Source: Candidatus Acidiferrum sp. (lineage in GTDB: Bacteria; Methylomirabilota; Methylomirabilia; Rokubacteriales; CSP1-6). From it: a stretch of DNA of 64,000 nucleotides. The stretch spans positions 18,477 to 82,476 of the forward strand of contig DATHGT010000258.1 in the NCBI GenBank assembly GCA_035317605.1. The letters run 5' to 3'. This document shows positions 1-64,000 of this stretch, piece by piece (positions within the stretch are counted from its first letter, which is position 1; the number at the start of each line of letters is the position of its first letter). The notes under the pieces were generated by a model. It had not been told where the DNA came from and did not search any database. It worked only from the letters and a program-made list of their open reading frames with translations. A program made the position numbers and the translations under genes.

Positions 1-2453
1 ACGGTGACCTTGGCCGTCGCCGTACTGACGTTGGCCGCGGCATCGGTCGCCTTGAACGTGATCGTGTACACCCGCCCGTTGCCGGTGCCCATCCGCTCCG
101 CGCGCAGCTGCACCGACTTGCAGTCGGCCGCGATCACGATGTCATTGGTCGTGTTGCCGTCTCCACCACTGTTGTTGGGCTCATCGCTGGTCACCTGGGC
201 GATCCGCACGCCGCCGACGCCGACACCGGGATCGCAATTGTCGCTGGCGCTCGTCACCAGGTCGGTGACCTTGACGGTCGCGTACTTGTGATTCGGCGGC
301 CACAACGCGATGGGCTGATTGTTCGTCGTGATGGTGGGACCCTGGGTGTCGTTGACGGTGACCTTGAAGTTGCACGTCGGACCGACCGAGCTCGTGCAGG
401 TGACCGTCGTCTCTCCGACCGCGAAGACCCCTGAGGGAGCGCACGTGACGGTGCCGCAGAAGCCCGTTGGGGTGGGCGACGGGTAGTTGACCACCGCGCC
501 GCACTGGCCGGGGGTATTCGAGAGGCTCAGGTTGGCCGGGCAGGCGAGGGCGCAATTCGGGTGGCGTTCGAAGGCGCCGATGTCGGTGCCGTCACTGGTC
601 GCGGCGTTGCCCACGCCCGCGTCGTCGAACGTGCGCGCTTTACCGCGCTGATCGAACGAGGCGCCCGCCGCCACGCCGGCGTCGATCGCGGCGCTGCCGG
701 GCAAGAGCTCCATCGTCTTGGTCGGGCCGCCGTTGTCCGCCAGCGGGGCCAGCATCGGGTTGGCGCCGATCAGATCACCGGTGCCGGTGAAGCCCGTGGC
801 CTCGGTCGCGACGCCGAGCAGGTTGTGGCCGTTGCTCGTCACGGCGCCGTCGACGTCGGGTCCGGGAATCGGCGCGCCGGTGGCATCGCCGGTGCCGTTG
901 GCCGCGGTGTTGCCTGCGATGATCGTGTTTTCCAGCGTCACGCCGCCGGGGCCCACGCGGATGCCGCCACCTGTACCTTCGGCCACCGGGCGCGGCGGCT
1001 TGTTCGCTCCCCCCTGATTGACACCAGTGTTGCCGGCCTGAGCGTTATTCGCGCTGATCGTCGCGTGCTTGATGTTCACGGTCGCCGCGTTGTTGTTCGT
1101 GATCGCGCCGCCATGGGCGAGGCCGCCGGCGCCGTGATTGCCACAGTTGAGACCACCGTCGGTCTGTCCGCCGTCGCCGCCGCTGCCACCCATGGCGAAG
1201 TTGTTGGCAAACGTCACGGTGTTGACGATGAGGCTTCCGCCATCGGCGAAGATTGCGCCTCCCCGCGCGCCACCGCCGTCACCGGCCTGATGCCCGCCCA
1301 GGCAGGTCGTGCCGAACGCATCCCCGCCCTGGCCACCGTTGGCCGCGGCCAGGTGGAACGTGGAGCTGCTGACCGTGACGTTGCCGAGGCTGTACAGACC
1401 GCCGCCGGCGGCGTCACCGGCGGGGTTCGCGCCGTTGCCACCCGTGCCCGAGTTGCCGCCGGTGGCGACGGTGTTCTCGAACGTGGTGGTGCTGATCGTC
1501 GCGGTTCCGCCGCCGATCCAGGCTCCGCCGCCCTGAGCCAATCCACCGAAGCCACCGTTCGTCTGGCCGTCCTGATTCTGGTTGCCGCCGTTACCGCCAT
1601 TCGCGGCGCTGGCCTCGATCCGCGAGCCGGTCATGTTGAGCGTGCCGCCTTCGAAGTAGATCGAGCCGCCCTTGGCGTTGGAGCCGGCGCCGTTGTTGAA
1701 GTTACCGCCGTTTCCCCCCGAGGCGGTGTTGCCCGTGAGCACGCTGTCCGTGACGATCACGGCGCCGGTCGCTCCGAGGCTGGCGAGGCCGCCGCCCAGG
1801 GCATCGAGGGTGGTGTGTTGATTGATGACGGTGTCGCCCTTGCCCACCGCCACGCACGACCGGACGACGACGTTGGTCAGCGTGACGCTGCCGCCGTTGT
1901 TGAGGATGCACCCGCCGGCGCGATTGACGTTGTTCAGCGCCGTCGGGTCGGTGCTGGCACCGCTGGTCCCGTCGTCGGCGGCCATGCCGCCCTGAACGAC
2001 CAGGTCCTGCAAGACGAGGGTGATCCCGGCGCCGGTGACGTGAAAGACGCGGTCGCGGAAACTGCCGGTATTCAGCCCGGCGGCATCGATGATCGTCGCG
2101 TTCGGCCCCGACGAACCGCCACCCACGATCGTGACCGTGTGAAGTGCCGTGGTGATGTCGAGGTCGCCGGTGGCCGCGGCGTTTTCTTGATTGGCGTTGG
2201 TCAGGGTGAGGCTGTACGTGGTCCCGGGTTGCAGGTTGATGACCACCGGGGTTCCGCTGAGATCGGCGTTGGCGGCGATGATCGCGCCGCGCAAGCTGCA
2301 ATCGTTGGGGGCGAGCGTGCACGCCGTCGCGGCAGCGTTGTCGTCCGTTCGATCGACGTCGAAACTCGCCGACCACGCGCGGTCCGAATACGCGAGCGAT
2401 GCGCCGACCACCACGACGAGTGTGAACAGCACGCAGGCGATGTTTCGTTTCAT
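1..2453 (-). CDS. Partial (C-terminus lies off the window) large secreted right-handed beta-helix / Gly-rich repeat protein with a C-terminal HYR-like domain
   Basis: Reverse-strand translation from ATG ~2453 begins with a signal peptide (MKRNIACVLFTLVVVVGASLAYS). It continues with many NGG/GGN-rich beta-helix-type repeats and a CSLRGAIIAAN motif. A Cys-rich segment (NCALACPANLSLSNTPGQCGAVVNYPSPTPTGFCGTVTCAPSG...TVTCTSS) is typical of HYR domains. There is no stop before position 1, so the ORF track did not list it; the + strand ORF 561..2477 is its low-complexity shadow. Confidence 0.6.
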   Translation of the reverse strand, partial: MKRNIACVLFTLVVVVGASLAYSDRAWSASFDVDRTDDNAAATACTLAPNDCSLRGAIIAANADLSGTPVVINLQPGTTYSLTLTNANQENAAATGDLDITTALHTVTIVGGGSSGPNATIIDAAGLNTGSFRDRVFHVTGAGITLVLQDLVVQGGMAADDGTSGASTDPTALNNVNRAGGCILNNGGSVTLTNVVVRSCVAVGKGDTVINQHTTLDALGGGLASLGATGAVIVTDSVLTGNTASGGNGGNFNNGAGSNAKGGSIYFEGGTLNMTGSRIEASAANGGNGGNQNQDGQTNGGFGGLAQGGGAWIGGGTATISTTTFENTVATGGNSGTGGNGANPAGDAAGGGLYSLGNVTVSSSTFHLAAANGGQGGDAFGTTCLGGHQAGDGGGARGGAIFADGGSLIVNTVTFANNFAMGGSGGDGGQTDGGLNCGNHGAGGLAHGGAITNNNAATVNIKHATISANNAQAGNTGVNQGGANKPPRPVAEGTGGGIRVGPGGVTLENTIIAGNTAANGTGDATGAPIPGPDVDGAVTSNGHNLLGVATEATGFTGTGDLIGANPMLAPLADNGGPTKTMELLPGSAAIDAGVAAGASFDQRGKARTFDDAGVGNAATSDGTDIGAFERHPNCALACPANLSLSNTPGQCGAVVNYPSPTPTGFCGTVTCAPSGVFAVGETTVTCTSSVGPTCNFKVTVNDTQGPTITTNNQPIALWPPNHKYATVKVTDLVTSASDNCDPGVGVGGVRIAQVTSDEPNNSGGDGNTTNDIVIAADCKSVQLRAERMGTGNGRVYTITFKATDAAANVSTATAKVT

Positions 2454-2569
2454 GGCTCCACGCTCCCACCCGAGTGACTTGAACACGGTCTATCGTTCGA
2501 ACGCGAGGCGACACCGAGCCGGTCCGGTCCCCTGGATACAGCGCGGGCCGACGGTCTGTCAACCCTTGC

Positions 2570-3225
2570 CTAGACCGACGACGACGGTGTCGAGGACGCC
2601 GGGCGGAGGGCACCCTCGCGACGGCGACGCACGGCTCGTCGGACGGCGTCCCCCAACCGGACGCCGAGCACGAGCACGACGATCGCGGCGTAGACGTATT
2701 GGTCCGTGCGGCCGACCTTGGCCAGCCACAGGAAGTGCAGCGCCGCGCACACCGCCGTGAAGTAGACGAGGCGGTGCAGGCGCTTCCAGTTGCGGGCGCC
2801 CAGGCGACGGATCATGCCGGTCGTCGACGTCGCGGCCAGCGGGATCAGGCTCGTGAGGGCCAGCATGCCGACCGTGATGTACGGGCGCTTGACGATGTCG
2901 GCGCCCATCTGGCCCCAGTTGAAGAAGTGATCCATGACGATCCACACGCTGAAGTGCACAGCGGCGTAGAAGAACGCGAAGAGTCCCAGCAGGCGGCGCA
3001 GCGGCATCTGCCAGGCCATGCCGGTCACGATGCGCAGCGGGGTCAGCGCGAGGCTCGCCAGCAGCAGGCGAAACGTCCAGTCGCCCAGCGTGTTGGTGAT
3101 GAAGCTGATCGGGTTGGCGGTGAGGTCGTCGTTCCAGGCCCGCCACCCGAGCAAGGCCAGCGGCATGAGCGCGACGATCCAGACGCCGACCTTGAGCGCG
3201 ATCCGGCCCCGCCGGCTCAGGACGA

Positions 3226-3229
<4 letters not shown>
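2570..3229 (-). CDS. msrQ: MsrQ (YedZ), the heme-b membrane subunit of the periplasmic methionine sulfoxide reductase MsrPQ
   Basis: The C-terminal 219 aa of ORF 2570..3886 align to the E. coli MsrQ layout ([18 protein letters not shown]..., 6 TM helices, conserved His in FYAAVHF and ALHFLWL). The likely start is a TTG overlapping the msrP TGA stop (TTGA). The upstream part of the listed ORF is an out-of-frame shadow of msrP. Confidence 0.85.
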
Positions 3230-4175
<946 letters not shown>

Positions 4176-4182
<7 letters not shown>

Positions 4183-4868
4183 CGATCCACCTCCGTGAAT
4201 GTGTAGCCCTGACCGTGCACGGTGAGGATGAACGCGGGACGGTCGGGGTCGGTTTCGAACTTGCGGCGCAGCCGCAGGATGTGCGTGTCGACGGTTCGCG
4301 TGGTGGGAAACCGTTCGTAGCCCCACACCTCGTCGAGCAACCGCTCGCGGGTGACGACCTCGCCGCGGTGCTCGAGCAGGTAGACGAGCAGCTCGAACTC
4401 CTTGCGGGTGAGCCCGACCGGGCGCCCGGCCCTGAACGCCTGGCGTCCGCGCGGCCGCACGCGCGCGTCGCCGAAGGCGAACTCTTCCACCTTGTGGCGC
4501 GGCCCGGGCCGGCGCAGCACCGCGCGCACCCGCGCCAGCAGCTCGCGCAGCGAGAACGGCTTGGTGATGTAGTCGTCGGCGCCCAGCTCGAGCCCGCGGA
4601 CACGGTCGCTCTCCTCGCCCCGCGCGGTGAGCATGATGATCGGCACGTCGATGCCCTGGCCCCGCAGCTCGCGGCACACGTCCCACCCGCTGAGCCCCGG
4701 CATCATGATGTCGAGCAGGATGAGGTCGGGCGCCTCCCGCGCGGCCACGGTGAGCGCCTCGCGTCCGTCCATGGCCGTGGAGGTCTGGTAACCCTCGAAG
4801 CGCAGGTTGTCCTCCAGACCGCGCACGATCTCCGGCTCGTCGTCCACGATGAGGATGCGCGACATCAC
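4176..4868 (-). CDS. OmpR/PhoB-family response regulator (HprR/CusR-like)
   Basis: The receiver domain shows [10 protein letters not shown]...D...[14 protein letters not shown] winged-helix C-terminus shows ...[27 protein letters not shown]...[13 protein letters not shown]. Confidence 0.9.
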
Positions 4869-5602
4869 GACCCCTTGGTGATCTCCGCGAGCAGGCGCTT
4901 GGCGTCGGGAGCGTCCTTCATGGTCCAGTCCGCCAGGTTGAGCGGGGCCTTCTCCTCGACCACCGCCGTCAGCTCCTTGCGCGCCTCGTCGGGCCGCCCG
5001 AGCTTGATCAGCGTCTTGCCGAGCCCGACCCGCAGCATCGTGTAGCGCGGAGACAGCTCGAGGCCCTTGCGGAAGTACTCCTCGGACTTGGCGAGGTCGC
5101 CGCCGAGCAGGGCCGGCACCTCGTAGTAAACGCTGCCGGCCAGCACGTACACGGGCGGGAAGCGGGCGTCGAGGTCGAGGATGGCGCTGATCTCACGCTT
5201 GACCTCGGGCAGCAGGAACAGCGAACGGACGACCCCGTTGGTCTGGCCCCAGCGCGCGGTGTTGGTCGCGTACCAGAAGCGCGCGACCACGTCGCGGGGG
5301 TCGGCGTCCACCACGCGCTTGGCGGCCTGGCGTCCGGTGTCGTAGGCCTTCAGCTTCTCCTCCTGCGTCTGGGCGCGGATGTCGCCCCAGATGAGCTCGA
5401 TCTGGGCGAGGGCCACCAAGTGCTCGGGCCGCGGATCGGCCGCGGCCGCCTGCTCGAGGCCCTGGCGAAGCGTGTCGAGCCGCGTGGGGTCTTCGTGATA
5501 GCGCACGGAAACCCGCCGCAGCTCGGCGACCAGCGGCGACTGCGCCGCGGCCTCCACCGTGGCGGTGAGCAGCAACAGGGTCGCGAGCCACAACCATTTC
5601 AT
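4865..5602 (-). CDS. Periplasmic TPR-like helical-repeat protein encoded between the kinase and the regulator
   Basis: The signal peptide is [21 protein letters not shown], followed by a ~245-aa helical-repeat protein. ATG 5602 overlaps the HK stop (ATGA) and the protein's stop overlaps the RR start (4865/4868). The N-terminal ~280 codons of ORF 4865..6451 are a shadow of the HK gene. Confidence 0.6.
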
Positions 5603-7146
5603 GTCGTCTCCGTCGTGATCGGAATGCGAATCGTGAAGCGGCTGCCCGCTCCGGGCGCACTCTCCACGATAACCCGGCCGCCGTGAGCCTCGGCCACGTG
5701 GCGCACGAGGGCCAGCCCCACCCCGCTGCCGCGCCGGCCCTGGGTCTCGCTGTGTCCAACCCGGTAGAACTTCTCGAAGATCCTGGCCTGCTCGGCGCGC
5801 GGGATCCCGATCCCTTCGTCGGCGACTGACAGCGCCAGGGCATCGTCGGTGACCGTCGCCTCGACGCGAACGGTCTTGCGGTCCGCCGAATACTTGATCG
5901 CGTTGTCGACGAGATTGGCCAGCGCCTGGGCGACGGCATCGGCGTCGAGCGGCACCTCCGGCAGGTCCGGGGCGACGTGGACGTCGACCTTGAAGCCCTC
6001 TCGGGTCAGCGGATAGGCGAAGGCGTCGACCACGTCGCGCACCAGCGGCTCGATCGCGGTGGGCACGCGCTCGTAGCGACGGCGCCCCCCCTCGATGCGC
6101 GAGAAGTCGAGCACGTTGTCGATCAGGCGCGAGAGCCGCTCGCTCTCGCGGGTGATCACCCGGTAGTACTCGCGGCGAGCGGCCTCGTCGCGCACGCGGT
6201 CCATCTCCAGGGTCTCGCCGAACATTCGGATCACCGACAGCGGAGTCTTCAGGTCGTGGGAGACGTTGGCCACGAAGTCGGACTTGAGCCGCGCCATCTC
6301 GCTCTCGCGTCGCACGAGGCGATAGGTGACCACCAGCCCCGCCACGATCACGACGAGCAGGACCCCGAACGCGCTCGTGAACAGCATGATCTGCCGCCGC
6401 ACCGAGTGCCGTGCGGACGCGCCCGGCGGCTGGTAGAGCGCCACCCGCCACGTGGGCAGCGCCTGGCGAAACGGCGCCGTGACGACCAGGCTCGCCCCGG
6501 CCACGGCCGCGGCGTTGGAGATCGGGCGTCCGGTCTCGTCCACGATCACGCAGATGATCGGTGAATCGAGCGCCCTCAGGGTACGGTCGAGGACTTCGTG
6601 CTGGAGCGTGGCGGGGTCGCGCGTGAGGACGGCGAGCACGGGGGCGCCGTCCCGGCCGCGCAGCACGGTGGCCAGCAGCGAGCGGTCACCCGCGACCACG
6701 TCGCGCCGGCCGCCGCGTTCCCAGAGCCCGCGCGAGACTTCGCCGAGGAGCGCCGCGAACACGGCGGCGTCGCCCTCGGCCGGCGCGGCGGGGTAGATCA
6801 ACCGGCCGCCGCGGTCGAACAGGTACAGGCGTTGGACGAGCGGGTTCGCGCGCGCGAAGGCCTCGAGCGTCTCGCGCGCGAGGTCTCCGCGCTCGACGAT
6901 GGTCGTGAGCCGCCCGAGCAACTCGTCGTCGCGCTGGCGCAGCAGCATCTCGATCTTGTCGGCGGCCATCGCGGCCACGTCGCGCGCCTGCTCGCGGAAG
7001 AGCAGATCGGCCGAGCGCTCCCACTGGCGCAGCGACACGTAGCCGAGCCCGGCCACGATCAGGGCGGGAATCACGATGGCCAGCGCGAAGATCCAGAACC
7101 GTCGCGCCCCGGTTTCGCCGGGGCGGTCCTGCTGAGATCGGACCAC
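5599..7146 (-). CDS. Sensor histidine kinase with a periplasmic sensing domain (HprS/CusS-like)
   Basis: TM1 is FWIFALAIVIPALIVAGLGYV, followed by a ~200-aa periplasmic domain and TM2 IMLFTSAFGVLLVVIVAGLVV. The H-box is VANVSHDLKTPLSVI. The HATPase region shows LANLVDNAIKYS...DEGIGIP...GSGVGLALV. The start is GTG at 7146. Confidence 0.85.
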   Translation of the reverse strand: MVRSQQDRPGETGARRFWIFALAIVIPALIVAGLGYVSLRQWERSADLLFREQARDVAAMAADKIEMLLRQRDDELLGRLTTIVERGDLARETLEAFARANPLVQRLYLFDRGGRLIYPAAPAEGDAAVFAALLGEVSRGLWERGGRRDVVAGDRSLLATVLRGRDGAPVLAVLTRDPATLQHEVLDRTLRALDSPIICVIVDETGRPISNAAAVAGASLVVTAPFRQALPTWRVALYQPPGASARHSVRRQIMLFTSAFGVLLVVIVAGLVVTYRLVRRESEMARLKSDFVANVSHDLKTPLSVIRMFGETLEMDRVRDEAARREYYRVITRESERLSRLIDNVLDFSRIEGGRRRYERVPTAIEPLVRDVVDAFAYPLTREGFKVDVHVAPDLPEVPLDADAVAQALANLVDNAIKYSADRKTVRVEATVTDDALALSVADEGIGIPRAEQARIFEKFYRVGHSETQGRRGSGVGLALVRHVAEAHGGRVIVESAPGAGSRFTIRIPITTETT

Positions 7147-7150
7147 GCCG

Positions 7151-7690
7151 CTATCCCCGCTCGGCGAGGAGTCGGCGGATCACCGTTTCGGTTTCGTCGT
7201 AGGCGCCCTCGCCGATGTGGCGATGGCGCACGATGCCCTTGCGGTCGACGAGCACTGCGGTCGGCCAGGCCCACACGCCGAACCGCTGCCAGATCGCCAT
7301 GTCGTTGTCCAGGACGACCGGATAGAGGATGCCGAGCCTGCGCACCGCCGCCCGCACGCTGTCGGTCGGCTTCTCCCAGGAGAACTCCGGCGTGTGCACG
7401 CCCACGATGGTGAGCCCGTCACGCTCGTACTTGCCGTGCCAGACCCGCAACTGCGGGATCACGTTCTTGCAGTTGATTCACCCGTAGGTCCAGAAATCCA
7501 CCAGCACCACGCGCCCCCGCAGCGCCGCCGGCGCCAGGGGCTCGCTGTTGATCCACGGCCCGCCCACGATCTCCGGCGCCGGCCGATCGAGCGCCGGCCC
7601 CCTGCCCTGCGCGCCACCGTGAAGCGCGATGCCGACGAGCGCGAGACAAACCAGGGCCGCAATAAACGCCGACCGAAGCACCAAGATCAT
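7151..7690 (-). CDS. TlpA/ResA-like thioredoxin-fold thiol:disulfide oxidoreductase, predicted selenoprotein with an in-frame UGA (Sec) at 7478..7480 in a UxxC motif
   Basis: ORF 7478..8068 ends ...RVVLVDFWTYG at a TGA. The same frame continues INCKNVIPQLRVWHGKYERDGLTIVGVHTPEFSWEK... as ORF 7151..7462. The joined sequence is VLVDFWTYG-U-INCKNV, the canonical W-x-x-C-x-x-C redox site with the first Cys replaced by TGA. A 7-bp hairpin (caactgc...gcaguug) begins 2 nt after the UGA. The N-terminus has a signal/anchor (MILVLRSAFIAALVCLALVGIALHG) and the stop is a TAG 4 nt before the HK start. Confidence 0.7.
7448..7475 (-). promoter_or_regulatory. SECIS-like stem-loop immediately 3' of the UGA in the TlpA-like gene
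   Basis: On the - strand the sequence is UGA-au-CAACUGC-aagaacgugauccc-GCAGUUG, a perfect 7-bp stem with a 14-nt loop. Confidence 0.5.
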
Positions 7691-7752
7691 GTCTGAGACA
7701 GTGCGCCAGGCGTGAGCCGCTGTTGTCAACGCAATGTCAAATGTGTTCGAGC

Positions 7753-7767
7753 GCGGGCTTTGCCCGC
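7753..7767 (-). terminator. Putative terminator hairpin after fumB, followed by a promoter-like TTGACA...TTGACA region ahead of the TlpA-like operon
   Basis: GCGGGCaaaGCCCGC is a perfect 6-bp stem 5 nt after the fumB stop. Downstream on the - strand the sequence acatTTGACAttgcgTTGACAacagc precedes the ATG at 7690. Confidence 0.4.
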
Positions 7768-7772
7768 GAAGT

Positions 7773-8462
7773 TTAGACGATCTCCTCTTCGCAGGAGGCT
7801 TGCTCGCCGAAGCGGCCCATGGCGAACGGGGGGAGGTCGCGGTAGACCTCGCGCAGGCGGACGTTGATCTCGCGGTTGGCCAGCGCGAAGAGGCTGTGGC
7901 CCTCGCGGTCGCCCTCGACCAGGAACGGGCCCAGGCGCTCGACCTCGAGCACCCACAGGGCCTGGGCGATGCCCAGCTCGCGCAGCCAGTGGACGTCCAC
8001 CACGCGCTTGATCGAGCGGCCGTACGTCGCCCCGAGGCCGTAGCCGACGGTGGTGAGATACACGGCACCGTGGGGCACGTACCACTCTCGATACGCGGTC
8101 TCGGTGAGCCCGGCCTTGCCCACGATCACCTTCGCGCCGGTCTTCTCGAACCAGCGGCTCATCGACTTACCGAAGCGGAAGCTCGCGGTCGCGGTCACCG
8201 CCTCGACCGCGTGGGTGCCGTCGGCCCGCACCGTCGCCGCCGGCGAGCAGTGGAAGTTGACGTTGGTCAACGCCCGGACGCTCTCGGGCAATCCCGCCCC
8301 CTCGTCCACGACCTTGCGGTACACGCCTTCCCGCGCGGTGTAGAGGATGCCGCTGAGATAGACGACGTCGCCCAGCTTGAGCCGCGCGAGGTCGGCGTCG
8401 CTCACGGGGGTGGTGAGGGCGACCTCGTCCATCGCCACGTCGTCGAGGCGCGCGATCGTCAC
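7773..8462 (-). CDS. fumB: Class I (Fe-S) fumarate hydratase / L(+)-tartrate dehydratase, beta subunit (C-terminal domain protein)
   Basis: VTIARLDDVAMDEVALTTPVSDADLARLKLGDVVYLSGILYTAREG...KVIVGKAGLTE... matches this family. The GTG start overlaps the alpha-subunit TGA (GTGA). The upstream part of ORF 7773..9200 is a shadow of the alpha gene. Confidence 0.85.
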   Translation of the reverse strand: MTIARLDDVAMDEVALTTPVSDADLARLKLGDVVYLSGILYTAREGVYRKVVDEGAGLPESVRALTNVNFHCSPAATVRADGTHAVEAVTATASFRFGKSMSRWFEKTGAKVIVGKAGLTETAYREWYVPHGAVYLTTVGYGLGATYGRSIKRVVDVHWLRELGIAQALWVLEVERLGPFLVEGDREGHSLFALANREINVRLREVYRDLPPFAMGRFGEQASCEEEIV

Positions 8463-9403
8463 TCGATGCCCTCGCGCCGGTAGTAGTCGGTGAACCATTG
8501 CGGGTCGGTCCGGAACTCCACGCGACCGTCGGGATGGATGCGCGCGGTCGCCCGCCTGGAGGACAAGCAAAACGAGTGCATGCCCACCGGCATTCCACCC
8601 GTGTGGGAGTACGCGACTTCGACATGGGTGGCGACGACCAGCGACGTCCCCGCGAAGCCCATGGCCCCGATCCCGATGTAGTTGCCGAGCGCGGTCAGCT
8701 CTTCTTCCAGCCGAGCCACGACGGGATCGGGATTGCGGCTGCCCACCACGCGCAGGCAGGCCGCCTCCTTGCCCAGGCGCACGCACGTGTCCTTGGCGCC
8801 GCCGATGCCGAGGCCCACGATGGCGGGCTGGCAGGCCAGCCCGCGCTTGCCGAACTGCACGAGCGTGTCGACGAAGAACCGCTTGATACCGGGAATGCCG
8901 TCGGCCGGAAACAGCATGCGGTAATCGCTGCCGAACAGTCCCCCTTTGTGCACGGTCGTGACGTCGATCCAGTCGGCGCCGGGCTCGAACGCGTAGGTGA
9001 TCTCCGGCGCGTGGATGCCCACGTTGTTGTCGTGGTCGGCGCGGGTGAGCGGATGCACGCGGTTCGGACGCAGCGGGATCGCCGCGGTGGCGTCGGCGGT
9101 GGCCCGACGCAGCGCGCGCTCGAGAGCGACGAACCCGCCCTCGACCACGGCCTCGTTGCCGGCGCGCACGTAGTAGCGGGGCAGCCCGGTATCCGCGCAC
9201 ATCGGCCGCCGATCTTCCGTCGCGATGTTCCAGTTCTCGAGCATCTCGGTCAGCACGAAGCGCGGCAGCTTGCTCGTCTCGAGGTCGCGCGCCTGCCGGA
9301 TCCCCTCGCGATAGTCCGGCGGAATGTCGATGGCCGCCCGCGCCATCAACTCCCGCGCGGTGTCCTCGACGAGCTTGATCGCGATCGTCCCGCCCATGGT
9401 CAC
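8459..9403 (-). CDS. fumA: Class I fumarate hydratase / Fe-S hydro-lyase, alpha subunit (N-terminal domain protein)
   Basis: The protein shows MTMGGTIAIKLVEDTARE...RRPMCADTGLPRYYVRAGNEAVVEGG...GLACQPAIVGLGIGGAKDTC. The Cys ligands are typical of the Fe-S hydro-lyase tartrate/fumarate family. Confidence 0.85.
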   Translation of the reverse strand: MTMGGTIAIKLVEDTARELMARAAIDIPPDYREGIRQARDLETSKLPRFVLTEMLENWNIATEDRRPMCADTGLPRYYVRAGNEAVVEGGFVALERALRRATADATAAIPLRPNRVHPLTRADHDNNVGIHAPEITYAFEPGADWIDVTTVHKGGLFGSDYRMLFPADGIPGIKRFFVDTLVQFGKRGLACQPAIVGLGIGGAKDTCVRLGKEAACLRVVGSRNPDPVVARLEEELTALGNYIGIGAMGFAGTSLVVATHVEVAYSHTGGMPVGMHSFCLSSRRATARIHPDGRVEFRTDPQWFTDYYRREGIE

Positions 9404-9416
9404 GCTTAGAGTACCC

Positions 9417-10313
9417 TCATTCGCCGCGCAGGGTCGGATCCAGCAGGTCGCGCAGCCAGTCGCCGGTGCGGCTGACCACCAGCGACGTGAGCATGAGGAT
9501 CAGACCGGGGAACGTGGAGATCCACCAGGCGGAGTCGAGGTAGTCGCGGCCCTCGTAGACCATGCCGCCCCATGACGGCGTGGGCGGCTGGATGCCGAGG
9601 CCGAGGAACGACAGGGTCGCTTCCAGCACGATCGCGCGGGCCAGCTCGAGGGTGGCGATGACGACCAGCGACGAGACAACGTTGGGCAGGATGTGGCGGA
9701 GGACGATGCGGACGACGGAGCCGCCCAGTGCACGGATCGAGTCCACGAACTCGCGGGAGCGCAGCACCAGCACCTGGGCGCGGATGATTCGCGCGTAGTT
9801 CACCCAGCCCGAGAGCCCGACCACCACGATCAGCGTGGGAAAGCTCGGACCGATCACCGCGATGATCCCGATGGCGAGCAGGATGAACGGAAACGCGAGC
9901 TGGGCGTCGGCCAGGGTCATGATCACGGTGTCGGTCCACCCGCTGCGGAAGCCCGCGAGCACGCCGAGCGCGGTGCCCACGAGGCCGCCCACCAGCACGG
10001 CCGCGAAGCCCACGATCAGCGACACGCGGGCGCCGAAGATCACCCGCGAGAGCACGTCGCGGCCGAGGTGATCGGTGCCGAGCGGGTGCGGCTTGCCGTC
10101 GGGCGCCGAGAGCGTGGGCGCGGCCAGCCGTCCGCGCAGCGACTGGCGTACGGGATCGTAGGGCGCCAGCAGCGGCGCGGCCGCCGCCATCACCACCAGC
10201 AGCAGCACGAAGGCGCCGCCCGTGAGGGCCAGGGCTCGCGTGCGCCGCCCACGGCCGCCGTGGGCCGTGGCGTGGGGCTCAGCCGGAGCGGACGCGAGGA
10301 TCGAGGAGGCCAT
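9417..10313 (-). CDS. Peptide ABC transporter permease (DppC/OppC-like)
   Basis: The start is MASSILAS at codon 53 of ORF 9417..10469. The ABC transmembrane type-1 signature region is EATLSFLGLGIQPPTPSWGGM. The start overlaps the dppB-like stop. Confidence 0.8.
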   Translation of the reverse strand: MASSILASAPAEPHATAHGGRGRRTRALALTGGAFVLLLVVMAAAAPLLAPYDPVRQSLRGRLAAPTLSAPDGKPHPLGTDHLGRDVLSRVIFGARVSLIVGFAAVLVGGLVGTALGVLAGFRSGWTDTVIMTLADAQLAFPFILLAIGIIAVIGPSFPTLIVVVGLSGWVNYARIIRAQVLVLRSREFVDSIRALGGSVVRIVLRHILPNVVSSLVVIATLELARAIVLEATLSFLGLGIQPPTPSWGGMVYEGRDYLDSAWWISTFPGLILMLTSLVVSRTGDWLRDLLDPTLRGE

Positions 10314-11160
10314 AGATGAGGTCGACACAGAAGTTGATGACGATGAACAGCACGGCGGAGACGAACACCACGCACTGCACCACCGGATAGTCCCGGTTGT
10401 AGATGGACTGGATGGCCAGCCGGCCGATGCCCGGCCACGCGAACACGGTCTCGGTGACCACGGCGCCACCGAGCAGGGTGCCGAACTGGAGCCCCGTGAT
10501 GGTCACGATCGGCACCGCCGCGTTCTTGAGCGCGTGCTTGACGATCACCAGCGTCTCGGCCACGCCCTTGGCGCGCGCGGTGCGGACGAAGTCCGCGCGC
10601 AGCACCTCCAGCATGGCCGAGCGCGTGAGCCGCGCGATCGAGGCCATGGCGAACGCGCCGAGCGTGAGGGCGGGCAGCACGAGGTGGCGCCAGTCGCCGC
10701 GGCCGGACGTCGGGAGGAGACCGAGCTTCAGCGAGACCACGAGGATGAGCAGGATCCCGATGAAGAACGTGGGAGCCGCCTGGCCGATCAGCGCGACCCC
10801 CATCGCGAGCTGATCGACCAGCGAGTTCCGTCGCACCGCCGAGACGACCCCGATGGGCAGCGCGACCAGCGCGGCCAGCCCGAACGCCGTCAGCCCCAGC
10901 TCCAGCGTCGCCGGCAGGTATCCCCTCACCACGCGCACGGCGGGCTCGCGGAAGTGGATCGAGCGGCCGAAATCGCCGCGCAGGGCGTTGCCGAGGAACA
11001 CCACGTACTGCACGGGCAGCGGCCGGTCGAGCCCCAGCTCGGCGCGGACGCGGAAGATCTCGCTGCGCGGGGCGTCGGGCGGCAACAGCAGCGGCACCGG
11101 ATCGCCCGAGAGCCGCATGACCACGAACACCACGCTGGACACGAGCCACAGCGCGACCAC
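10279..11160 (-). CDS. Peptide ABC transporter permease (DppB/OppB-like); start uncertain
   Basis: The protein shows ...LRALLPFLASRLLRAVVALWLVSSVVFVVMRLSGDP...LGLDRPLPVQYVVFLGNALRGDFGRSI...EAA-loop region. The first canonical start in frame is a GTG at 11160. Alignment to DppB suggests the true N-terminus lies ~12-15 codons further upstream (to ~11200) on a non-canonical start, overlapping the S8 protease stop. Confidence 0.7.
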   Translation of the reverse strand: MVALWLVSSVVFVVMRLSGDPVPLLLPPDAPRSEIFRVRAELGLDRPLPVQYVVFLGNALRGDFGRSIHFREPAVRVVRGYLPATLELGLTAFGLAALVALPIGVVSAVRRNSLVDQLAMGVALIGQAAPTFFIGILLILVVSLKLGLLPTSGRGDWRHLVLPALTLGAFAMASIARLTRSAMLEVLRADFVRTARAKGVAETLVIVKHALKNAAVPIVTITGLQFGTLLGGAVVTETVFAWPGIGRLAIQSIYNRDYPVVQCVVFVSAVLFIVINFCVDLIYGLLDPRVRSG

Positions 11161-11201
11161 CGCCCGAAGGAGCCGAGACGCGAGGAACGGGAGGAGCGCT
11201 C

Positions 11202-13649
11202 TCAGCGGCGTGACGACCGCGCGACGTTCAGCGTGAACGTCGTCTGCCGGCCCAGGGGCTGGCCGGTCACCGTGACCGCGTACGACCCGGACGGGGTCGA
11301 GGGCGCGGTCGCGATGGTCAGCGTGGTCGAGCAGGGCGCGACGCAGAAGGCGGGAGCGAACGCGGCGGTCGCGCCCGCCGGCAGGCCCGAGACCGCGAAC
11401 GAGACGAGGGCGGACGAGGTCTCGGCGTTGCAGGCGGCGTCGATGCGGGTGGAGCCCGACGCGCCCTCGGCCAGGGTGATCGATCGTGACGGCGCCAGCG
11501 AGTAGTCGCTCGCGCCGACGACCAGCCGGGCGCTCAGAGCTCCATACCCATAGAGGTTGTTCCAGCCGTCGCCGTCGTAGACCGCCCCCCCGATCTTCCG
11601 GGTGCTGCGGCGCAGGCGGTCCCGGACGTCGGCCTCGGTGAGCGCGGGCTCCCGGCTCAGCAACAGCCCGGTGACGCCGGCGGCGAGGGCGGCGGCGGAC
11701 GAGGTGCCCCCGAAGTCCGACCGGTAGGTCGTGAGGGGACCGCTGGTCGTGGTCACGCGCACGCTGCCCCCGCTCGACGGGGCCACCAGCCACAGGCCCG
11801 TCCCCCACTGCGAGTAGTCGGACCGGGTGTCGAAGTTCGTGCTCGCTCCCACCGCGATGGCCCGCGGCTCGGAGGCGGGGAAGGCCAGCACGCCTTCCTG
11901 GAGCGGCCGGAACTGGTTGCTCTGGTTGCCGCAGATCAGCGACGACCGCGAGACGAGCGCCCCCGCCGCCGTGTAGAGCGAGAACCGGAGGCCGTCGAGG
12001 CACCGCGTCGAGTATTGATCGCCGCCGTCGAAGGTCTCGGCGGAGACCCAGAGGTTGAAGGCGAGCATCCCCGCGGGGACCGTGCGCTGGACCCGCAGGG
12101 TCGTCGACTGCGAGTCACCGATGGTGCCCGCCTTGGCCGCGCACCGTCCGCCGCGCGCGGAGGCGGCCCGCGTGGGATCGTCGACGATCCGCCAGCCGGC
12201 GGGGCCCGCGGTCGTCCAGCCGGACGGCAGACCGTGACAGGCTTCGAACGTCTCGACGGTGCCGTCGGGAAACGCCACGTTGTCGAGCCAGGCCGTGTCG
12301 AAGCCGCGACTCCCCGACTCGTTCTTGAGGTATTCCCACTCGAAGATCCACGTGCCCGCGGGGATGGTGAACCCGGTGAGGCCGTCGAGGCCGGCCGACA
12401 GGTAGCCGGACGCGGCGTTGGCGGCGGCGAAGAACACCGGGGCGCCGCGGCCGCCGCGCCCGTGGGTGGCGGCGAACTCGATGCCGCTGCTGATCACCGC
12501 GGAGGGCGTGCCGCCGCCCCAGGAGTTGCTGAGCACGTCGGCGTGGTTGGCCGCGTAGCGGAGGGCCTGGGCCGCCGCCGCGTCGCCGGCGAAGGACGAT
12601 CCGTGAAAGATCTTGACGGGCATGATGCGGCAGCGCTGGCAGGCGCCGGTCACGCCGACGCCGTCGCCGCCGCGCGCCGCCGCCACGCCGGCGGCGGCGG
12701 TGCCGTGGCTGTCGCGATCGCCGATCGGGTTGGTGTCGTTGCCGTTGCGGGCGAAGTCCCAGCCGTGAACGTCTTCCACGTACCCGTTGCCATCCCCGTC
12801 GACGTGGCTGCCCGCGGTCTCACCGGGATTCGTCCATAGATTTGGCCCCAGGTCGGGATGCGCCTGCACGACGCCGTCGTCGATGATGGCGATGACCACG
12901 TCGGGGCTGCCGGTGGTCACGTCCCACGCAGCGACCAGATCGGCGTCGGCGCCGGGCGATCCCCCGCCCTGCCCGGTGTTCTGCAGGTGCCACTGCTGGG
13001 GGAACATCGGATCGTCGGGGGCGGCGCTGCGGACGTATTCGCGAAGGAAGTTCGGGTGCGCCCACTCGACCCACGGCTCGGCGGCCAGCGCGTTGGCCAG
13101 GGCCAGCGGGTCGTCGGCCTTGGGGTCGACCAGCTCGAGGATCAGCTCATCGTCCGCTCCGATCAGAGGCCGCGCCACCCGCAGCGTTGCCGGCAGTCCC
13201 GCCGCGACGGCGGCCGGCGTCGTTCCCGCCCGCACCTTGACGACGATCTCGTTCGTGAGGAGCAGGAGCTGGCCCGACGGCGGATGCACCAGCGCCGGAT
13301 AGGCCCACGCCACCGCGGGGTCGGCCAATACGTCCTGGTGCACGACGCGAGCCGCCTGCCGTCGATCCACCGACGGGGTCACCGGTTGGATCGAGAGCAG
13401 CGTCACCGACGGAATCACCTCGGTCTCGCCGAGCGTCACGTGCGTGTGCGAGGACGACCGCGTGGCCGGGCGAGGGCCGCGCGCGTCGGGCGTCGCCGCG
13501 TAGCCGACGCTCAAGAACGCGTGGGCATGATCGAGCGGGACCGGCTGGCCCTGATGGAGATAGCTCGGTCCCTGGGCGCTCGCCGCGCCGGCGACCAGCA
13601 GCGCGGCGCAGAACGCGTGGACTCGAACGAGGGGGAGAAGCAATCGCAT
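11202..13649 (-). CDS. Secreted subtilisin-like serine protease (peptidase S8) with a C-terminal beta-sandwich extension
   Basis: The signal peptide is MRLLLPLVRVHAFCAALLVAGAASAQG (ATG 13649, M121 of ORF 11202..14009). The catalytic triad motifs are AIIDDGV (Asp), DSHGTAAAG (His) and GGTSSAAALAAGV (Ser). Confidence 0.85.
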   Translation of the reverse strand: MRLLLPLVRVHAFCAALLVAGAASAQGPSYLHQGQPVPLDHAHAFLSVGYAATPDARGPRPATRSSSHTHVTLGETEVIPSVTLLSIQPVTPSVDRRQAARVVHQDVLADPAVAWAYPALVHPPSGQLLLLTNEIVVKVRAGTTPAAVAAGLPATLRVARPLIGADDELILELVDPKADDPLALANALAAEPWVEWAHPNFLREYVRSAAPDDPMFPQQWHLQNTGQGGGSPGADADLVAAWDVTTGSPDVVIAIIDDGVVQAHPDLGPNLWTNPGETAGSHVDGDGNGYVEDVHGWDFARNGNDTNPIGDRDSHGTAAAGVAAARGGDGVGVTGACQRCRIMPVKIFHGSSFAGDAAAAQALRYAANHADVLSNSWGGGTPSAVISSGIEFAATHGRGGRGAPVFFAAANAASGYLSAGLDGLTGFTIPAGTWIFEWEYLKNESGSRGFDTAWLDNVAFPDGTVETFEACHGLPSGWTTAGPAGWRIVDDPTRAASARGGRCAAKAGTIGDSQSTTLRVQRTVPAGMLAFNLWVSAETFDGGDQYSTRCLDGLRFSLYTAAGALVSRSSLICGNQSNQFRPLQEGVLAFPASEPRAIAVGASTNFDTRSDYSQWGTGLWLVAPSSGGSVRVTTTSGPLTTYRSDFGGTSSAAALAAGVTGLLLSREPALTEADVRDRLRRSTRKIGGAVYDGDGWNNLYGYGALSARLVVGASDYSLAPSRSITLAEGASGSTRIDAACNAETSSALVSFAVSGLPAGATAAFAPAFCVAPCSTTLTIATAPSTPSGSYAVTVTGQPLGRQTTFTLNVARSSRR

Positions 13650-13650
13650 G

Positions 13651-13692
13651 CGCGATGGGGCGGAGGCCCTGAGCCTCCGCCCCGGTCGGCCG
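13651..13692 (-). terminator. GC-rich stem-loop between the SBP stop and the S8 protease start (intercistronic attenuator/terminator)
   Basis: On the - strand GGGGCGGAGGC-ucag-GGCCUCCGCCCC forms an 11-bp near-perfect stem. It sits in the 44-nt gap between the SBP TGA (13694) and the protease ATG (13649). Confidence 0.5.
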
Positions 13693-13693
13693 A

Positions 13694-15232
13694 TCAGGCG
13701 CGCCGCAACTTCAGGTTGAAGCGCCGGATCTCGAGCTGCTGGAGGGGATCCGGAGTCCATTCGACGTACTTCTGGGCGCCGTAGTCCTCGTAGGGCTGGA
13801 TGATCGGGATCCACGGCAAGTGCTCGAGGAAGATCTTGGTCATCTCGCGGTACGCGGTGTCGCGGAACTTCTCGTCGATCGAGAAGCGCGCGGCCTCGCC
13901 CAGCTCGTCGAAGCGCGGATGACGCCAGTAGTCCTGCGGACCGCCCGGAGCCAGCAGCCGCCACATCATCCCGTCCGGGTCGCCGTAGGCGGACGTGGGA
14001 TCGGACCACCAGAGGCCCTTGAAGCTCTTGTCACGGTTCTTCTGGGCGCGCACCGAATACTCCAGCACCTCGACCTTGGCGTTGACGCCGACGTCGCGCC
14101 ACATCGCCACGATGGCTTCCGACATGGGCTTGTCGTTGGCGGTGTAGCCGGAGGTCGTCTCGATCACGATCTCCTCGCCCTTGTAGTTGGCCTTCTTCAA
14201 CCGCTCACGGGCCTGCGCGGGGTTGTAGGCCAGCGGCGGCGCCGATGCGTCGAAGTGGTTGTCGCCCTTGGCGATGGGTCCGCTCGGCACGATGCCGCGC
14301 CCGCGCCACAGCTCCTTCACGATCAGATCGCGGTCGACCGCGAGGGCCAGCGCCTGCTTGACCAGTGGATTGTCGAGGGGCGGGCGCTTGCTGTTGACGG
14401 CGAGCACGTAGAGCCCGGCGTAGAGCGCGCCCATCACGCGGGTGGTCGGGTTGCCGGCCACGCGCTCGCCGTGATCGGGGGGCAGCTGGGTGATGAGGTC
14501 GACCTCGGCCTTGAGGAGCGCGGCGATGCGGGGGGCCAGGTCGGGGATGGCGCGGACGATCACCCGGTCGACGTCGATCTTGCCGCCCCAGTAGCCCGGG
14601 TTGGCGTCGAGCACGATCTTGTCGTCCTTGGTCCACGACACGAAGCGCACCGGGCCCGTGCCCACGGGCTTGGCGTTGAACTCGTCGCCGCCCACCGCCT
14701 CGAGATACTTCTTCGGCACGATCTGGCCGCCGTAGAAGGCCAGGCGCGCGGCGAGCAGCGGATCGGGCTTCTTGGTGTGCATGACCACGGTCAGCGGGTC
14801 GGGCGCCTCGATCCGATCGATGGTGGTGAAGACGGTGTTCACCCGCGTCTTCACGTTGGGATCCAACGTCCGCTCCAGGCTGTACTTCACGTCCGCCGAG
14901 GAGAACGGGTCGCCGTTGTGCCACTTGACGCCGGAGCGCAGCTTGAACGTCCACGTGGTGGCGGGCGCCAGCTTCCATTCCGTGGCCAGCCCCGGCTGGA
15001 GCTTGCCGTCGGGACGCCGGCTGATGAGGTTGTCGAAGATGTTGAACGAGATCCGGATGTCGTTCGATGACGTCGAGAAGTGGGGATCGAACTTCGAGAT
15101 GTCACCGCCCTGGGCCACGACCAGCTCCCGCTTCTGGGTCGTCTGCGCCCCGGCCGGGCGCGGAGCGAGCGCGCCGGCGACTCCGAGCGCGCCCGCGCCC
15201 TGGAGCAGCTCACGACGGGTCATCCGTGTCAT
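13694..15232 (-). CDS. ABC transporter periplasmic substrate-binding protein, family 5 (DppA/OppA-like), Tat signal
   Basis: MTRMTRRELLQGAGALGVAGALAPRPAGAQ is a twin-arginine signal. The family-5 SBP fold runs throughout. GGAGG sits 5 nt upstream of the ATG at 15232 (M24 of ORF 13694..15301). Confidence 0.85.
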   Translation of the reverse strand: MTRMTRRELLQGAGALGVAGALAPRPAGAQTTQKRELVVAQGGDISKFDPHFSTSSNDIRISFNIFDNLISRRPDGKLQPGLATEWKLAPATTWTFKLRSGVKWHNGDPFSSADVKYSLERTLDPNVKTRVNTVFTTIDRIEAPDPLTVVMHTKKPDPLLAARLAFYGGQIVPKKYLEAVGGDEFNAKPVGTGPVRFVSWTKDDKIVLDANPGYWGGKIDVDRVIVRAIPDLAPRIAALLKAEVDLITQLPPDHGERVAGNPTTRVMGALYAGLYVLAVNSKRPPLDNPLVKQALALAVDRDLIVKELWRGRGIVPSGPIAKGDNHFDASAPPLAYNPAQARERLKKANYKGEEIVIETTSGYTANDKPMSEAIVAMWRDVGVNAKVEVLEYSVRAQKNRDKSFKGLWWSDPTSAYGDPDGMMWRLLAPGGPQDYWRHPRFDELGEAARFSIDEKFRDTAYREMTKIFLEHLPWIPIIQPYEDYGAQKYVEWTPDPLQQLEIRRFNLKLRRA

Positions 15233-15380
15233 ATGGACCTCCTGGGTCGTCCGGAACAAGGTGAGGGAGCGGTTATAGGCCGTGGCCCCCGGCCGTGTCA
15301 AGAAACGCCTCCTCGCGCTCTCGACCCGCGAGACCGTTGGGATCGGCTGTCAGCGCGTCGGATCGATACGTAAATTGGTA

Positions 15381-15404
15381 TTCCCGATTGGCGTTTCCGA
15401 TTGC
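15381..15404 (+). promoter_or_regulatory. Tandem direct repeat TTCCCGATTGG / TTTCCGATTGC (13-nt period) 37-60 nt upstream of the EgtB-like ATG
   Basis: Seen directly in the divergent intergenic region between the SBP gene (-) and the EgtB-like gene (+). Confidence 0.35.
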
Positions 15405-15440
15405 ACCCACCCAAATCCCCGGTACGATTTGCGTGACGCC

Positions 15441-16787
15441 ATGAGCCCAACGGCGCTCGCCCTCGATCTGGAGCGGCGCTTCCGAATCGTCTGGGAGCGG
15501 ACGGATCGGCTCTTCGAGCTGGTCGTCCCCGACGGCATCTTCCAGCGTCCGATCGCCCTGCGCCATCCGTTCATCTTCTACGTCGGTCACCTGCCGGCCT
15601 TCGCCTGGAACCATGTGTGCCGGCGACTGCTCGGTCGTCCCTCGTTCAACCCGCGCTTCGACGAGATCTTCGACCGGGGCATCGATCCCGACGTCGACGA
15701 TCCGACGCAGTGCCACGCGCATCCCGAGGTCCCTGACGCCTGGCCGAGCCTGGACGCCGTGCTCGCGTACCGGGATCGGGTCCGCAGCGAGATGCTCGCC
15801 TCGCTCGACGAGGCCGCGGACGCTCCGGCGACCGACGTGATGGCCGAGAACGGTCGCGTCCTCCTGATGATGCTCGAGCACGAGCAGATGCACCAGGAGA
15901 CGCTGCTCTACATGATGCAACGCCTGCCGCTCTCGCGACTCACCCGTCCCGCCCTGCCCCCTTCCTACACGTTCGCCGACGCGCTTCGCTCCCGCCCGAT
16001 CGAGGTCGAGGCCGGCCGCGCGACCCTCGGGGCCGACTTCGACGACCTCGATTTCGGCTGGGACAACGAGTTCCCGCGCGTCACCCTCGCGGTGCCGCGC
16101 TTCGTGATCGACTCGACCCCGGTCACCAACGGCGACTTTCTCGAGTTCGTCGAGAGCGGCGGCTACGGTCGCGCCGAACTTTGGGGCGACGGTGACTGGC
16201 CGTGGAAAGAAACCGCCGGGCTCCGTCATCCGATGGTGTGGACGTTTCGCGACGGCGCCTGGGTCTACCGCACGCTCCTCGACGAGCTGACGCTGACGTC
16301 GGCCCGCGACTGGCCCGTCTACGTCAGCCTGGCCGAGGCGCGTGCGTTCGCCAGATGGCGGGGCCACCGGTTGCCGACCGAAGCCGAATACCACCGCGCG
16401 GCGTACGGCGAGCCCGGCGGCGGCGAGCGCCCGTTCCCCTGGGGCGACGACGAGCCAAGCTCCCGCCACGGCAACTTCCACTTCGCCCACGGGTCTGCCC
16501 TGCCCGTCGGCTCTCATCCCGCCGGCGCGAGTGCGTGGGGCGTCCACGAACTCATCGGTAATGGCTGGGAATGGACGGAGAGCGCGTTCACGCCCTTCCC
16601 CGGATTCGGGGCGTACATCCCCGGCTATCCGGGATACTCCGCCGATTTCTTCGACGGCAAGCACTACGTGCTCAAGGGCGCGTCCTGGGCCACCGACGCG
16701 CAGCTGATCCGCCGGACCTTCAGGAACTGGTACCAGTCCCGCTACCCATACGTCTTCGCGAAGTTCCGCTGCGTCCGCCCGGTCTGA
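15441..16787 (+). CDS. EgtB-type sulfoxide synthase-like non-heme-iron enzyme (DinB_2 N-terminal domain fused to a formylglycine-generating-enzyme / sulfatase-modifying-factor fold)
   Basis: The N-terminal DinB-like helical bundle carries His motifs (HPFIFYVGHLPAF...HEQMHQE). The C-terminal FGE-sulfatase fold shows RVTLAVPRFVIDSTPVTNGDFLEFV...WRGHRLPTEAEYHRAAYG...GNGWEWTESAF. The start is ATG 15441 (M54 of ORF 15282..16787). Confidence 0.8.
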   Translation: MSPTALALDLERRFRIVWERTDRLFELVVPDGIFQRPIALRHPFIFYVGHLPAFAWNHVCRRLLGRPSFNPRFDEIFDRGIDPDVDDPTQCHAHPEVPDAWPSLDAVLAYRDRVRSEMLASLDEAADAPATDVMAENGRVLLMMLEHEQMHQETLLYMMQRLPLSRLTRPALPPSYTFADALRSRPIEVEAGRATLGADFDDLDFGWDNEFPRVTLAVPRFVIDSTPVTNGDFLEFVESGGYGRAELWGDGDWPWKETAGLRHPMVWTFRDGAWVYRTLLDELTLTSARDWPVYVSLAEARAFARWRGHRLPTEAEYHRAAYGEPGGGERPFPWGDDEPSSRHGNFHFAHGSALPVGSHPAGASAWGVHELIGNGWEWTESAFTPFPGFGAYIPGYPGYSADFFDGKHYVLKGASWATDAQLIRRTFRNWYQSRYPYVFAKFRCVRPV

Positions 16788-16826
16788 GTCCTTCCACCGG
16801 GTGCGCCCCCGTGGGGCGCCGGCCCC

Positions 16827-17750
16827 TCAGTGCGGGGGTTGGGGCAGCGGCAGATCGAAGGGGGCGCCCCACGTGAACGTGTGGGTCTGCCCGCTGGACG
16901 ACCGAAGCACGAACCACTCGGCCGTCGAGCCTCGCTCCACCGCGACGTCCGCTTTGCCGTCGCCGTCGAAGTCGCCGGGCACCGGGGTGTCGCCGGGAGC
17001 GCCGAAGGTGAGCGCCTGCAATCCGGTGGCGCTGCCGAAGATCAGCCACTCGCCCGTGGCCGTCCGATAGACGGCCAGATCGGTCTTGCCGTCACCGTCG
17101 AAGTCGGCGGGCACCGGAACGTCGCCGAGCCCGCTCGCGGCCGGAGCGCCGAACACTCGGGTTTGAAAGCCGGTGGCGCTGCCGAAGATGAACCACTCCC
17201 CGGTGGCCTTGCGATAGACGGCGAGATCGGCCTTGCCGTCGCCGTCGTAGTCCCCGGGCACCGGCGTGTCGCCGAGGCCAAGCGAGGCGGGAGAACCGAA
17301 GAGCAGCGTCTGAAAGCCGGTCGCCGTGCCGAACACGAACCATTCGCCGGTGGCCTTGCGATAGACGGCGAGATCGGCCTTGCCGTCGCCATCGTAGTCC
17401 GCGGGCACCGCCGTGTCGCCGAGGCCCAGCGAGGCGGGGGAGCCGAAGAGCAGCGTCCGGAAGCCGGTCGCGCTGCCGAACACGAACCATTCGCCGGTCG
17501 CTTGCCGGTAGACCGCGAGATCCGTCCGGCGATCGCCATCGAAATCGGCGGGCACCGGCGAGTCGCCGAGACCGCTGGCGGCCGGCGAGCCGAAGAGCAG
17601 CGTCTGAAAACCCGTCGCGCTGCCGAACACGAACCACTCTCCCGTGCCCGGTCGATAGACGGCCGCGTCCGTCTTGCCGTCGCCGTCGAAGTCACCGAGG
17701 ACCCGCCCGACGGCCAGGGTCGCGGTGCGGACCGTGGAGCCCCCCCCGTT
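16827..17750 (-). repeat. ~0.9-kb FG-GAP-module DNA repeat, copy 1 (3' end of protease 1)
   Basis: This copy is ~85-93% nucleotide-identical to 20203..21110 and 23887..24790. The same alternative-frame ORFs recur: 17092..17637, 20441..21028 and 24167..24712 all read MVRVRQRDRLSD.... Confidence 0.7.
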
Positions 17751-19640
17751 CGTGGTGTTGGTGAACGCCAGCGTGGAGGGACCATAGGTGCCGAGGGCGA
17801 GGCCGTTGGCGGTGGCGTTCACGGTGAAGGTCACCGTCGTGGCCGACGTGGTCGCCGTGCCCGACATCGGCGAGGCGGTCAACCAGCTCGGCACCCCGGA
17901 GATGGCAAAGTTCACCGCGCCCGTCGTCGTGCTGAGCTGGAACTGGAACGACGACGGCGAGAAGGGTCCCCCCTTCTTCCCGGAGGAGAGGACGTTGCCG
18001 GCCGGCGTGACCTGCAAGGTGGGCACGAGCACGTTGACGGACAGGATCGCGGTCCGGGTGGTGTTGCCCAGACCGTTGGTGGTGTTGGTGAACGTGATGG
18101 TGGTCGGGCCGTAGACGCCGGGGGCGAGCGCGTTCGCGCCGGCGTTCACCGTGAAGGTGACCGTGGTCGCCGACGTCGTCGCGGTGCCCGAGGTGGCCGA
18201 GGCGGTCAGCCAGCTCGGCACCCCGGAAATCGAAAAGTTCACCGACCCGCTCGTCGCGCTCAGCTGATACGCGAACGAGGACGGCGAGAACGGCCCGCCC
18301 TGGAGGCCCGAAGCCGCGAGGTTGGTGGCCGGCGTCACCGAAAGGGCCGACGGTCCGCTCACCGTGATCGTGCTGCGTATCTCGGCGGCCGCGACGCCGC
18401 GCTCGACGATCACCTTCGCGGTGAAGGTGCCGGCGGAGGCGTAGACGTGGGGGGCGTTCTGCGAGGTGGCCACGACCGCGTTGAACTTCGCGCCGATGAC
18501 CGGGTTGGTCGGATCGCCGCAGGCCGCCGTCACCGCGCTCACGCTGGTCCCGGAGTTCGAGCAGTTCCACCAGAACGTGTAGTTGATCGTTCCCACCGCC
18601 GTGCCCCCGACCTGGGCGGTCAGCGTGGTGCTCAGCGGGCTGGGGCCGCTGGCAGGATTGGGCGTCAACGAGGCCGACAGCGACAGCACCGTCCATCCGA
18701 TGTCCTGAAACAGCGCGAGCTCCAGGCTCGGATCGAGCGGCACCGTGTAGATCGGCTCCATGATCTGATCGGGCGAGAGCGCGGTGTCCCAGTGCGACAC
18801 CGAGGAGCCGGGCTGCTGGGGACTCGGGGCGAACATCCGGACGTGGTCGCCCACCTTGCCCGCCGAGAGGATGCCACTGGCGGCCCGAACCTGAGCGCCG
18901 ACCCAGTGCAGGTTGCCGCTATTCGTGCTCGCGGCGACGCGCTGGGCGTTGGTCATGCTCGGATAGTCGGCCGGGCTGGCCCCGTGGCTTTCCAGGTTCA
19001 GCATGAACGTGTCGTTCAGGCCCAGGGCCTTGGCGCCGGTGGTCAGGTCGACGAGGGTGAGAAAGCCCAGCCCGTGGCCCAGCTCGTGGAGGAGGACCGT
19101 GACGAAGTCGATGTTGGCGCCCGCGTTGCCGTCGAGCCCGTAGTACCAGCTTCTCGGGAACGCGCAGGTCGTCCCGATCGCGCTGTTGAATTGCGCGTTG
19201 ATGTCGGCGGCGCCGTCGAGGTCGGTTCCATGGAGCGCGTTGGCGAGCGGGCTCGGATACCAGGTGGACCCCAGGGGGGCGCCGCTGAAATCGCGAAAGG
19301 CGGTGTTGGGGCCGGCGGACCCGAGGATCGCGGAGCTGGCGTTGCACGCCAACGGATCGAACGTGGCGTTGACCCGGATGGTCACCGCGCTGAACAGGAG
19401 CGCGCCCCAGACGTCCGCGGCGTGCTGGAAGGCGATCAGTCGCTGCGCGCCGAGCGTCACTCCGAGGTTACCACCTATGGGAGCCACGGGGGTCGCATCG
19501 TTGAACCCCTCGCCGGGGCCGTCGTTGTTGATCACCGTGATGACCGCGGCGTGCGCGAGGGGAGACGCGACGGTCGCCAGCCCGACGAGCGACGCGAGCG
19601 CGACGACGACGCTGAACCCCCTCCGGCGGCGCCTCACCAT
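16827..19640 (-). CDS. Secreted zinc metalloprotease (HEXXH: VLLHELGHGLGFL) + 2 Ig-like domains + C-terminal FG-GAP repeat beta-propeller (protease cassette 1)
   Basis: The signal peptide is MVRRRRRGFSVVVALASLVGLATVASPLAHA (ATG 19640). HELGHGLGF is the zinc-binding HEXXH motif. There are two ~100-aa tandem Ig-like repeats (...SGVPSWLTAS...TVTFTVNA...). Six or seven ~50-aa FG-GAP/VCBS repeats follow (GDFDGDGKTDLAVYR...GEWFVFGSATGF...LFG). Confidence 0.8.
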   Translation of the reverse strand: MVRRRRRGFSVVVALASLVGLATVASPLAHAAVITVINNDGPGEGFNDATPVAPIGGNLGVTLGAQRLIAFQHAADVWGALLFSAVTIRVNATFDPLACNASSAILGSAGPNTAFRDFSGAPLGSTWYPSPLANALHGTDLDGAADINAQFNSAIGTTCAFPRSWYYGLDGNAGANIDFVTVLLHELGHGLGFLTLVDLTTGAKALGLNDTFMLNLESHGASPADYPSMTNAQRVAASTNSGNLHWVGAQVRAASGILSAGKVGDHVRMFAPSPQQPGSSVSHWDTALSPDQIMEPIYTVPLDPSLELALFQDIGWTVLSLSASLTPNPASGPSPLSTTLTAQVGGTAVGTINYTFWWNCSNSGTSVSAVTAACGDPTNPVIGAKFNAVVATSQNAPHVYASAGTFTAKVIVERGVAAAEIRSTITVSGPSALSVTPATNLAASGLQGGPFSPSSFAYQLSATSGSVNFSISGVPSWLTASATSGTATTSATTVTFTVNAGANALAPGVYGPTTITFTNTTNGLGNTTRTAILSVNVLVPTLQVTPAGNVLSSGKKGGPFSPSSFQFQLSTTTGAVNFAISGVPSWLTASPMSGTATTSATTVTFTVNATANGLALGTYGPSTLAFTNTTNGGGSTVRTATLAVGRVLGDFDGDGKTDAAVYRPGTGEWFVFGSATGFQTLLFGSPAASGLGDSPVPADFDGDRRTDLAVYRQATGEWFVFGSATGFRTLLFGSPASLGLGDTAVPADYDGDGKADLAVYRKATGEWFVFGTATGFQTLLFGSPASLGLGDTPVPGDYDGDGKADLAVYRKATGEWFIFGSATGFQTRVFGAPAASGLGDVPVPADFDGDGKTDLAVYRTATGEWLIFGSATGLQALTFGAPGDTPVPGDFDGDGKADVAVERGSTAEWFVLRSSSGQTHTFTWGAPFDLPLPQPPH

Positions 19641-19668
19641 CGCCGCCTCGCCCCGTGGCGCCGAATCG

Positions 19669-20073
19669 TCATGGCTTGTCGGCAACGGGACGCGTCTCGT
19701 CGAGATGCTGCATCTTGACCTTTCCGCCGGCATCGATGGTGACGATCAGCGGGTTCTGGAAGCGCCCCTGGAGATCGAGCTTGACCCCGCCACCGGCGAC
19801 GGAGCTCGGCGTCTCGACCAACCCTTGATGCGAGGTGCTCAGCGAATTGGCGAGCTGCGGGCTCAGCTGAAGCGGCACGGTGCCCGGCGCCGGCTCCTCG
19901 AGAATCGCTCCGGTCTGGGGATCGACGTAGATCACCATGCCCGGTGCGCCTTGCGCGGCCGCGACGGGCGGGCTGTCTCCGGCGAACACGGGCGGGGCCA
20001 CCACGGCGAAGCTGCCGAGGACCACGAGCAGGCCCAAGAACAATCCCTGAGGACGCGCGCGCTTCTCCTTCAT
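19669..20073 (-). CDS. Small secreted protein (134 aa) encoded immediately upstream of protease 1; paralog at 26002..26385
   Basis: The signal peptide is MKEKRARPQGLFLGLLVVLGSFAVVAPPVFA. The SD is GAAGGAGG 9 nt upstream. The mature region (MVIYVDPQTGAILEEPAPGTVPLQLSPQL...LIVTIDAGGKVKMQHL) is ~85% identical to the 26002..26385 product. The stop lies 28 nt before the protease start. Confidence 0.6.
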   Translation of the reverse strand: MKEKRARPQGLFLGLLVVLGSFAVVAPPVFAGDSPPVAAAQGAPGMVIYVDPQTGAILEEPAPGTVPLQLSPQLANSLSTSHQGLVETPSSVAGGGVKLDLQGRFQNPLIVTIDAGGKVKMQHLDETRPVADKP

Positions 20074-20202
20074 CGGGCCGTGCCTCCTTCTACAGACTCA
20101 GCCCTTCGAAGCTACCCCACCGGCACCGCGAATCGAGAACAAATACCTCGCGTTGTCGAAGATGGCCGAGGAGTGCGAAAGAGCGTCGGCCTCGCCGGTC
20201 GG

Positions 20203-21110
20203 TCAGTGCGCGGGTTGCGGCACCGGCAGGTCGGAGGGCGCGCCCCACACGGACGTTTGGGTCTGGCCCGTGGACGATTGCAGCACGAACCACTCGCCGG
20301 TCGCGTTCCGTCGCACGGCGAAGTCCGCCTGGCCATCGCCGTCGTAGTCCCCCTGCACCGGGGTGTCATTGAGACCGCTCGAGGCGGGAGAGCCGAACAG
20401 GCGGGTCTGAAAGCCGGTGGCGCTGCCGAAGACAAGCCACTCACCCGTGGCCTTCCGATAGATGGCCAGATCCGCCTTGCCGTCGTGGTCGTAGTCGGCA
20501 GGGACCGGAATGTCGCCGAGCCCGCTCACGGCGGGAGCGCCGAACAGCAGGGTCCGAAACCCGGTGGCGCTGCCGAAGATGAACCATTCCCCGGCGGCCT
20601 GGCGGTAGACGGCGAGGTCCGCGATGCCGTCGCCGTCGTAGTCCGCGGGAACCGGAATGTCGCCGAGCCCACTGGAGGCCGGAGCGCCGAACAGCAGCGT
20701 CCGAAAGCCGGTCGCGCTCCCGAAGACGAACCACTCGCCGGTGGCCTTCCGGTACACGGCCAGATCCGCCTTGCCGTCGCCGTCGAAGTCGGCGGGCACC
20801 GCGGTGTCGCCGAGACCACTGGCGGATGGAGCGCCGAACAGCAAGGTCTGAAAGCCGGTCGCGCTGCCGAAGACGAACCACTCGCCGGTCGCTTGCCGGT
20901 AGACCGCGAGGTCCGTCTTGCGGTCGCCGTCGAAGTCGGCGGGCACCGGCGCGTCGCCGAGGCCGCTCGAAGCGGGAGATCCGAACAGGAGCGTCTGAAA
21001 CCCGGTGGCGCTGCCGAACACGAACCACTCGCCCGTGGTCGGTCGATAGACGGCCAGGTCTTTCTTGCCGTCGCCGTCGAAGTCACCTCCGACGCCGTGC
21101 GGGGAGTTCG
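20203..21110 (-). repeat. FG-GAP-module DNA repeat, copy 2 (3' end of M4 protease)
   Basis: The gene 3' ends are almost identical (ctcagtgcgcgggttgcggcaccggcaggtcggagggcgcgcccc at both 20203 and 23887). Confidence 0.7.
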
Positions 21111-23343
21111 CGACACACCGGTAGAGACGGATATCGTCAATGAACCAGCCATAATCGTCGACGCTGGAGTCGGTTCCCATCCGGAAGCGGAACCGGACGT
21201 TCTGCCCGGCCAAGCTCGTCAGGTTCAATTGTGAGGCGGTGTACCCGAAGCTGTGCTTGACGAAGGCGCTGCGCCCTCCGAGCAGGTTGGAGAAACTCGA
21301 ACTGATGGTGCCGCCGTACGTCGCGCCGGCGGTGATCAAACTTCCCGCGTCGGACCAGCTCGCACCGCCGTTGGTGCTGTACTCGATCACACCGCCGTCG
21401 TAGTTGGCGGTCGCGCCGTTTTCGAAGCCGTACGCGTGATTGAACTGTAACCGCGCGCCGCCGGCGGGGATGGCCACGCTGCTCGTCATCGCGATGGCAG
21501 AATCGGCAATCGTCGGTCGGTCGTAGCCGAAAAAGTTTCGTACGCCGCTGGTGGCGAACACGGAGTCGGCGGGAGGCGGGTAGAACCAGTGAGGCGTGCC
21601 CGTCGCCGTGGTGATCGTCCAGTTGCCGGCGGCCGTGTTCTCCAGGTTGTCGAAGAAGAGAGTGGCCGGAACCTGGCCCGCCGGGCAAAAGGCGGGGACC
21701 GCGGCCTGAGGCGGCGAGCATGGCCAGGCGTTGGCCATCTGCACCGCATCGAGCGCCCGACCCACCTGGGTACAATCGCCGGACGTGATCGACGCCGTTC
21801 CGATCAGGTCGTTGCAGGCGCGCTTGAGGGCGTCGTAGTTGTCCAGGAAATCCGACCCCGACAGCAGATAATTCGTCAGGGCGCGGTACTGGATCTTCGC
21901 GGCCTTGGTCAGCCCGATCCCCGTGATGGTGAACCCGTTGTACGTCCCGCCGTCCACCATGAGGGCATAGGCGTGGTTGGGAACGCCGCTGTTGGTGTGG
22001 ACACCACCGGCATCGCCGCCCGGCATCGCACAGGCGAACTGCGAGGTGTCGCTCAGCTTGCCGGGATCGCCGAACGCATTCGGGTTCATCATGTTTCGAA
22101 ACGCCCCGATTCCGGGGACATCCTCGCCGATCAGCCAGCGGACCGCCGCCGTGTCCGTGCCCGCGCCGTTCGTGAGGTCGATCGTTTCCCCGAAGATGTC
22201 GGAATAGGACTCGTTCAGGGCGCCGGACTGCATGTAGTAGAAGAGGTTGGCCGAGTGCTCGGTGACGGCGTGGGTCAGCTCGTGGGCGTCGACGTCGTCT
22301 GCCCTGGAGAACCCGTTTCCGTACACCATCTGCGTGCCGTTCCAGAAGGCATTCTCGTAGTTGCAGCCGTTGTCGGTCGGACAGTAGTGCACGGTCGAAA
22401 GCAGCATGGCCCCGGCGCCGTCGTAGCTGTCTCGACCGTGTTGTGTGAAAAAGTAGTTGTAGGTGTCCCCGGAAAAATTATAGGCGGCGTTGACGTCGGC
22501 GTCTCCGGTCGGCCCCTGCCCCTCGGAGCGCACCAGAGTGCCCGGCAGGATACTTCCGCCGTTCGCGGTATAGATCCTGCGGTTCAGGGCATCGGTGAGC
22601 TGGCTGAAGTCCAACAACCGAACTCCGGTCCCGGCGTCGATCCACATGAACTGGCGCAGGTCGATTCGGCTCGCCTCGACGAACCAGGCCAGGCGAGTGG
22701 GCGCCTGGATGCCGTCGAGCATGGGACGGCTGAACACTTCGAGCCGCGGCGGGCCGAAGACCGCGCCCACGACGCCGAAGTGCTTCACCACGAGCGCCTC
22801 GGCCCGGGCCAAGGCCTCGGCGTCGCTGATCGTGGGCGAGGTGACGATCTTCTCGGTGACGTCGAGCGTCTTGGCGTTGACGGCGACGACACCGGCGCCG
22901 ATGAGGTGAACCGTCAGTTCGCCCGCGGTGACGGGCACGCCTCCATGGAGCTGCCGGAACCGCACGTGCTCCATGCCCACTTCGTCAGGACCACTCGTCT
23001 TCGCATGCGCGAGATCCGCCACGTCGGCAATCCCGAACGCCCGGCCGTACGACGACACGAACGCTCGCGCTCGCGCTTCCGCCGGGGCGCTCGCGGAAAC
23101 GGCCAGCGGGATCGGCCCCCCGGACACCGACAGGAACGTCAAGAGACCGTTCACGCGGGACCGGGTCGTTTCGAGAGGCGCCGCCGCCGCGAGCTCCATG
23201 CGCTGCACCTCCGACGTGACGAGATCGGCGGCGGCGCGAGCGAGACCCCCGGCGCAGAGGCTCAAGGTTATAGAAAGAATGATAGTGCCAAGGATATTCG
23301 CTCGCGGCGGCAGTCGGCAGGAGCACGCGTTGGTCTCGGTCAT
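20203..23343 (-). CDS. Secreted M4 (thermolysin-like) zinc metalloprotease with FTP/PepSY-type propeptide and C-terminal FG-GAP repeat beta-propeller (protease cassette 2)
   Basis: The M4 signature is VDAHELTHAVTEHSANLFYYMQSGALNESYSDIFGE (HEXXH + ExxxD). The N-terminal signal is MTETNACS...ILGTIILSITLSLCAGGLARA (ATG 23343, AGGAAGAAAG upstream). The last ~300 aa are FG-GAP repeats nearly identical to cassettes 1 and 3. Confidence 0.85.
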   Translation of the reverse strand: MTETNACSCRLPPRANILGTIILSITLSLCAGGLARAAADLVTSEVQRMELAAAAPLETTRSRVNGLLTFLSVSGGPIPLAVSASAPAEARARAFVSSYGRAFGIADVADLAHAKTSGPDEVGMEHVRFRQLHGGVPVTAGELTVHLIGAGVVAVNAKTLDVTEKIVTSPTISDAEALARAEALVVKHFGVVGAVFGPPRLEVFSRPMLDGIQAPTRLAWFVEASRIDLRQFMWIDAGTGVRLLDFSQLTDALNRRIYTANGGSILPGTLVRSEGQGPTGDADVNAAYNFSGDTYNYFFTQHGRDSYDGAGAMLLSTVHYCPTDNGCNYENAFWNGTQMVYGNGFSRADDVDAHELTHAVTEHSANLFYYMQSGALNESYSDIFGETIDLTNGAGTDTAAVRWLIGEDVPGIGAFRNMMNPNAFGDPGKLSDTSQFACAMPGGDAGGVHTNSGVPNHAYALMVDGGTYNGFTITGIGLTKAAKIQYRALTNYLLSGSDFLDNYDALKRACNDLIGTASITSGDCTQVGRALDAVQMANAWPCSPPQAAVPAFCPAGQVPATLFFDNLENTAAGNWTITTATGTPHWFYPPPADSVFATSGVRNFFGYDRPTIADSAIAMTSSVAIPAGGARLQFNHAYGFENGATANYDGGVIEYSTNGGASWSDAGSLITAGATYGGTISSSFSNLLGGRSAFVKHSFGYTASQLNLTSLAGQNVRFRFRMGTDSSVDDYGWFIDDIRLYRCVANSPHGVGGDFDGDGKKDLAVYRPTTGEWFVFGSATGFQTLLFGSPASSGLGDAPVPADFDGDRKTDLAVYRQATGEWFVFGSATGFQTLLFGAPSASGLGDTAVPADFDGDGKADLAVYRKATGEWFVFGSATGFRTLLFGAPASSGLGDIPVPADYDGDGIADLAVYRQAAGEWFIFGSATGFRTLLFGAPAVSGLGDIPVPADYDHDGKADLAIYRKATGEWLVFGSATGFQTRLFGSPASSGLNDTPVQGDYDGDGQADFAVRRNATGEWFVLQSSTGQTQTSVWGAPSDLPVPQPAH

Positions 23344-23389
23344 TGCTTGACTTTCTTCCTTGCAGTTCGTGGCCGCCGGAAAACTACTG

Positions 23390-23842
23390 TCAATCCAGAT
23401 CCGAGTCAAGCGTAGGAGTCAGTTCCTCGATCTCCGTGATCTCGACGACGCGTTCCGTGGCCGGTGGGCACGGCGGGCGGATACATCGCGCTCGAGGGTT
23501 CCTCTCATCCGCGTAGCGATAGCGGACACGCACGGTCTTCCCCACGAAGGAACCGAGGTCGAATGCCGCCGTGTTCTGCACGTAGATCTGGTGAACACCT
23601 TCACAGCGGACGGTCAAGACGTAGCGATCACCGAGGCGGTCGATCGAGGCCGGACCGTGAATCTCGTACACCCCGTCGAGCCGGCGTTCGCAGGCGGTCG
23701 GCAGCAGGATCTGGGGCTCACCGAACGCGGGTGTCGTCCCCAGCGGTGAGAGGTTGTGTGTCGCCGACGGGCCGACGTGCCCAGGTCCAACAACCGCCAC
23801 GACGATCGCGGCCGCCGCACACCGACTCCGAGCCGTGCTCAA
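23390..23842 (-). CDS. Small secreted Cys-containing protein (~150 aa) immediately upstream of the M4 protease
   Basis: The C-terminal 150 codons of ORF 23390..24124 begin at TTG 23842 with a signal-like region STARSRCAAAAIVVAVVGPGHVGPSA. The product has 4 Cys (ACERRLDGVYEIHG...TVRCEGVHQIYV...ARCIRPPCPP). Upstream residues of the listed ORF are a shadow of the pseudogene end. No strong SD, so the start is uncertain. Confidence 0.4.
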   Translation of the reverse strand: MSTARSRCAAAAIVVAVVGPGHVGPSATHNLSPLGTTPAFGEPQILLPTACERRLDGVYEIHGPASIDRLGDRYVLTVRCEGVHQIYVQNTAAFDLGSFVGKTVRVRYRYADERNPRARCIRPPCPPATERVVEITEIEELTPTLDSDLD

Positions 23843-23886
23843 GGGTTGATCATGAACCGTCGACAGGTCCACGAAGGTGCCGGTTG

Positions 23887-24790
23887 TCAGTGCGCGGGTT
23901 GCGGCACCGGCAGGTCGGAGGGCGCGCCCCAGACGGACGTCTGCGTCTGCCCGGTCGACGATTGCAGCACGAACCACTCGCCGGTCGTGTTCCGTCGCAC
24001 GGCGAGGTCCGCCGGGCCGTCGCCGTCGTAGTCCCCCTGCACCGGGGTGTCGTTCAGACCGCTCGAGGCCGGAGAGCCGAACAGTCGGGTCTGAAAGCCG
24101 GTAGCGCTGCCGAAGACGAGCCACTCGCCGGTGGCCCTGCGATAGATGGCGAGGTCCGCCTTACCGTCACGGTCGAAGTCGGCAGGCACCGGAATGTCGC
24201 CGAGGCCGCTCGCGGCGGGGGCGCCGAACAGGAGGGTCCGAAAGCCGGTGGCGGTGCCGAAGATGAACCATTCGCCGGTGGCCTGGCGATACACAGCCAG
24301 ATCCGCTTTGCCATCGCCGTCGTAGTCCGCGGGCACGGGAATGTCGCCGAGGCCACTCGAGGCCGGAGCACCGAACAGGAGGGTCCGAAACCCGGTCGCG
24401 GTGCCGAACACGAACCATTCGCCGGTGGCCTTCCGGTACACGGCCAGATCCGCCTTGCCGTCGCCGTCGAAGTCGGCGGGCACCGCGGTGTCGCCGAGAC
24501 CACTGGCGGATGGAGCGCCGAACAGCAAGGTCTGAAACCCGGTCGCGCTGCCGAAGACGAACCACTCGCCGGTGGCTTGCCGGTAGACCGCGAGATCGGT
24601 CTTGCGGTCGCCGTCGAAGTCGGCGGGCACCGGCGCGTCGCCGAAACCGCTCGAAGCCGGAGATCCGAACAGCAGGGTCTGAAAGCCGGTGGCGCTCCCG
24701 AACACGAACCACTCCCCCGTGGCCGATCGATAGACGGCCAGATCTTTCTTACCGTCACCGTCGAAGTCACCCAAGACAGCTCGGACGTTC
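23887..24790 (-). repeat. FG-GAP-module DNA repeat, copy 3 (3' end of the disrupted protease)
   Basis: See copies 1 and 2. Confidence 0.7.
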
Positions 24791-25973
24791 AGGGTCGCGG
24801 TCCGGGTCGTGTTGCCCTGGCCGTTCGTGGTGTTGGTGAACGTGATCGTGGTGCCATAGAGGCCGGGCGCGAGAGCGTTCGCGCCGGCGTTCACCGTGAA
24901 GGTGATCGTCGTCCCTGTCGTCGTCACCGTGCCCGAGGTCGCCGACGCGGTCAGCCAGCTCGGCAGGCCGGAGATCGAAAAGTTCACCGACCCGCTCGTC
25001 GCGCTCAGCTGATACGCAACCGCCGACGGCGAGAATGGCGCGCCATGGCTCCCGGCCACGCTGACGTTGGCGGCCGGCGTGACCTGGAGCGTCAACAGCG
25101 CCAGCGGCCAGCCGATGTCCTGGAAGAGCGAAAGTTCCAGGCCTGGCCCGCTGAGGGGGACCGTGTAGCTCGGCTCCATGAGCTGGTTGGGAGTCAGCGC
25201 GGTGTCCCAGTGCGACACCGAAGAGCCGGGTTGCTGGGGATTCGGAGCGAACATCCGGACGTGGTCACCCACCCTTCCCGCCGTCAGAGCGCCGCTGGCC
25301 GCCCTCACCTGAGCCCCGACCCAGTGCAGGTTCCCGGTGTTCGTGCTCGCGGCGACCCGCTGGGCATTGGTCATGCTCGGAAAGTCGGCCGGGCTGGCCC
25401 CGTGGTTTTCGAGGTTGATCATGAACGTGTCGTTCCGGCTGAACATCTTCGCGCCCGTGGCCAGGTCGACGAAGGTCAGAAAGCCCAGTCCGTGGCCCAG
25501 CTCGTGGAGAAGGACCGTCACGAAATCGATATCGCCGCCGGCGTTGCCGTCGAGCCCGTAGTACCAGCTCCTCGGAAACGCGCACGTGGTCCCGACCGCG
25601 CTGTTGAATTGCGCGTCGATGTCGGCGGCCGTGGGGTCGAGGTCACTGCCGTGCAGCGCATTGGCCAGCGCGATCGGATACCAGGTGGCAGGCAGAAGAG
25701 CCCCGCTGAAGTCGCGGAAGGAGCTGGAGGGGCCAGCGGAGCCGAGCACCGCCGAGCTGGCGTTGCAGGCCAGAGCATCGAACGTGGCGTTGACCCGGAT
25801 CGTCACCGCGGTGTTGAGAACCGCGCCCCAGATGTCCGCAACCCCTCGCCGGCGCCGTCGTTGTTGATCACCGTGACGGTCGCCGCCTGCGCGATCGGAG
25901 ACGCGACAGCGACCATCCCCAAGAACGACGCCAGCAGGACGATCATGCCCGACCGGGCCCGACGGAGTCCCAT
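23887..25973 (-). pseudogene. Frameshifted copy of the cassette-1-type HEXXH metalloprotease (protease cassette 3), disrupted by an 85-bp deletion near codon 50
   Basis: The N-terminus MGLRRARSGMIVLLASFLGMVAVASPIAQAATVTVINNDGAGEGL (ATG ~25973) matches cassette 1. Relative to cassette 1 (19480..19565) an 85-bp segment is missing after ...CCCCAGATGTCCGC. The frame shifts to a TGA overlapping the GTG at 25806, from which ORF 23887..25806 (VTIRVNATFDALACNASS...HELGHGLGF...FG-GAP) continues without a signal peptide. Confidence 0.6.
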
Positions 25974-26001
25974 CCCCACCTCGCTGCGTGGTGCCGAACC
26001 G

Positions 26002-26385
26002 TTAGGGTTTGTCGGCGACGCCGGGCGTCTCGCCGAGGTGGTGCATCTTGACCTTTCCGTCGGCGTCGATCGTCACGATCAGCGGGTTCTGGAAACGGCC
26101 CTGGAGATCGACCTTGACTCCTCCACCGGGCACGGAGCTCGGCGTCTCGACCAACCCCTGATGCGAGGTGCTCAGCGAGTTGGTGAGCTGCGGACTCAGC
26201 TGAAGCGGCACGGTGCCCGGCGCCGGCTCCTTGAGAATCGCCCCCGTCTGGGGGTCGACGTGGATCACCATGCCCGGCGCGCCTCCGGGAACCGCCGCCG
26301 GCTGGCTTTCTCCGGAGAACACCGGCGCGGCCGCCAGGGCGAAGCCGCCGAGCGCCACGAGCAGGACGATCAGGAAGGTGCGCAT
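26002..26385 (-). CDS. Small secreted protein (127 aa), paralog of 19669..20073, upstream of the disrupted protease 3
   Basis: The signal peptide is MRTFLIVLLVALGGFALAAAPVFSG. AAGGAG sits 9 nt upstream of ATG 26385 (M33 of ORF 26002..26481). Confidence 0.6.
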   Translation of the reverse strand: MRTFLIVLLVALGGFALAAAPVFSGESQPAAVPGGAPGMVIHVDPQTGAILKEPAPGTVPLQLSPQLTNSLSTSHQGLVETPSSVPGGGVKVDLQGRFQNPLIVTIDADGKVKMHHLGETPGVADKP

Positions 26386-26554
26386 GCGAGACGTCTCCTT
26401 CAGGGCGGTGATCACCACACCGATCGTTCGTTCAGCCACGCTTGGAACCTTACTCCAGAATCCAACGTGAAGTGCCAGCAATCATGCCCGCCAGTGTGAA
26501 TCAGTTTGCCCACGAGACCTACAATGGCGCGGGCGAGCGCGAGGCCGACGCGGC

Positions 26555-26839
26555 TCAGGCGATCGTGAACGCGCGGGCGGCGAATTCGGCGAACCGGTTC
26601 TCGAGGTCGGCGGCGACCGCGTCGGCCACCTCGCGCGCGGTGCCCGCGCGATCCTGGGGCTCGCCGTGGGTCCACGAGTCGAGGTACTCGTCGGAGCCGT
26701 GGAGCCCGCGCTGCATGGCGACCGAGTCGATCAACATCTGGAAGCGCTCGGACAGCTCGACGGTCGCGCTGTCGGGACCGTCCTGAGCCTCGACGCCGGC
26801 GGGAATGCCCTTCCAGGCGATCACGCGATAGGTCGCCAT
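26555..26839 (-). CDS. Hypothetical small acidic protein (~94 aa) downstream of the MoaD-like gene
   Basis: MATYRVIAWKGIPAGVEAQDG... (ATG 26839, M10 of ORF 26555..26866). No family recognised. Co-directional with acs and moaD-like. Confidence 0.45.
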   Translation of the reverse strand: MATYRVIAWKGIPAGVEAQDGPDSATVELSERFQMLIDSVAMQRGLHGSDEYLDSWTHGEPQDRAGTAREVADAVAADLENRFAEFAARAFTIA

Positions 26840-26855
26840 CGCGGGGCGCGGCGGG

Positions 26856-27224
26856 TCAGCCGCCAAGGTACTGGCCGATCAGCGTGATGTGATCGCGGGG
26901 GCCGAGACGGGAGTCGATCGTGTGGTCGATGCCGAGCACGGCGTCGTTGACGAGTACCTCGATGTGCTCGCCGAGGTCGTTGCCGTGCCACAGCGCGTCG
27001 GCGAGATCCGGGTAGCGGTTCGTCAGCCCGCGCAGCACGCTCCGGACGGTGGCCGGCTCGGCCAGCAGCTCGTCGTAGACCTGCCGGCCGCCGCCGTTGC
27101 CGCCCACGAATCGCGTGACCCACCCCGCGACTTCTACCGGGATCACCGCCGGAGCGACTGCGCTCGGCTCCGGCGCTGCCGCGGTCGGGGTCGCCGTCGG
27201 TGTGGCCTTACTCTTTGTCCTCAT
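26856..27224 (-). CDS. MoaD/ThiS-family ubiquitin-like sulfur-carrier protein with C-terminal Gly-Gly and a low-complexity N-terminal extension
   Basis: The protein ends ...[11 protein letters not shown]. The beta-grasp core is [16 protein letters not shown]...[11 protein letters not shown]. The N-terminal segment [23 protein letters not shown] is a linker-like extension. ATG 27224 (M12 of ORF 26856..27257) overlaps the acs stop by 17 nt. Confidence 0.6.
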
Positions 27225-29157
27225 ACTTCTTCTTGAGGTCGGCGACCACGCTGGCATCCGCGAGCGTGGTGGTGTCGCCGAGCACGCGGCCCTCGGCGAC
27301 GTCGCGCAGGAGCCGGCGCATGATCTTGCCGCTGCGGGTCTTGGGCAGCTCGGCCGAGAAGATGATGTCGTCGGGCCGGGCCAGCGCGCCGATCTTCTTG
27401 GCCACGTGGGCTTTGACCTCGTCCTTCAACGCTTCGCTGGTCGGGATGCCGGCCTTGATGGTCACGAACGCGGCGATGGCCTGGCCCTTGATCTCGTGGG
27501 TGCGCCCGATGACCGCGGCCTCGGCCACCGAGGGATGGTCGACCAGCGCCGATTCGACTTCCATCGTCGACACCCGGTGACCGGAGACGTTCATCACGTC
27601 GTCGATGCGGCCGAGCAGCCAGAGATAGCCGTCCTTGTCGCGCTTGGCGCCGTCGCCGGTGAAGTACACGCCGGGGATCTGGCTCCAGTACTGCTTCTGG
27701 AAGCGCTCGGGATCGCCGTAGATCCCGCGCAGCATGCCCGGCCACGGCTTCTTGAGCACGAGGTAGCCGGCTTCCACGGATTCGCCCCTGTCGTTGACCA
27801 CGTCGGCCTCGATGCCGGGGAACGGAAACGTCGCCGAACCGGGCTTGCAGACGGTGAGGCCGGGCAGCGGCGTGATGAGGATCTGCCCCGTCTCCGTTTG
27901 CCACCACGTATCCACGATCGGACAGCGGCCGCCGCCGATGACCTTCCAGTACCAGACCCAGGCCTCGGGGTTGATCGGCTCGCCGACCGAGCCCAAGAGG
28001 CGCAGCGACGAGAGATCGCAACGGTTGGGAAACTCGTCGCCCCAGCGCACGAACGTGCGGATGGCGGTGGGCGCGGTGTAGAGGATTGTCACCCCGTACT
28101 TCTCGACGACGCGCCAGAAGCGGTCCTTGTCGGGATAATCCGGCGTGCCTTCGTACATGACGCTGGTGGCGCCGTTGGCCAGCGGCCCGTAGACGATGTA
28201 CGAGTGACCGGTGACCCAGCCGATGTCCGCGGTACACCAGTACACGTCGTCCTCGCGCAGGTCGAAGATCATCCGGTGCGTGGTGCTCACGCCGGTGAGG
28301 TAGCCGCCGGTGGTGTGGACGATGCCCTTGGGCTTGCCCGTGGAGCCGGAGGTGTAGAGCAGGTACAGCATGTCCTCGGCATCCATCGGCTCCGGCTTGA
28401 CGTAGGCGTCGCCGTCCTTGACGAAGTCGTCCCACCACACGTCCCGGTCCTGCTGCCAGTCGATCTCCTGGCCCGTGCGCTTGTAGACGATCACCGTCGA
28501 CACGAACGGACACTCCTTGAGCGCCTCGTCCGTGTTCTTCTTGAGCGCCACCATGCCCCCGCGGCGGTAGCCGCCGTCGGCGGTGATGACCACGCGCGAC
28601 TTGCAGTCGTTGATCCGGTCGCGCAGCGACTCCGGCGAGAAGCCGCCGAAGACCACGCTGTGGGGCGCGCCGATGCGCGCGCACGCCAGCATGGCGATGG
28701 GCAGCTCCGGGATCATCGGCATGTAGATGGTCACCGCCTCGCCCTTCTTGACGCCGTGCTTGCGGAGGGCCGAGGCGAAGCGGTTGACCTCGCGGTAGAG
28801 GTCCCGGTAGGTCAGCACGCGGGTGTCGCCGGGCTCGCCTTCCCAGATGAAGGCGGCCTTGTTGCGCCGCGGCCCCTCGACGTGGCGGTCGAGGCAGTTG
28901 TCGGAGACGTTGAGCTTGCCGCCGATGAACCACTTCGCATACGGCAGCTTCCACTCGAGCCCCTTGCGCCACGGCTTCATCCAGCGCAGCGTGCGAGCCT
29001 GCTTCTCCCAGAACGCCACCGAATTGCGCCCGGCCTCCTTGTAGACCGCGGGCGATTTCACCTGGGCCGACTTGACGAAGGCCGCCGACGGTCGGAACCT
29101 GCGTCCTTCCTTGAGGAGGGCCTGGATCGGATCGTCACGACGCTCAGCTTTGGCCAT
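27208..29157 (-). CDS. acs: Acetyl-CoA synthetase (AMP-forming)
   Basis: Full-length 649-aa match to Acs ([26 protein letters not shown], ...[11 protein letters not shown]). Confidence 0.95.
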
Positions 29158-29196
29158 GGGAAACCTCGCGCGTGGGCTCGAGTGAGAACCGTCTGA

Positions 29197-29202
29197 CCGC
29201 GC
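29197..29202 (-). promoter_or_regulatory. Candidate -10 hexamer (TATAAT) for acs
   Basis: On the - strand gtgacgTATAATcccgg lies ~40 nt upstream of the acs ATG, and GAGG is 8 nt before the ATG. Confidence 0.35.
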
Positions 29203-29214
29203 CGGGATTATACG

Positions 29215-29835
29215 TCACGACGTCCGGCCGGCCTGCGAGGGCTTCTCGTTGAGGAACTGGTCGCGGTTCTCCTTGAGGCGGCGCACCAATTCGCCGAACG
29301 ACGTCGTGCGGATGATCCGGTCGAACTGGGTGCGATAGTTGCTGATCAGGCTCACGTTCTCGATGGTGATGTCGTAGATCAGCCAGTGCTCGCCCCGCTT
29401 GAGCATCCGCGCCTCGACGGGTACCTCGACGCTCTTGTTGGTGATGACCTTGGCCCGCACGATGGCGAATTCGCCGTCCACGGCCTCGCTCGTGTAGTAG
29501 AGGCGCTCGCCGCGATAGAGATCGATCTTCGAGATGTACGTCCGCTCCAGCAGGTCGGCGAACAGCTGGACGAACTCGTTCCGCTCACCCGCGTTCCGAG
29601 TCTGCCAGTGGGGGCCGAGCGCCCGCTTCGCGGTCTCGTTCACGTCGAAGATCTCGATGGCGACCTTGCGGACGGCCGCGCGCTTGTCCGTCGAGCGGAG
29701 CGCGGGGTCGTCGAGGATTTTTCTCACCTGGTCGGTGTACTGCCGCACCTGGTCGGTCGGGGGCCCGGCCCAGGCCGGCGCCGTAACGGCCAGCGCCACG
29801 AGCCCGGCCGCCGCGAATCGGACGAGAAGTCGCAT
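29215..29835 (-). CDS. MlaC/Ttg2D-family periplasmic phospholipid-binding protein
   Basis: The signal peptide is MRLLVRFAAAGLVALAVTAPAWA, and the MlaC-like fold runs through ...ERTYISKIDLYRGERLYY.... A strong SD (AGGAGG) sits 6 nt upstream of ATG 29835. The upstream part of ORF 29215..30285 is not coding. Confidence 0.8.
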   Translation of the reverse strand: MRLLVRFAAAGLVALAVTAPAWAGPPTDQVRQYTDQVRKILDDPALRSTDKRAAVRKVAIEIFDVNETAKRALGPHWQTRNAGERNEFVQLFADLLERTYISKIDLYRGERLYYTSEAVDGEFAIVRAKVITNKSVEVPVEARMLKRGEHWLIYDITIENVSLISNYRTQFDRIIRTTSFGELVRRLKENRDQFLNEKPSQAGRTS

Positions 29836-29989
29836 GCAGATCCTCCTTGTCTCTGATTCAACACTGTACTGGTCGCTCACGCTCCCCCGCAAGTCGGCGC
29901 GCCGGGCCACTGGTACAGTCGTTGCTCCGCAGAGCCGAGGTTGATCGAGACCGCGGGGCCTTGACCGCGCGCCGACGAGGAGGGCTACC

Positions 29990-30742
29990 ATGGCGACGAT
30001 GCCGAGAGAGCGGTTCATGGAGCGCGTCGAGGAGCGAACCGTCGTCAGCGCGGCCACCCGTCCCGCCGTGGGTTGGGGCGGCGTCTTCGCCGGACTCGTC
30101 GTCGGCGCCGGCGTGGTGATGTTCCTGAGCGCCCTCGGCATGGCGATCGGCATCACCATCCTGCCCGATCCGCAGGCGAGCGCGGAGGGCCCGGCGCGGC
30201 TGGGCATCGGGACGGTGGTGTGGGCGGCGTTGAGCCTGCTGGCCGGGTTCTTCGTCGGCGGCCTGGTCTCGACGCGGGCGACCAATCATCCCGACCGCGG
30301 CGGCGCCGTCATTCAGGGCGTGCTCGTGTGGATCCTCGGCGTGGTCGCCCTGCTGGCCTACGTGATGAGCGGGATCAGCACCGGTGTGACCGGCGTGGCG
30401 CAGAGCGTCGGGCTCCTCACCCGCGGCGCCATCGTCTCAGGGGTGGCCACGGCGACGGGCGCGTCGACCGACGAGGCCGCGCGCGCGCTCGACGACCTGC
30501 GCGCCCGCATCGCGCCGCTCCGCGACGATCCCGCCCGCGTCGCCGCCGAGGTGCAGGCGTTCTTCGAGCAGCTAGCCGAGCGCGCGAAGCCTCAGGATCC
30601 CGCCCTCGGCGCCGCGCAGCGCCAGGCACGCCTGACGTCCTGGACCAGCTTCGGCGCCCTGCTGCTCACGTTGCTCGTGTCGGTCGGCGGCGCGCTCAGC
30701 GGCACTCCCCGCCCCGACGACTGGCGCACGGGCTACGAGTGA
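29990..30742 (+). CDS. Hypothetical Gly/Ala-rich integral membrane protein
   Basis: GGAGGG sits 6 nt before the ATG. There are 4-5 predicted TM helices, and the C-terminal part is a soluble helical region. Confidence 0.55.
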   Translation: MATMPRERFMERVEERTVVSAATRPAVGWGGVFAGLVVGAGVVMFLSALGMAIGITILPDPQASAEGPARLGIGTVVWAALSLLAGFFVGGLVSTRATNHPDRGGAVIQGVLVWILGVVALLAYVMSGISTGVTGVAQSVGLLTRGAIVSGVATATGASTDEAARALDDLRARIAPLRDDPARVAAEVQAFFEQLAERAKPQDPALGAAQRQARLTSWTSFGALLLTLLVSVGGALSGTPRPDDWRTGYE

Positions 30743-30743
30743 G

Positions 30744-31619
30744 CTAGGGAATCAGGCTCTTGAGGTGGGTGAGGATCTCGCGCTCGAAGTCGTCGAGCGT
30801 GATGCCGAACGCCTTCTGGAAGTTCTCGCGCGGGGTCTGGCTGGTGCCGAAGGAGCGGATGTACTCGACCACGCTGCCGAAGCCGTGGTGCCGGATCAGA
30901 TAGTCGGTCATCAGGAAGGCCAGCTGGTACGTCGGCACCGAGCCTTCCTTGAGATGCCGCACCGTGAAGCCGCGCGGCGTGCCGAGCGTGGCCAGGTCGA
31001 GGCGCGCGGAGATCAGCGCGGCGTGATTGCGGATGCCCCGGCGGGCGATCTCGCGGCGGTTCGGCATGGTGTCCAGATGCAGGCGCTCGAGCACGGTGAA
31101 CGCCACCCACTCGGCCATGCCCTCGGCGAGCCACTGCGCGGCGCGGCCTTCACCCTCGGCCAGCTCGATCTGACAGACGTGCGTCATCTCGTGGGCGATC
31201 AGGCGGAGCCACTCGCGGCGCGAGCTGTCGGCGCCTTCCTCGTTGAGCAGGAGCTGACGGCGCCGGCCCACGCCGATCGCGAAGTCGGCCAGCTCGGCCG
31301 CGCGCGCCGGCGAGACGTCGCCGTCCTGCACGAGCCCGCGCTCGAACGACTTCGCCGAGCCGTAGAGGAAGACCGTGAAGCGCGAGGGCACCGGCAGTCC
31401 GAGGTCGCGCGCGAGAATCGCCGCGATGCCTCGCACGGCGGCGGGATCGGTCTTGAGCTCGCGGCCGTCGACGGGGACGCTGATCGTCGAGGGATCGATG
31501 GAGATGGGCAGCACCAGGCGCGCGTTGCCGCAGCCGCCGACGATGGCCAGGAGCAGGACGAGACACAGCCCACCGGTGAGGGTGACCATCCCGAACGGGC
31601 CGCGGGCGGCGTGAGACAT
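30744..31619 (-). CDS. Putative lipoprotein zinc-dependent peptidase (HEXXH: IAHEMTHV)
   Basis: The signal plus lipobox is LLLAIVGGCG. The HEMTH motif is followed by a downstream Glu. No closer family assignment. Confidence 0.55.
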   Translation of the reverse strand: MSHAARGPFGMVTLTGGLCLVLLLAIVGGCGNARLVLPISIDPSTISVPVDGRELKTDPAAVRGIAAILARDLGLPVPSRFTVFLYGSAKSFERGLVQDGDVSPARAAELADFAIGVGRRRQLLLNEEGADSSRREWLRLIAHEMTHVCQIELAEGEGRAAQWLAEGMAEWVAFTVLERLHLDTMPNRREIARRGIRNHAALISARLDLATLGTPRGFTVRHLKEGSVPTYQLAFLMTDYLIRHHGFGSVVEYIRSFGTSQTPRENFQKAFGITLDDFEREILTHLKSLIP

Positions 31620-31718
31620 GAAAGCGATTGCCTACCTTGCGGCGGGATCTTACACAGCCCGAGGGCGGAAGGGAAGACCTTTTCACAAAAAGATCGATTT
31701 TTTGCTGACCATCTGATT

Positions 31719-32075
31719 GTGAAACTTACATTGCGCTGCGCCTCGGCCCTCGCCTTCACGACGCTGCTGCTCCTCGCCGGAGCGGCCGCGGGTCAATCCG
31801 TCCGCGGGCCAATCGTGAAGCCGGACTACCGCGGCCGGGGCGTGGTGCTCGCGGTGCTGCCGCCGCCCTCCGACCTGCACGCGACCCGTCCGGTCATCGT
31901 GATCGAGCACGAGCCCATCGCGGGATTGATGGACGAGAAGATGTCGATGCCGTTCATCGCCGCCTCGACCACCCTGTTCCAGGGACTGCGCAAGGGCGAC
32001 CGGATCGCGTTCGGCCTCAAGAACACGCCCGACGCGCTGCTGGTCGTCTCGATCGAGCGTCTCAGTGGCCCTTGA
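31719..32075 (+). CDS. cusF: CusF-family periplasmic Cu(I)/Ag(I)-binding protein
   Basis: GTG 31719 gives the signal VKLTLRCASALAFTTLLLLAGAAAG. The CusF core is VIVIEHEPIAGLMDEKMSMPFIAAS...GDRIAFGL with the His/Met/Met ligand pattern. It is the C-terminal 118 codons of ORF 30765..32075. Confidence 0.7.
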   Translation: MKLTLRCASALAFTTLLLLAGAAAGQSVRGPIVKPDYRGRGVVLAVLPPPSDLHATRPVIVIEHEPIAGLMDEKMSMPFIAASTTLFQGLRKGDRIAFGLKNTPDALLVVSIERLSGP

Positions 32076-32853
32076 ACTGGGGCTCCCGCTTGTCGACGAA
32101 GGCGCGCGCGGCCTCGCGATGGTCCTCGGTCTCTCCGGTGCGCGAGTGGTGCCACGCCTCCAGATCGAGGAGTTGCGCCAGCGTGCCGCTCTCCGCCGCG
32201 TTCATGTTCCGCTTCATGTAGCCATAGGCGACGCGCGGGCCGCGCGCGAGCTTGCCGGCCAGCGCGCGGGTTTCCCCCTCGAGGTCGGCGTCGGGCACGA
32301 CGCGATTGACCAGACCCAGCGACAGCGCCCGCTGCGCGTCGAGGATGTCCGCCGTGTAGTACAGCTCGCGGGCCTTGGCGGTGCCCACGAGCCGGGTGAG
32401 GTAGTAGCTGCCGCCGAAATCGCCGGAGTAGCCGACCCGCGCGAACGCGGTGGCGAAGCGCGCGTTGTCGGAGGCGATGCGGAGATCGCACGCCATGGCC
32501 AGCGAGAGGCCGGCGCCCGCCGCCGCGCCGCGCACCATCGCGATCGTCGGCTTCGGCATCTCGTGGAGCCATCGCGAGGTCTCCATCCGCGCCCGCAGCG
32601 CCTGGGCGCGCTGCTCCAGCGTGTCGCCCTCGGCCTCGCGCCCCTCGGCCATCTCCTTCACGTCACCGCCCGCGCAGAAGCCGCGTCCCGCCCCGGTGAG
32701 GATCACCACGCCGACGTCGTCGGCGGCGGCGAGCCGGGTGAGCGCTTCGAGCAGCGCGTCGAGCATCGCCGGCGAGAGCGCGTTGAGCCGATCGGGCCGA
32801 TTCATGGTCAGCACGGCCACGCCGTCCGTCACCTCTTCCCGCAAGTCCGCCAT
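32062..32853 (-). CDS. Enoyl-CoA hydratase/isomerase (crotonase) family protein
   Basis: The protein shows VLTMNRPDRLNAL...GAGRGFCAGGDVKEM...AMVRGAAAGAGLSLAMACD. Its 3' end overlaps cusF convergently by 14 nt. Confidence 0.85.
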   Translation of the reverse strand: MADLREEVTDGVAVLTMNRPDRLNALSPAMLDALLEALTRLAAADDVGVVILTGAGRGFCAGGDVKEMAEGREAEGDTLEQRAQALRARMETSRWLHEMPKPTIAMVRGAAAGAGLSLAMACDLRIASDNARFATAFARVGYSGDFGGSYYLTRLVGTAKARELYYTADILDAQRALSLGLVNRVVPDADLEGETRALAGKLARGPRVAYGYMKRNMNAAESGTLAQLLDLEAWHHSRTGETEDHREAARAFVDKREPQFKGH

Positions 32854-32909
32854 GACATTCCCTCCGCGCGTGATCGAGTCCGGCGATGATGGACTAGAAT
32901 ACGCGACCA

Positions 32910-34114
32910 GTGAACGCTCCCCTGCTCGACGGCCTCACCGTGCTCGACTTCACGCGCGTGCTCGCGGGCCCGTACTGCACGCGCCTGCTCGCCGACCTCG
33001 GCGCCCGCGTGATCAAGATCGAGCGGCCGGGCGAAGGCGACGAGATGCGCCGCGGGTTCTTGCAGCTCGACCCCGCGCGCACCGACCAGTCCACGTACTT
33101 CATCCGCATCAACGCCGGCAAGCGGAGCGTGGCCGTCGACCTGGCCCATCCCGACGCCCAACCATTGGTGTTCGATCTCGTCCGCCGGGCCGACGTGGTG
33201 GTCGAGAACTTCGTGCCGGGGGTGATGGCCAAGCTCGGGCTCGACTACGCCACCGTGGCGGCCGTTCGTCCGGGCATCGTGTACTGCTCGATCTCCGGAT
33301 ACGGCCAGACCGGCCCGCTCAGCAGCGCGCCCGCCTTCGCGCACTTGATCAGCGCGATGTCGGGGCTCATGCACCTCGAGCAGGGCGACGATCCCGCGCC
33401 GCGCGCCCCCTATCTGCAGGCCGCCGACGTGCTGGCCGGCACCCACGCGTTCGGCGCCATCCTGGCCGCAGTGGTGCGCCGCGGCCGCACCGGCGAGGGC
33501 GCGCGTCTCGACGTCTCGATGCTGGAGGCGCTGGTCGCCGCCGAGGACATCTCGTACGGCGGCGTGCTGAACGGTGCCGCCGAATACCCGGGGCCGCGGC
33601 CGGGCATGATCGTTCATCGGATCGGGGATCGGTACGTCGCCGTGCAGACCGTGGGCGCGCCGCAGCTGTGGGCGCGTGTCACGAGCGCGATGGGGCGGCC
33701 GGAGCTGGGGGCCGATCCGCGCTTCGCCACGCCCGCGGCCCGGCGAGAGCGCTGGGGAGAGATCCGGGAGATGGTCACCGCGTGGCTCGACACGTTCCCG
33801 GCCGTCGGGGCCGCGATCGACGCGCTACGCGCGGCGCGCGTCCCGTGCGCGCCGGTGCTGGCCCCGGCCGAGGTCGCCGAGCACCCGCACATGCGGGCGC
33901 GTCAGGCGTTTCCGGCGATCCCGCACCCGACGCGGGGCGAGGTGCGCATCACAGCCACGCCCGTGCACGTCGACGACCGGCCGGTGACGCCGGCGGGCGG
34001 CGCGCCCTACCGCGCGGGCGAGCACACCCGCGCGGTGCTGCGTGACGTGCTCGGCTACAAGGACGAACGAATCGCGGAGCTGGAGAGAAGCGGCGTGATC
34101 GAGGCGCCGCCCGA

Positions 34115-34118
<4 letters not shown>
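32910..34118 (+). CDS. CoA-transferase family III (CaiB/BaiF) protein
   Basis: The protein shows LDGLTVLDFTRVLAGPYCTRLLADLGARVIKIE...VENFVPGVMAKLGLDY. GTG start. Confidence 0.85.
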
Positions 34119-34531
<413 letters not shown>

Positions 34532-34544
34532 GCCTGGACTCCTC

Positions 34545-34781
34545 TCAGCCTTCCGCGAGTGCCGCGTCGATCGCCTTGGGGTTGAAGCCGGTCAGCTTCT
34601 TGTCGCCGATGAGCAGCACGGGCAGCGACAGGAGGCCCAGCGCCATCAGCTCCTGGCGGGCCTCCGGGTCACGTCCCACGTTCTTCTCGGTGAACACCAC
34701 GCCCTTTTGCGATAGATACTCTACCGCTCGGTGACAGGGCCCTCAGCCGATGTTGGTGTAGACGGTGATGCTCGGCGCCAT
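34545..34781 (-). CDS. Glutaredoxin/NrdH-like redox protein, predicted selenoprotein with an in-frame UGA (Sec) at 34743..34745 in a U-G-P-C active site
   Basis: ORF 34743..35084 ends ...MAPSITVYTNIG at a TGA. The same frame continues GPCHRAVEYLSQKGVVFTEKNVGRDPEARQELMALGLLSLPVLLIGDKKLTGFNPKAIDAALAEG* to the TGA at 34545. This is a Grx/NrdH layout (VYT-x-x-x-C-P-x-C-HRA) with TGA at the first Cys. GGAGG sits 7 nt before ATG 34781. An 8-bp hairpin lies 15 nt after the UGA. Confidence 0.65.
34710..34728 (-). promoter_or_regulatory. SECIS-like hairpin 3' of the UGA in the Grx-like gene
   Basis: On the - strand GCGGUAGA-gua-UCUAUCGC forms an 8-bp stem (one G-U pair) with a 3-nt loop, beginning 15 nt downstream of the UGA. 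Confidence 0.45.
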
Positions 34782-34887
34782 GCGTTCCCCTCCTCTACGT
34801 TGAGATGCGCGTGACCCGCGCGCGGGTTCGATGGTAACACCGCTGTGGTACGCTCCGCGCGAATCGACCGCCGAGGAGGAACGGGTG

Positions 34888-35748
34888 ATGTCCGATACCG
34901 TGCACGTGGCCAGCGGCAAGGTGCGAGAACTGTACGCGCTCGACGACGACCGGCTGCTGCTCGTGGCCTCCGACCGGATCTCGACCTTCGACGTCGTGCA
35001 TCCGACCGCCATCCCCGACAAGGGCCGCGTGCTCGCCGGCCTCGCCGCGTTCTGGTTCACGCGGACGCGCACGATCTGCCTCAATCACCTGTTGACCGTG
35101 CGACCCGACGGCCGCTCGACCGAATGCCGGCGGCTGGCCATGCTGCCCATCGAGTGCGTGGTGCGCGGCTACCTCGCCGGTTCGGGGTGGCGCGACTACC
35201 GGACGCGCGGCGAGGTCTGCGGTCACCGCCTGCCCGCCGGGCTCCGCGAGTCCGACCGCCTGCCCGAGCCGATCTTCACGCCCGCCACCAAGGCCCAGAC
35301 CGGCCACGACGAGAACATCACCCGCGAGGAGGCCGCCTCCGTGGTCGGCGCCGAGCGCCTCGCCGAGGTCGAGCGCCTCTCGCTCGAGCTGTATCGCTTC
35401 GCGTCGGAGTACGCCCGCGAGCGCGGGATCGTCATCGCGGACACCAAGTTCGAGTTCGGCCTCGATCGCGCGGGACGCGTGGTGCTGGGTGACGAGGCGC
35501 TGACACCGGATTCGTCCCGCTTCTGGCCCGCCGACCAGTACGCGCCCGGCGGTCCGCAGCCGTCGTTCGACAAGCAGTTCGTCCGCGACTACTGCGAGCG
35601 CACGGGATGGGACAAGACCCCGCCCGGACCGGAGCTTCCGCCGGACGTGGTCTCCGGCACGCGGGCGCGCTACGTCGAAGCGTTCGAGCGCCTGACGTCG
35701 ATCGAGTTCGACGGCTACCTCGCCGACCCGACCGTGGTCCTGGGTTAA
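34888..35748 (+). CDS. purC: Phosphoribosylaminoimidazole-succinocarboxamide synthase (SAICAR synthetase)
   Basis: The protein shows MSDTVHVASGKVRELY...LLVASDRISTFDVV...GIVIADTKFEFG. GGAGG sits 9 nt before ATG 34888 (M20 of the listed ORF). Confidence 0.9.
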   Translation: MSDTVHVASGKVRELYALDDDRLLLVASDRISTFDVVHPTAIPDKGRVLAGLAAFWFTRTRTICLNHLLTVRPDGRSTECRRLAMLPIECVVRGYLAGSGWRDYRTRGEVCGHRLPAGLRESDRLPEPIFTPATKAQTGHDENITREEAASVVGAERLAEVERLSLELYRFASEYARERGIVIADTKFEFGLDRAGRVVLGDEALTPDSSRFWPADQYAPGGPQPSFDKQFVRDYCERTGWDKTPPGPELPPDVVSGTRARYVEAFERLTSIEFDGYLADPTVVLG

Positions 35749-36533
35749 GCGCCGGGCACGGGAGTCCGATCGACGGGCGCGATGGCGCCCATGTCGGACT
35801 CGAGCTGGAGCGTGTCGGCGATCTTGCTGTAGCTCGAGAACATCTGCGCCACGCCGAGGATCTCCATCACCCCGCGCTCGCCGACACCGAGCCGTCGCAT
35901 CTGACCCAGGTGCAGCGCCGTCCCGAAGCGCGAGCGTGACGTGAGCGAGACCGCGAAGGCCAGCGCTTCCTTCAGCCGCCGGGTCAGCGCGTGGTCGTCG
36001 AACGCGTGACGGAGCGCGCCCCAGAAATCGGCGAGATACCCGGGATCGTGGGCGAGCGTCAGGAACGGCGCGGGCATGTCGCCGTAGAACGCGCGGATCT
36101 CGTCGAAGACGGCGCGAGCTTCATCGCCCGGTTCGGTCGGCGGCGGCAGGATCTCAGCGGGTAATCCGTCGGCGACCACGTTGAGCGCGTTGGTGATGCC
36201 GACGACGGACGCGGCCTCGTACCAGAGCGCGTCCTCCTTCATCCCCTGCAGCTTCCCGGCCGCAGTGTGCGCTTCCACTCAGTAGCGACAGGCATTCACC
36301 CCGCTGACGACGGCCGCGACCATCTCCTTCTCCGCTCGTGTGAACTCGCCGGGCCCCATCGCCCGCTTCATCGCCCGCCCGTGAGGACCGCCGAACCCGG
36401 GATCCCACGCCATCACCCGACTCATCGCCGGCGGCTCCACGAAGTCATACCCGAACCACGCCTTCGACAGCTCGAACAGCCTGCGCGCCGCCTCCGGATA
36501 CTCCGACGCGTCTCGAATCCTCACCGTGGTCAT
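35745..36533 (-). CDS. AhpD/carboxymuconolactone-decarboxylase-family peroxidase-related protein, predicted selenoprotein with an in-frame UGA (Sec) at 36279..36281 (C-x-Y-U motif)
   Basis: ORF 36279..36533 ends ...EKEMVAAVVSGVNACRY at a TGA, and ORF 35745..36278 continues in the same frame from the next codon (GTG) as VEAHTAAGKLQ.... The joined sequence VSGVNACRY-U-VEAH matches the CMD/AhpD-core motif N-x-C-x-Y-C-x-x-x-H with the second Cys replaced by TGA. A very strong SD (GGAGGAGG) sits before ATG 36533. A 7-bp hairpin lies 13 nt after the UGA. Confidence 0.65.
36247..36266 (-). promoter_or_regulatory. SECIS-like hairpin 3' of the UGA in the AhpD-like gene
   Basis: On the - strand CUGCGGC-cgggaa-GCUGCAG forms a 7-bp stem with a GG-containing loop, beginning 13 nt downstream of the UGA. 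Confidence 0.45.
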
Positions 36534-36666
36534 CGCGCCCTCCTCCCCGCGGTTCGTGACAAAGCCCGGGCGATCCTACCTCCCAGGATGAGCTCGATCA
36601 AACAGTCGAGATCCGCAATGGCGGTCGGTCGCCACGACCAGTTCGACCCCACGCGCGACAGGCATC

Positions 36667-36694
36667 ATGACAGCATTTCCAATAATGCTATGAT
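36667..36694 (+). promoter_or_regulatory. vapBC promoter (-35 ATGACA / 16 nt / -10 TATGAT) with an overlapping inverted repeat; predicts a leaderless vapB mRNA
   Basis: ATGACAgcatttccaataatgcTATGATgccgccATG. The -10 ends 6 nt before the vapB ATG (36701). gcatt...aatgc is an inverted repeat within the spacer and is the likely VapB operator. Confidence 0.45.
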
Positions 36695-36700
36695 GCCGCC

Positions 36701-36961
36701 ATGCGGACCACGGTGACGCTCGATCCTGACGTCGCGGCGAAGCTCAAGGCGGTCGCCCGCGAGCGCGGCATCTCGTTCAAGCAGGCCCTGAACGGCGCCG
36801 TACGGGCTGGCCTCGGGGGGCAGCGCAAAGCCGCCCGCGCCTTCACGCAGTACGCGCAGCCGATGGGTCTCCGTCCGGGCTTCAATCTCGACAAAGCCCT
36901 CCAACTCGCGGGGGCCCTCGAGGACGAGGAGATCGTGCGCCGGCTCGAGCGACGCAAGTGA
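36701..36961 (+). CDS. vapB: Type II antitoxin VapB-like (ribbon-helix-helix / CopG-type)
   Basis: MRTTVTLDPDVAAKLKAVARERGISFKQALN..., 86 aa. The stop overlaps the vapC GTG start (GTGA). Confidence 0.75.
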   Translation: MRTTVTLDPDVAAKLKAVARERGISFKQALNGAVRAGLGGQRKAARAFTQYAQPMGLRPGFNLDKALQLAGALEDEEIVRRLERRK

Positions 36962-37392
36962 AGCTCGTCGATGCGAACCTCCTCCTCTACGCGACCGACG
37001 CGCGTTCGCCGCGACACGCGGCGGCCCGATCCTGGCTCGAGCAGCAGTTGTCGGGCGTCGAGACGATCGCGCTCGCATGGGTGGTGTTGCTCGCGTTCTT
37101 GCGTCTGAGCACCCATTCACACGTCTTCGCGCGACCGCTGGCGGTGGAGCGCGCGTTCGACGTGGTCGACCGCTGGCTCGCGCGACCATGCGTCGTCGTC
37201 GTGCATCCGGGTGATCGGCACGCGGCGGTCATGCGCCAGCTTCTCGGACGGCTCGGGACGGCGGGCAACCTGGTGAACGACGCCCACCTGGCCGCCCTCG
37301 CCATCGAGCACGGCGCGGAGCTGAACTCGTGCGATTCCGACTTCTCCCGCTTCGCCGGACTCCGCTGGATCAACCCCCTCGACGCTGCGTAA
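36958..37392 (+). CDS. vapC: PIN-domain toxin VapC
   Basis: MKLVDANLLLYATDARSPRHAAARSWL... with the acidic PIN residues (D5, E..., D..., NxxD ...LVNDAHLAA...CDSDFSRF). Confidence 0.85.
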   Translation: MKLVDANLLLYATDARSPRHAAARSWLEQQLSGVETIALAWVVLLAFLRLSTHSHVFARPLAVERAFDVVDRWLARPCVVVVHPGDRHAAVMRQLLGRLGTAGNLVNDAHLAALAIEHGAELNSCDSDFSRFAGLRWINPLDAA

Positions 37393-37756
37393 CGACGTGT
37401 GCAATACGCGACCCTGCCTCGCGGGTTCCCTCGTCAGGGGCGAGCCTGCAGGGCCGCCGATGTCGAGACGCAAAGACTTCTCCGCGGATCGGCGCCGGCA
37501 TCGAGTCGCCCGAGCGAGTCGGATCGTTTCGATACTTCAGGGAAATGGTCTCTCCATGACGTCGGAGGTTACGCATGATTCTTCTGCCGAGTCGTCGCTC
37601 CGGGCAGTACATCGAGCCGAGCCGGCTGATCGACGTCATGGCGCTCGTGCAAGGGCTCGCGCTGCACGGAAACGCCCTCAGAGAGGGGTATCTAACAGAG
37701 CCACACGACTCCGCGCTCTCGCCGCCTGTCTGAGCAGTGAAGAGCGCGCCTCAGGC

Positions 37757-37790
37757 GAGCGACGAGGGGCTCGGGAGGGGCGAAGCCCCC
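37757..37790 (-). terminator. GC-rich hairpin directly after the OmpA-domain lipoprotein stop
   Basis: CUCGGAGGGGGCuucGCCCCUCCCGAG forms a ~11-bp stem on the - strand within 10 nt of the TGA at 37798. Confidence 0.45.
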
Positions 37791-37797
37791 TCCGAGT

Positions 37798-38706
37798 TCA
37801 CTTGATCAGGAACTCCGCGCGGCGGTTGCGGGCCCAGCAGGATTCCGCCTTCTCCCGGCAGAGCGGGCGTTCGACGCCGTAGCTGGTGACGGTCATGCGG
37901 GTCTCCGCGATCCCGCGGGCGAGCAGGTAGGCTTTCGTGGCCAGCGCGCGGCGCTCGCCGAGGGCGAGGTTGTACTCGGCGGTGCCGCGCTCGTCGCAGT
38001 GGCCCTCGATCAGGACCTGCCGGTCCGGATTGACGCGCAACCAGTCGGCGTTGGCGTCGAGGATCGCGGCGTCGCCGGGCCGGATGTCGGCGCGATCGAA
38101 GTCGAAGTTGATGGTCCGCACGCCGGCCGTGGCGCGGAACTCGGTGGGCGGCGGAGCATCGCGCCGAGGGGGCGACGCTGGTTCCGCGGGCGGCGCGGGC
38201 GCGATGGCGACCGGCGGTGCCTCGACCGGACGCGGTCGTTCGACCGGCGGCGCGGGGGCGGTCGGGGCCGTCGCGACCTGCGCGATCTGGCGCCTGAGGT
38301 CGAAGCGCACGGGAGGGTCCGAGCCCAGGACGTAGCCAAGCATCCGGTCGCCGAGCACGACCAGCTCGGCCTCGAAATGCTCGCCTCCGAGCTCGTGCCA
38401 CAGCCGCACCCGGTTGCCCGAGACGTCGAAGAGCATTTTCATTCCGGTGAGCCCCGAGTCGCGGGCGACGTCGGGGACGGAGTGGGACGCCAGCGCTCCC
38501 TCCATGATCAGCCGCCCCGTGCCCCTCGCCCCCGCCTGGACGAGATCGAGCGTGGTGTCTTCCTCGCGCGGGATCAGCCCCGCGCCGGAGCCCAGCCACA
38601 ATCCCGCCCACCGCCCGGTCACGTCGACCGACGCCGGCGGCCTTGCCGTCACACATCCCGTGACCAATCCCGCCACCAGCACTGCCGCCGCCAGTCCCCT
38701 CATCAT
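37798..38706 (-). CDS. Lipoprotein with C-terminal OmpA/Pal-like peptidoglycan-binding domain
   Basis: The lipobox is LVAGLVTGC. A Pro/Ala-rich linker follows. The OmpA_C motif region is TINFDFDRADIRPG...LIEGHCDERGTAEYNLALGERRA. Confidence 0.8.
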   Translation of the reverse strand: MMRGLAAAVLVAGLVTGCVTARPPASVDVTGRWAGLWLGSGAGLIPREEDTTLDLVQAGARGTGRLIMEGALASHSVPDVARDSGLTGMKMLFDVSGNRVRLWHELGGEHFEAELVVLGDRMLGYVLGSDPPVRFDLRRQIAQVATAPTAPAPPVERPRPVEAPPVAIAPAPPAEPASPPRRDAPPPTEFRATAGVRTINFDFDRADIRPGDAAILDANADWLRVNPDRQVLIEGHCDERGTAEYNLALGERRALATKAYLLARGIAETRMTVTSYGVERPLCREKAESCWARNRRAEFLIK

Positions 38707-38725
38707 CGGTCTCCCTCCGAGGGCG

Positions 38726-38908
38726 CTAATCGCTCGAGAGCTTTCCGTTGTGGCCCCAGTCGGACTTCTCGATGTCCTGAAAGACGATGTGCACGGCGTC
38801 GGGCGTGGTCTTGCCGATCTTCACCATCGCCTCGGTGATGGCGGCGGTCAGCTGCCGCTTCTGGTCCTGCGTGCGTCCGGCGAACCACTGGATCGTGATG
38901 TTGGGCAT
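38726..38908 (-). CDS. 4-oxalocrotonate tautomerase-family protein
   Basis: MPNITIQWFAGRTQDQKRQL..., 60 aa, with the catalytic N-terminal Pro after Met. Confidence 0.8.
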   Translation of the reverse strand: MPNITIQWFAGRTQDQKRQLTAAITEAMVKIGKTTPDAVHIVFQDIEKSDWGHNGKLSSD

Positions 38909-38922
38909 GGCCTCTCCTTCGC

Positions 38923-39534
38923 GTGCGCGTGGGCGCGAGTCGTGATGGTGGCGCGATTATACTGGACGCCGTGAGCGTGCAGTATCGCGAGGAGCCCTGC
39001 CGCGGCGCGCTGAACCGCGTGACCGGCATGCCGTTTCAATGGTCGCTCAACCCGTACATGGGCTGCGTCCACCGCTGCACGTTCTGCTACGTGCGGGCCT
39101 TCGAGCGCCGGGCCGATCGCCCGTCCGACGATCGCTACGGGCAGACCATCCGGGTCAAGGTCAACGTCGCCGCCGTGCTCGCGCGCGAGCTGGCGCGCGC
39201 CTCGTGGAAGCGCGAGCTGGTCGCGGTCGGCGCCGCCACCGATCCCTATCAGCCCGCCGAGGGCCGCTACCGGCTCACCCGCGGCTGCCTCGAAGCGCTG
39301 GCCCGCGCCCGCAATCCCCTGAGCCTCATCACCTTCGAACGCCTCGCGCGCGACTGGCCGGAGGAACTGCAGCGCTACCAGCGCCTCTATCCGCGCGCCT
39401 ACCTCGACACGCGCGACGCCGAGCCGATTCGCGCCGAGGTCGCGAGGCTGCGCGCGCACTACGCCATCGCGGACCGGCGAGGCGAGCGTCTCGAGCCCGC
39501 GCCCGCCCCCGAGCAGCTCTCGCTCGCGGTCTGA
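38923..39534 (+). CDS. Radical SAM protein of the SplB / Rv2578c-like (DNA-photolyase-like) family, apparently truncated
   Basis: WSLNPYMGCVHRCTFCYVRAFE is the CxxxCxxC radical-SAM motif in its family-typical context. The product is only ~203 aa (family members are ~340 aa). The sequence after residue ~120 no longer follows the TIM-barrel core, suggesting a possible internal deletion or gene remnant. The start (GTG 38923 or ATG 39028) is uncertain. Confidence 0.5.
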   Translation: MRVGASRDGGAIILDAVSVQYREEPCRGALNRVTGMPFQWSLNPYMGCVHRCTFCYVRAFERRADRPSDDRYGQTIRVKVNVAAVLARELARASWKRELVAVGAATDPYQPAEGRYRLTRGCLEALARARNPLSLITFERLARDWPEELQRYQRLYPRAYLDTRDAEPIRAEVARLRAHYAIADRRGERLEPAPAPEQLSLAV

Positions 39535-39551
39535 GTGCGGGCGCCGTCACG

Positions 39552-40295
39552 ATGCGCGTCGTCGCGTGGAACATCCGTGCGGGAGGCGGCGTGCGGGCGC
39601 GTCGGATCGGCCGGCAGATCGCCCGCTGGGCGCCGGACGTGGTCGTGCTCTCGGAATTCCGGGCGACCCCGCCAAGCTGTGCGCTGGCCGCCGCGCTGGC
39701 GGCAGGTGGCTGGCCGCATCAGCTCACCACCGCGGACACGCGCGCGCCGGGGATCAACGCGCTGCTCGTCGCCGCGCGGTGGCCGCTCCGGCGCATCCGG
39801 CTGCGGAGGGCTCCCGTCGAGCCCCACCGCTGGCTCGTGGCGGCTGTCGAGTCGCCGCTGCCGCTCGTGGTGGGCGCCATGCACGTGCCCAATCGCGTGA
39901 GCGGACGGAAGTATCCGTTCCTGGACGCCGTGCTGTCCTGCGCCCGCGGCTGGCGAAGGGGCCCGGCCCTGCTGGTGGGCGACACCAACTCCGGCCGCCG
40001 CGGCCTCGACGAAGAGGTGCCGGTGTTCAGCGTCCGCGAGGAAGGGTGGATCGACGGGCTGGGCGGCTGCGGCTGGCGCGACGCGTTCCGTCACCTGCGC
40101 GCCGAGGAGCGGATGTACACGTGGTACTCGCCGAACGGCGCCAACGGATTTCGCATCGACCAGGCCTTCGTGAACGCGCCGCTGCTGGCCCGGCTGAAGG
40201 AAGCGGCGTACGTCTGGGGCGGGCCCCGGCGCGGAGCCCGCCGTGACGTCCTGAGCGACCACGCCGCCCTGATCGTCGACCTCGCGGAAATCTAG
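39552..40295 (+). CDS. Endonuclease/exonuclease/phosphatase (EEP) family protein
   Basis: The protein shows MRVVAWNIRAGGG...VVLSEF...GDTNSG...SDHAALIVDL, typical EEP catalytic motifs. It is the C-terminal 247 codons of ORF 39039..40295. Confidence 0.75.
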   Translation: MRVVAWNIRAGGGVRARRIGRQIARWAPDVVVLSEFRATPPSCALAAALAAGGWPHQLTTADTRAPGINALLVAARWPLRRIRLRRAPVEPHRWLVAAVESPLPLVVGAMHVPNRVSGRKYPFLDAVLSCARGWRRGPALLVGDTNSGRRGLDEEVPVFSVREEGWIDGLGGCGWRDAFRHLRAEERMYTWYSPNGANGFRIDQAFVNAPLLARLKEAAYVWGGPRRGARRDVLSDHAALIVDLAEI

Positions 40296-40415
40296 CCGCT
40301 AGCTCGGCAGCTGCGCCAGGAACTCGCGGAGCGCGGGCGTAGGCCAGGGTCAGCTCCGGCAGATCCCCCCGTTGTCGAGCGTGAAGTTCTTGGTCGTGAA
40401 CGTGGCGGATCTTCC

Positions 40416-40763
40416 TCAGCGGGACGGCCAGCCCTTGGCCATCTCGGCGCGGGCGTCGGGGCCGGCGTGGACGCGGTAGAGCACCATGCGCGTGAGGGCC
40501 GAGACCTGGTGGATTTCCCCCGCCGGGAAGATCACGGTGTCGCCCGGCTTGAGCGTGCGCTGCTCCGTGCCGTCGTTGAAGAGCCCCTCGCCCTCCAGCA
40601 CGTGGTAGATCTCGTCGCAGGTGGGATGCGAGTGGATCGGCGAGATCTGCCCCGCCTCCCACCCCACCACGCTGATCGCGCTGTACTGGGTCTCGGACAG
40701 CGTCTTGTACACGTGATGGGTGGGCGAAAACTCCTTCGACCCGTGCAGGTCCAGGATCTTCAT
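40416..40763 (-). CDS. Cupin-domain protein
   Basis: MKILDLHGSK...ISPIHSHPTCDEIYHVLEGEG...GDTVIFPAGEIHQV. The ATG overlaps the MBL stop (ATGA). Confidence 0.75.
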   Translation of the reverse strand: MKILDLHGSKEFSPTHHVYKTLSETQYSAISVVGWEAGQISPIHSHPTCDEIYHVLEGEGLFNDGTEQRTLKPGDTVIFPAGEIHQVSALTRMVLYRVHAGPDARAEMAKGWPSR

Positions 40764-41620
40764 GGCTCGGCTCCCCAGGCGCCGCCGGCGTGGATGCCGG
40801 CGCGCGTGACGTAGTCGTAGAGGTTGGCGGCGTTCATCTGCATCACGCGCGGGGCCATGCCGTCCTGCTCGACGTCCATCGGATAGCGAGCGGTCATGGC
40901 CGTGAGGTTCCGGACCGCGTCGTCCTTGCTCATCCCCTTGCCGACGGCGCCGCGGACGTATTCGACCCACTCCTGGATGTAGGCGCGCTGCTCGTCCAGA
41001 TAGCGCTTGTCGCAGACCGGCCCGTGGCCGGGGACGAACGTGTCCTGACGGAGACGGCGGAGCAAGTCGAGCGCCTCGAACCAGCGATCGGGGTCGCCCT
41101 CCTGGATCCACGTCTGGCACTTGCAAAAGATGTTGTCGCTGGTGAAGACCACGCCTTCTTCCTCCACGATGACCGCGGCCTGGTAGGGCGTGTGGCCGGG
41201 CATGCTCACCAGGCGAAACGTGTGGTCGCCCACGTGCAGGGTCATCTCCCGGTCGAACGTGATGACCGGCGCATTGGCCTTGTATCCCTCGAGCAGCTTG
41301 TCCTCGCCGGGGCCGAACGTGGCCACCCGCGCCAGCATCTCCGGCATGTTGGTCTCGAGGATGCGCTGGCGCACGCCCTGGTGGGCGACGACCGGCACGT
41401 CGAAGTACGCGTTCGACGTCCAGTGGTCGCCGTGCGGCTCGGTGTTCAGGATGTAGCGGAGCGGCTGGCCGCGCCGCTCGACCTCGGCCTTGAGCCGCAG
41501 CGTGTCGCTGGGCTTGTGCGGCCCGTCGATCAGCACGAGCCCGTCGGACGTCGCGACGAGCCCGTGGTTCGAGCCGCGCTGTTCGGTCTCCACGAACACG
41601 TTCTTCGTGAGCTGCTTCAT
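40760..41620 (-). CDS. Metallo-beta-lactamase-fold hydrolase
   Basis: The HxHxDH motif is ILNTEPHGDHW, with downstream His/Asp ligands (MPGHTPYQ, VPGHGP). GGAGG sits 6 nt before ATG 41620. It is the C-terminal 286 codons of ORF 40760..43270. Confidence 0.8.
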   Translation of the reverse strand: MKQLTKNVFVETEQRGSNHGLVATSDGLVLIDGPHKPSDTLRLKAEVERRGQPLRYILNTEPHGDHWTSNAYFDVPVVAHQGVRQRILETNMPEMLARVATFGPGEDKLLEGYKANAPVITFDREMTLHVGDHTFRLVSMPGHTPYQAAVIVEEEGVVFTSDNIFCKCQTWIQEGDPDRWFEALDLLRRLRQDTFVPGHGPVCDKRYLDEQRAYIQEWVEYVRGAVGKGMSKDDAVRNLTAMTARYPMDVEQDGMAPRVMQMNAANLYDYVTRAGIHAGGAWGAEP

Positions 41621-43425
41621 GGGGCACCTCCATTGGTGGCTCGCCTCGGACGGCGCGTCGGCCGTGGGGGCGGCTCGCTCCTGGGTGGAACGATCGGCAG
41701 CAGCACGTGCGATCGGCGGCCCGGCCCGCAGTGGATCGTGACCGTGCTGCCGAAGATCTCGGGGGGACGATCCCCGGCGTCGTCGTGCTTGAACGGTCCG
41801 ACGCCGGTGAACACGGCGCCGAGCGTACCGAGCCCGACGCTGGGACCGCCGGGATACTCGTAGTCGCGTCCGCGCACGGTCAGGCCGATGCGATGACCGG
41901 CCGGGACCACGATCGAGGTCGGCCAGATCTCGACGTCCAGCTCGTAGACCTGACCGGGCCGCAGCGGCTGCTTCTCGTCGTGGGTGTGATACGGCCGGTA
42001 CGGCAGGGCGAGCGCCTCGTCGAGCTTTCGGTGCGACGCGCGCAGCCAGCCCTGGGCGATCGGCGTGTGGGGATCGAGGGCGCCCTGGTAGGTGATCTCC
42101 CGCATGTTCGGGCTGAACACGCGCAGGACCAGGAAGAGGTCGGCGTCGGTGCTCGCCGACGAGACGAACAGCTTGGCCGCGATCGGCCCGGTGATCTCGG
42201 TCTCCCGCGGCAGCGGCGCGGTGAGAAACGTCACGCCGTCGCCGAGCCCCGCGTAGCGCACGCTCGCGTTGCGGGCCAGCGGCGAGCGGCCGAGCGTGTG
42301 GCCGGCCGGGTCGAGATAGAGCTTCGTCCACTGCGTGCGGGCCAGCGGCCACTCGCGCTCGGCGCGCTCGACGAACCGTTCGCCCGGGTGGCGCACCTGG
42401 AGCAGCACCTTCGGCTGCTTGCTCCACCCCGTATCCTCGCCCTTGAGGAAGTGGCCGAAGAACTTCTTCTGGAGCGCGACTCCATAGTCCGTATAGAAAT
42501 GGGTCCAGTGCTCGATCCCGTGCACCTCCAGCCACTTCTGCCGGGACGCCGAGCGCACGAAGCCCTCGAAGTTGCCGCGCGGGTGCAGGCCCTGCCCGCC
42601 CCAGTTCGCCGCCGAGAACAGTGGGACCTTTACCCTGGACCAGTCGGGCATGCGCGAGCGCCAGTACTCGTCGCTGGCCAGCGAGCTCTGCCGGCAGTCG
42701 GCCCAGAAGTCGCGGCGGGTCGCGCCCAGCTCTTCCTCGGTGAGGGTCGGCGGCCCCGAGACCCAGTCGCCGGTCAGGCGCGACCGATAGCCCCGCGCGC
42801 CGAGGCCGTGCTGGACGCGGATGACCTGCGAGGGAAACCACGCGCGTCCGAACGCGCACAGGATCCCGCCGTGATGGCTGAGGTCGCGGTAGTAATCGGC
42901 CGCGCCCTCCCACACGCAGATGGCGGCGAGGTGCGGCGGCTGGAGCGCGGCGGCCTGCCACTGGTTCATCGCGTAGTACGAGATGCCGTTGAGCCCGACC
43001 TTGCCGTTGCTCCACGGTTGGGCCGCCGCCCACTCCACGCAGTGATAGAGATCCTGGGCCTCGCGGGCCGACCAGAGGTCGAGGAAGCCCGGCGAGCGTC
43101 CGGCCCCCCGCGAGTCCACGCGGACGCACGCGTAGCCGTCGGGCACCCACTTCTCGGGATCGACGACTTCCCAGTTCTGATACTTGTTCGTCGACCCCGC
43201 GACCACGTCGGGATGCTCGTCGGCCATGCGCCGCCACTGATCGGTGTAGAGGTCCTCGAAGTGCAGCCACTTGCCGTACGGGCCATACGTCAGGATCACC
43301 GGGTGCTGGCCGTCGTCCGGCGGTCGGTAGACGTCGCCGCGCAGGACGGTCCCGTCGTCCATCGTGATGGGAACGTCCCAGTCGATGCGCATGCCGTCCC
43401 GCACGTCGGTCTTGAAATCCGTCAC
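41617..43425 (-). CDS. CocE/NonD-family hydrolase (X-Pro dipeptidyl-peptidase S15-like alpha/beta hydrolase)
   Basis: The protein shows YRPPDDGQHPVILTYGPYGK...VRVDSRGAGRSPG...GKVGLNGISYYA, 602 aa. Confidence 0.85.
   Translation of the reverse strand: MTDFKTDVRDGMRIDWDVPITMDDGTVLRGDVYRPPDDGQHPVILTYGPYGKWLHFEDLYTDQWRRMADEHPDVVAGSTNKYQNWEVVDPEKWVPDGYACVRVDSRGAGRSPGFLDLWSAREAQDLYHCVEWAAAQPWSNGKVGLNGISYYAMNQWQAAALQPPHLAAICVWEGAADYYRDLSHHGGILCAFGRAWFPSQVIRVQHGLGARGYRSRLTGDWVSGPPTLTEEELGATRRDFWADCRQSSLASDEYWRSRMPDWSRVKVPLFSAANWGGQGLHPRGNFEGFVRSASRQKWLEVHGIEHWTHFYTDYGVALQKKFFGHFLKGEDTGWSKQPKVLLQVRHPGERFVERAEREWPLARTQWTKLYLDPAGHTLGRSPLARNASVRYAGLGDGVTFLTAPLPRETEITGPIAAKLFVSSASTDADLFLVLRVFSPNMREITYQGALDPHTPIAQGWLRASHRKLDEALALPYRPYHTHDEKQPLRPGQVYELDVEIWPTSIVVPAGHRIGLTVRGRDYEYPGGPSVGLGTLGAVFTGVGPFKHDDAGDRPPEIFGSTVTIHCGPGRRSHVLLPIVPPRSEPPPRPTRRPRRATNGGAP
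41637..41654 (-). promoter_or_regulatory. 18-nt motif GGCTCGCCTCGGACGGCG, copy 1 (17 nt upstream of the MBL start codon)
   Basis: An identical 18-mer occurs at 45169..45186 in the same position relative to the thioredoxin-like gene start and SD. Confidence 0.4.
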
Positions 43426-43428
43426 TCG

Positions 43429-44427
43429 CTATCTCCCCGCAACGTCGGCCGCGCGGCCGGTCCTGGCGGATTCCACGATGGCCTCGAGCACCGCGATGTT
43501 GGCGATACCTTCCTCACCCGAGACCTCGGGCCGCCCGCGCTCGCGTACGCAGCGCGCGAATTCCTCCAGCTCCTCGACCAGCGGCTCGGTCGCATCCAGC
43601 GGCACCGCCGAGCGCTCGGACTCGCCCCGGCGCAGGATCGACAGACGCGTGCCGCGGGCCTCGTACCAGGCCTGGGCCTCGGTCCCGTGGACGCCGATCC
43701 ACTCCGTTCGGGTGGCGGGCAGCCACGAGGTGCCGAGATACCCGAGCGCGCCCGACGCGAACTCGAACAGGATCGAGGTGACGTCCTCGACGTCGATCTC
43801 GAGCACGAGCCGGCGCGACATCGCCATCACCCTGGCGATGGGCCCGAGCAGATATTGATACGTGTCGACGTGGTGGATGCCGAGGCTGGTCATGGCCCCG
43901 CCCGGCGTCTCCGCGCGGTCGGCCCGCCACATGCCGGCCCGGATCGTGGTCGCGAAGGCGTAGTCAGCCGACATGTTGCCCTCGATCTGGCCGACGCGTC
44001 CGAGCGCGCCCTCGGCGATGAGCCGCTTGAGGCCGCGGCTCGCCGGCAGCCGGCGCCGCTGGTGGCCGAGGGCGAGGACCACGCCAGCGGCGCGGCACAC
44101 CTCGGTCGCGCGCCGCGCGTCGGCCACCGTGAGCGTGAACGGCTTGTCCACGAACACGTGCTTGCCGGCCCGCGCCGCCGCCACGATCTGCTCGGCGTGC
44201 AGGGAGTGCGGGGTGGTGATCACCACGCCCTCGACCTCGGGATCGGCGAGCACGGCGTCGAACGTGGGCACGTCGCGGCAGCCGTGCTTGCGCGCGAAAC
44301 CCGCACGGTGATCGGCCGAGCGGCTGGTACACGCCACCAGCGAAAGTCCGGTTCCCTGCCGTGCGGCGTCGGCCAGCGTGCCCGCCCACCGCCCCGTGCC
44401 GATCGACGCGACGCGGAGGGGCGTCAT
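43429..44427 (-). CDS. Gfo/Idh/MocA-family NAD(P)-dependent oxidoreductase
   Basis: LRVASIGTGRWAG is the Rossmann region, and the family fold runs throughout. Confidence 0.85.
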   Translation of the reverse strand: MTPLRVASIGTGRWAGTLADAARQGTGLSLVACTSRSADHRAGFARKHGCRDVPTFDAVLADPEVEGVVITTPHSLHAEQIVAAARAGKHVFVDKPFTLTVADARRATEVCRAAGVVLALGHQRRRLPASRGLKRLIAEGALGRVGQIEGNMSADYAFATTIRAGMWRADRAETPGGAMTSLGIHHVDTYQYLLGPIARVMAMSRRLVLEIDVEDVTSILFEFASGALGYLGTSWLPATRTEWIGVHGTEAQAWYEARGTRLSILRRGESERSAVPLDATEPLVEELEEFARCVRERGRPEVSGEEGIANIAVLEAIVESARTGRAADVAGR

Positions 44428-45146
44428 GCGCTCGCGGGAACGCCCAGCACGACACGCTCATGCAGCGCGCTGATGATCTCGTCGACGCCGGCGCACGCCC
44501 AGATCTTGAAGAAGGGCGACTGCTGGAGCGCGGTGAACTCGCGGTTGGAGCGCTCGCTGGTCTGCTCCGGCGTCTCGCCCGGCCGTGCGCCCCGGATGCG
44601 ACCGACCACCGAGTCCTTGTGATAGATCGCGGGGAACTCGACGTAGTGATAGAGGTATTTCAGGTCGCGCGTGTAGAAGACCGCGACCGGAATCGACTGC
44701 CACGTGCGGCCGTTCTTGTCGTTGAGGAACTCGGCCATGATGTCGGCGTTGCTGTCCGGCGTCTCGGCCAGGCTGGGCCGGGCGGCGCTGCTGAACTTCT
44801 GGCCGTCGCGCGGGAAGATGCGTAGCTCGAAGGGCGCGGCCTCGGCCACGCGCGCGAACACCGGCACGTCGCGGCGACAGTCCGACGACCACTCCTCCGA
44901 GATCACCAGCATCTTCGCGGGCCCGCCGGGCTGGGCGGCCAGCCACTCGAGCGCCTCGACCTGCTCGGGCTGAAGATGCGTCGCGTCGTACGTCGCGCGC
45001 AGGTGGCCGCTCTGGTCGCGCCGCTTGCTGCCCATCGAGCCCTCGCGCGCGAGGTTCTGCGGGGTGGCGACGAAGCGCACGTACTCGTCGAACGTCATGC
45101 CCTTGGCGAACCGCTCTGGTGTGACCACGCTCTGGCTGCGATCCAC
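44424..45146 (-). CDS. Thioredoxin-like-fold protein (family unassigned)
   Basis: The protein shows ...AKMLVISEEWSSDCRRDVPVFARV.... The SD AAGGAGG sits 6 nt before GTG 45146. Confidence 0.55.
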   Translation of the reverse strand: MDRSQSVVTPERFAKGMTFDEYVRFVATPQNLAREGSMGSKRRDQSGHLRATYDATHLQPEQVEALEWLAAQPGGPAKMLVISEEWSSDCRRDVPVFARVAEAAPFELRIFPRDGQKFSSAARPSLAETPDSNADIMAEFLNDKNGRTWQSIPVAVFYTRDLKYLYHYVEFPAIYHKDSVVGRIRGARPGETPEQTSERSNREFTALQQSPFFKIWACAGVDEIISALHERVVLGVPASA

Positions 45147-45168
45147 GATGAGCCTCCTTACTTTCTTA

Positions 45169-45186
45169 GGCTCGCCTCGGACGGCG
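45169..45186 (-). promoter_or_regulatory. 18-nt motif GGCTCGCCTCGGACGGCG, copy 2 (23 nt upstream of the thioredoxin-like start)
   Basis: See copy 1. Confidence 0.4.
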
Positions 45187-45219
45187 GGGCCCCAGCCCCG
45201 CGACGTCCTGCGGCTCGCA

Positions 45220-45732
45220 CTACATCGGGTTACTGAGACCGGCGACCACGGTGGCGCCGGTCAGCTTGCGAAACACCTCGGGCGAGGTCTTGATCTTGAG
45301 CGAGCGGCTGCCGCCGCCGAGGATGATCCACGGCAGGTCCATGAGCGTGTCGTCGACGTAGATCGGCAGCTCGGGCGGCAGCGCCAGCACGGTGACGCCG
45401 CCGATCATCATGCCGGTCAGCTCGCTCGTCTCCTCGGCCGAGGCGAACGAGATGCGCGCGGCGTTCATGAGCCGTCGCACCGTGTGGTTGCCGTCGAGCC
45501 GCCGCGTCGCCTTCACCACGCACGCCGCGTACTGCTTGGGCTCTTTCTTGGACGCGACGATGATCGTGTTCGCCGCGTGATCGGGTGAGCTGCCGTACTT
45601 CTCGCAATACGCCGCGGTATCGGCGAACGCGGGATCGATGCGGTGCGGCTCGTAGGGGATCCCGGTGGCGTTGAGCATTGCAATGACCCGCCGCTCGATC
45701 TCGTCCCCGTCGATCGTCGATTCAGGCCCCAC
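45220..45732 (-). CDS. YbaK/EbsC-type aminoacyl-tRNA deacylase domain protein
   Basis: The protein shows ...TIIVASKKEPKQYAACVV...MMIGGVTVLALP. Confidence 0.8.
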   Translation of the reverse strand: MGPESTIDGDEIERRVIAMLNATGIPYEPHRIDPAFADTAAYCEKYGSSPDHAANTIIVASKKEPKQYAACVVKATRRLDGNHTVRRLMNAARISFASAEETSELTGMMIGGVTVLALPPELPIYVDDTLMDLPWIILGGGSRSLKIKTSPEVFRKLTGATVVAGLSNPM

Positions 45733-45793
45733 GAGCCCCGTAGTCTGCCAGCTTTCGGGACTCGGCGGAAGGGGCGAGCTCAGCCGTGCCCGG

Positions 45794-46210
45794 TCAGGTC
45801 GCGCACGCGAGCAGCATGCGGGCGGGCCGGATGGTGCGGTCGAACGGATAGAATATGAGGCCGAGGTTCTCCAGGGTCACCACCCCGAGCAATGCCTCGT
45901 CGCCGGGCTCACCGAGAATGACCGGCGTGTGCCCATCGCCCTGCGGCAGATTGAGATGACATTCGGAGACGTCGCGCTCGATCTGCGTGCCGTCGGCCAG
46001 AACGAACGCCAGCCGACGTTTGGGCGTCAACCCAATGGCGCGCCAGACGTCGACCGGCAGCAGACTGTACTTGGCGCCGCTGTCCACCAGGAAACGAACC
46101 GGACGAGGCTCACCGGAAGGCCCGCTCACCACACCATCGACGTAGGTCAGTCCCATCGTGGTCACCTCCGCGACCAGTGTACGGACGGCGATGTCGGTGG
46201 CAATGCCCAA
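45794..46210 (-). CDS. Retropepsin-like (clan AA) single-domain aspartic protease
   Basis: FLVDSGAKYSLLP is the Asp-Ser/Thr-Gly-Ala active-site motif. The protein is ~138 aa. A paralog lies at 57786..58157. Confidence 0.6.
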   Translation of the reverse strand: MGIATDIAVRTLVAEVTTMGLTYVDGVVSGPSGEPRPVRFLVDSGAKYSLLPVDVWRAIGLTPKRRLAFVLADGTQIERDVSECHLNLPQGDGHTPVILGEPGDEALLGVVTLENLGLIFYPFDRTIRPARMLLACAT

Positions 46211-46231
46211 TATTGGATACGGTGACGCACG

Positions 46232-47560
46232 CTACTGGCCCTCGTACACCTCGCGCTTGGCGACGCCGCGGTGGAGGGCGAGGTAGCGGTCGCGCGTCAA
46301 GCCGGGGGCGGCGTGGGCGAGGACCTCGCGGGCGCCGGCGGCGTCGTCCCAGAGCAGATCGACGACCATCGCGGCCAGGGCCTTGGCCGGCGCGACGTAG
46401 GCGAGCGCGGGATCCGCGATCGCGTAGTCGGCGGCGTGGCCGGTGCCGCGGGCGCCGCCCATGTAGGGGTGCAGGATCGGGATCACCTGGCTCAGGTCGC
46501 CCATGTCGGTCGACGCGGCGCGATGGCCGATCTCGCGATAGTGCTCGGCGCCCACGAGATCGATCGCGTTCTCCCTGAAGTAGCGCGCCATGGTGGCGTC
46601 GCAGCGGAGCGGCAAGTAGCCGGGCAGCGTCTCGATCTCGACACGCGCGCCGAGGGCGAGCGCGCCGGCCTTGAGCGCGCGGTCGACCTTGGCGTTGGCG
46701 TCGAGCACGCCTTCGAGGGTGCGCCCGCGCACGTAGGTCTCCAGCCGCGCCTCGCCCGGGATCACGTTCACCTGCGAGCCGCCGTGGGTCATGATCGGAT
46801 GGACGCGGATCGTGTCCTCGTCGCGGAACGTCTCGCGCACGGCGTTGATGGCCATGAGCCCGATGTGGGCCGCGTACAGCGCGTTGACGCCCGCGTGCGG
46901 GGCGCCGCCGGCGTGGGCCGCACGGCCGACGTAGCGCACGGTCTTGCCCACGCGCCCGTTGTTCGAGAGCGGGACTCCGGCCTTGCCGTCCTCGGCCCGC
47001 GACGTGGTGTGGATCATCATCGCCAGGTCAACGTCGTCGAAGTGGCCGAGGCGCAGCAATTCCTGCTTGCCGCCGAGCAGCTCGAGGTGGCCGGCCGCGC
47101 GCTGGGCCACTCGCCATTCGAGATCGCCGCCCTCCTCGGCGGGGACCGCGAAGAGCACCACGCGGCCGGCGAGGTGCTCCATCGCCCCCGTGGCGGTGAG
47201 TCCCATCGCCGCCCCCACGAGGCCCGCGACCTGAGCGTTGTGACCGCACGCGTGAGCGGCGCCGGTCGTGGGATCGGCCTCGGGGTGGCCGGCGACCACG
47301 AGCCCGTCCAGCTCGCCGAGGATCGCGAACGTCGGGCCGGCGCGCCGTCCGGCCAGCTCGCTCCGGACGCCGGTCGACGCGAGCCCGGTCTTCGTCGTGA
47401 GGCCCAGACTCTGAAACGTCTCGTCCACGAGCCGCGCGGTTCGGTGCTCCTTGAACCCCAGCTCGGGATGGCTCCGGATGCGCTCGCCGATGGCGACGAT
47501 GGCCTCCGCCCGCGCGTCGATCGCCGCGTAGATCCGCCCCTTCAGCTCCGTCTTGGTCAT
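46232..47560 (-). CDS. M20-family amidohydrolase / peptidase (M20D, AbgB/HipO-like)
   Basis: The protein shows HACGHNAQVAGLVGAAMGL...ETLPGY. Confidence 0.85.
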   Translation of the reverse strand: MTKTELKGRIYAAIDARAEAIVAIGERIRSHPELGFKEHRTARLVDETFQSLGLTTKTGLASTGVRSELAGRRAGPTFAILGELDGLVVAGHPEADPTTGAAHACGHNAQVAGLVGAAMGLTATGAMEHLAGRVVLFAVPAEEGGDLEWRVAQRAAGHLELLGGKQELLRLGHFDDVDLAMMIHTTSRAEDGKAGVPLSNNGRVGKTVRYVGRAAHAGGAPHAGVNALYAAHIGLMAINAVRETFRDEDTIRVHPIMTHGGSQVNVIPGEARLETYVRGRTLEGVLDANAKVDRALKAGALALGARVEIETLPGYLPLRCDATMARYFRENAIDLVGAEHYREIGHRAASTDMGDLSQVIPILHPYMGGARGTGHAADYAIADPALAYVAPAKALAAMVVDLLWDDAAGAREVLAHAAPGLTRDRYLALHRGVAKREVYEGQ

Positions 47561-47580
47561 GGTCGCGTATCATACCCGGC

Positions 47581-49614
47581 ATGAGCGAGCGACGGCGCGT
47601 GCGGACGATGTGCCCGATGAACTGTCACCCGACGCTGTGCGGAATGCTCGTGGACGTCGAGGACGGAAAGCTCGTCGGGGTGGCCGGCGATCCCGAGAAC
47701 CCGGACAGCCGGGGATTCCTCTGCGTGAGGGGCCAGGCCTCGCGCGAGATCATCGGCAACCCCGAGCGCCTGCTCTACCCGCTCGTGCGCGAGCGGCGCG
47801 GTGTGAACGCGTGGCGCCGGGCGAGCTGGGACGAGGCGCTCGATCGCATCGCCGAGCGCATGCGGGCGGCGGGTCCGCAGGCCGTCGGGCTCTGGTCGGG
47901 CCACGGGCTGGCCGCCAACAACTACGGCACCCGCGTCGCCTCGCACCTGAACCGCCGGTTCGCGAATCTCTACGGGTGCCAGTGGTGGAGCGGGACCATC
48001 ATCTGCTGGGGACTCGGCGCGTTCGGTCTCGGGCTCACCGGCATTCTCGAGGCGAGCACCAAGGAGGACATGGGCGAGCACTCGCGGATGATCGTGCTGT
48101 GGGGCGCGAACCTCGCGAGCCAGCCGAACACCGCGCCCCACGTGGTGGCCGCGCGGCGCCGCGGCGCCTACGTCGTCACCATCGACGTGCGCGAGACCGA
48201 ATCGGCGCGGCATTCCGACGAGACGATCCGCATCCGTCCCGGCACCGACGCCGCGCTGGCCCTCGGGATGATGCACGTGATCGTGGCCGAGGGACTCCAC
48301 GATCGCGAGTTCGTGGCGAATCACACCGTCGGCTTCGAGGCGCTCGTCGAGCACCTGGCGTCTCACACGCCGGAGTGGGCGGCACAGGTCACCGGCGTGG
48401 AGCCGGAGCGCATCCGTGCGCTGGCCCGCCGCTACGCGACGACCAAGCCCGCGATGATCCTGGTGGGCGGCAGCTCGATGCACAAGGGCAGCAACGGCTG
48501 GCAGGGCGCGCGCGCCGCGAGCTGCTTGCCGGCGCTCACCGGCGATCTCGGCCGTCCCGGCGCCGGGCTCGGCGTGCGTCACGGCGCCAGCACCCACGGT
48601 CAGGCCCTCACCGACATCACGCTGCCCGAGCGCCGCCCGCCCGGCGTCTACGTTCCGAACCAGATGTCGCGCATCACCGAAGCCCTGCTCGATCGTCGTC
48701 TGCGCGTGATCCTGCTCCTCGGCACGAACATGCTGTCGTCGTTCGCCGACGCGGATCAGGTCGCCACGGGGCTGGCCCGCCAGGACCTCGTGGTCAGCTA
48801 CGACCTCTTCATGAACGAGACCACGCGCCGCTCGGCCGACGTCGTGCTGCCGGCCACCTCGTGGCTGGAGGAGACCGGCTGCAAGAGCACCAACACGCAC
48901 CTCTACCTGATGCCGCGGGTGCTCGATCCGCCGGGCGAGTGCCGCTCGAACACGTGGGTGCTGCGCGAGCTGGCGCGCCGTCTCGATCTCGACGAGTTCT
49001 TTCCGTGGGCGGACGAGGCCGGCCCGATCGACGCGATCCTCGATCATCCGTCGACGGGCCACGCGACGGTGGCCGCGCTGGCCGCCGAGGGAGGGATGCG
49101 CGCGCTGCGGATCTCGCACGTGGCGTATCCGGACCTCGCGTTCGACACGCCGTCGGGGAAGGTCGAGCTCTATTCGGAGCGCGCGAAATCGCTCGGGCTC
49201 GCGCCCCTGCCCGAGCACGAGGATCTCCCGGCGTCGACGTATCCGCTGACGTTTCGCCAGGGCCGGACGCTCAATCACTTCCACGCCTTCTACGATCACG
49301 GCCGCGCGCTGCCCTCACTGGCCGCGGCCGATCCCGAGCCCGTGCTGTGGATCTCGCTCGCCGACGCCGCCGCGCGACGTCTCTCGGACGGCGCGGCGAT
49401 CCGCCTCTTCAACGAGCGCGGCGAGATGCGCGCGCGGGCGCGCGTGACCGACGCGATCGGCGCGGGCACGGTGTGGATGCGCGACGGCTGGGAGGGCCTG
49501 AACACGCTGACCTCCGGACGCGCGGTGGTCCCGGACGAGGCGGTCGACGTCTTCCAGTTCGGCGCCGGCCAGGCGTCGTTCGACGCGATGATCGAGGTAG
49601 CGCCCGCGTCCTAG
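47581..49614 (+). CDS. Molybdopterin (bis-MGD) oxidoreductase catalytic subunit, MopB superfamily
   Basis: The N-terminal [4Fe-4S] motif is CPMNCHPTLCGMLVDV...GFLCVRG. MopB domains II-IV follow, with a C-terminal beta-barrel. Confidence 0.85.
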   Translation: MSERRRVRTMCPMNCHPTLCGMLVDVEDGKLVGVAGDPENPDSRGFLCVRGQASREIIGNPERLLYPLVRERRGVNAWRRASWDEALDRIAERMRAAGPQAVGLWSGHGLAANNYGTRVASHLNRRFANLYGCQWWSGTIICWGLGAFGLGLTGILEASTKEDMGEHSRMIVLWGANLASQPNTAPHVVAARRRGAYVVTIDVRETESARHSDETIRIRPGTDAALALGMMHVIVAEGLHDREFVANHTVGFEALVEHLASHTPEWAAQVTGVEPERIRALARRYATTKPAMILVGGSSMHKGSNGWQGARAASCLPALTGDLGRPGAGLGVRHGASTHGQALTDITLPERRPPGVYVPNQMSRITEALLDRRLRVILLLGTNMLSSFADADQVATGLARQDLVVSYDLFMNETTRRSADVVLPATSWLEETGCKSTNTHLYLMPRVLDPPGECRSNTWVLRELARRLDLDEFFPWADEAGPIDAILDHPSTGHATVAALAAEGGMRALRISHVAYPDLAFDTPSGKVELYSERAKSLGLAPLPEHEDLPASTYPLTFRQGRTLNHFHAFYDHGRALPSLAAADPEPVLWISLADAAARRLSDGAAIRLFNERGEMRARARVTDAIGAGTVWMRDGWEGLNTLTSGRAVVPDEAVDVFQFGAGQASFDAMIEVAPAS

Positions 49615-49615
49615 C

Positions 49616-50587
49616 TCAGCGCGGCGGCGGCTGGCGCAGCCAGCCCACGTACGCCGCGACACCGGAGTCGAGGTCGTAGCGCGGGGTCCAGCCGAGATCG
49701 CGACGGAGGCGGTCGGCCGAGAGCACGCCGCGAGTGAGCGCGGGCCAGCGTGAGGGCTCGTCGGGAACGCGCTCGATCTCGACGCCGGGCACCGCGCGGG
49801 CGATCGCGGCCAGCGTGTCTTCCGTGGTCGCGCCCTTCCCCCATCCGACGTTGTAGACGGCGTGAGGCAGTCGTTCGGCGAGCAGCACGGCGGCGATTCC
49901 GGAGGCGACGTCGTCCAGGTAGATGGGATCGCGGAGCGCTCCCGGCGGACCGCCGATGCGCAGGGTCTCGCCGCGCAGGGCCGCGCGGGTCCAATCGTTG
50001 ATCGCCGAGAGCAGCGGCCGCGAGCCGGTGTCGCGCTCGAACGCGCCGAACGGGGAGGCGAGCCGGACCACCGCGACCTCGAGCGCGTTGGCGGCGGCGT
50101 AGCGCGCGGCGAGGGCCTCGGCCGCCCACTTGGTGATCGGATAGACGCCCTGCGGCTGCGGGACGGCGTCTTCGGTGACCGGGTCGCGGTCCGCACGCGT
50201 CCCGTACACGCTGCCGCTGGAGACGACGACGGTCCGCTGCCCGCCGAATTCTCGAATCGCCTCCAGCACGTGCAGGGTTCCCAGCACGTTGACCCGTGTG
50301 GTCTCCACGAACCGCCCGCGCTCGGCCTCGGGCGGAATCGCGGTGATGGCCGCGCCGTGCACGACGCGCTCGGGCCGCACGTCGCCGATCAGCGAACGCA
50401 CCGCCCCCGCGTCGGTGACGTCGAGCTGGCGGAACGTCACCGATCCGCCGAGCCCGTCGAGGTGACCGCGCAGCGCCGCGTCGGGCAGATGCAGGTCGGC
50501 CGCGACCACGGCATGGCCACGCTCGGCCAGACACCACGCGAGCCCCGACATCACGAACCCCGTCGCCCCGGTGATCAGGATGGTCAT
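49616..50587 (-). CDS. NAD-dependent epimerase/dehydratase (extended SDR)
   Basis: MTILITGATGFV...YxxxK region. Confidence 0.85.
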   Translation of the reverse strand: MTILITGATGFVMSGLAWCLAERGHAVVAADLHLPDAALRGHLDGLGGSVTFRQLDVTDAGAVRSLIGDVRPERVVHGAAITAIPPEAERGRFVETTRVNVLGTLHVLEAIREFGGQRTVVVSSGSVYGTRADRDPVTEDAVPQPQGVYPITKWAAEALAARYAAANALEVAVVRLASPFGAFERDTGSRPLLSAINDWTRAALRGETLRIGGPPGALRDPIYLDDVASGIAAVLLAERLPHAVYNVGWGKGATTEDTLAAIARAVPGVEIERVPDEPSRWPALTRGVLSADRLRRDLGWTPRYDLDSGVAAYVGWLRQPPPR

Positions 50588-50590
50588 GGC

Positions 50591-52054
50591 TCAGTGACCC
50601 GGTAGATAGCCGCCCAGCGCGGTCTTCGGCCACTTCGCCTGGGTCAGGAGCCAGTCGCGCGATTCACCGGCGAGCCGCCGCAAGCGGGCGACGTCCACGC
50701 CGACCAGCTCGCCTTTCCACTTCTTCACGCGGCCGCCGACCAGCACGGTGTCCACGTTGCTGGTGTCCATGCCGAGCACGATCGCGCCGTAGGCGTGATT
50801 GAGCGGCATCACGTTGATCGCGTCCGCCTTCAGCAGGACGACGTCGGCCTCCTTGCCGGGGGTGAGCGAGCCGACCGTGCGCTCGAGGTGATTCACGCGG
50901 GCGCCGCCCAGCGTGGCGGCCTCGACGACCTGCTTCACGGTCATCAGCGGCGGCGCGTTCTTCTCGCCCGCGCGCTCGCGCTGGAAGATCTGCATGCGCT
51001 GGAGCAGGAAGGCCGTGCGCATCTGGGTGAAGAACTCCGAGGGGATCTCGGTCTCCACGTCGTTGCTGAGCGAGAGCGGGATCTTCAGATCGAGGGCCTG
51101 CTGGTACGGGGGCACGCCGTGTCCCATCTCCATCTCGATCGGTCCCGCGATCGAGACGCCGCCGCCGGAGTCGGCGATCAGCGTCCACTCCGCCGGCGCC
51201 AGGTTGCAGCAGTGGATGTAGGTGACGTCGGGCCCCAGCGATCGCGCGAGCGGCAGGAGCTGGTTGGTCCCGTTGACGTGCAGGGTGATGGGCGCGCCGA
51301 CCTCGCGCCCCGCCGCCCAGTGCGTCGGATCGAACGCGGTGGCCAGGGCCAAGGTGACGAGCTGGTCCTCGCTGGAGAAGTACTGCCGGCGTAGCCGCTT
51401 GATGTCGCCGGGATACTGGTTCTTCGGCCCGGCCGCGCCGGTGCCGTAGCCGTAGACCGCGCGGATCCCCGACTCCTGGAGGCCACGGATCGCGGCGTCG
51501 GAGTGCTCGGGCGTGTTGGAGATGTGCGACCAGTCCAGGAGCGTGGTGATCCCGGAATTCAGCGCGCCCCACGCGCTCAGGAGGTCGCCGACGTACACGT
51601 CGTCGGCCCGGTACACCCCGCGCGCCGTCGCGCCGATGTCGCGAAAGTAATCCGGATCGAGCCGGCCGTTGGGCAGGATGTTGCGGAGCTGCCCCTGCCA
51701 GGTGTGGCGGTGGGTGTCGACGAAGCCCGGCAGGACGAGCATGTTCGAACAGTCGATCTCGCTCGCCGAGGCCTGGAGATTCGGCCCCACCGCGGCGATC
51801 TTCGAGCCCTCGATCAACACGTCGGCGCGGTCGAAGTCGCCGAGCTGGGGATCCATGGTCAGGACCACGCCGCCCCTGAGCAGAACGCGCTGCCCCGACG
51901 CGCCCGCGGGCGGCGCGCCCGTCGCGCACCCCGCCAGCGCGGCGCCGGCCGCGGCGCTGGCCATCACTCCCACCGCGCCCGAGCCCAGGAATTCCCGGCG
52001 TGACACCCGGTGCGCTGCGGCGGCCGTCTCCGGCGTGATGGTCGTGTCGTCCAT
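50591..52054 (-). CDS. Amidohydrolase-superfamily metal-dependent hydrolase with Tat signal
   Basis: The Tat signal is MDDTTITPETAAAAHRVSRREFLGSGAVGVMASAAAGAALAG. The metal ligands are LPGFVDTHRHTWQ and ...HVNG...D. The start is M49 of ORF 50591..52198. Confidence 0.8.
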   Translation of the reverse strand: MDDTTITPETAAAAHRVSRREFLGSGAVGVMASAAAGAALAGCATGAPPAGASGQRVLLRGGVVLTMDPQLGDFDRADVLIEGSKIAAVGPNLQASASEIDCSNMLVLPGFVDTHRHTWQGQLRNILPNGRLDPDYFRDIGATARGVYRADDVYVGDLLSAWGALNSGITTLLDWSHISNTPEHSDAAIRGLQESGIRAVYGYGTGAAGPKNQYPGDIKRLRRQYFSSEDQLVTLALATAFDPTHWAAGREVGAPITLHVNGTNQLLPLARSLGPDVTYIHCCNLAPAEWTLIADSGGGVSIAGPIEMEMGHGVPPYQQALDLKIPLSLSNDVETEIPSEFFTQMRTAFLLQRMQIFQRERAGEKNAPPLMTVKQVVEAATLGGARVNHLERTVGSLTPGKEADVVLLKADAINVMPLNHAYGAIVLGMDTSNVDTVLVGGRVKKWKGELVGVDVARLRRLAGESRDWLLTQAKWPKTALGGYLPGH

Positions 52055-52150
52055 GGCGCTCCTCCCGCGACGCGGTGGTCGTGTGCGTGGCGAGTCTACT
52101 CCTTCCCCTCGATCCCGAGCGCGCGGCGACGCAATAGGGGCACGTTCTCC

Positions 52151-52180
52151 TTGCGTCGGCGCGCGGCCGCCGATTATAGT
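52151..52180 (+). promoter_or_regulatory. Candidate sigma70-type promoter for the lipase gene (-35 TTGCGT / 18 nt / -10 TATAGT)
   Basis: TTGCGTcggcgcgcggccgccgatTATAGT. The context cgaTTATAGTgccgc resembles cgtTATAGTagccgc at 53232. Confidence 0.35.
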
Positions 52181-52245
52181 GCCGCCCTGGGCGGTCACAC
52201 CGCCCGCATGACGTGCACGGTCGGGGCCGACAAGGAGGAATACTC

Positions 52246-53133
52246 ATGGGTGACATCAAGTTCGTGCCGCAGGGCTTCAAGCCGAGCGTGGCCGCCGAGC
52301 TGGGGAATCTCGTCGTGGCCGCCTACGATCAGTTCAAGACGCCGGTCGGTCGACCATCGAAGTGGGAGTTGTCCGCCCCCTACCAGCTCATCGCCGAGTT
52401 CTCGGCCGCACCTCCCAAGCACGGCGTCGAGAAATTCGGCTTCGTGGCCAGACGGATGGACACCGGCGATTTCTACGTCATCTTCCGGGGCACGCAGACT
52501 CCCGGCGACTGGCTGGCCAACATCGACTTCCTTCAGGTCCCTCAGCCGGACGGCTGGGGGAAGGCCGAGCGCGGCTTCGCCGCCGTCTACAACGGAAGCG
52601 CGCCGACGATCATCAACGCGCTCAAGAACGCCGGCAACCCCGGGCACGTCTTCGTGGCCGGCCACAGCCTGGGAGGATCGCTGGCCACCCTGTGCACCGC
52701 CGACGTTCAGAGGACCCTCGGCGCCACCACCACGCTGTATGCGTTCGCCTCGCCACGCACGGGCGATCCCACGTTCGCCGGCCGCTTCAACAAGGACTGT
52801 CCGGTCACGTGGCGGATCGTCAACACCGAGGACATCGTGAACACGGTGCCGCTGGCCGCGACCGCGGTGACGGAGCTGAACCTCGAGGGCCTGGACCACG
52901 TGGCGCAACAGATCGAGAGAATCCCCGGGTTCGGTTCTCCGCTGAAAACGCATCTCGGGCGGGTCCGATCGCTCTTCGACGGCGAACGGTACCACCACGT
53001 GGGCGCGTCGGTCGACTTCACCCAGCACAATGGCAACATCATCGACAACCACGAGATGAAGACGTACTTGACGGCCCTGGGCGTCAAGATCGAGACGCCG
53101 CTCGCGGACACCGCGGCGGCCAGCGAGCGCTGA
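52246..53133 (+). CDS. Class-3 (fungal-type) lipase family protein
   Basis: GHSLGGSLA is the nucleophile elbow. AAGGAGGA sits 6 nt before ATG 52246 (M12 of the listed ORF). Confidence 0.85.
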   Translation: MGDIKFVPQGFKPSVAAELGNLVVAAYDQFKTPVGRPSKWELSAPYQLIAEFSAAPPKHGVEKFGFVARRMDTGDFYVIFRGTQTPGDWLANIDFLQVPQPDGWGKAERGFAAVYNGSAPTIINALKNAGNPGHVFVAGHSLGGSLATLCTADVQRTLGATTTLYAFASPRTGDPTFAGRFNKDCPVTWRIVNTEDIVNTVPLAATAVTELNLEGLDHVAQQIERIPGFGSPLKTHLGRVRSLFDGERYHHVGASVDFTQHNGNIIDNHEMKTYLTALGVKIETPLADTAAASER

Positions 53134-53167
53134 GCTCGGCCCGCCGCGCCGCCTGACGGAGGTTCCC

Positions 53168-53185
53168 CGGACGCACCCGCGTCCG
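53168..53185 (+). terminator. Hairpin after the lipase stop
   Basis: CGGACGC-accc-GCGTCCG forms a 7-bp perfect stem ~35 nt after the TGA, with no U-tract. Confidence 0.35.
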
Positions 53186-53250
53186 TCGACGACGCCGCCA
53201 CGGTTTCGTCACGGACGCGGGCTCGCCGAATCGTTATAGTAGCCGCACCG

Positions 53251-53622
53251 ATGGACCGGGTCTTCTTCGGGCTGGGCGCGCTCTCGGGAGCGCTGGCCGT
53301 CGCGCTGGGCGCGTTCGCCGCGCACGGGCTACGGTCGCGGATCGGCGCCGACGCGCTGGCCACGTTCGAGACCGGAGCGCGCTACCACATGTATCACGCG
53401 CTCGCGCTGCTCGCGGTGGCGTGGGCGTGCGCGCGCTGGCCGGGCGCGTGGACCAGCGCGGCCGGCTGGCTGTTCGTGGCCGGGACCCTCCTCTTCTCGG
53501 GAAGCTTGTATCTGCTCGCGATCACGGGTGTCCGCGCGCTCGGCGCGATCACCCCGCTCGGCGGACTCGCCTTCATGCTCGGCTGGCTCGCGCTGGCCTG
53601 GGCGGCGTGGACCGGGCGGTGA
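53251..53622 (+). CDS. DUF423-family small membrane protein
   Basis: MDRVFFGLGALSGALAVALGAFAAHGL... with 4 TM helices. The -10-like TATAGT ends 10 nt before the ATG (near-leaderless). Confidence 0.7.
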   Translation: MDRVFFGLGALSGALAVALGAFAAHGLRSRIGADALATFETGARYHMYHALALLAVAWACARWPGAWTSAAGWLFVAGTLLFSGSLYLLAITGVRALGAITPLGGLAFMLGWLALAWAAWTGR

Positions 53623-54731
53623 CGTCGTCGGCGATCTCCCTCCGTCACGTCAGCAAACTCTGGGGCACGACGCGGGCCGTCGACGACGTGAGCTTCGACG
53701 CTCACGCGGGCCAGCTGCTGGTCTTGCTCGGGCCGTCGGGGTGCGGGAAGTCCACCACCCTGCGGCTGATCGCGGGGCTCGAGGCGGTGAGCGCGGGGCG
53801 CATTCACATCGGCGAGCAGGACGTGACCGCGCTGCAGCCGGCGCGCCGGCAGATCGCGATGGTGTTCCAGTCGTACGCGCTCTTCCCGCACCTCACGGTG
53901 GCCGAGAACATCGTGTTCGGGTTGCGGGTGCGACGAGTCGGGGCGAGCGAGCGGCAGCGCCGGCTCGCGCGGACCGCCGAGCTGCTCGGGCTCGAGCGTC
54001 TGCTCGACCGCAAGCCCTCGCAGCTCTCGGGCGGTCAGCAGCAGCGCGTGGCGCTCGGCCGGGCCATCATCGCCGAGAAGCCCGTGTGCCTGATGGACGA
54101 GCCGCTGTCGAACCTCGACGCCCAGCTTCGCCAGGAGATGCGGCGCGAGATCCGCTCGCTCCAGCAGACGCTGGGGATCACGATGGTCTACGTCACTCAC
54201 GACCAGGTGGAGGCGATGACCATGGCCGATCGGGTCGTCCTGCTGCGCGAGGGACGCGTGGAGCAGGACGCCACGCCGGTCGAGCTGTACCGGCATCCCG
54301 CCACGGTCTTTGCCGCGCGCTTCATCGGCACGCCGCCCATGAACGTCCTGGCTCTCGAGGACGCGCCGGGCGGCGCCGTGGTGCGGGGCACCGACGGGCC
54401 CACGGTGTCGCCGGGCCCGGGCGCGGGCGTGCTCCTCGGCGTGCGGCCGGAAGACGTCTCGCTCACGAGCGGACCCGGCCTGGCCGCGCGGGTGGCGACG
54501 ATCGAGTATCTGGGCGCTGATTCCATCGTGACCTGCGCGGGGGGCGGCCAGAGCCTCGCCGTGCGCGCTCCCGGGCGCGTGGATCTGGCCGCGGGCGCGG
54601 TCGTCACCCTCGCCTGGAAGCCCGACGCCGTGCACCTCTTCGACGCCGCCACGGGGATGCGCCTTGACCGACTGGGGGGCCCCTGCGGCTCCCCCCAGAC
54701 CCCCCCAACGCGCGTGTTGATCCGTCGGTGA
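53619..54731 (+). CDS. Sugar-type ABC transporter ATP-binding protein (UgpC/MalK-like)
   Basis: Walker A is GPSGCGKST, the signature is LSGGQQQRVALGRA, Walker B is CLMDEP, and a TOBE domain follows. The GTG start overlaps the DUF423 stop. Confidence 0.9.
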   Translation: MTSSAISLRHVSKLWGTTRAVDDVSFDAHAGQLLVLLGPSGCGKSTTLRLIAGLEAVSAGRIHIGEQDVTALQPARRQIAMVFQSYALFPHLTVAENIVFGLRVRRVGASERQRRLARTAELLGLERLLDRKPSQLSGGQQQRVALGRAIIAEKPVCLMDEPLSNLDAQLRQEMRREIRSLQQTLGITMVYVTHDQVEAMTMADRVVLLREGRVEQDATPVELYRHPATVFAARFIGTPPMNVLALEDAPGGAVVRGTDGPTVSPGPGAGVLLGVRPEDVSLTSGPGLAARVATIEYLGADSIVTCAGGGQSLAVRAPGRVDLAAGAVVTLAWKPDAVHLFDAATGMRLDRLGGPCGSPQTPPTRVLIRR

Positions 54732-54751
54732 TTTCCCAAGGAGGCTTCACC

Positions 54752-56038
54752 ATGAGATTCGTGACCGCAGTATTCGTCGCCGTCACCGGCCTGATGCTCG
54801 GCGCCGCGCCCGCCGCCTCCCAGACCGCGGACATCACCTTTTACTATCCGGTGGCGGTGGGCGGGCCGGTCACCAAGATCGTGGACGGCCTCGCCGCCGA
54901 CTTCATGAAAGAGAACCCGGGCATCAAGGTGAAGCCGATCTACGCGGGGACCTACCAGGAGACGATCGTCAAGGTGCTGACCGCGGCCAAGAGCGGGGAG
55001 GCGCCGCAGACCGCGATCCTGCTCTCCACCGACATGTTCACGCTGATCGACGAGGACGCCGTCGTCCCCTTCGACGACGCGATCAAGACCGCCGAGGACA
55101 AGGCGTGGCTGGCCAGCTTCTTCGGGGCCTTCATGCTCAACAGCCGCACCGGCGGCAAGACGTGGGGCATTCCGTTCCAGCGCTCCACCATCGTTCTGTA
55201 CTGGAACAAGGAAGCGTTCAAGGAGGCGGGGCTCGACCCCAACAAGCCACCGACGACCTGGACCGAGCAGGTCGAGTACGCCAGGAAGCTGACCAAGCAC
55301 GACGCGAGCGGTCACGTCACCCAGTGGGGCGTGCAGGTCCCGTCGTCGGGATTCCCCTACTGGCTCTTCCAGGGGTTCACCACCCAGAACGACGTGCTGC
55401 TGATGAACGACGCGGGGACGCAGACGTTCTTCGACAAGCCCGCGGTCGTCGAGGCGCTCCAACACTGGGTCGACCTCGGCCAGAAACACAAGGTGATGGC
55501 GCCGGGCGTGATCGAGTGGGGCACCACGCCGAAGGATTTCTTCGAGCGCAAGACCGCGATGATGTGGACGACCACCGGCAACCTCACCAACGTGAAGAAC
55601 AACGCCAAGTTCGAGTTCGGCGTGGCCATGCTGCCGGCGGGCAAGCGCCGCGGATCGCCGACGGGCGGCGGCAACTTCTACCTGTTCAAGAAGAACACCC
55701 CGGCCCAGCAGGCGGCGGTGCTGAAGTTCGTCAAGTGGATCACCTCGCCCGAGCGCGCGGCCCAGTGGGGCATCGACACCGGCTACGTGGCCGTGCGCGC
55801 CGACGCGTGGGAGACGCCGGCCATGAAGAAATACGTGGCCGGGTTCCCGGCCGCCGCCGTCGCGCGCGACCAGCTGCCGCACGCGGTGGCGGAGCTGTCG
55901 ACTCACGAGAACCAGCGCGTGACCAAGGCGCTGAACGACGGCCTGCAAGCCGCGCTCACCGGCGCCAAGACTCCCGCGCAGGCGATGAAGGACGCCCAGG
56001 CCGAGGCTGAGCGCATCCTGAGATCGCACCGGCGGTGA
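54752..56038 (+). CDS. ABC transporter extracellular solute-binding protein, family 1 (sugar-type)
   Basis: The signal is MRFVTAVFVAVTGLMLGAAPAAS. AAGGAGG sits 6 nt before the ATG. Confidence 0.85.
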   Translation: MRFVTAVFVAVTGLMLGAAPAASQTADITFYYPVAVGGPVTKIVDGLAADFMKENPGIKVKPIYAGTYQETIVKVLTAAKSGEAPQTAILLSTDMFTLIDEDAVVPFDDAIKTAEDKAWLASFFGAFMLNSRTGGKTWGIPFQRSTIVLYWNKEAFKEAGLDPNKPPTTWTEQVEYARKLTKHDASGHVTQWGVQVPSSGFPYWLFQGFTTQNDVLLMNDAGTQTFFDKPAVVEALQHWVDLGQKHKVMAPGVIEWGTTPKDFFERKTAMMWTTTGNLTNVKNNAKFEFGVAMLPAGKRRGSPTGGGNFYLFKKNTPAQQAAVLKFVKWITSPERAAQWGIDTGYVAVRADAWETPAMKKYVAGFPAAAVARDQLPHAVAELSTHENQRVTKALNDGLQAALTGAKTPAQAMKDAQAEAERILRSHRR

Positions 56039-56901
56039 ACCGCGCTCTTCACGGCTGGCTCCTGCTGCTGCCGGCGACGATCCTGCTCGTGGCCTTCACC
56101 CACTACCCGGCGGTGGCCACGCTGGTGGCGAGCTTCTTCTCGACGCCGAAGGGCGCGCGCCCGGCCGTCTGGGTGGGCCTCGACAATTACCAGGCGATGA
56201 TCGCCGATCCCGTGTTCTGGCAGACCCTGCGCAACAACGCCCTGTTCGCGCTCGGCACGATCCCCACCTCGATCGCGCTCGCGCTGCTCATGGCCGTGCT
56301 CGTCAATGAGAAGCTCCGGGGCCGCTCGTTTCTGAGATTGGCGTACTTCACGCCGACCGTGCTGCCGATGATCGCGGTGGCCAACATCTGGCTCTTCTTC
56401 TACACGCCGGGCTACGGACTGGTCGACCAGATCGCCGGCCTCTTCGGGGCGCCGAGCCACAACTGGCTCGGCAGCCGCGACACGGTGCTGGCGTGTCTCA
56501 TCGTGGTGACGGTGTGGAAGGAGGCCGGCTTCTTCATGATCTTCTACCTGGCCGCGCTGCAGTCCATCGCGCCCCAGCTCGCCGAGGCCTCGGCCCTCGA
56601 GGGCGCCTCGCGCTGGTACTTCTTCCGGCGGGTGGCATTTCCGCTGCTGATGCCGACCACGCTGTTCGTGCTGGTCAACGCCGTGATCAACTCGTTCCGG
56701 CTGGTCGACCACATCGTGGTGATGACCAGGGGCGGACCCGACAACGCCAGCGCGCTGCTGCTCTACTACATCTACGACGTGGCCTTCAAGTTCTGGGACA
56801 CCGCCTACGCCGCCGCCCTCACCATGGTCCTGCTGGTGATCCTGGCCGCGGCCGCGGTGGGGCAGTTCGTGTTCCTCGAACGGCGGATCCACTACCAGTG
56901 A
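56035..56901 (+). CDS. ABC transporter permease (UgpA/MalF-like)
   Basis: The EAA region is ...ALEGASRWYFFRRVAFPLL.... The GTG start overlaps the SBP stop. Confidence 0.85.
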   Translation: MNRALHGWLLLLPATILLVAFTHYPAVATLVASFFSTPKGARPAVWVGLDNYQAMIADPVFWQTLRNNALFALGTIPTSIALALLMAVLVNEKLRGRSFLRLAYFTPTVLPMIAVANIWLFFYTPGYGLVDQIAGLFGAPSHNWLGSRDTVLACLIVVTVWKEAGFFMIFYLAALQSIAPQLAEASALEGASRWYFFRRVAFPLLMPTTLFVLVNAVINSFRLVDHIVVMTRGGPDNASALLLYYIYDVAFKFWDTAYAAALTMVLLVILAAAAVGQFVFLERRIHYQ

Positions 56902-57737
56902 GCGCGAGACCGCTCCCCACGCCTCGCCCGCTGAACGGGTGGCGCGTCCTCGAGACGGCCGGCGCGTGGCTGCTGGGAGTGCTGTGGATCCTGCCGCTCG
57001 CCTACGCGACGTGGACCGCGTTTCATGGGCGCGAGTACTCGGCGCGGTTCGTGGCCACGGCCCCGTGGACGCTCGCCAACTTCGTGGAGGCGTGGAACGC
57101 GGCGCCCTTCGCGCGCTACTTCCTGAACACCTTCCTGCTGGTCACGATGATCCTCGCCGCCCAGCTCGTGCTGTGCACGCTGGCCGCCTACGCGTTCGCG
57201 CGCTTCTCCTTCGCGGGGCGCGACGTGGTGTTCCTGCTCGTGCTCATGCAGCTCATGATCATGCCCGACGTGCTGATCGTGGAGAACTACCGCACGATGA
57301 GCCGCCTCGGCGTGCTCGACACCCTCGCGGCCATCGGCCTGCCTTACATGGCCTCGGCGTTCGGCATCTTCCTACTCCGCCAGACGTTCAAGACCGTGCC
57401 GCGCGAGCTGGACGAGGCCGCGCGCGTGGAAGGGGCCGGCGTGCTGGAAACGCTGTGGAAGGTCTACGTGCCGCTGGCCCGACCAGTCTACGTGGCCTAC
57501 GCGCTGGTCTCGATCAGCTACCACTGGAACAACTTCCTGTGGCCGCTGATCGCCACCAACTCGGTGACCTCACGCCCGCTCACGGTCGGCCTGCAGATCT
57601 TCTCCTCGACCGATCAGGGCGTGGACTGGTCGATCATCACGGCCGCCACGCTGATGACGTCGGCGCCGCTGCTGATCGCGTTCCTCCTCTTCCAGCGCCA
57701 GTTCGTCCAGAGCTTCATGCGCGCCGGCATCCGGTAG
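56898..57737 (+). CDS. ABC transporter permease (UgpE/MalG-like)
   Basis: The EAA region is LDEAARVEGAGVLETLWKVYVPLARP. GTG 56898 overlaps the preceding stop. Confidence 0.85.
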   Translation: MSARPLPTPRPLNGWRVLETAGAWLLGVLWILPLAYATWTAFHGREYSARFVATAPWTLANFVEAWNAAPFARYFLNTFLLVTMILAAQLVLCTLAAYAFARFSFAGRDVVFLLVLMQLMIMPDVLIVENYRTMSRLGVLDTLAAIGLPYMASAFGIFLLRQTFKTVPRELDEAARVEGAGVLETLWKVYVPLARPVYVAYALVSISYHWNNFLWPLIATNSVTSRPLTVGLQIFSSTDQGVDWSIITAATLMTSAPLLIAFLLFQRQFVQSFMRAGIR

Positions 57738-57785
57738 CTCGGAGGGGGGCTTCGCCTGCCCGGGCAGCTCGGGCTCGAACCGCGT

Positions 57786-58157
57786 TCAGACGAGAGCGAG
57801 CGGCATGAGCAGGCCGGGAACGGGGACGAGGCGACGGTTGACGGGGTCGGGTGCCAGGCGCAGGCCTTCGAGGGCGTAGGCGCCGAGCAATGCGGGGCTA
57901 TCGGAGTCGGCAAACACGACGATCGTCGCGACGGCACTTCCACCGATCCTGATCCAGGTGTGCCCGATCTCGCGCTGGACGGGGTCGCCGTACGCAAGCT
58001 GGAACCAGACACGTTCATGCGGCACGACGCCTAAGCGTTCGAGGAGCGGGCGCGGCACGCTTGTATACGTTGCTCCGGTGTCCACGAGCGCCTCGACTCG
58101 GTCGTAGCGGCGGCCCTCGGGATCACCGATCTCGACGTCCACGTTGAACGTGCCCAT
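57786..58157 (-). CDS. Retropepsin-like single-domain aspartic protease (paralog of 45794..46210)
   Basis: ALVDTGATYTSVP is the DTGA motif. Confidence 0.55.
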   Translation of the reverse strand: MGTFNVDVEIGDPEGRRYDRVEALVDTGATYTSVPRPLLERLGVVPHERVWFQLAYGDPVQREIGHTWIRIGGSAVATIVVFADSDSPALLGAYALEGLRLAPDPVNRRLVPVPGLLMPLALV

Positions 58158-58246
58158 GGCTCACCTCCACGCACATTTCACCGGCTCCACGGGCGCCCGT
58201 CAATGTCCAATCTTTCAGACACCACCGACCAAGCGGACCGCGGGGC

Positions 58247-58651
58247 TTAGCCGGCGGCGGCCAGCGACGCCGACTCCGGGCGGGCGTAGCTGACCGTGAG
58301 GATCTCCCAGAGGTGGCCGTCGGCGTCTTCCCAGTAGACGTTCTTGCCGCCGAGGCGCGTGTTGATCTGCATGTCGTTCTCGCTTCGGGGTCGGCTCCGA
58401 TACGGAATGCCCGCCGCCTGGATGCGGCCGAAGATCGCGTCGAACTCGGCGTCGCTCACCGAGAAGCAGAAGTGATGGCTCTCGAACCGGTCGCGAGTGG
58501 CGAAGTCGACGGTGCAACCGTCGTTGACATAGACAGGCGAAAAGGTCCCCTGCAACTCCGCCCACGGAACGTCGAGCAGACTGGCGAGGAACTTCGCCCC
58601 CTGGGCCTGGTTGCGGGAGGGCACGATCAGGTGGTCGAGTCGAATGGCCAT
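58247..58651 (-). CDS. VOC-family (glyoxalase/bleomycin-resistance/dioxygenase) protein
   Basis: MAIRLDHLIVPSRN...HFCFSVSD...GHLWEI. Confidence 0.8.
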   Translation of the reverse strand: MAIRLDHLIVPSRNQAQGAKFLASLLDVPWAELQGTFSPVYVNDGCTVDFATRDRFESHHFCFSVSDAEFDAIFGRIQAAGIPYRSRPRSENDMQINTRLGGKNVYWEDADGHLWEILTVSYARPESASLAAAG

Positions 58652-58695
58652 GGCTCACCTCCACGAAGACGTGCGCCAAGCGTAACCCGAGAGCG

Positions 58696-59574
58696 CTATT
58701 CGCGAAACCGGGGATCCAGCAGGTCGCGCAGCCCGTCGCCGAGCAGATTCACACCGAGGACCGCGAGCAGGAGGGCGAGGCCGGGGAAGACGGCGACCCA
58801 GGGGGCCGTGACCAGGAACGTCTGGCCGTCGGCGAGCAGCGCGCCCCACGAGAGCGTCGGCGATTGGGCACCGAGTCCCAGGAAGGACAGCCCGGCCTCG
58901 GCGATCATGTTGCTGCCCACGCCGAGGGTGGCCGCGACGAGCAGCGGGCCGAGCGCGTTGGGCAGGAGATGGCGCACCACGATGCTCAGGTGGGGCGCGC
59001 CGAGCGCGCGCGCCGCCTGGACGTACTCGCGCGTCTTCAGCGAGAGCACGGCGCCGCGCACGACCCGCGCGATCGTCGTCCAGCCGAGGGCGACCAGCAC
59101 GAGCACGACCTTGTCGAGGCCGGGGCGCTCGAACACCGCGATGAGGCCGATGGCCAGCACCAGCGACGGAAAGGCCATCACCACGTCCGTCGTCCGCATG
59201 AGCACGGCGTCCAGCGTGCCGCCCGCGTAGCCCGCGACGAGCCCGATCGCGCATCCGAGCCCCGCCACGAGCAGCTCCACTCCGACGCCGACCGCCAGCG
59301 AGACGCGGCCGGCCCAGAGCACGCGCGCCAGCAAATCGCGCCCGAGCGCGTCGGTCCCGAACGGATGCGCGGCCGTCGGCCGCTCGAGCGTCACCCCACC
59401 CGCGGCCGCGATCTCGAGGGGGTCGTGGGGAGCGAGCGCGGGGGCCAGGGCCGTGGCCGTCGTCAGCACGAACAGGAGGAGGGCGCCGGCGAGGATGCCG
59501 CGATGCCGCACGATCGACGCCCGCCACCCGTTGCGCGGGGCGCTCCCATCGGCCTGGAACGTGGACGGGGACAC
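58696..59574 (-). CDS. Peptide ABC transporter permease (DppC/OppC-like), second locus
   Basis: The EAA region is IAEAGLSFLGLGAQSPTLSWG. Confidence 0.85.
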   Translation of the reverse strand: MSPSTFQADGSAPRNGWRASIVRHRGILAGALLLFVLTTATALAPALAPHDPLEIAAAGGVTLERPTAAHPFGTDALGRDLLARVLWAGRVSLAVGVGVELLVAGLGCAIGLVAGYAGGTLDAVLMRTTDVVMAFPSLVLAIGLIAVFERPGLDKVVLVLVALGWTTIARVVRGAVLSLKTREYVQAARALGAPHLSIVVRHLLPNALGPLLVAATLGVGSNMIAEAGLSFLGLGAQSPTLSWGALLADGQTFLVTAPWVAVFPGLALLLAVLGVNLLGDGLRDLLDPRFRE

Positions 59575-59583
59575 GGCGAGTCC

Positions 59584-60507
59584 CTACGTCGAACGCGTTC
59601 GAGGGTCGACGACGAGGTACGCGAGGTCGACGAGGAGGTTGGCGACCACGTAGACGAGCGCGAAGACCAGGACCGCGCCCATCACGACCGGCAGATCGCG
59701 CTGGCCCACCGAGGCCACCAGCAACCGGCCCAGTCCCGGCCACGCGAACACCGTCTCGGTCAACGGCGCGCCCACCAGCAAATCCGCGAGCCCGATGCCG
59801 ATCACGGTGACGACCGGGATGGCCGCGTTGCGCAGCGCGTGCTTGACCAGCAGCACCGGCTCGGCCAGGCCCTTGGCCCGCGCGGTGGTCATGTAGTCCT
59901 GGCGCGCGACCTCCAGCAGGCTGCCCCGCGTCATGCGCGCGATGCTGCCGGTGTGCAGCGCGCCCAGGGTGAGCGCCGGCAACAACAGGTGGCCGACGTC
60001 GCCGTCCCCGTAACCCGAGACGGGCAGCCAGCCGAGGGTCACCGCGAACACCAGCGAGAGCATCATGCCGAGCCAGAACACGGGCGTGGAGATGCCGAGC
60101 ACGGCCGTGGCCATCATCGCGTGATCGACGAGCGAGCCGGGCCGGCGGGCGGCGAGGGCGCCCATGGCCACGCCCGCGATCACCGAGATGAGGGTGGCGG
60201 CCACGGCCAGGCGCAGGGTCGCGGGGGCGCGCTCGGCGATGATCTCGGTGACCGGGCGCTGCTGGTGATACGAGTGGCCGAGGTCGCCGCGGGCCAGCCG
60301 TCCCATCCACGCGCCGTACTGCGCGACGAGCGAACGATCGAGGGCGTAGTCGCGCCGGATGCGCTCGAGCACCTCGGGATCGCCGCGCTGGCCCATGGCC
60401 GCCCGCGCGGGATCGCCGAGGGCGAGCGCGTTGAGCACGAACACCAGGAGGGTCACGCCGAACACCACGGGGACCAGCGCCACCACGCGTCCGGCAGCGA
60501 CGCGCAC
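59584..60507 (-). CDS. Peptide ABC transporter permease (DppB/OppB-like), second locus
   Basis: GTG 60507 gives MRVAAGRVVALVPVVFGVTLLVFVL..., the typical DppB N-terminus. The upstream part of ORF 59584..60612 is not coding. Confidence 0.8.
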   Translation of the reverse strand: MRVAAGRVVALVPVVFGVTLLVFVLNALALGDPARAAMGQRGDPEVLERIRRDYALDRSLVAQYGAWMGRLARGDLGHSYHQQRPVTEIIAERAPATLRLAVAATLISVIAGVAMGALAARRPGSLVDHAMMATAVLGISTPVFWLGMMLSLVFAVTLGWLPVSGYGDGDVGHLLLPALTLGALHTGSIARMTRGSLLEVARQDYMTTARAKGLAEPVLLVKHALRNAAIPVVTVIGIGLADLLVGAPLTETVFAWPGLGRLLVASVGQRDLPVVMGAVLVFALVYVVANLLVDLAYLVVDPRTRST

Positions 60508-60613
60508 GAGCTCGCTGGGAACCTGTGGGAAAAATCGAGGGGCGCCACGGCTTCGCCGGGGCGTCCCGAGCCGCCCAGGGGGGCTTGGGGGGCCCGTAGC
60601 TAGGCCCCCCATG

Positions 60614-62215
60614 TCATCGTTCCAGCCAGACCTTGCGGAGGGGCGCCAGGAACTCGGGCGCGGTCGATTGCGGCGAGCGCTCGAGACCCCTGACGTAGGG
60701 TTTGATGAGCGCGCGGCTGGCGTAGTGGTAGAGTGAGACCCACGCCGCGTCGTCGATGACGATCTGTTCCGCCTCGTGATACTTCGCGTCGCGGGCGCGT
60801 CCCGGCGCCATGGTGTCGGCCTCGTCGAGCAGCCGATCGACGGTCGGCTGGCGATAGCGCGAGGTGTTGCCCGGGGCGCCCACGTTCCTCGAATGAAAGA
60901 GCACGGTGAGGAAATTCTCGGGGTCGGGATAGTCCGCGATCCACGCCTGACGGAAGAAGCCCGCGGAGCCGCTATCCACCAGCTTCAGGTGCGCCGCCCA
61001 GTCCAGCCGCCGCAGCTCGAGCGCGATGCCGATCTCCTTGAGCTGGGCCTGGAGCAGCTCGGCGATCCGCTGGTTGGTGTCGGTGGTGTTGAAGTGATAC
61101 GCGAGCGGGTTCAGTCCCTTGCCGCCGGCGTGGCCGGCCTCGGCGAGCAACCGGCGGGCCAGCTCCCGGTCGAGGGCGAGCCGCTTGACCTCGGGGTTGT
61201 AGCCGGGCAGCGACGGCGGCAGGAGGCCGCGGGCCGGGGTCACGCAGCGCTCGAGCAGCCGCTCGACCACGATGGTGGGGTCGATGGCGTGGGCGATGGC
61301 CCGACGGACCTTTAGATCTGCGAAGGGCGGCCGCTCGACGTTGAAGCGGACGGCGTGGGTGCCCAGGGTCGGCCAGATGGCCACCTCGCCCTTGAGGTGC
61401 GGATCGCGCTGCACCGACTGGCACTGCCCGGTGGGGATGTCGCTCACGTCCAGCTGACCCGCGCGATATTCGTTGAACCGGGTGATCTCGGCCGGGATGA
61501 TCCGGAACACCACCCGGTCGAGCGCGGCCGGCCCGCGGAAGTGGCCGGGGAATTTTTCGAGCACGAGCTGATCGTCGCGGCGCCACGACACGAAGCGGAA
61601 GGCGCCGGTGCCCACGGGACGGCTGGCGAAGCCGCCGCGGGCGTCCGCGGCTTCGCGCGGGATCACCGAGGCGGCGTCGTAGGCCATGAGGTAGAGGAAC
61701 GGCGCGAACGGTCGATCGAGCCGGATCTCCACCGTGAGATCGTCGACCACGCGCAGGCCCGCCATGTCGGTCGCGCGGCCGGCGATGACGTCGCGGGCCC
61801 CCGCGATCTTCTCGAACACCCACGGGCGCTTCCCACGCGCCGCCCGCTCGAACGAGTATTTCACGTCGGCCGCGCGCAGCTCGCGCCCGTTGTGGAAGCG
61901 CACGCCCGGACGCAGGCGGAACGTGTAGACGCGCTGATCCGTCGACACCGTGAAGCTCGCGGCCAGCGCGGGCTGAGGCCGCAGCCGATCGTCCAGCTCC
62001 AGGAGCGCGTCGAACACCTGACGGATCACCGCCGCGGAGGTGAGGTCGGTCGCCTCCGCCGGATCGAGCGTGGGCGGATCGGTGGCGAACACCGCGCGCA
62101 GCGTCCCTCCGGTCTTGCGCGCCTCCTGGGCGCCGGCGGCGGGCGCGAGGGCGAGGGCGGCCAGCGTCACCGCGACGGCGGAAACGGTCAGCTTCACGAC
62201 GGAACGTCGAGCCAC
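60614..62215 (-). CDS. Peptide ABC transporter substrate-binding protein, family 5
   Basis: A GTG start gives the signal MARRSVVKLTVSAVAVTLAALALAPAAGAQ (an alternative GTG at 62197 is possible). The family-5 SBP fold runs throughout. Confidence 0.8.
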   Translation of the reverse strand: MARRSVVKLTVSAVAVTLAALALAPAAGAQEARKTGGTLRAVFATDPPTLDPAEATDLTSAAVIRQVFDALLELDDRLRPQPALAASFTVSTDQRVYTFRLRPGVRFHNGRELRAADVKYSFERAARGKRPWVFEKIAGARDVIAGRATDMAGLRVVDDLTVEIRLDRPFAPFLYLMAYDAASVIPREAADARGGFASRPVGTGAFRFVSWRRDDQLVLEKFPGHFRGPAALDRVVFRIIPAEITRFNEYRAGQLDVSDIPTGQCQSVQRDPHLKGEVAIWPTLGTHAVRFNVERPPFADLKVRRAIAHAIDPTIVVERLLERCVTPARGLLPPSLPGYNPEVKRLALDRELARRLLAEAGHAGGKGLNPLAYHFNTTDTNQRIAELLQAQLKEIGIALELRRLDWAAHLKLVDSGSAGFFRQAWIADYPDPENFLTVLFHSRNVGAPGNTSRYRQPTVDRLLDEADTMAPGRARDAKYHEAEQIVIDDAAWVSLYHYASRALIKPYVRGLERSPQSTAPEFLAPLRKVWLER

Positions 62216-63774
62216 ACGCCGTGCAGGCGATGGATGCCCGTGGGATGCAGTCGCAGCCCGCGCACTTCCGGCCGGGCCACCGCCCACAGTAAGCGCACGT
62301 AGAGCGGGATCCACGGGACCTCGTCGGCGAGCGTCGCCTGCGCGCGCTGGTAGAGGCGCAGGCGCTCGGCCCGGAAGGAGAGCTGACTGGCCCGGATCAG
62401 CAGATCGTCCAGGCGGGGACTGCGATGGAACGACAGGTTGGAGGCGCGGGCCCCCTTCTCCGCGCCCTCGCTGGTCGAGAGCGGATAGAGCAGAAAGTGC
62501 GGATCGCCCCCGATCACGGCGGCTTCGCCGAGCACGAGATCGTGCGTCCCGGACTGACTGGCCGAGCGCGCCGCCTCCGCCGGCTCGATGCGCAGGTCGA
62601 CCGGCATGTCGGACGCCTGGAGCATCAGGTAGAGCGTCTCCGCCAGCTTCGTGCGATTCACGGTGGTCGGCTCACCGACAGGTATGAGCAGCGAGGTCGT
62701 TCGTCCCTGGGGAAAGCCGCCCTCGCGGAGGAGCGCGGCCACGGCCTGCCGGCCTCCTCCGATCACCGGCGGTCCCGCGCGGGACGCCCACGCGCCGGGA
62801 GGCAGAAACGACAGGAGGGGCACCGCCGCGCGTCCGAGCGCCGGGGCGAGGAGGGCGGGATCCAGGGCCGTGGCCACCGCCTGACGGATCTTCTTGACCG
62901 TGAACGGCGCCTTCTCGGTCTGGAGCGCGAGAAACCCCACGTGGAGCCCGGGGATCGAGAGCGCGCCTTCCGTGCGACGCGGCGGACCGCGCGGCAGCCA
63001 CACGTCGAGGCTGCGCGCATCGAGCTCGCCTTCCGCCTGCTCGTCGGATCCCATCTCGAGGAACGTGAGGCGCGACGCGCGCGCGCCACCGGTCCAGTGT
63101 CCGGCAGCCGCCTCCAGCACCATGCGACCGGGCGCGGCCTCGGCGAGGCGATAGGGTCCGCTGCCGATGAGCAAGGGCGTGCCGTCGATGGCCGTCGTCG
63201 ACTTGGCGATGCCGAAGCCGGGATGCGCGAGCACGGTGAGCAGCGGCGCATACGGCTGGAACAGGACGAACTGGAGCGTGCGGGCGTCGGTCGCGCGCAC
63301 GTCTTTCACGACCCCCGGCACGCCGCGGAGCAGCGAGCTCCACACGAGGGCCGTGCCCGGAGGGCGTCCCTCGGTCTTGAGCCAGCGCTCGAAGCTCGCC
63401 GCCGCCTCCCGCGCGGTCAGCGGGGTGCCGTCGTGAAAGCGAACGCCGTCGCGGAGCGTGAACGACCACGTGAGCCCGTCGCGTGAGACGCCCCAGCGCA
63501 GCGCGAGCGCCGGCTCCACGTCGGTCGACGCCTCGCGGTAGACCACGAGCGTATCGAAGATCTGACGCGACACCAGCGCCCCGGCGCCTTCCAGCGCCGC
63601 CAGGGGATCGAGGGCGGTGGGCAGACCGACCACGCCGATGCGAACGTCCCGGCGAGCGGGAGGCGGCGGCGACGCCGTCGGCGGTGGGATCGCCGGCTGC
63701 GCGTCGGCGAGCGCGCCGCCCGACGCACACGTCAGCACGATCGCCAGCGTCAGCGCGAGTCCACTCGCTGACAT
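62194..63774 (-). CDS. Second family-5 substrate-binding lipoprotein of the same locus
   Basis: The lipobox is LAIVLTCASGG. The SBP_bac_5 fold is present. The stop overlaps the next SBP start by ~20 nt. Confidence 0.8.
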   Translation of the reverse strand: MSASGLALTLAIVLTCASGGALADAQPAIPPPTASPPPPARRDVRIGVVGLPTALDPLAALEGAGALVSRQIFDTLVVYREASTDVEPALALRWGVSRDGLTWSFTLRDGVRFHDGTPLTAREAAASFERWLKTEGRPPGTALVWSSLLRGVPGVVKDVRATDARTLQFVLFQPYAPLLTVLAHPGFGIAKSTTAIDGTPLLIGSGPYRLAEAAPGRMVLEAAAGHWTGGARASRLTFLEMGSDEQAEGELDARSLDVWLPRGPPRRTEGALSIPGLHVGFLALQTEKAPFTVKKIRQAVATALDPALLAPALGRAAVPLLSFLPPGAWASRAGPPVIGGGRQAVAALLREGGFPQGRTTSLLIPVGEPTTVNRTKLAETLYLMLQASDMPVDLRIEPAEAARSASQSGTHDLVLGEAAVIGGDPHFLLYPLSTSEGAEKGARASNLSFHRSPRLDDLLIRASQLSFRAERLRLYQRAQATLADEVPWIPLYVRLLWAVARPEVRGLRLHPTGIHRLHGVWLDVPS

Positions 63775-64000
63775 AGCCCTTTCTTATACGTGGAACCGCT
63801 GGTGCACGCCACCCGTTTCGAGATCGATGGCGCCGCGTGCGCGGTACAGAACTTGCTCGACGAATGAGCGAGATGTCGAGCACGCACTCTCGGGCGTCGA
63901 GGACGCGCGACAATGAGGCAGCGTGAACGTAAACTGCAAGAAAACCAGGCGTGTAACCTTGACTTTCTTTTTTACAGCCGCCTATACTCGGGCACGGTCG

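What the first reader, a model, noticed from the sequence alone, without database searches (positions are those of the whole stretch)
35745..36533. AhpD/CMD-family protein with C-x-Y-U active site: third candidate selenoprotein in the window
ORF 36279..36533 ends ...VSGVNACRY at a TGA and is followed in frame by ORF 35745..36278 (VEAHTAAG...). The junction reconstructs the AhpD-core motif N-x-C-x-Y-C-x-x-x-H with the second Cys as TGA. The gene has one of the strongest SDs in the window (GGAGGAGG), and a 7-bp GG-loop hairpin sits 13 nt after the UGA. The joined protein (~262 aa) has a second, Cys-less CMD-like half.
Basis: partly seen in the sequence, partly recalled or inferred. Interest (0 to 1): 0.7.

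Follow-up and report, generated by a model that had tools for sequence, protein, structure and literature searches.

The report
AhpD-like selenoprotein gene split by annotation
The two adjacent reading frames are one gene for a 262-residue AhpD/CMD-family redox protein whose in-frame TGA almost certainly encodes selenocysteine; this is a known kind of bacterial selenoprotein that public annotation splits into two genes.

Summary

**The gene.** Window 35745..36533 (-) is one gene. Its in-frame TGA (36281..36279) completes the AhpD proton-relay signature E70-x11-C82-x-Y84-U85-x3-H89.

**Family match.** The joined protein hits Pfam CMD (5.5e-16) across the TGA. It aligns to solved AhpD-core proteins that have Cys at that position.

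**Conservation.** In 82 related loci plus the window, mostly Rokubacteria/Methylomirabilota, the codon is TGA in 83 of 83. The gene's real stop varies: TAG 40, TGA 38, TAA 4.

**SECIS-like hairpin.** A 7-bp hairpin (CUGCRGC/CGGGAA/GCUGCAG) lies 13 nt after the UGA and meets all four published bacterial SECIS constraints. Its synonymous sites are frozen and use otherwise rare codons (ACT, GCA). There is no covariation.

**Sec machinery.** No Sec machinery is in the window. In 16 related loci tRNA-Sec lies about 1.9 kb downstream of the orthologue, followed by SelA and SelB in 10-11 of them.

**Second half.** The C-terminal half is a degenerate, Cys-less duplicate of the first (hhalign probability 90.6%).

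**Neighbours.** In 21 of the 82 loci the gene directly follows a Grx-like selenoprotein (G-U-G-P-C) and a ferredoxin-thioredoxin-reductase-like gene.

**Novelty.** CxxU AhpD-like selenoproteins have been known since 2005, so this is a new member of a known kind. No subfamily model reaches its cutoff.

The parts
35745..36533 (-). Complete gene for the 262-residue AhpD/CMD-family selenoprotein (ATG 36533..36531, Sec-TGA 36281..36279, stop TAA 35747..35745)
   Evidence: sequence, translation; Pfam CMD 5.5e-16, two stretches; same joined architecture in 82 other loci
36539..36546 (-). Shine-Dalgarno-like GGAGGAGG, 5 nt upstream of the ATG
   Evidence: Read directly
36159..36533 (-). N-terminal, catalytically competent AhpD-core/CMD domain (residues 1-125) carrying E70, C82, Y84, U85 and H89
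   Evidence: aligns to PDB 2ouw over residues 1-122 and to 2oyo, 6k40, 3c1l, with C-x-Y-C opposite C-R-Y-U; TIGR00778 ahpD_dom 48.7 bits against a cutoff of 27.8
36324..36326 (-). Glu70 codon (GAG), 12 residues before Cys82; corresponds to Glu118 of M. tuberculosis AhpD and Glu36 of PA0269
   Evidence: invariant in alignment A3; relay residues from PMC3141380
36288..36290 (-). Cys82 codon (TGT), first residue of the C-x-Y-U motif (the likely resolving Cys)
   Evidence: TGC/TGT in 83/83 loci
36279..36281 (-). In-frame TGA = predicted Sec85, aligned with the second Cys of the AhpD CxxC motif
   Evidence: TGA in 83/83 loci; Cys at this position in solved homologues
36267..36269 (-). His89 codon (CAC), the x3-H of the AhpD signature
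   Evidence: His in all 82 sequences scored
36246..36265 (-). Predicted bacterial SECIS hairpin: 5' arm CUGCGGC (36265..36259), loop CGGGAA (36258..36253), 3' arm GCUGCAG (36252..36246); begins 13 nt after the UGA, and the loop begins 20 nt after it
   Evidence: minimum-free-energy structure, -11.7 kcal/mol for the hairpin alone; RNAalifold consensus, pairs kept in 49/49 sequences apart from one C-A; synonymous sites frozen; published model constraints
36244..36266 (-). 23-nt block ACUGCRGCCGGGAAGCUGCAGGG, nearly invariant at the nucleotide level across 83 loci, third codon positions included
35748..36116 (-). C-terminal degenerate CMD-like domain (residues about 140-262). It keeps the Glu and His equivalents but has Ser for Cys82 and Gly for Sec85
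   Evidence: hhalign N-domain against C-domain: probability 90.6%, E 1.3e-6, 101 columns; second stretch 183-242 aligns to the C-terminal halves of 2oyo, 6k40 and 3c1l
34545..34781 (-). Associated neighbour: Grx/NrdH-like selenoprotein candidate (NIG-U-GPC; TGA 34745..34743)
   Evidence: TGA conserved in all 19 related copies that the pattern search found; linked to the AhpD-like gene in 23/82 loci
34115..34531 (-). Associated neighbour: ferredoxin-thioredoxin reductase catalytic-subunit-like gene (CPC...CAC...CHC)
   Evidence: (PF02943); directly upstream of the AhpD-like gene in 21/82 loci

Best explanation
Window 35745..36533(-) is a single gene for a 262-residue selenoprotein of the AhpD/carboxymuconolactone-decarboxylase (CMD) fold. 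Translation starts at ATG 36533, behind a strong Shine-Dalgarno sequence. At UGA85 the ribosome does not terminate. A 7-bp hairpin with a CGGGAA loop, 13 nt downstream, most likely acts as a bacterial SECIS that recruits SelB carrying Sec-tRNA(Sec), so selenocysteine is inserted. Sec85 takes the place of the second Cys of the AhpD CxxC motif, within the conserved relay Glu70-x11-Cys82-x-Tyr84-Sec85-x3-His89. The inferred chemistry is a thiol/selenol oxidoreductase cycle. The Sec85 selenolate attacks an oxidised substrate (a hydroperoxide, or a peroxiredoxin or other protein sulfenate or disulfide). Cys82 then resolves the adduct to a selenenylsulfide, which an external reductant reopens. The C-terminal half is an inactivated duplicate of the first half (Ser and Gly at the two redox positions). 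It probably plays the part of the second subunit of the dimer that single-domain AhpD-core proteins form. The most likely reductant is the neighbouring Grx-like selenoprotein (G-U-G-P-C) with the ferredoxin-thioredoxin-reductase-like protein. Shown here: the gene structure, family membership, TGA conservation, RNA-level constraint on the hairpin, Sec machinery beside the orthologues, and the gene linkage. Inferred: actual Sec insertion, the catalytic cycle, the substrate, the pseudo-dimer role and the electron donor.
For: Junction and frame. Pfam CMD 5.5e-16 with the best stretch (57-103) spanning the TGA. Solved AhpD-core and peroxidase-related proteins (2ouw, 2oyo, 6k40, 3c1l) align through the TGA with C-x-Y-C opposite C-R-Y-U and the His conserved. 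The relay residues match those described for M. tuberculosis AhpD and PA0269 (E36, C48, Y50, C51, H55): PMC3141380. TGA in 83/83 loci with a conserved in-frame 84-85-aa N-terminal part. The true terminal stop varies (TAG 40, TGA 38, TAA 4), and there is no conserved start codon after the TGA (first ATG/GTG/TTG at codon +1 in 45 loci, +13 in 37, +24 in 1). TGA serves as an ordinary stop for neighbouring genes (Grx-like, RHH, OmpA-like), so the code is not reassigned. Hairpin: minimum-free-energy fold and RNAalifold consensus. It meets the published bSECIS constraints: 3-9 nt loop, 4-16 bp stem, a G in the first two loop positions, 16-37 nt from UGA to loop, MFE at or below -7.5 kcal/mol (PMC13188914). 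Codons +5 to +10 have 0-0.33 bits of synonymous entropy and use ACT (80/81) and GCA (77/82). Most other conserved 4- or 6-fold degenerate codons in the gene have 0.8-1.7 bits, and the lowest of them 0.38. tRNA-Sec lies about 1.9 kb downstream in 16 related loci (Rfam RF01852 69.3 bits), followed by SelA (PF03841, 8e-150) and SelB in 10-11 loci. Internal duplication: hhalign probability 90.6%. GrxU-FtrB linkage in 23/82 loci, contiguous and on the same strand in 21. CxxU AhpD-like and CMD-like selenoproteins are an established class: PMC1088965, PMC2398784, PMC13188914.
Against: No tRNA-Sec, selA or selB lies in the 64-kb window, and the rest of this genome could not be searched. The hairpin shows no compensatory covariation: it is simply invariant (0 of 6 pairs with changes on both sides). 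Its stability is not exceptional for this G+C content (z -1.67). The encoded peptide HTAAGKLQG is itself invariant, so part of the nucleotide conservation comes from the protein. No close Cys-containing orthologue was found, so the classical Sec/Cys pair exists only at the level of the wider CMD family. Sec incorporation, enzyme activity and partners are untested. In this window the Grx/FTR genes are separated from the AhpD-like gene by an oppositely oriented purC, so they are not in one operon here.
Confidence: 0.88

Rival explanations
1. There are two separate genes, as in the public annotation: an 84-aa hypothetical protein that ends at a genuine TGA stop, and an independently translated CMD-family protein of 165-177 aa, perhaps translationally coupled and assembling non-covalently.
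For: GenBank annotates exactly this for the window's own contig (HMH52606.1, 84 aa, hypothetical; HMH52605.1, 165 aa, CMD family). Gene callers do the same in more than 1000 metagenomic clusters. GTG directly follows the TGA in the window and in 44 other loci.
Against: The stop would be TGA in 83/83 loci while the gene's real stop varies freely. There is no conserved start codon downstream: codon +1 is ACG or ACC in six loci, and the first start in L023 is at codon +24. The CMD domain and the catalytic motif C-x-Y-[C]-x3-H would be cut in the middle of a helix, with Cys on one chain and His on the other. The frame and the zero spacing never vary. The synonymous constraint on a hairpin placed where a SECIS belongs would be unexplained.
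Confidence: 0.04
2. The UGA is recoded, but not as selenocysteine. It could be read through by a near-cognate or suppressor tRNA as Trp, Cys or Gly, with the hairpin acting as a general read-through stimulator.
For: One database relative (P0156) shows W at the position, and one noisy sequence (P0185) shows G. No Sec machinery lies in the window itself.
Against: The position is the redox-active Cys of the family, the typical site of Cys/Sec exchange. tRNA-Sec, SelA and SelB sit next to the orthologue in 10-16 related genomes. The hairpin fits the SelB-type bSECIS model. The W and G residues are most simply explained by alternative-code gene calls or error-prone reads. TGA terminates neighbouring genes.
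Confidence: 0.05
3. It is a pseudogene or an assembly error: a CMD gene inactivated by a nonsense mutation at the Cys codon (TGC or TGT to TGA).
For: A single base change turns TGC or TGT into TGA.
Against: The same TGA is present in 83 independent assemblies from different samples and species. Both halves are under strong purifying selection: 75-94% amino-acid identity in the N-terminal part and GC3 of 0.85-0.90 on both sides.
Confidence: 0.01
4. It is a selenoprotein but not a peroxide or disulfide reductase. It could be a gamma-carboxymuconolactone-type decarboxylase or a sensor that merely keeps the CxxC-like motif.
For: The Pfam family is named after a decarboxylase, and most AhpD-core proteins have no assigned substrate. 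No peroxiredoxin gene was seen next to it.
Against: Sec is found almost only at redox-active sites. All five AhpD relay positions are kept. The linked genes are redox proteins (a Grx-like selenoprotein and an FTR-like protein), not genes for aromatic catabolism.
Confidence: 0.08

Closest known systems
AhpD-like and CMD-like CxxU selenoproteins of bacteria (Sargasso Sea 2005 'AhpD-like protein' and 'CMD domain-containing protein'; GOS 2008 'AhpD-like 1/2'; 2026 review entry 'CMD-like protein, PF02627, CxxU')
   Same: It has a CMD/AhpD fold, with Sec replacing the second Cys of the CxxC motif (CxxU). A bacterial SECIS-type hairpin lies just downstream of the UGA. It occurs in uncultured environmental bacteria and is often found next to other thiol-oxidoreductase selenoproteins.
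   Different: It is a tandem protein: an active domain plus a Cys-less duplicate, 262 aa. Every orthologue seen carries Sec and no close Cys form was found. It falls below the cutoffs of the subfamily models listed for those classes: TIGR01926 51.7 against 81.8, NF041238 31 against 175, and NF041047 not hit. Whether it is already listed in BSepDB, or in the 63-selenoprotein Methylomirabilota genome cited in the review, could not be checked.
Single-domain AhpD-core proteins with solved structures (R. rubrum 2ouw; peroxidase-related 2oyo, 6k40, 3c1l; P. aeruginosa PA0269)
   Same: The N-terminal domain aligns end to end with 2ouw (residues 1-122). The relay E-x11-C-x-Y-C-x3-H is identical to that of PA0269.
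   Different: Those proteins use Cys, not Sec. They have one domain, or a different two-part layout, and form homo-oligomers (dimers or hexamers), whereas here the second copy is fused and inactivated.
Mycobacterium tuberculosis AhpD (reductant adaptor for the peroxiredoxin AhpC)
   Same: It has the same catalytic relay: Glu118, Cys130, His132, Cys133 and His137 correspond to E70, C82, Y84, U85 and H89.
   Different: It is not an orthologue: TIGR00777 scores 18.3 bits against a cutoff of 191.95. The motif lies in the N-terminal rather than the C-terminal part. There is no adjacent ahpC. It has Tyr instead of His132.
NF041238 AhpD_rel_CFYUT alkylhydroperoxidase-related (seleno)protein ('hypothetical protein 1' of the Sargasso Sea)
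   Same: It is an AhpD-related selenoprotein with a C-x-Y-U motif.
   Different: Only a local match of 31 residues was found (31 bits against a cutoff of 175), and the profile is 357 positions long. It is a different family.

Membership tests
Pfam CMD (PF02627) / AhpD-core domain | Score above the curated gathering threshold | tested here: met
   PF02627 scores 58.8 bits against a cutoff of 23, E 5.5e-16, in two stretches. TIGR00778 ahpD_dom scores 48.7 bits against 27.8.
AhpD-type redox active site | Relay signature Glu-x11-Cys-x-(His/Tyr)-Cys-x3-His | tested here: met
   E70, C82, Y84, U85(TGA) and H89. All are invariant in relatives. The signature comes from PMC3141380.
Bacterial selenoprotein | In-frame TGA conserved among orthologues, with coding conservation on both sides | tested here: met
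   TGA in 83/83 loci; N- and C-terminal parts conserved in one frame; the real stop codon varies.
Bacterial selenoprotein | Cys-containing homologues aligned with the TGA position | tested here: met
   2ouw, 2oyo, 6k40 and 3c1l have Cys opposite U85. This holds only at the level of the wider family; no close Cys orthologue was found.
Bacterial selenoprotein | bSECIS model: 3-9 nt apical loop, 4-16 bp upper stem, G in loop position 1 or 2, 16-37 nt from UGA to loop, MFE at or below -7.5 kcal/mol | tested here: met
   The loop CGGGAA is 6 nt with G at position 2 followed by G. The stem is 7 bp. There are 20 nt between the UGA and the loop. The hairpin alone folds at -11.7 kcal/mol. Constraints are from PMC13188914.
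Bacterial selenoprotein | Evolutionary support for the SECIS structure (covariation) | tested here: inconclusive
   No pair changes on both sides, because the stem is nearly invariant. Support comes instead from frozen synonymous sites and the use of rare codons.
Bacterial selenoprotein | Sec-decoding machinery (selC, selA, selB, selD) in the same genome | tested here: inconclusive
   None lies in the window or in the 9.8 kb beyond its end. tRNA-Sec, SelA and SelB are present beside the orthologue in 10-16 related genomes. selD was not looked for.
Bacterial selenoprotein | Selenium actually incorporated at the UGA | not testable with these tools
   Requires 75Se labelling or mass spectrometry.
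TIGR01926 peroxid_rel (listed as the 'AhpD-like protein' selenoprotein family in PMC13188914) | Score above the curated cutoff | tested here: not met
   51.7 bits against 81.8; only residues 62-93 match.
NF041238 AhpD_rel_CFYUT (seleno)protein | Score above the curated cutoff | tested here: not met
   31 bits against 175.
NF041047 distant AhpD homologue selenoprotein | Any match to the model | tested here: not met
   Not among the NCBIfam hits at E up to 0.01.
TIGR00777 AhpD proper (the M. tuberculosis type) | Score above the curated cutoff; adjacent ahpC | tested here: not met
   18.3 bits against 191.95. No peroxiredoxin appears among the recurrent neighbours.

The most novel reading that the evidence does not exclude
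This may be a distinct, always-Sec-containing subfamily of tandem (pseudo-dimeric) AhpD proteins, confined to Rokubacteria/Methylomirabilota and some Acidobacteriota. It would be the terminal member of a ferredoxin-driven selenoprotein relay: FTR-like [4Fe-4S] disulfide reductase, then a Grx-like G-U-G-P-C selenoprotein, then the AhpD-like C-x-Y-U selenoprotein. In some lineages the gene sits beside selC-selA-selB. No current family model captures it, and public genomes systematically annotate it as two genes.
Probability: 0.25. Interest if true: 0.55.

Novelty: new member of a known kind. Interest (0 to 1): 0.38.

Why it matters
**Annotation.** The gene is split into an 84-aa 'hypothetical protein' and a truncated 'CMD family protein' in GenBank and in more than a thousand metagenomic protein clusters. 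Recognising it as one selenoprotein corrects the annotation of a widespread soil-bacterial gene. It also adds to the selenoprotein count of Methylomirabilota, a phylum already reported to have a very large selenoproteome (PMC13188914).

**Biology.** The repeated linkage to a Grx-like selenoprotein and a ferredoxin-thioredoxin-reductase-like gene gives a concrete, testable hypothesis for the electron donor of an AhpD-like selenoprotein. The partners of that class are unknown.

**Methods.** The nearly invariant 23-nt SECIS block could serve as a handle for finding SelB-binding elements in these uncultured lineages.

Tried and rejected
- **Rfam.** A search of the whole window at gathering thresholds and of the 301 nt around the TGA at E up to 10 found no SECIS-type family. 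Rfam appears to have no model matching this hairpin, so the result is uninformative rather than negative.
- **Thermodynamic test of the hairpin.** The z-score is only -1.67 for a 47-nt stretch, and there is no signal in a 70-nt stretch. Stability alone does not set it apart from G+C-rich background, so I relied on synonymous-site conservation instead.
- **Covariation.** None is available, because the stem is invariant.
- **Search for a Cys orthologue.** I ran phmmer with the 84-aa N-terminal part against 1.84 billion representatives and a profile of the N-domain against 5.8 billion proteins. Both returned only fragments ending at the TGA, plus a few noisy or spliced gene models.
- **Structure prediction of the joined protein.** The tool refuses a sequence containing the stop and accepts only exact window sequences. 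No three-dimensional model was made, and folding either fragment alone was judged uninformative.
- **selA in the window.** tblastn with a related SelA found nothing.
- **Walking along the source contig.** A look-up reached 9.8 kb beyond the window end and found proteasome, Pup-ligase and ABC-transporter genes but no sel genes.
- **Other in-frame-TGA candidates.** A mechanical scan gave 60 candidates. Most are antisense or off-frame artefacts of the high G+C content. For example, the pair at 18265 and 25010 lies antisense to a 968-aa repeat protein.
- **The ARAGORN 'tRNA-Asn'.** I considered the 90-nt call at 8996..9085 as a possible miscalled tRNA-Sec. I rejected it because its anticodon is GTT and Rfam gives it no tRNA support.
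Full report
**1. The observation**

On the minus strand an ATG at 36533 is preceded by GGAGGAGG, 5 nt upstream. It opens a frame that reads ...EKEMVAAVVSGVNACRY, meets TGA at 36281..36279, and continues in the same frame as VEAHTAAGKLQGMKEDALWYEAA... to TAA at 35745.

The joined product is 262 residues. Thirteen nucleotides after the UGA lies the hairpin CUGCGGC/CGGGAA/GCUGCAG (36265..36246). It is the minimum-free-energy structure of the local RNA.

**2. What the protein is**

With Cys substituted for the stop, the joined protein matches Pfam CMD (PF02627) at 5.5e-16. There are two stretches, and the best one (residues 57-103) spans the TGA. The NCBIfam AhpD core-domain model also passes its cutoff.

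Solved structures align straight through the TGA. The 138-residue AhpD-core protein 2ouw aligns to residues 1-122, and the peroxidase-related proteins 2oyo, 6k40 and 3c1l align as well. Their C-x-Y-C lies opposite C82-R-Y-[TGA], and the following His is conserved.

The spacing is E70-x11-C82-x-Y84-U85-x3-H89. This is the five-residue proton relay described for M. tuberculosis AhpD (Glu118, Cys130, His132, Cys133, His137). It also matches P. aeruginosa PA0269 (Glu36, Cys48, Tyr50, Cys51, His55), which likewise has Tyr at the third position (PMC3141380).

The C-terminal half is a diverged copy of the N-terminal half. A profile-profile comparison gives probability 90.6%, E 1.3e-6, over 101 columns. 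The copy keeps the Glu and His equivalents but has Ser at the Cys82 position and Gly at the Sec85 position.

**3. Is the TGA a sense codon?**

I collected 80 loci from species-representative genomes. They are mostly Candidatus Rokubacteria/Methylomirabilota, with a few labelled Acidobacteriota or other taxa. I added two metagenomic loci that are syntenic with the window. The evidence has five parts.

- **Codon conservation.** In all 83 sequences, the window included, the codon is TGA. It is preceded by a conserved 84-85-residue in-frame N-terminal part that starts M-[PAT]-T-V-R-[LI]-R.
- **Contrast with the real stop.** The gene's true terminal stop varies across the 82 sequences where it could be read: TAG 40, TGA 38, TAA 4.
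- **No conserved restart.** The first ATG, GTG or TTG after the TGA is at codon +1 in 45 loci, +13 in 37 and +24 in one. Six loci have ACG or ACC directly after the TGA.
- **No code reassignment.** TGA serves as an ordinary stop for neighbouring genes, so the genetic code is standard.
- **Truncation in databases.** The 120 best hits listed in each search are truncated exactly at this codon. The 120 best matches to the joined protein are 160-238-residue C-terminal fragments, many beginning at the codon right after the TGA. A search of 1.84 billion representatives with the N-terminal 84 residues gave 64 hits, most of which end at query position 84. The 120 best matches to an N-domain profile are almost all 84-85-residue 'hypothetical proteins'.

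No close Cys orthologue appeared in these searches. The exceptions are noisy reads or intron-style gene models that splice out the TGA region.

**4. The SECIS candidate**

The 23 nt from +15 to +37 after the TGA (ACUGCRGCCGGGAAGCUGCAGGG) are nearly invariant in the 83 loci.

The codons for T-A-A-G-K-L (+5 to +10) have synonymous entropies of 0.10, 0.33, 0, 0, 0 and 0 bits. They use ACT (80/81) and GCA (77/82), codons almost absent elsewhere in this G+C-rich gene. Most other amino-acid-invariant 4- or 6-fold degenerate codons have 0.8-1.7 bits, and the lowest of them has 0.38. This is selection at the RNA level, and it coincides exactly with the stem.

The hairpin meets all four constraints of the published bacterial SECIS model (PMC13188914):

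| Constraint | Model | This hairpin |
|---|---|---|
| Apical loop | 3-9 nt | 6 nt |
| Upper stem | 4-16 bp | 7 bp |
| G in loop position 1 or 2 | required | G at position 2, followed by G |
| UGA to loop | 16-37 nt | 20 nt |
| Minimum free energy | -7.5 kcal/mol or lower | -11.7 kcal/mol |

There are three weaknesses.

- RNAalifold recovers the stem but finds no compensatory change, only A-U to G-U at one pair.
- The stability z-score is modest.
- The encoded peptide is itself invariant, so the protein accounts for part of the conservation.

Rfam offers no matching family.

**5. Sec machinery**

The window holds no tRNA-Sec and no selA. The 9.8 kb beyond its end on the source contig holds none either.

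Related genomes do have it next to the orthologue. In 16 related loci ARAGORN finds a 98-nt tRNA-Sec (anticodon TCA) about 1.9 kb downstream of the orthologous gene. Rfam confirms one of them (RF01852, 69.3 bits against a threshold of 47). It is followed by SelA (PF03841, 8e-150) and SelB (GTP_EFTU, SelB beta-barrel and winged-helix domains) in 10-11 loci.

The window also carries two other in-frame-TGA candidates whose hairpins fit the same model.

- A Grx/NrdH-like protein, NIG-U-GPC, with its TGA at 34745..34743.
- A TlpA/Trx-like protein, FWTYG-U-INC, with its TGA at 7480..7478.

A recent review reports a Methylomirabilota genome with 63 predicted selenoprotein genes (PMC13188914). The lineage clearly decodes Sec. 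For this particular genome that remains an inference.

**6. Genomic context and likely partners**

In the window the order on the minus strand is: the AhpD-like gene, then purC on the opposite strand, then the Grx-like selenoprotein gene, then a ferredoxin-thioredoxin-reductase catalytic-subunit-like gene. An RHH-PIN toxin-antitoxin pair lies upstream.

Across the 82 related loci the Grx-like and FTR-like pair is within 2.4 kb of the AhpD-like gene in 23. In 21 of those it is immediately upstream on the same strand. It is either contiguous (for example L026) or separated by a RidA-like gene (for example L003). The Grx-like gene carries its own conserved TGA in all 19 copies that the pattern search recovered.

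Other neighbours differ between clades: a multihaem cytochrome, an amidase, a ThiS/MoaD-like protein. No peroxiredoxin recurs.

The linkage suggests an electron path from reduced ferredoxin through the FTR-like protein and the Grx-like selenoprotein to the AhpD-like selenoprotein. This is inference from gene order only.

**7. Mechanism proposed**

SelB carrying Sec-tRNA(Sec) binds the hairpin and decodes UGA85. Sec85 occupies the second position of the CxxC motif.

By analogy with AhpD chemistry (my own knowledge of the family, supported by the relay residues quoted), the selenolate attacks an oxidised substrate. Cys82 resolves the adduct to a selenenylsulfide, and a thiol or selenol donor regenerates the enzyme.

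AhpD-core proteins assemble as dimers within hexamers. The fused, inactivated second domain would then give a covalent pseudo-dimer with a single active site. That role is an inference.

**8. Comparison with what is known**

AhpD-like and CMD-domain selenoproteins with a CxxU motif have been described repeatedly.

- They were first described from the Sargasso Sea metagenome in 2005 (PMC1088965).
- They were abundant in the Global Ocean Sampling data ('AhpD-like 1', 299 sequences; 'AhpD-like 2', pfam02627, 70 sequences; PMC2398784).
- They are listed in a 2026 review.

The present protein belongs to that class at the level of fold, motif and recoding. It does not reach the cutoffs of the specific models TIGR01926, NF041238 or TIGR00777, and it does not hit NF041047. 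It is best described as an unmodelled tandem-domain subfamily.

Public annotation of the window's own contig splits it into two proteins, HMH52606.1 and HMH52605.1. That contig is GenBank MAG 'Candidatus Acidoferrum sp.', ENA k141_62674, 95.7 kb.

**9. Verdict**

The protein is an ordinary example of a known selenoprotein class. Three features add modest interest: it appears to be Sec-only, it has a pseudo-dimeric architecture, and it is linked to a Grx-like selenoprotein and an FTR-like gene. I rate confidence that it is a Sec-containing AhpD-family protein at about 0.88, and interest at about 0.38.

Noticed in passing
window 34545..34781 (-), TGA at 34745..34743: A Grx/NrdH-like ORF with an in-frame TGA gives the UxxC motif NIG-U-GPC. 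An 8-bp hairpin with a GUA loop starts 15 nt after the UGA. The best NCBIfam hits are YruB/NrdH-type glutaredoxins and weak matches to 'Uxx-star' selenoprotein families. The TGA is conserved in all 19 related copies that the pattern search found.
   Followed up: partly
window 34115..34531 (-): A ferredoxin-thioredoxin reductase catalytic-subunit-like gene (CPC...CAC...CHC), all-Cys here. It has a weak match (42.8 bits against a cutoff of 160) to the NCBIfam 'FtrB family double-selenoprotein' model. It travels with the Grx-like selenoprotein gene in 23/82 related loci.
   Followed up: partly
window about 7151..7800 (-), TGA at 7480..7478: A TlpA/Trx-like membrane-anchored ORF with an in-frame TGA in VVLVDFWTYG-U-INC (UxxC). 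A hairpin CCCGC/AGUU/GCGGG starts 20 nt after the UGA. It is probably another selenoprotein.
   Followed up: partly
L004, L005, L006, L019, L021, L022, L029, L030, L032, L052, L057, L061, L070, L076, L080 (e.g. L005 7931..8028, 9412..10821, 10840..end): In these related loci tRNA-Sec lies downstream of the AhpD-like gene, about 1.9 kb in most, followed by selA and selB in 10-11 of them. A multihaem cytochrome c gene lies between on the opposite strand, and in most of these loci a ThiS/MoaD-like gene lies upstream.
   Followed up: partly
window 8996..9085 (+): ARAGORN calls a 90-nt 'tRNA-Asn' (anticodon GTT). Rfam finds no tRNA there at gathering thresholds or at E up to 1. It is probably a false positive.
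   Followed up: partly
window 36701..37392 (+): An RHH (CopG-like) and PIN toxin-antitoxin pair lies directly upstream of, and divergent from, the AhpD-like gene. Among the related loci it is present only in L001, so it looks like a recent insertion. A sigma-70-like promoter match (10/12) lies at 36667..36694.
   Followed up: no
whole window (source record): The window is part of ENA contig k141_62674 (95,708 bp), deposited as MAG 'Candidatus Acidoferrum sp.' (Acidobacteriota). Nearly all close relatives of its genes are labelled Rokubacteria/Methylomirabilota. The taxonomic label or the binning may be wrong.
   Followed up: no
proteins P0157 and P0156: P0157 (225 aa) has the Cys-less CMD half first and then a half that ends ...NACEY at a stop, a permuted relative. 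P0156 reads ...NACEYWTVDHTAAGK, with W at the Sec position. That is either an alternative-code gene call or a real TGG variant.
   Followed up: no
proteins P0051, P0080, P0094: These database entries join the N-terminal part directly to the second domain and skip the TGA region. They look like eukaryote-style spliced gene models applied to bacterial DNA.
   Followed up: no
window 16827..19733 (-) and a paralogue near 25 kb: A 968-aa secreted protein with many tandem 'DFDGDGKTDLAVYR...GEWF' (FG-GAP/VCBS-like) repeats has a paralogue about 6.7 kb away. Their antisense frames produce spurious in-frame-TGA candidates.
   Followed up: no
L083 3408..9722: Just beyond the window end on the same contig lies a Pup-proteasome cluster: two Pup-ligase-family genes, proteasome alpha and beta subunits, and an AAA ATPase.
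   Followed up: no
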